A stretch of 36,334 nucleotides of DNA from Octopus bimaculoides (lineage: Eukaryota), in NCBI RefSeq assembly GCF_001194135.2, contig NC_068987.1:58593306-58629639 (forward strand), in the 5' to 3' direction. The notes below the pieces were generated by a model. The model made no database searches, was not told where the DNA came from, and was given only the letters and a program-made list of their open reading frames with translations. The position numbers were made by a program, and so were the translations under genes. Below are positions 1-36,334 of the stretch, one piece after another; position 1 is the stretch's first letter, and every line of letters starts with the position of its first letter.

Positions 1-24
1 CTGGCGTCGGCAATTTTTCCCTAT

Positions 25-610
25 AGTGGCTGTCATCGAAAATGAATTGACTCACCGGTTTCAACAACAGGGAATACGTGTATGCTCTGAGCAAGAAGAG
101 TTGCTATTGTCAGCAGTCAAATGTGGAGTATTTAACTTTGAAAATGCACCTGCTTCTACCTGCTTCTTTTGATTTACTCTTACTGTCATCTCAAATCAAA
201 CAGTAGTGTCAAATTTTGAAACTGAGTTTGCACCCCCTAAGCAAATTTTGTTCCCTGGCCACGTGACGTGGCTGTCGAGGGTAGAAAGCTGAAGTATCAC
301 TTGGGTGGGGACACAAATCATCTACTGGCTTTTTGCCACAACAAAAGAGAGAAGGGACACCCACCCCTCCACTTTTGCTGACACCACCACCACAACAATA
401 GCAACAGCACCAGCTGAGGTAGGTGACCACTACAGCTGCAAAATCAATAGTAACAGTAGCAGCAGCAGCAATTACGGCAGTACCGACAGTAGCAGCAGCA
501 ACAACAAGAACTACAGTGGAAGCAACTGCAACAAACATAACAGAGAACCCACTAACATCTATGGTTTCCATATACCAGACAGCAGCAAAAACAACAGTAT
601 CAGAATCCTC
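25..610 (+). pseudogene. Degenerate L1/Tx1-type ORF1 (gag-like) remnant with eroded CCHC zinc knuckle and Ser/Thr/Asn-rich tail
   Basis: Frameshifted translation around 240-345 gives PKQILFPGH..VAVEGRKLKYHLGGDTNHLLAFCHNK, resembling the V-EGR-x-CX2CX4HX4C region of Tx1-clade ORF1. A CAA/CAG/AGC low-complexity tract follows (375-560), which explains the 305..694 ORF. Boundaries approximate. Confidence 0.45.
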
Positions 611-628
611 CAAAACAAGAAATTTATT

Positions 629-844
629 CTTTTCTACTCTAGGCACAAGGCCCGAAATTTTAGGGGAGGGGGCAGTCGATTAGATCGACTCTAGTTACGC
701 AAGTGGTACTTAATTTATCGACCGCAAAAGGATGAAAGGCAAAGCCGACTTCGGCGAAATTTGAATTCAAAACATAAAGACAGACGAAATACCGCTAAGC
801 ATTTCGCCCGGCGTCCTTAACGATTCCAGCCAGCTCACCGCCTT
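629..844 (-). mobile_element. tRNA-derived SINE, family A, full length, with target-site duplication
   Basis: Minus strand begins AAGGCGGTGAGCTGGCTGGAATCG (A-box region) and has a B-box-like GAATTCAAATTTC. Flanked by CAAAACAAGAAATTTATT (611-628) and CAAAACAGGAAATTTATT (845-862), 17/18 identical. At least seven related copies occur in the window. Confidence 0.9.
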
Positions 845-862
845 CAAAACAGGAAATTTATT

Positions 863-3105
863 ATCAACAGAAGAATAGCAAAAGTTTCCCCAGGGTATGC
901 CTCTTCCATGTTCCGATCTGTCGGACATGTCTTGTGGTGAAGGGATGACGCACAGCCCAATGGCAAAATGTCGGCAGGTATAACACAGGAAAAAGAAACA
1001 AAGTAACGCCAACATCAATACAAACTGGGAGGTGCGACCAGAGGGGAGAGACACCATCGACAGCAAAGTCTCAAATACCTCCTCCAACAGCAGCCACACC
1101 AGTATTGTCAACAACAACATCATCTCCAGACACCACCATCACAAGCACAACTCAATTCACACACGCACAACTCTCACATCGCACATCCCAACACCAGCAA
1201 AATTCAAACATTAATTGTACAACAAACACGAACAGTAAGGAACAGATGGAACACGTATATGGCAATACAGGCATCATACACACCGATCTTATTACACTAA
1301 CAAACAACATGCCAGCACATAAAATTCGTCCTAAACTCACAAACCATATACAACGCTAAAAAAACTAAACATCCTGAAGGAGTGGGAGATTTCAGGAGAA
1401 ATATCAACAAAAGACTGTATAAAGGATAGTTCGTGGAAACATCCACATATACCCATGGGGACGGAACATGTATCCCTACCTCGCCAACAAATTCACTGTA
1501 AGCATCTATTTCTTAATCTAACAGGCAGTATAAATGCACGTGGCTTTGGGTCGCCTTGAAAGCAAGACCATCTATTCAACAACCTCAGCTCATTAAGTGT
1601 AGATGTAGTGGCTATCAGTGAAACCAGGCTCTCAGACCGACAGGCGTTCATACATATTTTTGGCGAATACGAGATCTATTAATTACTATGTCAACCGGGA
1701 ATGGGGGATGGAACTGTGTATGGCGGCCTTTTAGCAGATATCTATCACAACAGGCGACAGGACGGGAGAATTCCTAATTCTGCGAGTCAAGGAGCGGTGG
1801 TACTGCTGAAAAAGGACCCACACGAGTGGGGGGTGGGGTTAAATAGAAACTTTTAGGCCCATAACGCTGCTGAACGCAAGTTTCAAAAGTTTTGTGAAAA
1901 CGTTGGCAAAGAGGTTGTGCTTTTCGACGAGGAACTGATTTGGGATGCACAAACATGCGCAATTCCAAGTAGATCCATTCGTGACAACCCTCACCTCATG
2001 CGATACATCATAGACAGAGTGGGAAAGGAACCTGGCATGAGTGGTCCCCTGAACAATTTGGGTCAATCAAAAGCTTTGAATAGAGTCGACCATCAATAAT
2101 TGGCGGCTGTTCTCACGGCAGCCGGTTTCGGTCCCGTTTTCCGTGGTTGGATCGCTGCAATGTACAGCAACTTCTGTTCCGTAGAGCGGTTACCCATCGG
2201 AACCTTTCAGTATCATGCTCTCAGTCCATCAAGGGGTTCCCCTCTCGTCTCTTTTGTATGTACTGGCTCTGAACCACTACTGAGGAAATTGGAAGAGTTG
2301 AGAGGCATCCCGTGCATACTAGGACGTAGAACCGTGTCGACATACGCAGACGATGTCACCGTCATAGTGTCGAACAGCAGGCACATAGACCTGGTTGGCA
2401 CTGCACTAAAAGAATACGAGGCGGTAACGTCGCTGGATGCTAGACGGTGGGACTGGTTAAATTGCTCGAGATCTGGTTTGATCCGGATCTTCAGATGGAG
2501 AATTGGGACGAGGTGACGAGCAGGTTGCCTAATATCATACAGAAAAGGACCGAGAGAAAGCTATCTCTGAAAGGTCGGGCAGAGGTGGAGAAGCATACAC
2601 TGCCTCCGTCATATATTACCGCCTGACCATTGTGCCTTTCCCGACTTTACGTCTGATCAAACTGGAGCTCGTACTCTTTCGCTATCTGTGGAAGGGACGC
2701 GTCCACTGGTCAATTGTTGTCAACACCCACTGAATGAAGGGCTGAGAATGTCGTGGCTGCTGATGCACAGACATGCACTAAGGCTGCGACATCTTCAGTG
2801 CTTCGTTGACAGTGAGCTCGTCTCTGAGTTGCAGTCTTGGATCAAGCGTAGATCGAGGGAAGGTGCCAGCAGCTGTAATTTCGCCAAACACTTACAGTTT
2901 TCTGTCAGTCGTGCAATACAGTAGGTGGAAGTTCCACATTGGTGTTCTACAGAGGGATAATGGCGGGTAAGTACGACGACGTTCTCGATGAGACACTGGG
3001 CGTCGACGAGAATGAACTGGCTGGACTGTTTTGGAGGACTTTCGGGCCTTGCAGAAATCCTTGGCCTCGAAGTGCTACCGGGAGGCATTGCTGGATTGGG
3101 GTAAA
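863..3105 (+). mobile_element. L1/Tx1-clade non-LTR retrotransposon copy 1, decayed: ORF1 remnant, N-terminal APE endonuclease fragment, RT and C-terminal region
   Basis: 1524-1716 reads GSINARGFGSP*KQDHLFNNLSSLSVDVVAISETRL (APE motifs I-II). From ~1723 the RT reads GGLLADIY..GRIP..VVLLKKDP..RPITLLNA..QTCAIPSRSIRDN..QSKA..RVDHQ, with YADD at 2343-2354. Many stops and frameshifts. Homologous to 7830-9620. Confidence 0.9.
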
Positions 3106-3108
3106 CAC

Positions 3109-3190
3109 AAAGGATGAAAGGCAAAGTCAACCTCGGCGGAATTTGAACTCAAAACGTAAAGACAGACGAAATACCGCTAAGCATTTCGCC
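3109..3190 (-). mobile_element. SINE family A fragment
   Basis: AAGGATGAAAGGCAAAGTCAACCTCGGCGGAATTTGAACTCAAAACGTAAAGACAGACGAAATACCGCTAAGCATTTCGCC is near-identical to 728-808. Confidence 0.85.
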
Positions 3191-3738
3191 ACCTTCCTTT
3201 CTTTATGATATTACATTAAGAATGTTTTTGCTTTCATTTGTGAAACAATAATCACTTAGTATCTAAAATCCAAATTTTAAATTGAATTCAGGAAGACGGA
3301 CAAATCTTTCTCCCCTATCTTTAAGAAGATGATCAGCAGTTTCATTAATTTTTTTCTCTCGCAGTTAACAATACATTTTAAATTTTTCTACTAGACATGT
3401 TTCTTTTTTTAAAGGTGTTCCTCTGCTTGAATCTTAGTCATCGTATAGTTTCTGCTCAGTTTCAAGTGAGTTACTAATCTATGACTTTCGATTGCTTAAA
3501 AACGTAACCTTGAAGAATCTTGTGTTATCACGAAAGTTCATGGTATGGTCTTACAGTTGGCTTTTTTTTAACGTGATTTATCCGAATAGGAATTTTATCC
3601 TAAATCCATACAAAATCAAGATATTTGTTTCATGAAAAGAGTTGCTTCATCTTGTGTAGTAGATGTCTAATTATGATCATCAACTTTGCTTTGAAAAAAG
3701 TTCCAAGGTATTAGAATATTCACGAAGTGACTTTACAG

Positions 3739-3844
3739 ACTCGGTTCTGAAGCACAAGGGATTTCAGATCCAGATGCGACCACCATTGTTGTAGTGGCCT
3801 CAGGCTCTTATCAACGAAGAGTTGAACAGGAAAAGAATGAATAA
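3739..3844 (+). CDS. Candidate terminal coding exon, unknown protein (xLGSEAQGISDPDATTIVVVASGSYQRRVEQEKNE*)
   Basis: Acceptor-like CTTTACAG ends at 3738. Open frame runs to TAA at 3842-3844, with AATAAA at 3840 and 3865. Short and without recognised homology, so it could be chance. Confidence 0.22.
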
Positions 3845-4204
3845 AATGGCTTAATTACAACTTAAATAAAGTTAGCAGCAAAATGCCATGCTTAGCAGAA
3901 CGCTCTCCAATAACTGTGGCAACTAAGAAAAATTACAGTATATTTTCATTACTCCCTGTTCAAAAGTTCAACAATCTTCGAAGAACATTTCGTTTTTTGC
4001 AGTTTGTTCAAAAATTACTTCCAAATTACTTTCTGCATTCTTTTGGTTGTTGTAAATCCAAGAAAAAATACCCTTAAAAAAATTCTCCTCAAAATGATTA
4101 ACAATATAACGTGCTTTGTCCGAATTGGACCAAAGCACAAGGCCAAGTTATTTATCTTTATGAATGTTATGTGGCAATTTCTGACAAACAAAAGCCTTTA
4201 GTTG

Positions 4205-4370
4205 AATATATCCATTCTGCAATAATGGTGATGCCTATATATGATGTACTTTCTGCATTAATGAATGATATATATAAATGTATGATATACTTTCTGCACT
4301 GTTGGAAATATAAATACATGACATACTTTCTACAATAACTGAGATAATTATATATGATTTACTTTCAGGA
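4205..4370. repeat. Degenerate minisatellite, period ~36-41 bp, core ATGA-NN-TACTTTCTGCA
   Basis: Core starts at 4247, 4288, 4324 and 4360, with a weaker copy at ~4211. Confidence 0.65.
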
Positions 4371-4637
4371 TTCTTTCCCACATTACCAAGGTGTTTCTCA
4401 TGACAGAATGAAAGTTTGCTGACGATTTTAACGCTCCTCGAGCATTCCCATAATTGTTTTCTTGTTCCTATTCACGCTTTTTTGATCAGCAATGCAATGT
4501 TGTGAAATACTAAAAATGCTATTGCAATGGAGAATTCTGTGCAGATCTCTGTTTTATTTTCTGATGCAATTATACCTTGACTCTCTTTGATAATGCTACC
4601 TCTATTTTCTAAGATACTTCTTTCTATTTCCTTCCAG

Positions 4638-4701
4638 TGAATCGATAATGTTTTGCCTTGAACGATTGACGTCTGGGTTAATATTCGTCTTTTGGGCATA
4701 T
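4638..4701 (+). CDS. Candidate 64-nt internal exon (xESIMFCLERLTSGLIFVFWAY)
   Basis: Strong pyrimidine tract ACTTCTTTCTATTTCCTTCCAG before 4638 and canonical GTAAGT after 4701; one frame is open. Competes with an antisense open frame (4235-4699). Confidence 0.25.
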
Positions 4702-4971
4702 GTAAGTGTTTACAGTTAATATCCGGCTACGCACTGATGCTATACACTGAATGTGAATGCATTCATACTAAATTGACATTACCGCACATGAACTAGACAT
4801 AAATAAAATGCGTCATTTTTATATTAAAAAAATTCTCTCATTCCACCTCATTTAATAATCTGCAAACAATCTAAAGTAGGAATCACATAAAAGTATATGC
4901 CAGTATGCTCCACTATAAATATGGGATGGTCTTGTGTGGATACCCATTTGAATGGCTTGTTCCTTACAAAC

Positions 4972-4998
4972 TCTCTCTCTCCCTCTTTCTCTCTTTCT

Positions 4999-5081
<83 letters not shown>

Positions 5082-5097
5082 TCTTTCTCTCTCTCAC
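4972..5097. repeat. (CT)n microsatellite
   Basis: Directly visible; generates the SLSL and RERE ORFs. Confidence 0.97.
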
Positions 5098-5116
5098 ACA
5101 CTAAGACGGGTTGGAC

Positions 5117-5698
5117 TATTTACATCCGCTGAAAATTTCAAATCTGGCACTAGACGGAGTACTTTTTTTGTTGATCTTACCATCACGGAACAGTGCACTA
5201 TATATATATAGGGAGAATTCACAAAAAAGAAAAACAAAAGACGAAGACAGGTTGGACTATATTTTAAAGACAATAAAATCATATGCAAGCAAACGCAGAA
5301 AATACCAAAGGGGAAAAGGAAAACAAAGAATTATTGCATAGCCTATTGTGTTTTGCATCGAATTTGTTTCATTTTTTAAAGCACCTAATTTCATCTGATT
5401 TTCAACATTTTTGTCCGAAAATTCCACATCTTTCTCTCTCTCCCTCCCTCCTCACTCTCTCTTTATACATACATACATTCATACATACATACATACATAC
5501 ATATATATATATTTTTTCATTTCCCGAGCGTTAAACTAATACATCTGTTTGTTGTCTGCACCACCTGTCTTCGTCTTTTGTTTTTCTTTTTTGTGAATTC
5601 TCCCTATATATATATAGTGCACTGTTCCGTGATGGTAAGATCAACAAAAAAAGTACTCCGTCTAGTGCCAGATTTGAAATTTTCAGCGGATGTAAATA
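5117..5698. repeat. Perfect 136-bp inverted repeat (5117-5252 / 5563-5698) with a 310-bp spacer
   Basis: Base-by-base comparison found no mismatch, including the T7/A7 run, the (TA)6 tract and the A6GA5CA4 runs. Confidence 0.95.
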
Positions 5699-5787
5699 TA
5701 TGGACAAGTTCCTGTTGGCGANNNNNNNNNNGGCACCAGATGTGTTATAAAAATGCTATTTGTGTTGTTTTCATCGCGTGAAACTAT

Positions 5788-6081
5788 TGAGTGGATTTGG
5801 TAGACGGAAACTCAAAGAAGCCCGTCGTATATATGTATATGTATATATATATGTGTGTGTGTGTGTTTGTGTGTCTGTGTTTGTCCCCCCAACATCGATT
5901 GACAACCGATGCTGGTGTGTTTACGTCCCCGTAACGTAGCGGTTCAGCAAAGGAGACCGACAAAATAAGTACTAGGCTTACAAATAATAAGTCCTGGGGT
6001 CGATTTGCACGACTAAAAGGCGGTGCTCCAGCATGGCCGCAGTCAAATGACTGAAACAAGTATAAGAGTAAAAGAGAGTAA
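5788..6081 (+). mobile_element. SINE family C, 5'-truncated (internal TA/TG microsatellite, CR1-type 3' tail)
   Basis: TGAGTGGATTTGGTAGACGGAAACT, then a microsatellite, then GGCGGTGCTCCAGCATGGCCGCAGTCAAATGACTGAAAC and an (AAGAGT)-like tail. An antisense fragment of the same family lies at 24780-24845. Family recognised from memory of octopus repeats. Confidence 0.75.
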
Positions 6082-6083
6082 GC

Positions 6084-7020
6084 GGGACACTGGTAGAATG
6101 TGTCATATAAAACATCTTTTANNNNNNNNNNNNNNNNNNNNNNNNNNNNNNNNNNNNNNNNNNNNNNNNNNNNNNNNNNNNNNNNNNNNNNNNNNNNNNN
6201 NNNNNNNNNNNNNNNNNNNNNNNNNNNNNNNNNNNNNNNNNNNNNNNNNNNNNNNNNNNNNNNNNNNNNNNNNNNNNNNNNNNNNNNNNNNNNNNNNNNN
6301 NNNNNNNNNNNNNNNNNNNNNNNNNNNNNNNNNNNNNNNNNNNNNNNNNNNNNNNNNNNNNNNNNNNNNNNNNNNNNNNNNNNNNNNNNNNNNNNNNNNN
6401 NNNNNNNNNNNNNNNNNNNNNNNNNNNNNNNNNNNNNNNNNNNNNNNNNNNNNNNNNNNNNNNNNNNNNNNNNNNNNNNNNNNNNNNNNNNNNNNNNNNN
6501 NNNNNNNNNNNNNNNNNNNNNNNNNNNNNNNNNNNNNNNNNNNNNNNNNNNNNNNNNNNNNNNNNNNNNNNNNNNNNNNNNNNNNNNNNNNNNNNNNNNN
6601 NNNNNNNNNNNNNNNNNNNNNNNNNNNNNNNNNNNNNNNNNNNNNNNNNNNNNNNNNNNNNNNNNNNNNNNNNNNNNNNNNNNNNNNNNNNNNNNNNNNN
6701 NNNNNNNNNNNNNNNNNNNNNNNNNNNNNNNNNNNNNNNNNNNNNNNGTTAACAGTCTAGTTAGGGTTAGGGTTAGGGTTAGGAGATTAATACGATATAC
6801 ACCGTTACAGCGCTAACTGTTTTCAACTGAATAGACGTGAGTGATTAGTAGAAATTATCGAAATAAGAATTTTTTACATGAAATAAATTCGAATACAAAA
6901 ATATTTTTCTGTTCTATAACACAAAATAGATAAGTATACGAAGTTTGAAAGTCTTTCCGTACCAAAAACACTACATAAAACATAAATGAAAACTGGCGCC
7001 CCCGTTTTAAAATAGATCCG
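6084..7020. mobile_element. Second member of the telomere-repeat-bearing inverted-repeat element family; interior lies in the N gap
   Basis: 6084-6121 is an exact 38/38 reverse complement of 21729-21766. ~6805-7000 resembles the reverse complement of 20985-21170. (TTAGGG)3TTAGG at 6761-6783. Right end TGGCGCC..AGATCC resembles 21798-21823. Confidence 0.7.
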
Positions 7021-7829
7021 AGTAAGCTATAGACAGGTCAATGGTATCTGTGTACTTTCGTACAAACACGTCTGTAGAAAGTTCTGTGCATACTTTCTAC
7101 TAAAAGTTGTGTAATAGTTGCTAGAGTTGCTATGGCTACCACAGCGGTCACGTCCGATTGTAGCAGAGAAACGTGCATGTGAATGACAGTGTTATGCGTT
7201 TTAGTATACAAACATATATGACTTTATGTTCTATGCCATGTCTTCCGGTGAAAACCGAGCTGATCTGTAAAGTCAAGTAGTTTGTTTCTGAAGTTCTATT
7301 TCGTGAAAAACTGCAGCTGTTAAAGTTTGTCACGAATTAAAGTTGTTCTGTTTGTCACCATTGTCGGTGGTTTGTTCTGCTTGTGGTCCTTGTATTAATT
7401 GCAATGTTGTACGTTAATGTATGAGTATTAAGGTTAGGATGGTTACCTATGTTATAAACAGGAAAAAAACTCGCAAACATCTACCAATGTATTAAGTGGA
7501 GATCGAACACAAAAATTATTAGATACTCAATGGTAGAGAGACTTAGGATATAGGGATCGAATTTCATGGTGTCTAAATTCTATAGTTGGGTTGCTTATTC
7601 AGTAACCTCTGCCAACGAAGTGGGGTACCAATTGAAGATCAACAAAGCAAGAAGATAGGCTCGACTGTGACAAAATGTGCACACTACTCGACAGGTTGAG
7701 AAAAGTAGACAGGCATTGGAGAAGAATCGTTGCTCTTTGAAACGAAATCCATGCACTGGTTTAGAAAATGATTATGCAATGCAGCTTTGGTGCCAGTTGA
7801 TCTGGGAGTTGAACTTTAACCAAATCTGT

Positions 7830-9620
7830 GAACTGGCGGCCTCTTAGTAGATATCTATCGCAACTGTCAGCTGAACAGGAGAATTCCTAGCTCTGTGAGT
7901 TGAGGAGCGATGACACTACTAGGAAATGATCCAAACGAGGGATCAAATAGAACATTATAGGCCCATAACGCTGCTGAATGCAGATTTCAAAATTTTGGTG
8001 AAGGTATTAGCAAAGAGTTCGGCGCTTGTCGTCGAGGAACTGATTTGAGATGCGCAAACATGCGCCATCTCTACCAAGTCGATCTACGATAACCTCCATA
8101 TCTTAGACAGGGTAGGTAAAGAAGCTGGCATGGTTGGGGCTCTGATCAGTTTGGATCAATCAAAAGTTTTGGATAGGGTCGACCACTAATACTTGATGAC
8201 TGTTCTCACAGCGGCCGGTTTCTGTCCTGTTTGTGTACAGCAACACCTACGTGGTAATTTGATGAATGGTTACTTATCACAACACTTCAGCATCATGCGC
8301 GCGGTCGATCAAGGGTATTTTCTCTTGTCTCTTCTGTATGTAGAGCCACCACTATGGAAATTGGAGGCGTTGAGAGGCATCCCGCGCGATCTAGGACGTG
8401 GGAGAACCGTGTCGGCATATATGGACAGTGTCACCGTCATAATGTTGAACAGCAGGCACATAGAACTGGTCAGCACTGTAAGAAAAGAATACAAGGCAAT
8501 GACAGGAGTGAAAATTAACCAAGAAAAGTCTGTGGACTTGCAGCTCGGCACCTGGAGAGAGAGGTCGATACCGTCCAATAACGTCGTGGGACACCGGCCG
8601 GAGGGACCGGTTAAGTTGTTTGGGGTCTGGTTGGTCCGGACCTCCTGGTGGAGAAGAACTTGGACGAGGTAACGAGCAGGGTGGCCAATCTCACTCAGAA
8701 ATGGGCCAAGAGAAAGCTGTTTCTGGAAGTTGTGTTGAGGTGGCGAATGCATATACATTGCCTCCGTTATACATTACCGCCTGATCATCGTGCCTTGCTT
8801 CACTTTACGTCTAATCAAACTGGAGCGCATACTCATTCGCTATCTGTAGAAGGGATGCGTTCCACAGGTCAGGCACTCCATTTCTTGTCAACATGCTCTT
8901 AATGGAGGGTTGGGGATGCCGTAGATGCTGATGTGCAGACATGCGCTACGGTCACGACATCTTCAGCGCTTCCTTGACGGTGTGCAGGTGCGGTCACCGT
9001 TTGTCATACAGTATTTTCCGCAGCTCGTCTCTGAACTGCAGTCTTGGATCAAGCGTAGACCGAGGCAGTGCACTTGACAGCCGGAGTCTCGACAGACGAT
9101 CTCACTCCTCTGTCAGTTGGGCAATGCGGTGGGTGGAAGTTCCACTTTGGCATTCTATAGAGGGTTTGTGGTGGGCAAGTACGACGACGTGCTCGTGGAG
9201 ACTCTGGAAGTCTACAAGAATGAACTGGCTGATCTGTGTTGAATGGCTTTCGGGCCAAGGACCATGGATAATTTCCAAAATTATCCGCAGTGCTACTGGA
9301 AGGCATTGCCGGTTCGGTATAAACTCTACAGGCATGGAAATTGCTGTCAGTTGGGCTTGCCGTAATGCGCACAGAGCAACGAAATTGTTCTTGCACTCTC
9401 TCGTCCAGTACCGGACAATTGCTGACTCGTGGGTTTGTGTCGAACACTTGTGTGTAAAACGGATCCGACTATCAGCTGAGTCCATTGTCAAGATCGTCCT
9501 GTCGCCTTCCTTTGGCCGGGAAAGGTAGACGATGTTTGTTTGTCTGACGGCTTTAGCGAAAGTCGGTGTGTTGAGGACCAGATTGAAAGGGCTGAAGACA
9601 GATACTTTACTCTTTAGCCA
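7830..9620 (+). mobile_element. L1/Tx1-clade non-LTR retrotransposon copy 2, 5'-truncated and decayed ORF2
   Basis: Colinear with 1723-3090 (e.g. AGGCCCATAACGCTGCTGAA and CAAACATGCGC shared). The catalytic YADD is mutated to YMDS (8418-8429). An eroded C-terminal zinc finger (C..HSLVQY) lies at ~9357-9410. Ends approximate. Confidence 0.9.
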
Positions 9621-9685
9621 GGCTCTCATCATTTTTTCAGTCTGCGGAGAAATAGCTAAAATTTGCCCGTTTTATAATGATACCA

Positions 9686-9732
<47 letters not shown>

Positions 9733-10439
9733 NNNNNNNNNNNNNNNNNNNNNNNNNNNNNNNNNNNNNNNNNNNNNNNNNNNNNNNNNNNNNNNNNNNN
9801 NNNNNNNNNNNNNNNNNNNNNNNNNNNNNNNNNNNNNNNNNNNNNNNNNNNNNNNNNNNNNNNNNNNNNNNNNNNNNNNNNNNNNNNNNNNNNNNNNNNN
9901 NNNNNNNNNNNNNNNNNNNNNNNNNNNNNNNNNNNNNNNNNNNNNNNNNNNNNNNNNNNNNNNNNNNNNNNNNNNNNNNNNNNNNNNNNNNNNNNNNNNN
10001 NNNNNNNNNNNNNNNNNNNNNNNNNNNNNNNNNNNNNNNNNNNNNNNNNNNNNNNNNNNNNNNNNNNNNNNNNNNNNNNNNNNNNNNNNNNNNNNNNNNN
10101 NNNNNNNNNNNNNNNNNNNNNNNNNNNNNNNNNNNNNNNNNNNNNNNNNNNNNNNNNNNNNNNNNNNNNNNNNNNNNNNNNNNNNNNNNNNNNNNNNNNN
10201 NNNNNNNNNNNNNNNNNNNNNNNNNNNNNNNNNNNNNNNNNNNNNNNNNNNNNNNNNNNNNNNNNNNNNNNNNNNNNNNNNNNNNNNNNNNNNNNNNNNN
10301 NNNNNNNNNNNNNNNNNNNNNNNNNNNNNNNNNNNNNNNNNNNNNNNNNNATATATATATATATATATATATATAAGTGTGTGTGTTCTTTATATTTGTA
10401 AAGGCTGAGCGGAAGAAACTGATGTTTCTAGGATATTAT

Positions 10440-10660
10440 TTTAATAGTACACCGAAGGATGTATGTTTCTGGGTGTTTGAGGTGGGGTTTTTATGTAGTA
10501 ACATAGACTGTGTGGGTGAACGTTTGATGCCTATTGTAATAATAAAGTGTATCCATCACTTATCCATACGGTCTTCCATAATATTTTGTCTCACTGTGTG
10601 GGTGTAACCAGTACACAACCTGTTATGACTGTAGTGGGCGGCTTAGTGTTCTTAGTGCAA
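10440..10660 (-). pseudogene. Possible I-group/RTEX-like LINE ORF2 thumb remnant
   Basis: Minus translation TVITGCVLVTPTQ*..Q*ASNVHPHSL..TPPQTPRN resembles the RxxTGCxxxTP...HP.H...PPPPR pattern of such LINEs. Heavily decayed. Confidence 0.3.
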
Positions 10661-10879
10661 ATATCTTGAGATACTAGTGGACCAGGTCAGCAATGTATAA
10701 TTCATAAAGGTAGGATAGGCATAATTCATGTCATTTGTACACTATTGATGTTATTTATTTTTGCTAGTCGTTGCTCGCAGTATTTTTGTGCGTTACTTTC
10801 ATTTCGTATATTCTCTATCCATATTGTGAATATAGAGAGTGGGAAGGCAGTGAACTGGCAAAATTGTTTGCAAGCTAAA

Positions 10880-11050
10880 CAAAATACTTAGCGGTATTTA
10901 GCCCTTCTTTACGTTCTGAGTTCAAATTCCGCAGAGACTTTTCCTTTCATCCTTTCGAGGTCAATAAAATAAGTAGCAGTTGAACACTGGAGTTGATGTA
11001 ATCGACTTAGCCCCACCCGCGAAATTGCTGGCCTTCTGCCAAAATTTCAA
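10880..11050 (+). mobile_element. SINE family A, 5'-truncated
   Basis: B-box GAGTTCAAATTCC at 10918-10930, then CCTTTCATCCTTTCGAGGTCAATAAAATAAGTAGCAG and a 3' end GGCCTTCTGCCAAAATTTCAAA. Confidence 0.85.
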
Positions 11051-11364
11051 ATCAATATAATAGGAAGTGGGGTTTGTAACTCCTAGAATTTTTGTCTTCT
11101 GTGTGTTTGATGCATGTTTATGTTGCTGAGTATGACACTTAGTTGTATTTCATGTTCTATTTTGTTGCTAGTGCGAAAAAAGACTGTATTTTGTGGATGC
11201 TACATTAAGTCCGGTGTTTTTGAGCCAAACTTCAAAATGATTTGAGTGGTGTTGGAGTAACTCGGCAGCATTCTTTAGAAAATGTTGGGATATGAGTGTG
11301 ATGATATCGGCTGCCTGCATGAGGATGTTTTTATATTTTGAAGGTGTGAGGAGGTTGTCAAGCC

Positions 11365-11660
11365 TTAGGTTGAAAAAGGTGGATATGAGAACAGATCCGT
11401 TACACCGTTCGAGATATTGCAGGTCCTGATAGTGTTGTTTTTATGCACAGCATAGACTTCGAGGCCTGGGTGGTAGCTTGTTAGCCAGTGTTTTGTGTTG
11501 TTTCTTAAGCTTGTGTTGAGTATTTTCATGAGTGGATAGTGCGAATTGATTTGAAAGCTTTGTTGATGCTGATGGTATATGAAATGGTATGCGTGAACAG
11601 ATTTTGTTGCTGATGCCAACATATATATCTTGTGCTGAATTTGTAGGAAGTGGACTGATA
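11365..11660 (-). pseudogene. Possible LINE ORF2 C-terminal remnant with eroded CCHC finger
   Basis: The ORF-track peptide SLRNNTKHWLTSYHP..RTCNISN..TDLFSYP resembles the LRSG..L.SY..CP.C..HLF.CP pattern. Weak. Confidence 0.3.
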
Positions 11661-11677
11661 TAATCCTTGCTGGGAAG

Positions 11678-12060
11678 TGGGAGAGTTTGAAAGTGCTAAG
11701 ACTCATTAGATGGAGAGAAGATGGAGGATGCGTGCAAGGATTATATAAGGAAAACCCTTGAAAAGCAGCGTTTAAGCTTTGGTAGTGAGAGCTATACCAA
11801 CGTCAGACTGGTCAACACTGCATAATCCGAAAGATCTCCATCAAAAGTCAAAACCCGATTGTGCAACGGCTAAGGGTTCAAAGGTCTGCTGCTCTTTAAT
11901 ATTCTGAAAGATAAGGAGAAATCTGCATGGAGTAAATGCATATGTATTCAAGAAGCAATTGGATACCCTACTATCTGCGATCTTGATGCGCCAATGTCAT
12001 GACATGAAACGCATCTGAGAGCAATAACATCAAACACTCATTCACGAACAGCTAACTACA
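11678..12060 (+). mobile_element. CR1-like LINE, 3' fragment of ORF2
   Basis: Frameshifted translation WESLKVLRL..ERR..YIRKTLE..SFGSESYTNVR..KTRLCNG*GFKGLLLFNIL..NLHGVNAYVFKKQLDTLLSAI matches the C-terminal pattern of CR1-clade ORF2. Confidence 0.65.
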
Positions 12061-12075
12061 CAATGAATGTGTAGT

Positions 12076-12197
12076 GGCGCGAAATTATGGCCGCCATTAA
12101 GGAAGTACAATCTACTCATGCGCAAGGGACTTGCCTTCCCGGAAGCCCCTCGAGTGCGCATGCGTAGTAAAACCAGTACTTAAAGCGCTTCGCGCGC
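12076..12197. promoter_or_regulatory. CpG-rich housekeeping-type promoter motif cluster (E2F, YY1, NRF1, ETS)
   Basis: GGCGCGAAA (E2F) 12076-12084; GCCGCCATT (YY1) 12090-12098; CATGCGCA 12117-12124 and TGCGCATGCG 12155-12164 (NRF1-type); CCGGAAG (ETS) 12139-12145; TTCGCGCGC (E2F-like) 12189-12197. The surrounding DNA is CpG-poor. Confidence 0.6.
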
Positions 12198-13019
12198 TTT
12201 CTAAACCTCTTTAGCATGCTGCCTTCTGTGTGACATCAACTTGCTCCTCAACGAAGCTCTTAATATCCAGATGCCGATTACAAGTTAACCAGCTCACAGG
12301 CTAAATGACACAGGATTTGTAAAACCAAGCATCACCAAAAAATAAAACTTATTTTTATTATGTTGTTAATTGTTCTACTGTTTCTTAATATATAATTTTG
12401 TTGAAAGGTGATAGAGAGAGGCTAATGTCTTTATTGTTACTATCAACCTTTTACAAATGCCTAAAAAACAATAGTACTTTCAAAGGCTGTGCTCCAGTAT
12501 GGTTGCAGCCCTATTGATGGAACTAGTAAATGATCAATAAAATATATAAGATAAAAATATTAAATATTATATAAGATTTTAATTCTTCGTGGTTATGAAG
12601 CGAATGTCATTTATCTCCCCCTTGATCTCTGACATCATCTGACAAATGTCACCAAAATGGCGTGAATCAGCCAAAGTTTACCCTGCTAGAAATAGCAACC
12701 CAAATGCTTTTAAATCAGACCCCAATGCTGGATTTCAAGAACCAAATGAAGGGCAGATTTTCAATCCTGGAATCATCCTGATTCCAAAAAGGTATAATAT
12801 GTCTATGTAGAGTAAATGTAGACTGAGATACAGGGGTCCCAGATGGACAGACAGAATTTCGCTTTTATTATCATAAATGTATATAAAAGTAACAGCTAAC
12901 ACCAGAATAGGGCTATGGCCCATCAGTCCAGAAGTTCTCTTGTTTGTGTTTTTAGGCAGGTTTACCATCCATCTCTAGCTTGTTAGGCATGTTGTGATTT
13001 TACCATATTAATCATTTTT

Positions 13020-13131
13020 GCTAGTTGAGTGGACTGGAGCAATGTGAAACAGGGTGTTTTGCTGAAGAGCACAAAGCATCGCCCAGTCTAGGAAATGAAA
13101 CCACTATCTTACAATTATGAGTCTCACACCA
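13020..13131 (-). mobile_element. tRNA-derived SINE family B fragment
   Basis: GAGTGGACTGGAGCAATGTGAAA..GTGTTTTGCT..GGAAATGAAACCAC..ATGAGT is shared with 25445-25564 and 26960-27082. Confidence 0.7.
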
Positions 13132-13582
13132 CAAAGTCACGTGCTTCCATGTGTTTAAAAGTAAATATTTTATTGTTAAATAAAACTGATTTGTTTTATC
13201 TATTTAGCTGTTTGTGTTTTAGACAGGCTAGTTTGATATTAAGGTTAATAAATACTGATTATGGATGTCAATTGAAATTGTCTAGGGTGTCATTTGAGGT
13301 TGCTAAAGTAATGTATGAGTCAATGAAGGAGCCATTACAAGGTCAGGTCTCTTTGCTAGCTTGAACAGCAGCCAAGTCTCCCCCAAATCGCACTATGTTG
13401 CCTTAATCCATTACCTATCCAATTCATTTTCATAAGCTTATTCTAAACATCCATGCCTATTTCTAGATTTTTAGTTAGTCCTTATTTCATACATTCTGAA
13501 TAATATAAAGCTTCTTTTCATAAGTCCTACTCTGGTGGTTGAAGAAAAATATTGGAAATGTTTATCAATTATGATGTATATT

Positions 13583-13712
13583 TACCAGTGAAATATGCCC
13601 CATGTATTACATGTGATGTTCACCAGTGAAATATGTGAAACACAGGACATGAACAGTGAAATTACATGTGATGTTCACAGGTGAAATATGTGATGCACAG
13701 GACATGCACAGG
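13583..13712. repeat. Tandem repeat, period ~55 bp (about 2.3 copies)
   Basis: ATTACATGTGATGTTCAC..GTGAAATATGTGA..CACAGGACATG starts at 13606 and 13661. Confidence 0.8.
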
Positions 13713-13877
13713 GTTGAAGAGAAGAGCTACATTAAGGCACTAGTATACAAAAAGAAGATTACTACTGAAATACTTTTGATAGTACATCTGCTCGATTAGA
13801 GTTAAAACTAGAACTAAACAGCAACAACAACAACCACAACATCTATAACGATATATTTGTGACTTAGTAAATGACAT

Positions 13878-13908
<31 letters not shown>

Positions 13909-14497
13909 ATATATATATATATATNNNNNNNNNNNNNNNNNNNNNNNNNNNNNNNNNNNNNNNNNNNNNNNNNNNNNNNNNNNNNNNNNNNNNNNNNNNN
14001 NNNNNNNNNNNNNNNNNNNNNNNNNNNNNNNNNNNNNNNNNNNNNNNNNNNNNNNNNNNNNNNNNNNNNNNNNNNNNNNNNNNNNNNNNNNNNNNNNNNN
14101 NNNNNNNNNNNNNNNNNNNNNNNNNNNNNNNNNNNNNNNNNNNNNNNNNNNNNNNNNNNNNNNNNNNNNNNNNNNNNNNNNNNNNNNNNNNNNNNNNNNN
14201 NNNNNNNNNNNNNNNNNNNNNNNNNNNNNNNNNNNNNNNNNNNNNNNNNNNNNNNNNNNNNNNNNNNNNNNNNNNNNNNNNNNNNNNNNNNNNNNNNNNN
14301 NNNNNNNNNNNNNNNNNNNNNNNNNNNNNNNNNNNNNNNNNNNNNNNNNNNNNNNNNNNNNNNNNNNNNNNNNNNNNNNNNNNNNNNNNNNNNNNNNNNN
14401 NNNNNNNNNNNNNNNNNNNNNNNNNNNNNNNNNNNNNNNNNNNNNNNNNNNNNNNNNNNNNNNNNNNNNNNNNNNNNNNNNNNNNTGTGTGTGTGTG

Positions 14498-14532
<35 letters not shown>

Positions 14533-14589
14533 GTAAAAGATTATAACTGATTTTCTCCAAACTGGAAATATACATTACTTATATTCCAG

Positions 14590-14720
14590 AGATGGTTTTA
14601 CACTCCTAAAATTTTTCACATAATGAGTAACGGGTCCTCTGGAAGCAGAAAATACTCGTTCCTGTGTTATGTGGAGAAGGGAGGTAACTCTTTGCGAAAT
14701 AACTTTCACACTCAAATTCA
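14590..14720 (+). CDS. Candidate 131-nt internal exon (RWFYTPKIFHIMSNGSSGSRKYSFLCYVEKGGNSLRNNFHTQI)
   Basis: Acceptor TATTCCAG ends at 14589, donor GTAAGT starts at 14721, and the frame is open throughout. No recognised homology. Confidence 0.3.
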
Positions 14721-15246
14721 GTAAGTGACAAACTAATTGTATGAATGGGTTTTACTTGATCAGTATTGCAATGTAACGGCGTTGTCATCAATTAAAAGGT
14801 TGTTGAAATGAATCGATATGAATGACTCCATAAAATAAGATGAGTAGTGTTAGATTCTGTCCAGTTGGACAGGTGTTGTTGAATGGGAAACAACCGTACA
14901 CCATACAGGGTGTTTGGGAAAGAACGATGGAAGCACAATATTAAATGTTAATGTAAGGGTTAATATCTCGGTTTGTTTTTGTAAACACTAGATAACCTGA
15001 AAAGGTTATAGATGAAGTGGAAACGCATAAATCAAAACATGCTAAAACCATGCGTTAAATTTACAATACTATAATAGAAATTATCATTGTATGAAGAGCA
15101 GATACACAGCAAAATTTACCTGTTATTCATGCAATGGTGTTTGAAGTATTTAATTCCTAAATAATCCTGGTCTCCTACACCAACATATGTACAATCCTGA
15201 ACATTAACTTACTGATATTTTTGTGCAAAAAAAAATTAGAGGATAA

Positions 15247-15459
15247 GACAGTACTCATGATGTATTACTGGGTCTCAGAGATTGGGGGAGGGAGTGTGGA
15301 AAATATCCTCAAGCTGGAGATCTGACCAGAATACTTGCAACAGAGTGGACTCTACTAAAGTCACCTAAAGTGACAGGTGATGGTGTTAAAGCGAGCAACA
15401 GTCTAAGTCTACCACCCAACACAGAAAAAGATAATACTTCATTGATGACTTCAGAATAA
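15247..15459 (+). CDS. 70-codon open frame resembling the end of a death-fold domain plus C-terminal tail
   Basis: DSTHDVLLGLRDWGRECGKYPQAGDLTRILATEWTLLKSPK...NTSLMTSE*. The L..L..W...G....gdL..iL pattern recalls death-domain helices 5-6. No ATG; weak acceptors only. Confidence 0.3.
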   Translation, partial: DSTHDVLLGLRDWGRECGKYPQAGDLTRILATEWTLLKSPKVTGDGVKASNSLSLPPNTEKDNTSLMTSE

Positions 15460-17460
15460 GGCTTTAATGTTTGGAGTTATCTCTCATACTTATCAGGAAT
15501 AAGATGTTATGATATTACTTATTAACTTAGAATATTTTTTCTTGACACTTATTTATTCCTAGTTAAGTGTTTAACACAATTTACATTAAATATTTTAGCA
15601 CTAATTTGTCTATGCCCCCCCCTCCAACACACACACTCCACCACCAATCAAATGTAGGATAGGTAAAAAAAGATAAGATCAATTGAGACTTAATATACAA
15701 TAAGAAAATATGTATAAGAGACAGCATTATCTACAAGCAAATATTTAATGCTGTTATGTATTATGGTTTAGAAAAAATGGAGATAAACAAAGAACTAAAT
15801 GTAATTATTATGAATAGCATGAATTGTAGTCACACATGAGTTTCCAGAATTTTTTTGAAAGCTGGCAATTTTTCCTTCCATTAAAGTATAAAGTAATTTG
15901 CTTTATAGTTAATAAAAGCTAATCATACAAGCATAACGAATTTGGAACTGAAGATGAAAAAATTTTAGTAAAAACAAGTAAATATATTATAATGGTGAAG
16001 TAAAAGTACATCTTAAAATATATAAAATAGACGTATCAGACTTGCACTTGTTTAGCAAATGACTTTATCTGAGACCATGTGTAGAAACTGAAGCAATTAT
16101 ATTGCGAAAGTGCCATCATAGCCAATTAACAATACAATAATAATTTAGTGTTTATTCCCAAAAGTGTCAGAATTTTCGTTGCATATCTGTGACCCATGCT
16201 GACACAACTCCAGTAACAAAGTGGTAATTGTGAGATGAAAATTTCTCAATCTCAAAAATTAAGTTAAAGGTCAACAGAACAGATTTTGTGTGAGTTTAAA
16301 AACAAAACTCCTTTTGGTTTTACAAACCAGGTTAATTTCATATCTTTTCCCAGACACACTGTATCTAGGACTACATTACCTAATGTGTCCAGTCTTATCT
16401 AAAATGATAGTGTCTGATTTGAGGGAATTTTTTTGTTTGCTATATCTAGCAGGTCACGTGCTTTGTTAATAACATTGTTATTGGTCTTATTTAACTACAA
16501 GTCAGACGGAATCTAAGAGTTGTATGATAAATCTGTATAATTGACATTTTGCTTCATTCTTGAGATATGAAATTATTTGTCACACATTTACCACTTGGTC
16601 ACAGATATTGTGTCCAGTATTGGTCACAGTTGTGTGATGAAAATTCTGACATCTATAAAAATGAACATGAAAGTAAATATAATTGCTAGTTGTATTGCTA
16701 AACAGTTATGATGGCATTTCCCCGATATAATTACTTCAGCTACAACACATGGTCAGATATAGTCACTTGCTAAACATGTACAAGTCTGATACCTCTGGGG
16801 GTTTTTTTTATATGTATTTTTAAGATGTACTTTTTCTTCACAATAGAATATATTTGCCTGGCTTTACAAATTTATTTCTTATCTTTAGTTTGAAATTTGC
16901 TATGCTTGTATGATTAGTTTTTATTAAAGTAAATTACTTCACATTTCAATGGAAGTAAAAATTGCTAGCTTTCAAAAAGTTCTGGAGACTCTTCATGTGT
17001 GACTACAATTCATACTATCTGTTATAATTACATTCAGCATTTGGTTTACTTCCATATTTTCTATGCTGAAATACATTACAGCATTTAAATATTTGTTTAT
17101 AGACAATACTGTGTTTTAAGTGTATTTTCTTACGGTATTTTAAAGCTTAATTGATCTTATCTTTTTTTTTACCTATCCTACATCTGATAAGTACATTTTC
17201 AGCATCAGTAATAGATTAAAATTGCTTTAATATGTGGTTGGTGGGTGGGGGTGGATAAATTAGTGTTAAGATATTTAATGTAAACTGTGTTAAAAACCTA
17301 CTTAGGAATAAATATGCAACAAGAAAAAATATTATTAGTCAATAAGTAATATTATTCTCATTGTTTCTGGCAAGTATAAGAGATAATACCAAACATTTAA
17401 GCCTTATTCTGAAGTCATCAGAGAAGTATTGCCTTTTTCTGTTTTGGATGGTAGACTTAA
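15403..17460. repeat. Large diverged inverted duplication (arms ~15403-16295 and ~16525-17460)
   Basis: Colinear reverse-complement anchors include 15403-15465 vs 17398-17460 and ATGTAGGATAGGTAAAAAAAGATAAGATCAATT (15652-15684) vs 17149-17183. Further anchors: GAATTGTAGTCACACATGA and TATCAGACTTG..TTTAGCAA.TGACT. Confidence 0.9.
16335..16460. repeat. Interspersed-repeat fragment in the spacer of the large inverted duplication
   Basis: GTCTGATTT..TTGCTATATCTAGCAGG (~16413-16454) resembles the reverse complement of 12684-12722 (CCCTGCTAGAAATAGCAA..AAATCAGAC). Confidence 0.5.
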
Positions 17461-19489
17461 TCCACAGTTTAGAACAGTGCTGATACGATTATACCCGCTG
17501 TCATCAAACCTCCTATTATAATAGTATTACAATTTCTCATGTCTTAGGGAGCTTTTTGCAGAATATGTAAGTAGTTACCTCCTCTGTTGTGGGAGTGATT
17601 CCTTTCTCTGCTACTGGAAAGAAATCACTTCATGCTTTGTGTTACTCCTGACGCAATTCTCTATTGAATATATACAGCTGAAATGTCAAGGCAGATGCTT
17701 AGTCATTGACTGCCAAGGCATGTAGAGTGGTGCTGTTGATGTAGGTCACTTGCATGTTGCTACAGAAAACAAAGATGAAAAGGTTGCCTTTATTCTGTTC
17801 GCCAATTCACGTATCGAGACAATGTTGACGATATTGTTAGTTGGTATCAGAACAAGTTGCATTCTTTGGAACATGTAAAAGAAAATCTGTTTCATTGAGG
17901 TGGCCTCTAAATCAAGGATCTCCCACCCAATGGGCTGCAGACAAGTACTGGACCACACAGAAAGAATAAATTTTAAAATTTTATTGTTATTTTGTTGACT
18001 ATCATAGTTTTCAGGCTGATTTGAATTATATATGCAATGTATATGTAATGGTTAAGTATTATATGTGTAATATCTGAATTATATAATATGCACTTCATTG
18101 TGTTTTGTTATGTGCATGAGTAAATTGTCTGTGGAAGAAATGTCTTGCATGAAACCAATCTGTGGTGCAAAAACAGTTTAGAGGCCTCTGCTCTAAATTA
18201 TTTCCACTGAACAGCAGTCACATTTTCTGTTGCATCTCAGACAATTTATGATCGCCAAACGCTGTTTAAATCTGAAACTGCTGTAATTATTCTTGGTCTG
18301 ATGGCGAAGACATAGATATGAATTGTTTAGATTTATGTAGATCTCATTTTGATGTTGAGTAATAAGAAGAGCTTTCAATTCTTGCATTACTTAATTCTGA
18401 GGTGATCTATTAGAATAGGTGAAGTGTACAACTTCGGACCATATGATTCATGCAAAACTGAGAGCTAGGCTGTTAGGCTGGAACCAATGCAGCTTTAGAT
18501 AGTGGTTGACTGAAAATCTTACATCATCTAAGATATCATGTGATAACTGTAAGTTACAAAATAAATCTGAAATATTCCATAGCTCTTATTCGAAACCATT
18601 CATATAGAGCAATGTTGAAAATATTGATGAATTGATAAATAAGTGCTGCCTAATCATGTCAAAAAGTACCTATAAGCATGTGCTGCTTAGTTCAATCACT
18701 TCAAGTGAGTTTGAAAATGTTCATTGTTCAATCGTTTCAAAATGCACTTGTAAAAAACATGCAAGATAGAATCACAAAGAGGTTGTCAATGTAGAAAATA
18801 AGGATGCACAAAAATGACAATAATAATTTTGCTTTTTTTTCGACTTACTACCAGTTGTGTGCACTACTTCTAGTTTTGTATTGCTATAATTCAAAGTAGT
18901 TAAACAACATGTGTTATTCCAAAGGTTAGTGAAGTACAGGTTTGAATTAGACAGAAATGCATTCAGGGAAACATAATTTTAAAATTACAACAATAATAAA
19001 AGTAAAGTTTTCATAAATGTTGCATAGAAAATGTTTATTCATATGTTCTTGTTTGCAAAGGCAAATACATAATTCAATGTGGCAGGTATAACGTTAAATA
19101 TATGTTCTTAAATTGAAGTTTCTTTTGAGTCACACATGGTAAAAGAGGATATTGCTGAACTAAGCCAAAAAGAAAATAACATATGTGGTATACAGGAATG
19201 ACAGAAAATGATGTATGGTGAATTGATTACTCGGTCAACTAGAATATCTTATAACTTATGATTAGCAGAAATGACCATTTCGTGCAAAGAAAGAGATATA
19301 TTCTTTTGGTTTCTGTGGCTCTGACCTCTGCCGAGTAAAAATAAAAGTGAAACAATAAGGGTTCTGTTTGTTTAGCCAGTAAGGGTGAAATATATTGATC
19401 ACTACAAATGAAATACAGAGAATAACTAAACTCCAACTTTTGTTACTTTAAACAGCTATATTATGAATCTATGCCAGGATAAAACAAAC

Positions 19490-19872
19490 ATGGCCAGTAA
19501 TAAAGTTACAGGGAAAAAAGTCATAGAAAAAAGGTACAATTTTGGCTAGGAAAAAAACTCACAATTAATTTATGGTGGCCAGTAATAAACAGAAAAAAAG
19601 TCACAGAAAAAAGTCACAATTTTGGAAAGAAAGTCAGGTAATCAAACAAAAATATTCAAGTCAGTCACAATTTATTAAAGTACCATAAACAATTAAAGTA
19701 ATAAAACAGAAAAATATTTAAAATCAGTTATTAACTGACAATACATGACTTGTACATATTGACAACACTATTTATATATGATGGCATTGCATGTGATTTT
19801 CTTTCCTGTAACTTTTTTTCCATGAAGTTTTTTCTTGTGACATTTTTGCCAGTGACTTTTTTACTTGGATTC
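19490..19872. mobile_element. Non-autonomous TIR element with tandem subterminal repeats (Mutator/foldback-like), degenerate
   Basis: Multiple AAAAAAGTCACAG-like units at 19500-19640 are mirrored by TGTGACTTTTTT-like units at 19795-19865. No TSD identified. Confidence 0.5.
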
Positions 19873-20965
19873 AAAACAAAAATACTAAATTATTGATAAT
19901 GCAGACTGAGTTATATTATAATCGATAATAACCAAGTTATGAACCTACTCCAGGACAAGACAAATGTACAGTTATCATCAGTAAAGTTAATTCCACTAAT
20001 AGAAACTGAACTCAGTACAGCAAGCAGTGAAGTCAGTTATCAAGTATACCCAGCTACCACTGACAGTATGGTTAGTTATAATTTACACCTGCAGTGTATC
20101 TATCTCAGAGACAACTGAATTGAATAATTGGGAGCAAGATATAATGAATATGAATTTAATCATAGCTCTTTGGTGGTTATTTCAGGAACATGGACCACAT
20201 TTGTCTTCAGGCATGGTAGATCCTCCATCGATTTTGACGATAGAAATACAGTCATTTAGTTTAGTTGCAGCCTGGATGTTGAACGAACAACAATGTTCAC
20301 TTTGAAGTAGTACTGTTTGGATTTTCCTTTCTATCATGGAGAGTTGCAGTTTAAACAGCATTAATAGTTATCACAACTTATGTGTTGAAAAATTATTCTG
20401 GTTTTTATAACCAGACTGAAGATTTGTTTGATTTGACAGCACTCACAATATATCTGAAAAAAATTTTAGTTTGGTTATTATAACAAATTCGTAAACTTGG
20501 CGAAGTAGAAATCCTCAGCAGAAAAATTTACCCATGAATACGGTGTTGAATATAATTTCACTATGGAAACAAAAAGTTAAGGGCGATTTAGCTATTGTTT
20601 TTAGCACATCTCCACCATTGGGATCCTTTTTAAAATGTTTTTCTATTACTCAAACGAAAAATAAATGACTCAAAAATTTTTTTCCTCAAAATTTTATCTT
20701 GTGAATTTTCTGAAATTCCTCTCCCCATCTCCTTGTTCGTTGGCACAAATTTTTGTTTTCATATTCATTTAATACACATTTTTTACACCCATAACACCTT
20801 TATTTATTATTTTTTTTTCTGTTATGGTAGCCGGATGTTAAAGTAAACACGAACTATTTGAGTAATATTTACTTTAAGGTAAACATCAACCATAAATTTT
20901 TGCTAAATTGGTGAGTTTCCGACACTGGAATATTTCTTTTCGAAATATTCCCTAAAATAAAATTT

Positions 20966-21824
20966 AGGATATTTCTGATTTGGCGGGCGCCACTTTTTAT
21001 TTATGTTTTATTTAGTGTGTTTTCTACCGAAACACTTTAAAACTTCATATACTTGTATATTTTGTCTTATAGAACAGAAAAAAATTTTATATCCAAAGTT
21101 ATTTCATGTTAAAAGTTGTCGTATTTTGGTAATTTCAACCAATCACTGACGTCTATTGAGGTGAAAACAATTACTGCTGTGGAATGTAAACAATACATTC
21201 TAGCAGTGTATGGGATCTTTTCCCTTGAATAAAATTAGTGCCTTTGTTTGTCAACAACAACTATCGGTGGTACTGTTATTTATGACATCGTTCGTGCGTT
21301 TGTACTGGTTTTAGGTTTAGGGTTTTAGGTTTAGGGTTCGGGTATTAGAGCTAGGGTTAGGGTTAGGGTTTTAAGGTTAGGGTTAGAGTTTTAGGGTTAG
21401 GGTTAGGGTTATGAGTATTTTTGCCAAACCCTAACCCTAACTCTAAAACCCGAGCCCTAACCCTAAAACCCTAAAGCTAAAACCAGTACAAACGCACGAA
21501 CGATGTCAAAAATAACAGTACCGCCGATAGTTGTTATTGACAAACAACGGCACTAATTTTATTCAAGGGAAAATATCCCATTACACCGCACAACGTGTTG
21601 TTTACATTCTACAGCAGTAATTGTTTTCACCTCAATAGACGTCAGTGATTGGTTAAAATTACAGAAATACCACAATTTTAACACGAAATAACTTTAAAAA
21701 GATAAATTTTTCTCAATAACACTAAGAGTAAAAGATGTTTTATATGACACATTCTACCAGTGTCCCAAGTTTGAAAGTGTTTCGTTTAGAAAACAAGTGG
21801 CGCCTGCCAAATCAGAAAGATCCC
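20966..21824. mobile_element. Foldback/MITE-like element with ~340-bp inverted arms and a central (TTAGGG)n-(CCCTAA)n core
   Basis: Terminal 29 nt match 26/29 (20966-20994 vs reverse complement of 21796-21824) and the arms align throughout. TTAGGG-variant array at 21308-21410, 15-nt spacer, CCCTAA-variant array at 21426-21484. Flanks are ATTT and AATT. Confidence 0.9.
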
Positions 21825-22890
21825 AATTGTCTTTTTCTCCAATGAATGTAATAAAATCCAGTCCTTTCGGAATGACTTTGCACCAAGTAACTTCCAATTC
21901 ATAATAACAAGAATTGAATTAGGGATTTCTATTCATAACAGCCCCCTACTTAGCTTATACACGCACACACACACGTATACCCACTATCTTTCATATACAT
22001 GTACATACATCATTCACTTTCACTTCTCTTTCATTTTCTCCACTCGCTTCAAAGCGAATGTCGCCTTCCACACGTCAATGAAACAAAAGTAGGAAATATA
22101 AGAAATATGAAAAATTTTTACGGAAATTAACGAACAATCCAGCTGTTTAAATATGACAGCTAAAGGCGAAAGATTGCCCGTAACCTTATATACATATATG
22201 CATAAACACACATACATATAGCTACTATATAAATGGGAATGTATGTATATTTATGCGTGTATNNNNNNNNNNNNNNNNNNNNNNNNNNNNNNNNNNNNNN
22301 NNNNNNNNNNNNNNNNNNNNNNNNNNNNNNNNNNNNNNNNNNNNNNNNNNNNNNNNNNNNNNNNNNNNNNNNNNNNNNNNNNNNNNNNNNNNNNNNNNNN
22401 NNNNNNNNNNNNNNNNNNNNNNNNNNNNNNNNNNNNNNNNNNNNNNNNNNNNNNNNNNNNNNNNNNNNNNNNNNNNNNNNNNNNNNNNNNNNNNNNNNNN
22501 NNNNNNNNNNNNNNNNNNNNNNNNNNNNNNNNNNNNNNNNNNNNNNNNNNNNNNNNNNNNNNNNNNNNNNNNNNNNNNNNNNNNNNNNNNNNNNNNNNNN
22601 NNNNNNNNNNNNNNNNNNNNNNNNNNNNNNNNNNNNNNNNNNNNNNNNNNNNNNNNNNNNNNNNNNNNNNNNNNNNNNNNNNNNNNNNNNNNNNNNNNNN
22701 NNNNNNNNNNNNNNNNNNNNNNNNNNNNNNNNNNNNNNNNNNNNNNNNNNNNNNNNNNNNNNNNNNNNNNNNNNNNNNNNNNNNNNNNNNNNNNNNNNNN
22801 NNNNNNNNNNNNNNNNNNNNNNNNNNNNNNNNNNNNNNNNNNNNNNNNNNNNNNNNNNNNNNNNNNNNNNNNNNNNNNNNNNNNNNNNNN

Positions 22891-22938
<48 letters not shown>

Positions 22939-22959
22939 CGACCATAGGATGCATCAACT

Positions 22960-23167
22960 ACATGATACTGCACAAGATCCCCCGTTACACAGACTCAGGA
23001 GGTTCAAATGACTTCAATTTCCAGTGAGTTTTAGTTTTACAATGACCATCAACAAATCGCGAGGAAACACATTTCCAGTTGCTGGTTTACACCTTGAAGA
23101 GCCCAGCTTCATACATGGTCAGCTTTACGTTGGCTGTTCAAGAGTAGGAAGTGAGAAAAATCTATAC
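22960..23167 (+). mobile_element. Helitron RepHel fragment: Pif1-family helicase motifs V-VI
   Basis: FK*LQFPVSFSFTMTINKSRGNTFPVAGLHLEEPSFIHGQLYVGCSRVGSEKNLY. Confidence 0.88.
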
Positions 23168-23584
23168 ATGTATGTATATGTATGTATGTGTGTATATGTA
23201 TGTAGATATATATATACTTATGGATAAGTGTATACGAATGTAAATGCCTGTGTGTGTGTACTAGCATGAATTGGTGATAGCAGTTTTATGTCTTTCTGTA
23301 GCCCCAAGGACTGCTTCTTTATCTCACTTAACTGACAAGATAACTACTTAGAAATGTTTTGGCTCGTCTGCCTGTTTCCTGGTACTATTTCACAGCAGGC
23401 TTCAGTTACAAACTACTTGAGATAATTGCTGGAGATAAGGTTATTTTTACCTATTTGCTCCTTGAACATCCGTTATACTGCTGATTTCTCTATAAATTTG
23501 AATGTTCTTTTTTAAAATATCACTTATTCATAACGTTGATTGTTGGATGGGTCATCATCAAAGTTTTTACCTTACCTGTTTAAA

Positions 23585-23665
23585 ATTTCACCTGAAGATG
23601 TTGGATTTATGCTATGATGTAATCTAGTAGAATATCAATAAAATTCTACCGAAACGCTAGTAGTA
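23585..23665 (+). ncRNA. Degenerate type-I hammerhead-ribozyme-like motif of the kind found in Penelope-like element pLTRs
   Basis: CAC-CTGAAGA (23589-23598), hairpin GTAGAAT/ATTCTAC (23627-23649), C-GAAA-CGC-TA-GTA (23650-23662). Stem II is non-canonical and long; stem I is imperfect. Confidence 0.3.
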
Positions 23666-24059
23666 AATTGTAAACTTCAATTTGTGGTCTTCTTTTTATA
23701 TCTATGACACACCTGGAACCATGCAAAACAATGCATTGCTCCAAGAGATGGATAGAGAATTTTCAAAAATTGATGAAACTGAATAAAAGAAGTTTATTGT
23801 TTGTTTATATATAACGTGCAGTTGTATGATCAAATATTGTTATACACAAAATGAAAGTGAAACAAGCTGATATGTAGATATCTAATAGCAATGTAATCTT
23901 AGTATTACTTGCGTTGAAAAGAAAAATACCAAACATTTACTGTTATTAAAGCAATGAAATATTAATACTTAGTAGATTGCTAGCAAAGTATGCAAAAGTT
24001 GAAGATATGAAATTTACAGCAGACAATTATAAGATGAAATATTGGTTTCAAATTTTGAC

Positions 24060-24489
24060 ACATGGTCAGTAATTTGGGGGAAGAGGGTAAGCTGATTACA
24101 TTGACTTCATTACTCAACTGATACTGTATTTTATTGACCCTGAAAGGATGAATGGCAAGGTTAACCATGGCAGAATTTGAACTTTCAACTTAATGAAGGA
24201 CAAAATACTGCTAAGCATTTTGCCCGGCATGTCAACAATTCTTTTCTACTCAAGGCACAAGGCCTAAAATTTTTGGGGAAGGGGCCAGTCGATTAAATCG
24301 ACTCCCAGTACTCATCTGGTACTTAATTTATCAACCCCAGAAGGATGAAAGGCAAAGTTAGCCTTGACAGAATTTGAACTCAGAACATAGAGACAGACGA
24401 AATATTGATAAGCATTTCGCCCAGTGTGCTAACATTTCTGCCAGCTCACCACCTTGGCATGTTAATGATTCTGTCAGCTCACTGCCTTA
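24060..24489 (-). mobile_element. Older SINE family A copy (24060-24242 and 24456-24489) split by a younger copy
   Basis: The consensus order resumes after the insert. Duplicated target GGCATGTCAACAATTCT (24226-24242) / GGCATGTTAATGATTCT (24456-24472), 14/17 identical. Confidence 0.8.
24243..24455 (-). mobile_element. SINE family A, full length, nested
   Basis: Aligns along its whole length with 629-844. Confidence 0.9.
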
Positions 24490-24779
24490 TTATAAGCTGA
24501 AATATTACAAAGCAGTTGTTAAGAGAACATGCATTTAATATTTAAAAAACAATGATGAAAAAATGAAGAATATTAACTGAAAAAGACAATGAAACATTAG
24601 CTGAAATCAATAATTATAATAAACATGTATTTTAAAAAAATAATATTGATGTATGTATGTATGTATGTGTGCATGTGCATTATATATGTACATGTGTGTA
24701 TGTGTCTATGTTTGTGTGTGCTCTTGTCTAGACATACAATGATAACTATAATGATATGTGTGGTGGAAGGATAAGTTTC

Positions 24780-24845
24780 CATTCAGTTTCCTTTCTACCA
24801 ATTCTACTCACAAAGTATTGGTCAATCTGAGGCTACCTTAGAAAT
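24780..24845 (-). mobile_element. SINE family C fragment
   Basis: AGTTTCCTTTCTACCAATTCTACTCA resembles the reverse complement of 5788-5812. Confidence 0.55.
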
Positions 24846-25444
24846 AGACTTTCCTATGTTAAAGCCTTGTGGTTACAAAGCCAAGTCTGCATCCACGCAA
24901 ATATGGATATGGCCACAAGAATAGTGAGTTCATTTATATATGTGGTATGGCATGTCTGTGAAATTTAGGTTATTTTTATTTTTAAAGAATAACAACAAAG
25001 CATTTACTGGGTGAGGCAATATTGATATATTACTGGGAGAGACAATGATTACTAGGGAGAGGTAATATTGACTGTAGAGTTTAATTTATTTTAAAATTCA
25101 TTTTGACTGGGACTTTAATGTTGCCATATTGCTTAAATTGTAACTAACTATTGAAGTCAACCGGCTCTGCTAAGCTGATTTCTCCCTAAGTGGTTGTATA
25201 AACCACAAGATAAAATTTCTTGTAAAAACTAATTTTTGCAATAAATATGACTATATTAAATTTTCACATATATACATATGGATAATAGTCTCTCTCTTAG
25301 TTCGAGAAAGACAGTTCTGCAATTTCTTGCTGGTTTATAGTAATCAAATGTATGAGCTGTACATTAGCTCACTCCCTCCATCAAATCAATGTTGCCTAAA
25401 CAGGTACATGGTGTATTATATGTTAGGTGTCAAAGTGATCACAA

Positions 25445-25564
25445 GGCAATGTGAAATGAAGTGTTTTGCTTAAGAACACAGTGCACCACCTTGTCCAGGA
25501 ATTGAAAACCACAATCTCATGATCATGAGTGCGACACCTAATCACTAGACCAAGCGCCTTCTAC
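25445..25564 (-). mobile_element. tRNA-derived SINE family B (head region)
   Basis: Minus strand starts GTAGAAGGCGCTTGGTCTAGTGATTAGGTGTCG (A-box-like) and contains GGTTTTCAATTCCTGG (B-box-like). The body is shared with the 13020 and 26960 copies. Confidence 0.72.
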
Positions 25565-26049
25565 ATGTATATACATAAGCATGCATAAACATACATAGTG
25601 TTGAAATATCTTGTTTATTTATGTTATTATCAAGCTAGCTAGCTACCTATCTATTTCACCAGTTGCAAGAAGTTTTTATGTATATATAAAAGTATTAATA
25701 TACTGAAGGATATTAACTCTCAATATGGAAAATTCTGTTTGCTAATAATATCCTGTTAAGAAACTTGTTATGGTAATATTAGAAAGTATGACAAAATACA
25801 GTAATGTCACTGTATTCATAGTTAACAATATAAATAGCAAAATTTATTACAAAATATGTTAAATCTGAATGATCTAAAACTAGTAAAGGTGAGTCACATA
25901 ACTCAAGGAAGTAACCACCTAGTAAAGTCTTTGTCGTCTTTTAACCTTTTTGCTACTATATTTTTGTTTAAATACACTGTTTTACTTGCTATTAATTTTG
26001 AAAATTTTGAAGAATATAGTAAAATAACTTTGTCATTATTAAGATAATG

Positions 26050-26180
26050 TATGCTGGGCAAAATGCTTAGTAGTATTTTGTCCATCTTTATGTTTGTCTT
26101 TACCAGTGAACCACTAGGGTTGATGTAATCGATTACTCCCCTCCCCTCAAATTTCCGGACTTGTGCCTTTAGTAGAAAGG
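26050..26180 (+). mobile_element. SINE family A, internally deleted
   Basis: GGGCAAAATGCTTAG..TTTTGTCCATCTTTATGTT jumps to TACCAG..GGGTTGATGTAATCGA..CTTGTGCCTTTAGTAGAAAG; the B-box region is missing. Confidence 0.75.
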
Positions 26181-26200
26181 ATTATTAAGCCAATGTGTTT

Positions 26201-26405
26201 AAGGCAGTGAGCTGGCAGAATCATTAGCGCACCAGGCAAAATGTTTAGTGACATTTTGTCCATCTTTATGTTCTGAGTTCAAATTCTGCCGAGGTCGACT
26301 TTGCCTTTCATGATTTTGGTGTTGTACTAGCTGAGTATTGGGAGTTGATGTCATCGACTTACTCCTTCCATCAAACATGCTAGCCCTGTGCCAAAATTTG
26401 AAACC
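26201..26405 (+). mobile_element. SINE family A, full length, with exact 16-bp TSD
   Basis: A-box TGGCAGAATCA at 26213, B-box GAGTTCAAATTC at 26275. ATTATTAAGCCAATGT occurs at 26181-26196 and 26406-26421. Confidence 0.92.
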
Positions 26406-26611
26406 ATTATTAAGCCAATGTTTGAAACAAATCAACATGGAAGTTTAATGGTAAGTTTTAACTGAGATTACTATAAAATAGAAAATTTGTACCATTGACC
26501 AGGAATGGACTTGGGCAGGTTGGCATCATAAGAGTTGGTATAACAAGTGAAGACTTGTGAAACCCATCCCTGTTCAATGATCCCCGTGGCAAAGATTCAA
26601 TCAAATAATAA

Positions 26612-26827
26612 TTGTTTCAACTTTTGGCACAAAGCCAGCAAATTTAGGGGAGTGGGCTAGTCACTTACATTGACCCCAGTGCTTGACTGGTACTTATTTC
26701 ATCGACCCTGAAAGGATGAAAGGCAAAGTTGACCTCAGTGGAATTTGAATTCAGAATGTAAAACTGGAAGAAATGCTGCTGAGCATATTATCCAGTGTGC
26801 TAACAACTCTGCAAGCTCACTGCCTTA
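26612..26827 (-). mobile_element. SINE family A, full length
   Basis: Aligns with the other copies (CCCTGAAAGGATGAAAGGCAAAGTTGACCTCAGTGGAATTTGAATTCAGAA..AGCTCACTGCCTTA). Confidence 0.9.
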
Positions 26828-26959
26828 CTCATCCTAATGATAATGGTTAGTTCCCATTACCCAGTAAGAAGCATAAGGTTTCCCGGCTCTTCAGGCATAT
26901 ACATTTTGTTTCTGGATTCTGGATGGGACGCTCGTCCATTTGCAGAAATACTCATTTTT

Positions 26960-27082
26960 ACCAGCTGATTTGACTGAAGCAATGTGAAGTGAAGTGTTTT
27001 GCTCAAGGAACACAACACATCATCCATTCCAGGAATTTTACAATCATGAGTCTAACACCCTAAATACTTAGCCATGCACCTC
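26960..27082 (-). mobile_element. SINE family B
   Basis: GCAATGTGAAGTGAAGTGTTTTGCTCAAGGAACACA..CAATCATGAGTCTAACACCCTAAATACTTAGCCATGCACCTCT is shared with the 25445 copy; it may extend left to ~26860. Confidence 0.7.
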
Positions 27083-28296
27083 TAGATCTAATTCTAATAG
27101 AGTGACCAATTTTCAGTACAGTACAAGAGTACTGTACATGATACTAAATGTTCAAGTAGGTGAACAGATCAGTTTGAGATTCAAGTCATATCTATATTAA
27201 TCCCAAGTTTGTTGTAGAGTTTATTCCATGGATACTTTGGACACTGGCTCAAGACTTCATTGAGCCAGTTGTGATTCTAATGAAGAGAAATTCCTGCACA
27301 AATTTACTTCTTTAATGAATGCAAGTGTACAGGTATGATTAAGTAGTTAACTTCTTAACCCATATGGTACTGGTTTCATCCCACACTGTGGGATTGACCA
27401 ATAGTGTTACAATTTGACAGAGAGAAATTGTGTAGAAGCCAGCATTTCTATTTGTCTACTTGTCTAAATAGACACATAGGTAGATAGATAGACAGATAGC
27501 TAACTAGATTCATTGATATATTCCTATCTACACACACATACCTATGGTTATGTATGTATGTATGTATGTATGTATGTATATACACACACATAACTTAGAT
27601 ATGTTTTGACCAAAGATTGGTTGAGGCCATGTCTGACTTGATTCCTACATACATACATACATATATACATACATGCATGCATTTCTATATACATACATAT
27701 ATAAATAAATAAATGGAGTTAAATGAAGCTGTTATTCAAATTTTTATAGTTCCGACATATGTTTTGAAGAAAACATTGGTATTATTCCAGAAAGAATAAA
27801 ATGATGTAAAACAATGCAATCTTTTCATCATGGAAAAAAAAAAGAGAAACAAAACTCATCAATAAGATATATTAACCAAATGTGATTACTACAAATATGA
27901 TGAAGGGAACACTGGTACATTATTTTTTTAAAATAACCGTTAATGTATATAACATCAAAGGCAATTTATAGAAAGAGAAGGAGGAGGAAGAAAGAAATTA
28001 GCAGAAAAATAAAAATGGAGAAAAATAGTGTGATAGGTGAATAGGAATAAAGGTTAAAGGCATGGAAATAGATACATTCAGTGAGATTGAAATGTAAGAA
28101 GACAGTTAAAGGTCGAACTTTATAGAATATACATATACATATATACATATATATACAATACAAATGATATAAGAGCATATGCATGTAAACATACATATAT
28201 GTACATACCTACATCTACATGTATGTATAGATGCATATCCGGGTACAGGACGTCAGATATATATATATATATATATATANNNNNNNNNNNNNNNNN

Positions 28297-29413
28297 TTTG
28301 TTTATTTTTATGTCTTTTGATTTATTATTAGTGTTGCTTAATATGTTTTGCTAAAATTGCTGTTTCTTTTTAGATATCATCAGAAAAAGGTAATTAAAAT
28401 TCATTAAAATGACAGATGTATCGGACTTTCAAACAGGTCAAATTATTGGTGCTCGTATGGCAGGCACTAGCGTAATGGAAACAGCCAAAATGTTTATTGT
28501 ATCAAAAAGTACTGTCTTGAAAGTAATGACAGCCTTTGAGAAAGAGGGAAAAACCTCCTCGTCGAAACAAAACTCCGGAAGAAAACCAAAACTTTCAAAT
28601 AGGGACCGTCAAGCTCTTATGCGAATTGTTCACAAAAGGATCACAAAAGTACAGCTCCCAAAATTACTGCAAAGCTTAATGACCACCTCGAGAACCCAGT
28701 TTCCACAAAAACTGTTCACCAGGAGCTACACAAAACTGGATTTCATGGGAGGACTGCAATCAGAAAACCACTACTTTCAAAGACAAACGTTGTAAAGCGT
28801 TTAGAGTGGAGTAAAAACCTACAGAATTGATCCCTAGAGCACTGGAAGAATGTTATTTTCTCGGACGAGTCATCCTTTACCTTATTTCTGACTACTGGCC
28901 GAGTATACATGTGGAAACAGCCAAAGAAGCATTTGACCCAGACTGCCTTTTAACTGTTAAACATAGAGGCATATCTGTGATGATCTGGGGTGGGGGCTGT
29001 ATCTTGGAAATCTGCCGATTCAATGGTTTCGCTTCATGGCAGAAATAATAGTCAAGACTATTTAAGCATTTTATCTGATCAAATTCATCCTATGGTTGCA
29101 GAACTGTTTCTGGAGGGAAACACAATCTTTCAGGATGATAATGCACCAATTCACATAGCTAAAGTTGTTACTGAATGGTACGAAGAACATGCTAGAAAAA
29201 AAGTAAGGAGTCGATATTCTCCACTATCATCACTACAAGAACTGGAGACTGTTTTAGAATGAACAAAAATTCCTTTTGAAACAATTCAAACTTTGTATGA
29301 GTCCATACCTCGTAGAATTCAAGCTGTAATTACTGCCAAAGGCAGTCCTACCCCATATCAAAATAAATTTGTTTGAAACTTTAAGGTGTTTCCATTATTT
29401 TGTCCAACCTCTG
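28297..29413 (+). mobile_element. Tc1-family (Tc1/mariner) DNA transposon with defective transposase
   Basis: Paired-like HTH N-terminus (ORF 28409), frameshift at ~28637, stop at ~28828, FSDES (D at 28864), FQDDNAPIH (29128-29154). The SPDLN-IE segment is deleted at ~29190. C-terminus SIPRRIQAVITAKG. Right TIR GGTGTTTCCATTATTTTGTCCAACCTCTG followed by TA. The left TIR would lie in the 28280-28296 gap. Confidence 0.93.
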
Positions 29414-30442
29414 TATATACATATATANNNNNNNNNNNNNNNNNNNNNNNNNNNNNNNNNNNNNNNNNNNNNNNNNNNNNNNNNNNNNNNNNNNNNNNNN
29501 NNNNNNNNNNNNNNNNNNNNNNNNNNNNNNNNNNNNNNNNNNNNNNNNNNNNNNNNNNNNNNNNNNNNNNNNNNNNNNNNNNNNNNNNNNNNNNNNNNNN
29601 NNNNNNNNNNNNNNNNNNNNNNNNNNNNNNNNNNNNNNNNNNNNNNNNNNNNNNNNNNNNNNNNNNNNNNNNNNNNNNNNNNNNNNNNNNNNNNNNNNNN
29701 NNNNNNNNNNNNNNNNNNNNNNNNNNNNNTATATATATTTCGTTTTTGTATTTGGTTTGCAAGATTCTTTATGTGAATTCGTGTGTTGAAGCATATTTTG
29801 TTGTGTTTGAGGAGAGTCATTCTGTTTTAATGCCTTATTAATTAACACACTCATCAATCCAATGTCCACTCATTTAGATTCAGTAATCATTTGGCTACCA
29901 AATAAACTTTATTGTCATTTACATATTTGCATTACAAAAATTTAACATTATAATCTTTCTATCATAAATGACAATTTGTATGACTACGACAACGATGATA
30001 TCGACATCATATTTTCTATATGAGTGTATATGTGTCTGTGAGTGTGCATGTGTTTGCGCATTCGTTACATACATTAGGCCAATGACTGAGAAGTATATGT
30101 GTGAGTGTATGTGAGGGTGTGTGTGTCAGTATACATTTTTGTGTTGACACACACATACACACACACACACATTTAAAGACAGAGAGACACACAGAGGGAC
30201 AGAGATAGGCCTGAAGTGTGTGTGAATGTATGTCTGTGTGTGTCTCTCTTAGTATATATATGTGAGTATATGCCAGAGTGTGTGTGTGTGTGCAAGTGTA
30301 TGTCTGATAATTTTTATGTTAGGCCTCAGACAATTAAACACACACATCTACACATACATTTACATATGTGTATGAGTGTGTATATGTCTGTGAGTGTGTG
30401 TGTGTTTCTGCATTCATTATGTCTATAGTAAACTATAGTAAA

Positions 30443-31343
30443 GGACATTTTATGCCATTTCATTAAACCCACATCTAATGAAGTAGCCATCCTTATTGTA
30501 GGTGATCCCCATAAAACTTGTGATATTCTCATTGGTGCTTGAGATAACAACCTTAAAAGTATTTTAGAGACTCATCACTCTTATGATGCTCTCCAGTATC
30601 CTCTTATTTTATGGAATGGTCAAGATAGTTATCATTTCAATATTCTACAGATTGAACCTGCAACAGGATAGCCAATCACAAACAGAAAGGTGTCGTCAAA
30701 TGACTTTTATTCTTAACAGCTGATGTTAAGACCAGAACAATCATATCAATTACACATGTATCATGATCTGTTTCAGCAATACCTTGTTGATATGTATGCT
30801 AAAGTTGAGAGTGAGCATCTACTCTACATTTGTAACAATTAAAAAAAGTTGGGGGCTAAAAATTATGTTCATCTCCAAGATGTTCTCCATGTTCTAGAGG
30901 CAACAATCATAACAGGTAGTCACAAAAATTCCAAAAATTCCTCTCATACCTATAATTTAAGAGGCTTCAGTTTCCAGTCAAATTAAGTTTTGGTATTTCA
31001 ATTATCAAATCTCAGGGTCAATCCCTCAAGGTAGTTGTATTTCATCTCTCTACTACATGCTTCTCCCATGGCCAACTCTATGTTGCTTACTCACAATTTG
31101 GAAGCAGCAACAATTTATTCATTCTGACACCAACAAAAAATTACACAGTGAATATTGTTTACCCTGAGGTGCTTCAACATTGACAGATTTTCAGTTCGAA
31201 ATTCTATTATCATTACAACTCGGATATTTTAAAATAAAATATAGATATTTTGAAATAATCACGAACATATATCTTTGTATTTATTGTTTACTAATCTGAA
31301 TAAGAACAGCAGTAACCCGGGAAATGCCAGGTCATTCAGCTAG
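30443..31343 (+). mobile_element. Internally deleted Helitron (Rep N-terminal region joined to helicase C-terminus) with intact 3' end
   Basis: PTSNEVAILIVGD..HHSYDALQYPL..FQQYLVDMYAKVESEHL..NYVHLQD|VLHVLEATIITG..FKRLQFPVKL..KSQGQSL..FSHGQLYVA..NIVYPEVL*. 3' hairpin ACCCGGGAAATGCCAGGT (31315-31332), CTAG at 31340-31343, followed by T. The 5' TC end was not identified. Confidence 0.93.
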
Positions 31344-31345
<2 letters not shown>

Positions 31346-31418
<73 letters not shown>

Positions 31419-31436
31419 TCATCATCATCATCATCA
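31346..31436. repeat. (AT)n followed by (ATC)n microsatellite
   Basis: Directly visible. The (ATC)n part is probably the (GAT)n tail of the adjacent minus-strand element. Confidence 0.95.
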
Positions 31437-31666
31437 TTTAACGTCCACTTTCCATGCTGGCATGGGTGGGATGGTTTGACAGGAGCCAGTCTGGCAGAAG
31501 CCTGCACAAGACTTCTGTGACTACTTTGGCAGGATTTTTACACCTGGATGCCCTTCCTAACAACAACCACTCAGAAGAGTGGACTTAGTACTTTTTATAT
31601 GGCATAAGCACAGGTGAGGTCAGTTTTTGCAAGGATTTTACAGCTGGATACCCTTCCAAATGCCAT
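31416..31666 (-). mobile_element. RTE-type 3' tail (SINE or LINE end) with an internal duplication
   Basis: Minus strand reads TTAGGAAGGGCATCCAGG..CCCATGCCAGCATGGAAAGTGGACGTTAAA(TGA)n. The block TTT.GCA.GGATTTTTACA.CTGGAT.CCCTTCC occurs twice (~31525, ~31627). Confidence 0.65.
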
Positions 31667-31710
31667 ATGTATGTATGTATGTGTGTGCATGTGTGCACAA
31701 GCTATGTGTA

Positions 31711-33018
31711 CAAGCTATGTACAGGGATGCTGTCAGTTAGTTAAATGTCAGCAATGAGTATAGCAAGGAAATTAATGTACAAGTAGGAATTCACCAAGGA
31801 TTGGTTCTCAGCACCCTCTTGTTTATCATAGTCCTCCAGACCATAACAGAGGAATTTAAAACTGTCTACACTTGGGAGCTCCTCTGTGCTAACGATCTTG
31901 TTCCTATTGCTGAATCACTACCAGAACTAGAGAAGAAATTTCAGGTATAAAAACAAGGTCTGGAATCAAAGGGCCTTAGCATAAAAAGACAAATCACTGA
32001 CCCCTCCAGGACAATGGTCCTGCTCAATATGTAGAAAAGGTATTGGTAGGAAATCCATATGGTGTACCCAGTGCAAGCTATGGGCACATAAGAGGTGCAG
32101 TGGTATCACAAGAAGATTAACTGAGAAAGTAGTCTTTGTGTGTGGCAGATTGCAAGTACAATAAACCTTTGGAATGTGCAGAAAATGGACTCCCTCCTTA
32201 GAAGTAATAGATAATTTTCGTTCCCTAGGTGATCAGGTTAGCAGGGGAGGAGGAAGCTCTGAAAGCATAGTTTCTAGAATAAGAACAGGCTGGGCAAAGT
32301 TCAGAGAGCTGCTACCTTTGTTGGTAACAAAAGACCTTTCCCTCAGGATGATGCCTGTGTATAAAAAGCTATGCTACATAATGGTGAGACAGGGGCTGTG
32401 ATTTCTGAGAGATTTGTGAAGGCTTGAAGGAAATGAAGACAGCATGCTTTGCTGAATGTGTAATGTTAGTGTGCATGTACGACAGAGTGTAAATGACTTA
32501 AGAGAAAAACTGGGTACAAGCAGCATCAGATGTAGAATGCAATAGACAAGACTGTGCCCGTATGGTCACATGATACATGTAGATGTGAGCAGCTGCTTTA
32601 AAGAGTATTGATCTCTAATTGTGGAAGGAACATGTGGAAAGGGTAGACCCAAGAAGATGACAAGGGACTGAGACTTGTGGTGATTTGCTGTGCTTGAGAA
32701 AACATGTCAAGCTAAGTAAAATCATGGCCATCCATACTTACAGGCACGTCCCTCTGTCAGCCAAAAGGTCCTTGTCCTATAGGCTTGCAGGTGCTGGTGT
32801 CACGTAAAAACACCTGTGCTACTGCCAAGTAAGAAGCATCTGTAAAAAAGTGCCTGTACTGGTGCAACATAAAAAGCACCTGTGTCAGTGCCTTGCAGAA
32901 AGCACCCATGCTGGGGCCACATATAAAGCACCTGTACTTGTGCCACATATAAGGCACCCATGCTGGTATCACATAAAAAGCACTCAGTACATTCTGTAAA
33001 GTGCTGGGTGTTAGGTTG
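31711..33018 (+). mobile_element. RTE-clade LINE, 5'-truncated and decayed: RT, PHD-type finger, thumb, 3'UTR
   Basis: QAMYRDAVS..VGIHQGLVLSTLLFIIVLQTITEEFK..WELLCANDL (YADD mutated to CAND, 31885-31896)..GLESKGL; FRSLGDQV..RIRTGWAKFRELLPLL; GTCGKGRPKK. The 3'UTR ends AGTACATTCTGTAAAGTGCTGGGTGTTAGG. Confidence 0.92.
32791..32985 (+). repeat. 26-bp hairpin-unit minisatellite in the RTE 3'UTR (7 full units and 1 partial)
   Basis: Units resembling GTGCTGGTGCCACATAAAAAGCACCT start at 32791, 32816, 32856, 32882, 32908, 32934 and 32960. Confidence 0.85.
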
Positions 33019-33050
33019 TATAATAACGTAGAGCTCACAGTGAGATAAAT

Positions 33051-33319
33051 CAGGGCTTTCAAACTTTTTGACTTGCGGACCCCTTTATATTTCAGGCTTT
33101 ACCTTAGGGACCCCCTTATAAATGCTTATGAAATTTATACATAAATATTTGCTTAAAATAACATATATTTTTACATTTATTTATTTAACAGTATTTAACA
33201 AATAGGTTTATTGTCAATTAAAAGATTTCGATTAAAAAACATATATAAAATCAAATTGCCCATAAAAAGTATTTGCTGTCTTTTTATGGGACCCCTGTCT
33301 TGTCCTTGTGGACCCCCTG
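33051..33319. mobile_element. Probable hAT (Charlie-like) MITE, right end damaged
   Basis: Starts CAGGGCTTTCAAACTTTTTGACTTGCGGACCCC; AT-rich interior; GGACCCC motifs recur; ends CCCTG. No 8-bp TSD seen. Confidence 0.5.
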
Positions 33320-33552
33320 TGAAGGAATTTGGGCTTTTTTATTTTTTAAGCTCATATTCAGTTGCACGTAATAGCTAAGACTGAAATTTTTACAAGTTCA
33401 CTCATTTGTTTGTTTCATTTGTGTTTTTTTCATGCTAGTATGGGTTAGACAAATAACCAAAAAAAAAACCACTTGTAATTTCATTTCATATCATAGCCAT
33501 ACGTAAGCAAATGATTTGAGATTATTAAAAGAGAAAAGGAAAGAAAAAAGAA

Positions 33553-33584
<32 letters not shown>

Positions 33585-33842
33585 AAAACAGAAAAAGAGT
33601 TTTACAGCTGGCTGAATTATTTAGTCTTTGAACTGCAAATTGAAAGGGCAAAGGCAAATATGCCATCACTAGCCACTGTATCTATAACACTTAACTCTCA
33701 GACAGTGTAGACAACCTATCTGTAAAACTGTCTCAGATAGTCTATTTAAGTTTCTCTTCAAATGTCATTCAGTAAATGCAAATATTTCATTCTAAGACCT
33801 ATTCTATTAGAAGTTAGCAATAACAAGAGTTCTTCTGATACA

Positions 33843-33905
33843 AGATGGCTGTGTGGTTAAGAAGTCTCCTTTGCAACCATATGGTTCCAGGTTTAATCTC
33901 AATAT
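33843..33905 (+). mobile_element. Degenerate tRNA-like SINE head
   Basis: A-box-like TGGCTGTGTGG and B-box-like GGTTTAATCTC separated by ~35 nt; cannot fold as an intact tRNA. Confidence 0.45.
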
Positions 33906-33963
33906 GTGGTTCATTTTCTTCCATTTTCTTCAACGCTTCATGAGTGGAAATCAGGCAAAGACT

Positions 33964-33995
<32 letters not shown>

Positions 33996-34006
33996 TCTCT
34001 TGCACA

Positions 34007-34007
<1 letters not shown>

Positions 34008-34053
<46 letters not shown>

Positions 34054-34425
34054 ATGTTTTTCCTTGGTATAAAAGATGAGTTACAGCAAATATTCTGCTT
34101 AATACCACAGATTTGCTTGTCAGTTGTTTGACCTTAACCAGTTGAGCAAGTCTCTTAGTGGCTGACAATATTTGCATCTCTGATCACAAGCAGAAGTAGT
34201 TGGAGAGCATCTTAGCCATGTGTTGAGAGGAAGTCTTTGGAGTTTGAATAATTCACTTCTAGAAACATGGGTGTTTCATTCAACATCCTTAAACAACCCT
34301 TATTTGAGGACCTTTTGAGTGGAATGGGCTACTCAACCTAAAGAAAATTCTAACTGGGCTTCACCTGCAAGGTCATGCACTGCTTATCTTTATATGAGAT
34401 CACCATGTTGCACACATGGTTGTCC
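34008..34425. repeat. (AAT)n tract plus probable interspersed repeat
   Basis: (AAT)n at 34008-34050 is directly visible. The following ~370 bp resemble, from memory only, an abundant octopus repeat; there is no second copy in the window. Confidence 0.35.
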
Positions 34426-34427
34426 TG

Positions 34428-34699
34428 AACACTACAAAGCTTATACAAAGCTTTATATATTAAACATATTCTTCCTATTATTATCAAAGAATGTATATAT
34501 GTATTTTAATACATAAACTGTTTTTTAAACATTTTTCTATTATTAACAAAGAATATATATATGTATTTATATATATGTATTTTAATACTTAAACTGTTTT
34601 TAACATTTTCTTATTATTATCAGTGAATGTATATATGTATTTTAATACTTTTGTGACAACCCGTACTTAACACTACAAAGCTTATATAAAGCTTTATAT
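34428..34699. repeat. Three ~55-75-bp tandem units bracketed by a 31-bp direct repeat
   Basis: AACACTACAAAGCTTATAYAAAGCTTTATAT at 34428-34458 and 34669-34699 (1 mismatch). The internal units share TATTATT..GAAT.TATATATGTATTTTAATAC. Confidence 0.8.
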
Positions 34700-35193
34700 T
34701 TTACTTTTGACAATCTTTTTCTAAAAAAGTGAAACCGGTAAAGTGAATAAACATCTTTAAAATTGCATTTTTAAACCTTCTTTCATATATATTTCCACTC
34801 GTGCAGTATCTTACAACTTTACTTTGTTATATATNNNNNNNNNNNNNNNNNNNNNNNNNNNNNNNNNNNNNNNNNNNNNNNNNNNNNNNNNNNNNNNNNN
34901 NNNNNNNNNNNNNNNNNNNNNNNNNNNNNNNNNNNNNNNNNNNNNNNNNNNNNNNNNNNNNNNNNNNNNNNNNNNNNNNNNNNNNNNNNNNNNNNNNNNN
35001 NNNNNNNNNNNNNNNNNNNNNNNNNNNNNNNNNNNNNNNNNNNNNNNNNNNNNNNNNNNNNNNNNNNNNNNNNNNNNNNNNNNNNNNNNNNNNNNNNNNN
35101 NNNNNNNNNNNNNNNNNNNNNNNNNNNNNNNNNNNNNNNNNNNNNNNNNNNNNNNNNNNNNNNNNNNNNNNNNNNTATATATATATATATATA

Positions 35194-35241
<48 letters not shown>

Positions 35242-35292
35242 TGTGTGTCTGTATGTTTATATATATATGTGTGTATGTATATATATGTTATA

Positions 35293-36300
35293 CTAGCAGA
35301 GATACCCAGCATTGCTTGGGATTAAAATGGCATAGTTTGTATAGGATATATTACAGTTATGTTGAAACAGGTGATATGGGAAAGTGCAGCATTGATAACA
35401 AAATATTTGTGGATCAAAGGCTGGGCTAATTCGACTAAGCAACATACCATGCATCCGTTTGGGGTGTTTCAGGCCGTAACACATCATGGAAAATTTGAGG
35501 TGGGGTTATGTGATTTTTGAACACACCAAAAAGCTGTCAATGGATATACTCTCTTTTGCAGCAGTCAGCGCTGTGTCTAACACAACCTATCATCTGAAAT
35601 TTTAACACCTCCTTTGGGTTTGTTGTCCTACATTACTCATAAAGTAAATTTGGAGGAACTGTGGTTGTTCATTTGTGAGTAACAGGAAACCAATGAGGTG
35701 ATAGACTTGCCCTTGAACTTTGACGTTGGTGAAAATTCATGTTTATCTATCTTCTTAGACACACCAAACAATGCCATTTGAAATGCAGAGTTGTATTGTC
35801 TGATATTGTTCAGAAAATCCTTTGACTGGATGGACATGCCTTCTAGAAGATCCATAAGCGGTTGAGAAGGAGCTAGTAGTGCTGGTAATGTTACCTGACC
35901 GCCTGAGCAGCACATACCATTTGTTTCATTTGAAAATTTCAAAGCTCTACAGAAACGACAATTTGGACAGAGTTATCACTTTTATAAGAATGGGATGGAT
36001 CATATCTGAAAACAGCTTCAGAAGTTGTGAAGAACGAATTTGTACGTAGTCTGTTTCTGAGAGCTGTTCTACTGGACCTCTGTCTAATCATTAAAACATT
36101 GATTTAATGATACAGCATTAAGTGCTGCAACATGCATTTGCTGATCTTGAGAAAATCTCATCTCTCTTCAGACTCTTGCCTTCGGTTTTCTACAATCCTC
36201 CTTGGTTTATGCTTGTTTATGGAGAGATTACGTCTTTTCTGTGTTTCTCCCACTCATTCCATAAAAATTTATTTGAAGACAACAGAAATTGAAAGAAGAG
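35293..36300 (-). mobile_element. Internally deleted Helitron on the minus strand with intact 3' end
   Basis: Minus translation AVFRYDP..CRFCRALKFSNETNGMCCSGGQVTLP..FLNNIRQYNSAFQM..VKVQGQVYHLIG..PQFLQIYF, then eroded HG-YVA-LSR helicase motifs (~35430-35530). 3' hairpin at 35304-35320 and CTAG at 35293-35296 followed by T. The 5' limit is approximate. Confidence 0.88.
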
Positions 36301-36334
36301 AAAGCGAAAAGGATGGAGAAAGAAAGTGAAATAT

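Follow-up and report, generated by a model that had tools for sequence, protein, structure and literature searches.

A candidate MITE-like foldback repeat with a head-to-head telomeric core in the Octopus bimaculoides genome

The telomere repeat of molluscs is TTAGGG. In ciliates, telomeric repeats form part of the TBE and Tec elements, which bear inverted repeats. Telomeric repeats have also been reported in a transposon-like element of Tetrahymena called Tel-1 (Cherry and Blackburn 1985, as cited in PMC2831315). In several animal genomes, interstitial telomeric tracts (ITSs) are arranged head to head, and the known set includes the fusion at human 2q13 and loci in mouse lemur, Xenopus, and horse (PMC8537989, PMC7215372, PMC6410037). 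The head-to-head ITSs at internal breaks in mouse lemur and Xenopus are attributed to 3' ends that were extended by telomerase and then rejoined (PMC8537989). At a horse locus, an inverted duplication of the flanking DNA accompanies the ITS insertion (PMC7215372). The polarity (TTAGGG)n-(CCCTAA)n, which an initial annotation of the octopus locus described here had taken as that of an end-to-end telomere fusion, is present at this locus but is not diagnostic of such a fusion, as it also occurs at repaired internal breaks (PMC8537989, PMC7215372).

The octopus locus is a non-coding foldback of 859 nt (20966-21824, copy 1) located in a 36,334-nt stretch of Octopus bimaculoides DNA, which was analysed as a whole and is referred to as the window. 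Along copy 1, arm A is followed by a G-strand telomere-like array (G array), a spacer, a C-strand array (C array), and arm B. How does it compare with the systems described above? It resembles ITSs formed by fusion or break repair in its head-to-head polarity, its degenerate units, and its internal chromosomal position. However, those ITSs are single loci that result from one event each, whereas the octopus core lies in a bounded unit present at a minimum of two sites (at least two). Likewise, it resembles Tel-1, TBE, and Tec in that telomere repeats travel with a repeated, inverted-repeat element and make internal tracts. The ciliate elements have their telomeric repeats at the outer ends, whereas those of the octopus element are central and face each other, and its outer ends are non-telomeric.

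The likeness to MITEs and foldback elements is structural. The octopus element has no coding capacity, is rich in AT, and is shorter than 1 kb; a defined TIR bounds it, its central segment is not derived from the arms, and it is present in more than one copy. It differs from them in that no TSD was found at the complete copy and in that its centre consists of mirrored telomere-repeat arrays. The arms of Drosophila FB are composed of tandem subrepeats; those of the octopus element are not built in this way. Elements of the Sola superfamily generate a 4-bp TSD, for which Sola1 prefers AWWT, and Sola2 has GRG termini. A Sola-like origin had been raised for the octopus element. The 4-bp AT-rich flanks could be read as a degenerate TSD, and one terminus begins with GGG. 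However, the two flanks differ (ATTT versus AATT), the other termini begin with AGG and CGG so that GRG fits only 1 of 3 termini, and no Sola-type transposase was found in or near the element.

Penelope-like elements (PLEs; Athena/Coprina) share with the octopus element inverted adjacent partial copies, trouble in short-read assembly, short telomeric stretches, and a presence in cephalopods (PMC8557442). On the other hand, the octopus element is devoid of a reverse transcriptase, a GIY-YIG domain, a hammerhead ribozyme, and independent truncation points; instead, it has mirrored arrays and a TIR. Full-text literature searches turned up no description of such a core in any family, from cephalopods or elsewhere, although this absence is not proof. 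In structure, the octopus element is MITE-like, a foldback repeat whose central mirrored telomeric core has no described counterpart in the literature searched. Helitrons of C. elegans with telomere-like repeats were considered as a precedent and were set aside, as the literature examined gave no confirmation.

Architecture of the complete copy

The initial annotation described two inverted arms of ~340 bp that meet at a TTAGGG-variant array, a spacer, and a CCCTAA-variant array. Repeat finding and gapped alignment reproduced both the arms (343 and 342 nt) and the arrays between them to within 1-2 nt (Table 1). The arms make up ~80% of the element, which is AT-rich and <1 kb, and the central part is not arm sequence. 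In a gapped alignment, arm A and arm B show 378 matches and 48 mismatches, which corresponds to 89% identity over aligned bases, and the same alignment contains two indels of ~22 nt. Identity is not uniform along the arms. The terminal 28 nt are 90% identical, the outer subterminal part drops to 79-84%, and the inner ~200 nt reach 90-94%. Because the arms are 11% divergent and carry indels, the palindrome is neither an assembly artefact nor the product of a chimeric read. The foldback of copy 1 is beyond chance. As a single strand, the 859 nt fold into one long hairpin of -310 kcal/mol, compared with -82±5 kcal/mol for 20 shuffled sequences (z = -46). Outside 20966 and 21824 no significant inverted homology was detected, an equal score being reached in 66-145 of 500 shuffles.

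Table 1. Coordinates of the features of copy 1 and copy 2 in the window
Feature	Position	Strand	Remarks
Copy 2 arm B fragment (outer to inner on + strand)	6084..6121	.	38/38 identical to reverse complement of 21729-21766
Assembly gap in copy 2, 626 N	6122-6747
Copy 2 internal (GTTAGG)4 telomere run, perfect	6760..6783	+	23 nt from arm A; just inside gap
Copy 2 arm A, reverse orientation, arm positions 1-215	6807..7019	.	ends ...AGATCC / GAGT
Copy 2 terminus, GGATCTATTTTAAAACGGGGGCGCCAG	ends copy 2 at 7019		related to copy 1 termini
Arm A, copy 1 (left arm, outer to inner)	20966..21308	.	inverted partner of 21483-21824
Left TIR, (A)GGATATTTCTGATTTGGCGGGCGCCAC	20966..20993	.	25/28 match to reverse complement of 21797-21824
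A-specific ~22-nt segment	about 20995-21017		in arm A of copy 1; also present in the A arm of copy 2
Most conserved arm block, CCAATCACTGACGTCTATTGAGGTGAAAACA (CCAAT + TGACGTC palindrome)	21139..21169	.	mirror at 21622-21652
G-strand telomere-like array, 103 nt	21309..21411	+	16 units, 8 perfect TTAGGG; Tandem Repeats Finder period 6
Central spacer, 12-15 nt	21412..21425	.	TGAGTATTTTTGCC; also written TGAGTATTTTTG(CCA)
C-strand telomere-like array, 57 nt	21426..21482	+	mirror of 21309-21367
Arm B, copy 1 (right arm, inner to outer; includes right TIR)	21483..21824	.	repeat finding and gapped alignment
B-specific ~22-nt segment	about 21713-21733		in arm B of copy 1; partly recurs in copy 2 at 6084-6121
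Right TIR of copy 1	21797-21824		terminus reads G-GGATCTTTCTGATTTGGCAGGCGCCAC

The most conserved block of the arms, CCAATCACTGACGTCTATTGAGGTGAAAACA, is identical in both arms of copy 1 and differs at 4 positions in copy 2 (6818-6848). A functional role for this block is something we can only infer.

The G array begins next to arm A with the units TTTTAGG TTTAGGG TTTTAGG TTTAGGG TTCGGG TATTAGAG CTAGGG TTAGGG TTAGGG TTTTAAGG and continues with TTAGGG TTAGAG TTTTAGGG TTAGGG TTAGGG TTA. The C array, read as its reverse complement, consists of TTTTAG CTTTAGGG TTTTAGGG TTAGGG CTCGGG TTTTAGAG TTAGGG TTAGGG TTT. In this parse, variant-rich units adjoin the arm and canonical TTAGGG units are located further inward. 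The order of variant units had been described as mirrored between the two arrays, and this proved correct, since an ungapped comparison of the reverse complement of the C array with the 60 nt of the G array nearest the arm shows agreement at 54 of 60 positions. The match is in register with the arms, indicating that the arrays were copied together with the arms and not added separately, as the initial annotation had reasoned.

The two arrays are unequal in length. The G array is 46 nt longer than the C array because it contains 2.2 copies of a 46-nt higher-order unit (Tandem Repeats Finder, period 46, 85% match). As a result, the symmetry axis of the foldback is located inside the G array and not in the spacer, and the unpaired loop spans 56 nt (21368-21423). 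The presence of the higher-order unit also indicates that the tract is evolving by tandem duplication (slippage, as in a minisatellite) and not by telomerase. The arrays had been credited with a potential to form G-quadruplexes. Only a single four-run motif of the canonical kind, with no loop exceeding 7 nt, is present, on the minus strand at 21449-21471; the G array would need an 11-nt loop.

The termini were described in the initial annotation as RGGAT with flanks of ATTT and AATT. Three termini are available in the window: A-GGATATTTCTGATTTGGCGGGCGCCAC, G-GGATCTTTCTGATTTGGCAGGCGCCAC, and C-GGATCTATTTTAAAACGGGGGCGCCAG. GGAT is conserved among them, but the leading R is not, because the third terminus reads C-GGAT. 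Thus, the conserved end is GGAT and not RGGAT, and the consensus of the ~28-bp TIR is GGATMT...GGCRGGCGCCAC. The flanking bases are as first described, but they are not identical on the two sides. A 4-bp TSD was therefore not found at copy 1, an old copy and the only one with both ends, where ATTT and AATT match at 3 of 4 positions; by estimate and not by computation, such a match is expected by chance about 1 time in 5 in this AT-rich DNA. Longer frames at copy 1 gave no TSD either. An 8-bp frame showed no match by eye, and a 10-bp frame matched at 6 of 10 positions by hand count, which we estimate to be within chance for AT-rich DNA. The missing TSD weakens membership among MITEs without excluding it, given that it concerns a single old copy. 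A search for an empty site, made with the joined flanks of copy 1 and with the flank of copy 2, yielded no paralogue in the window or in the fetched loci.

A second copy and the unit that was copied

A second copy of the element was found at 6084-7019, 14 kb away and in reverse orientation, by BLAST against the window, pairwise alignments, and an nhmmer profile of the arms. Its arm A aligns to 20985-21180 with 84% identity and only 3 gap columns (nhmmer E = 9.5e-63), and the homology stops exactly at the terminus ...ATCC. The two copies have the GGAT/ATCC terminus in common on one side, and the flanks beyond it are unrelated. The unrelated flanks show that the copies did not arise by segmental duplication. 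The second copy points to a repeat family with dispersed members and speaks against a scar of chromosome fusion. The initial annotation had stated that arms which are single-copy or subtelomere-specific and lack TSDs would point to a fusion relic or a local inversion. The arms are not single-copy; the second copy has the same terminus, both arm types, and an internal TTAGGG run, and it supports the proposal that the element is a repeated, non-coding foldback rather than a one-off relic.

Copy 2 is incomplete. Its centre is gapped, the outer 65 nt of arm B are absent, and arm A is present without its inner ~130 nt. What is left of arm B is truncated on its left side by a SINE-like repeat and cut on its right side by the run of N. 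The internal run consists of four tandem TTAGGG-type units, (TTAGGG)4. The segment 6760-6788 (+ strand) matches the end of the G array and the start of the spacer of copy 1 at 27 of 29 positions, a match that is only a weak hint because most of it is plain telomere repeat.

How does the core of copy 2 relate to that of copy 1? With arm A as the reference, the run of copy 2 shows its C strand and that of copy 1 its G strand. This opposite polarity, together with the missing inner arm, means that an additional deletion or an inversion of the core is needed. Two readings fit. In one of them, the core was inverted with respect to the outer arms by recombination between the nearly identical inner arms, and a deletion followed. 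In the other, a deletion brought arm A next to the far array. A perfect match of 38/38 in the arm B fragment is surprising beside the 84% of arm A and may have arisen in assembly, at the end of a contig.

Further evidence on the relationship between the copies comes from the differences between arms. Over arm positions 1-217, the A arms of the two copies agree with each other against arm B of copy 1 at 22 sites and in two ~22-nt indels, and arm A of copy 2 agrees with arm B of copy 1 against arm A of copy 1 at 8 sites. The 38-nt fragment of copy 2 contains part of the B-specific segment. Each copy pairs one A arm with one B arm, and the two face inward. Since the differences between A and B are common to both copies, the arm types are older than the split between copy 1 and copy 2. 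Since both types are present in both copies, the whole A-core-B unit was copied. Neither a pair of independent tail-to-tail insertions nor a pair of independent fusions would yield this A/B pairing. The outer parts of the arms are more diverged between A and B than the inner parts.

The telomere repeats belong to the repeat family. The two arrays of copy 1 and the run of copy 2 account for 16 of the 25 TTAGGG/CCCTAA hexamers in the window within only 199 nt, and tandem TTAGGG occurs at just two loci in the 36 kb, both of them inside copies of the element.

Origin and spread of the element

We consider it slightly more probable than its converse that copy 1 is a member of a dispersed, non-coding, MITE-like foldback family of ~0.86-1.0 kb in the Octopus genome with a head-to-head interstitial telomeric core. 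The term DNA transposon is applied to it provisionally, from the 28-nt TIR and the lack of retroelement marks. In this model, the whole unit would have spread most simply by means of a trans-acting transposase able to recognise the TIR, and the telomere-like core would be passive cargo that formed once in an ancestor, probably by break repair or palindrome formation. Two routes to the core can be envisaged. A break at the centre of a fragile palindrome, which is the expected site of such a break, could have exposed two 3' ends that telomerase extended before they were rejoined. Alternatively, the core could have come from a sequence that already had a short, variant-rich telomeric tract at its end and was copied in a fold-back or sister-type manner, and copying of this kind would yield the mirrored variants directly. 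Precedents at single loci are documented for both routes (PMC8537989, PMC7215372). The mirror symmetry may since have been kept by copying along with the arms or by arm-to-arm conversion, while the core probably drifted by point mutation and by the 46-nt tandem duplication.

Did a transposase move the unit by its ends? One alternative is a dispersed composite in which the arm is a repeat unit associated with subtelomeres or ITSs and which owes its dispersal to duplication, ectopic recombination, extrachromosomal circles, or carriage within a larger element. It would account for the lack of a TSD at the sole complete copy and for the array layout, with variant units near the arm and canonical TTAGGG inward as at a subtelomere-telomere junction; that only two copies are seen, 14 kb apart, also agrees with it. 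We nevertheless regard it as unlikely, because a sharp GGAT/ATCC terminus is placed beside unrelated flanks in both copies, the 28-nt TIR is 90% conserved against 79-84% in the adjacent subterminal part, and the surroundings of the copies have no larger unit in common. The most attractive alternative is offered by PLEs such as Athena, because of their inverted partial copies, broken assemblies, short telomeric stretches, and occurrence in Octopus. According to it, the arms are the ends of a Penelope-like or telomere-associated retroelement, or of a SINE-like unit with a telomere-like tail, and the head-to-head arrangement reflects inverted partial copies made on insertion. Adjacent PLE copies are typically inverted and 5'-truncated and disrupt short-read assembly, endonuclease-deficient PLEs bear short stretches of telomeric repeats, and Octopus hosts PLEs (PMC8557442). 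The assembly gap within copy 2 is in line with these properties. However, the element shows no reverse-transcriptase ORF, no hammerhead ribozyme at E ≤ 5, and no tRNA-like head. Its junctions and the variants in its arrays mirror each other base for base (54/60), unlike independent 5' truncations, and the pairing of an A arm with a B arm in both copies and the 28-nt TIR likewise argue against a retroelement origin, which we judge to be quite improbable.

The observation of a second copy bears most heavily on the idea that copy 1 is an immobile relic at a single locus, left by a telomere-telomere (sister-chromatid) fusion or by an inverted duplication at a healed break. The (TTAGGG)n-(CCCTAA)n polarity, the unequal arrays, the short filler, and the mirrored variants are all as expected for two fused copies of one short telomere, and head-to-head ITSs are known to arise by fusion or at repaired breaks. 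But a second locus has the same arms, the same terminus, and an internal telomere run in different flanks, and the differences between arms A and B are common to both loci. In addition, the inverted homology ends at defined points 343 nt from the arrays and does not extend outward as subtelomeres would. The relic is thus disfavoured by copy 2, and we hold it to be very unlikely. Similarly doubtful to us is a locus transcribed into hairpin RNA (as an endo-siRNA or miRNA-like precursor, or as a TERRA-like transcript), for whose role the inverted arms and the CCAAT/TGACGTC block would be maintained. In its favour are the high stability of the hairpin, a promoter-like block that all three arms conserve, and matches to miRNA precursors below threshold, the best being MIR8643. 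Those Rfam matches, however, are all far below threshold and of a generic hairpin type, and arms that are 89% identical and differ by indels are nothing unusual in an inverted repeat that is ageing.

If the MITE-like foldback family is real, its main present consequence is probably structural, namely a hairpin- or cruciform-prone, hard-to-assemble site that would scatter short ITSs throughout the genome. Long near-palindromes with G-rich centres are fragile and difficult to assemble, and copy 2 sits on a gap. A dispersed family of near-palindromes would be relevant to assembly gaps, rearrangement hot spots, and searches for sites of new telomere formation. If abundant, the family would explain scattered short interstitial telomeric tracts in the octopus genome without chromosome fusions, and it would call for caution before head-to-head telomere repeats are taken for scars of fusion. 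The family would also add a case in which telomeric repeats are positioned in the middle of a bounded repeat and not at its ends as in ciliates.

If the element broke between the arrays, the G strands would run 5'-3' toward both of the resulting ends, a geometry that the initial annotation had correctly pointed out. The family might then act as a mobile source of preformed telomere seeds in the correct orientation, and telomerase or telomere-binding proteins could cap the ends at its broken, hairpin- or cruciform-prone centre. We find this extremely improbable. No evidence emerged that such breaks happen or matter, and cruciform cleavage and the recruitment of TRF/POT1-type proteins, both raised in the initial annotation, are likewise conjectural. 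The telomere arrays are short, degenerate, and drifting by tandem duplication. Were the seed reading true, insertions would mark in advance where chromosomes split or where their ends heal, and they could have fed the reshuffling of cephalopod karyotypes.

Searches for coding capacity, structured RNA, and further copies

The longest ORF in the element is 48 aa, and no ORF of the element matched Pfam. A protein-level search with the ORFs of the arms gave 0 matches, and none of 20 window ORFs was present in a protein collection when looked up exactly. No Rfam family reached threshold in the element. At relaxed thresholds, generic hairpin matches to miRNA precursors appeared, the best of which, MIR8643, scored 56 bits against a gathering score of 135. 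The Rfam scan of 20800-22000 gave no hammerhead ribozyme at E ≤ 5; the string nearest to one, CTGACGT, is without the essential A9 as judged by eye. ARAGORN found no tRNA in the element.

No transposase or autonomous partner with the same TIR is present anywhere in the 36-kb window. The only transposase remnant in the window (28297-29427) is Tc1-like, and it was rejected as a TIR partner because it does not have the TIR of the element. Exact-pattern scans for the conserved arm motifs in JGI metagenome contigs, IMG/VR viral contigs, and the GTDB genome set gave 0 matches, and 60 kb of other fetched DNA, 20 kb of it from O. bimaculoides, contained no copy of the element. Two of the fetched loci, each of 20 kb and from ENA assembly ERZ21867824, have only a Tc1-like element in common with the window and are not Octopus-like. 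The window itself has a GC content of 33% and contains many microsatellites and N gaps as well as LINE and SINE-like repeats, whose relatives in O. bimaculoides DNA place the window in Octopus or a close relative. These LINE and SINE-like repeats match a 20-kb segment of O. bimaculoides CM046616.1 (GCA_001194135.2) at 66-87% nucleotide identity.

The conserved arm block and the telomere-repeat hairpin

The stretch best conserved among the three foldback arms, CCAATCACTGACGTCTATTGAGGTGAAAACA, consists of a CCAAT box adjoining a TGACGTC palindrome that resembles a CRE. This block points inward and is located ~140 nt away from the central telomere-like arrays of copy 1, the foldback element at 20966-21824. 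If the block drove transcription, the product would be a TERRA-like hairpin RNA containing UUAGGG. A role in binding a transposase is just as plausible.

The top sub-threshold Rfam match in the region of the arrays (21310-21481, minus strand) was to MIR8643, a plant miRNA precursor family in Rfam. It scored 56 bits, whereas the family's gathering score is 135, and does not represent a homologue. The match may come from a likeness to a hairpin made of telomere-like repeats.

The missing core and truncated arm of copy 2

In copy 2, the second foldback copy, which is reverse-oriented and incomplete, an N gap coincides exactly with the expected position of the core, as expected from a palindromic, telomere-repeat-rich center. 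The 38 nt preceding the gap (6084-6121) are 100% identical to copy 1, whereas identity drops to 84% in the other arm. This disparity may be an assembly effect at a contig end. Arm B is truncated at arm position 66 by an adjoining SINE-like repeat, a part of which (6017-6076) showed an 88% match to positions 10-69 of L003, a 20-kb O. bimaculoides comparison locus on CM046616.1. Nowhere in 4000-6083 was there a trace of the outer 65 nt that this arm lacks.

Features of the foldback arms and the surrounding window
Feature	Position	Description
Most conserved arm block	21139-21169, 21622-21652, 6818-6848	CCAATCACTGACGTCTATTGAGGTGAAAACA; conserved in all three arms
N gap within copy 2	6122-6747	Between 6084-6121 and 6748-6806
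SINE-like repeat	5890-6083	Adjoins and truncates copy 2 arm B
LINE, two decayed copies of one family	1717-2817, 7834-9405	Reverse-transcriptase fragments with YADD-type motif
Tc1/mariner-like transposase remnant	28297-29427	Weak HTH_7/HTH_29 match; DDNAPIH-type motif
~200-nt interspersed repeat	625-817, 3109-3190, 10882-11040, 24038-24446, 26113-26411, 26604-26756	One repeat, at least 8 copies/fragments
Four large N gaps	9733-10350, 13925-14485, 22263-22890, 34835-35175	Microsatellite-bordered
Minisatellite-like tandem duplication	13606-13711	Period 55 nt, ~2 copies
Minisatellite-like tandem duplication	32899-32983	Period 26 nt, ~3.3 copies
Minisatellite-like tandem duplication	34494-34642	Period 74 nt, ~2 copies
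101-aa ORF	35637-35942	Minus strand; contains …NETNGMCCSGGQVTLPAL…

Neighboring repeats and assembly gaps

Both LINE copies share 67-72% nucleotide identity with the O. bimaculoides LOC106873687 locus (L003:9605-11154). Likewise, all copies and fragments of the ~200-nt repeat, which is probably a SINE, match L003:3789-4005 at 72-84%. The Tc1/mariner-like remnant is interrupted by an N gap, and copies with 76-78% nucleotide identity to it are carried by long contigs of the ENA metagenome assembly ERZ21867824. No repeat other than this element was common to the window and those contigs; therefore, ERZ21867824 holds DNA of a different animal.

The 101-aa ORF may resemble the N-terminal region of Helitron-like proteins; a Pfam search with it returned no match. 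The three minisatellite-like tandem duplications are short. The microsatellites at the four large N gaps are dinucleotide or tetranucleotide repeats (AC/AT, TATA/TG, TC, and TA), a pattern typical of a short-read scaffold. This pattern is consistent with the O. bimaculoides assembly, where L003 likewise contains N gaps.
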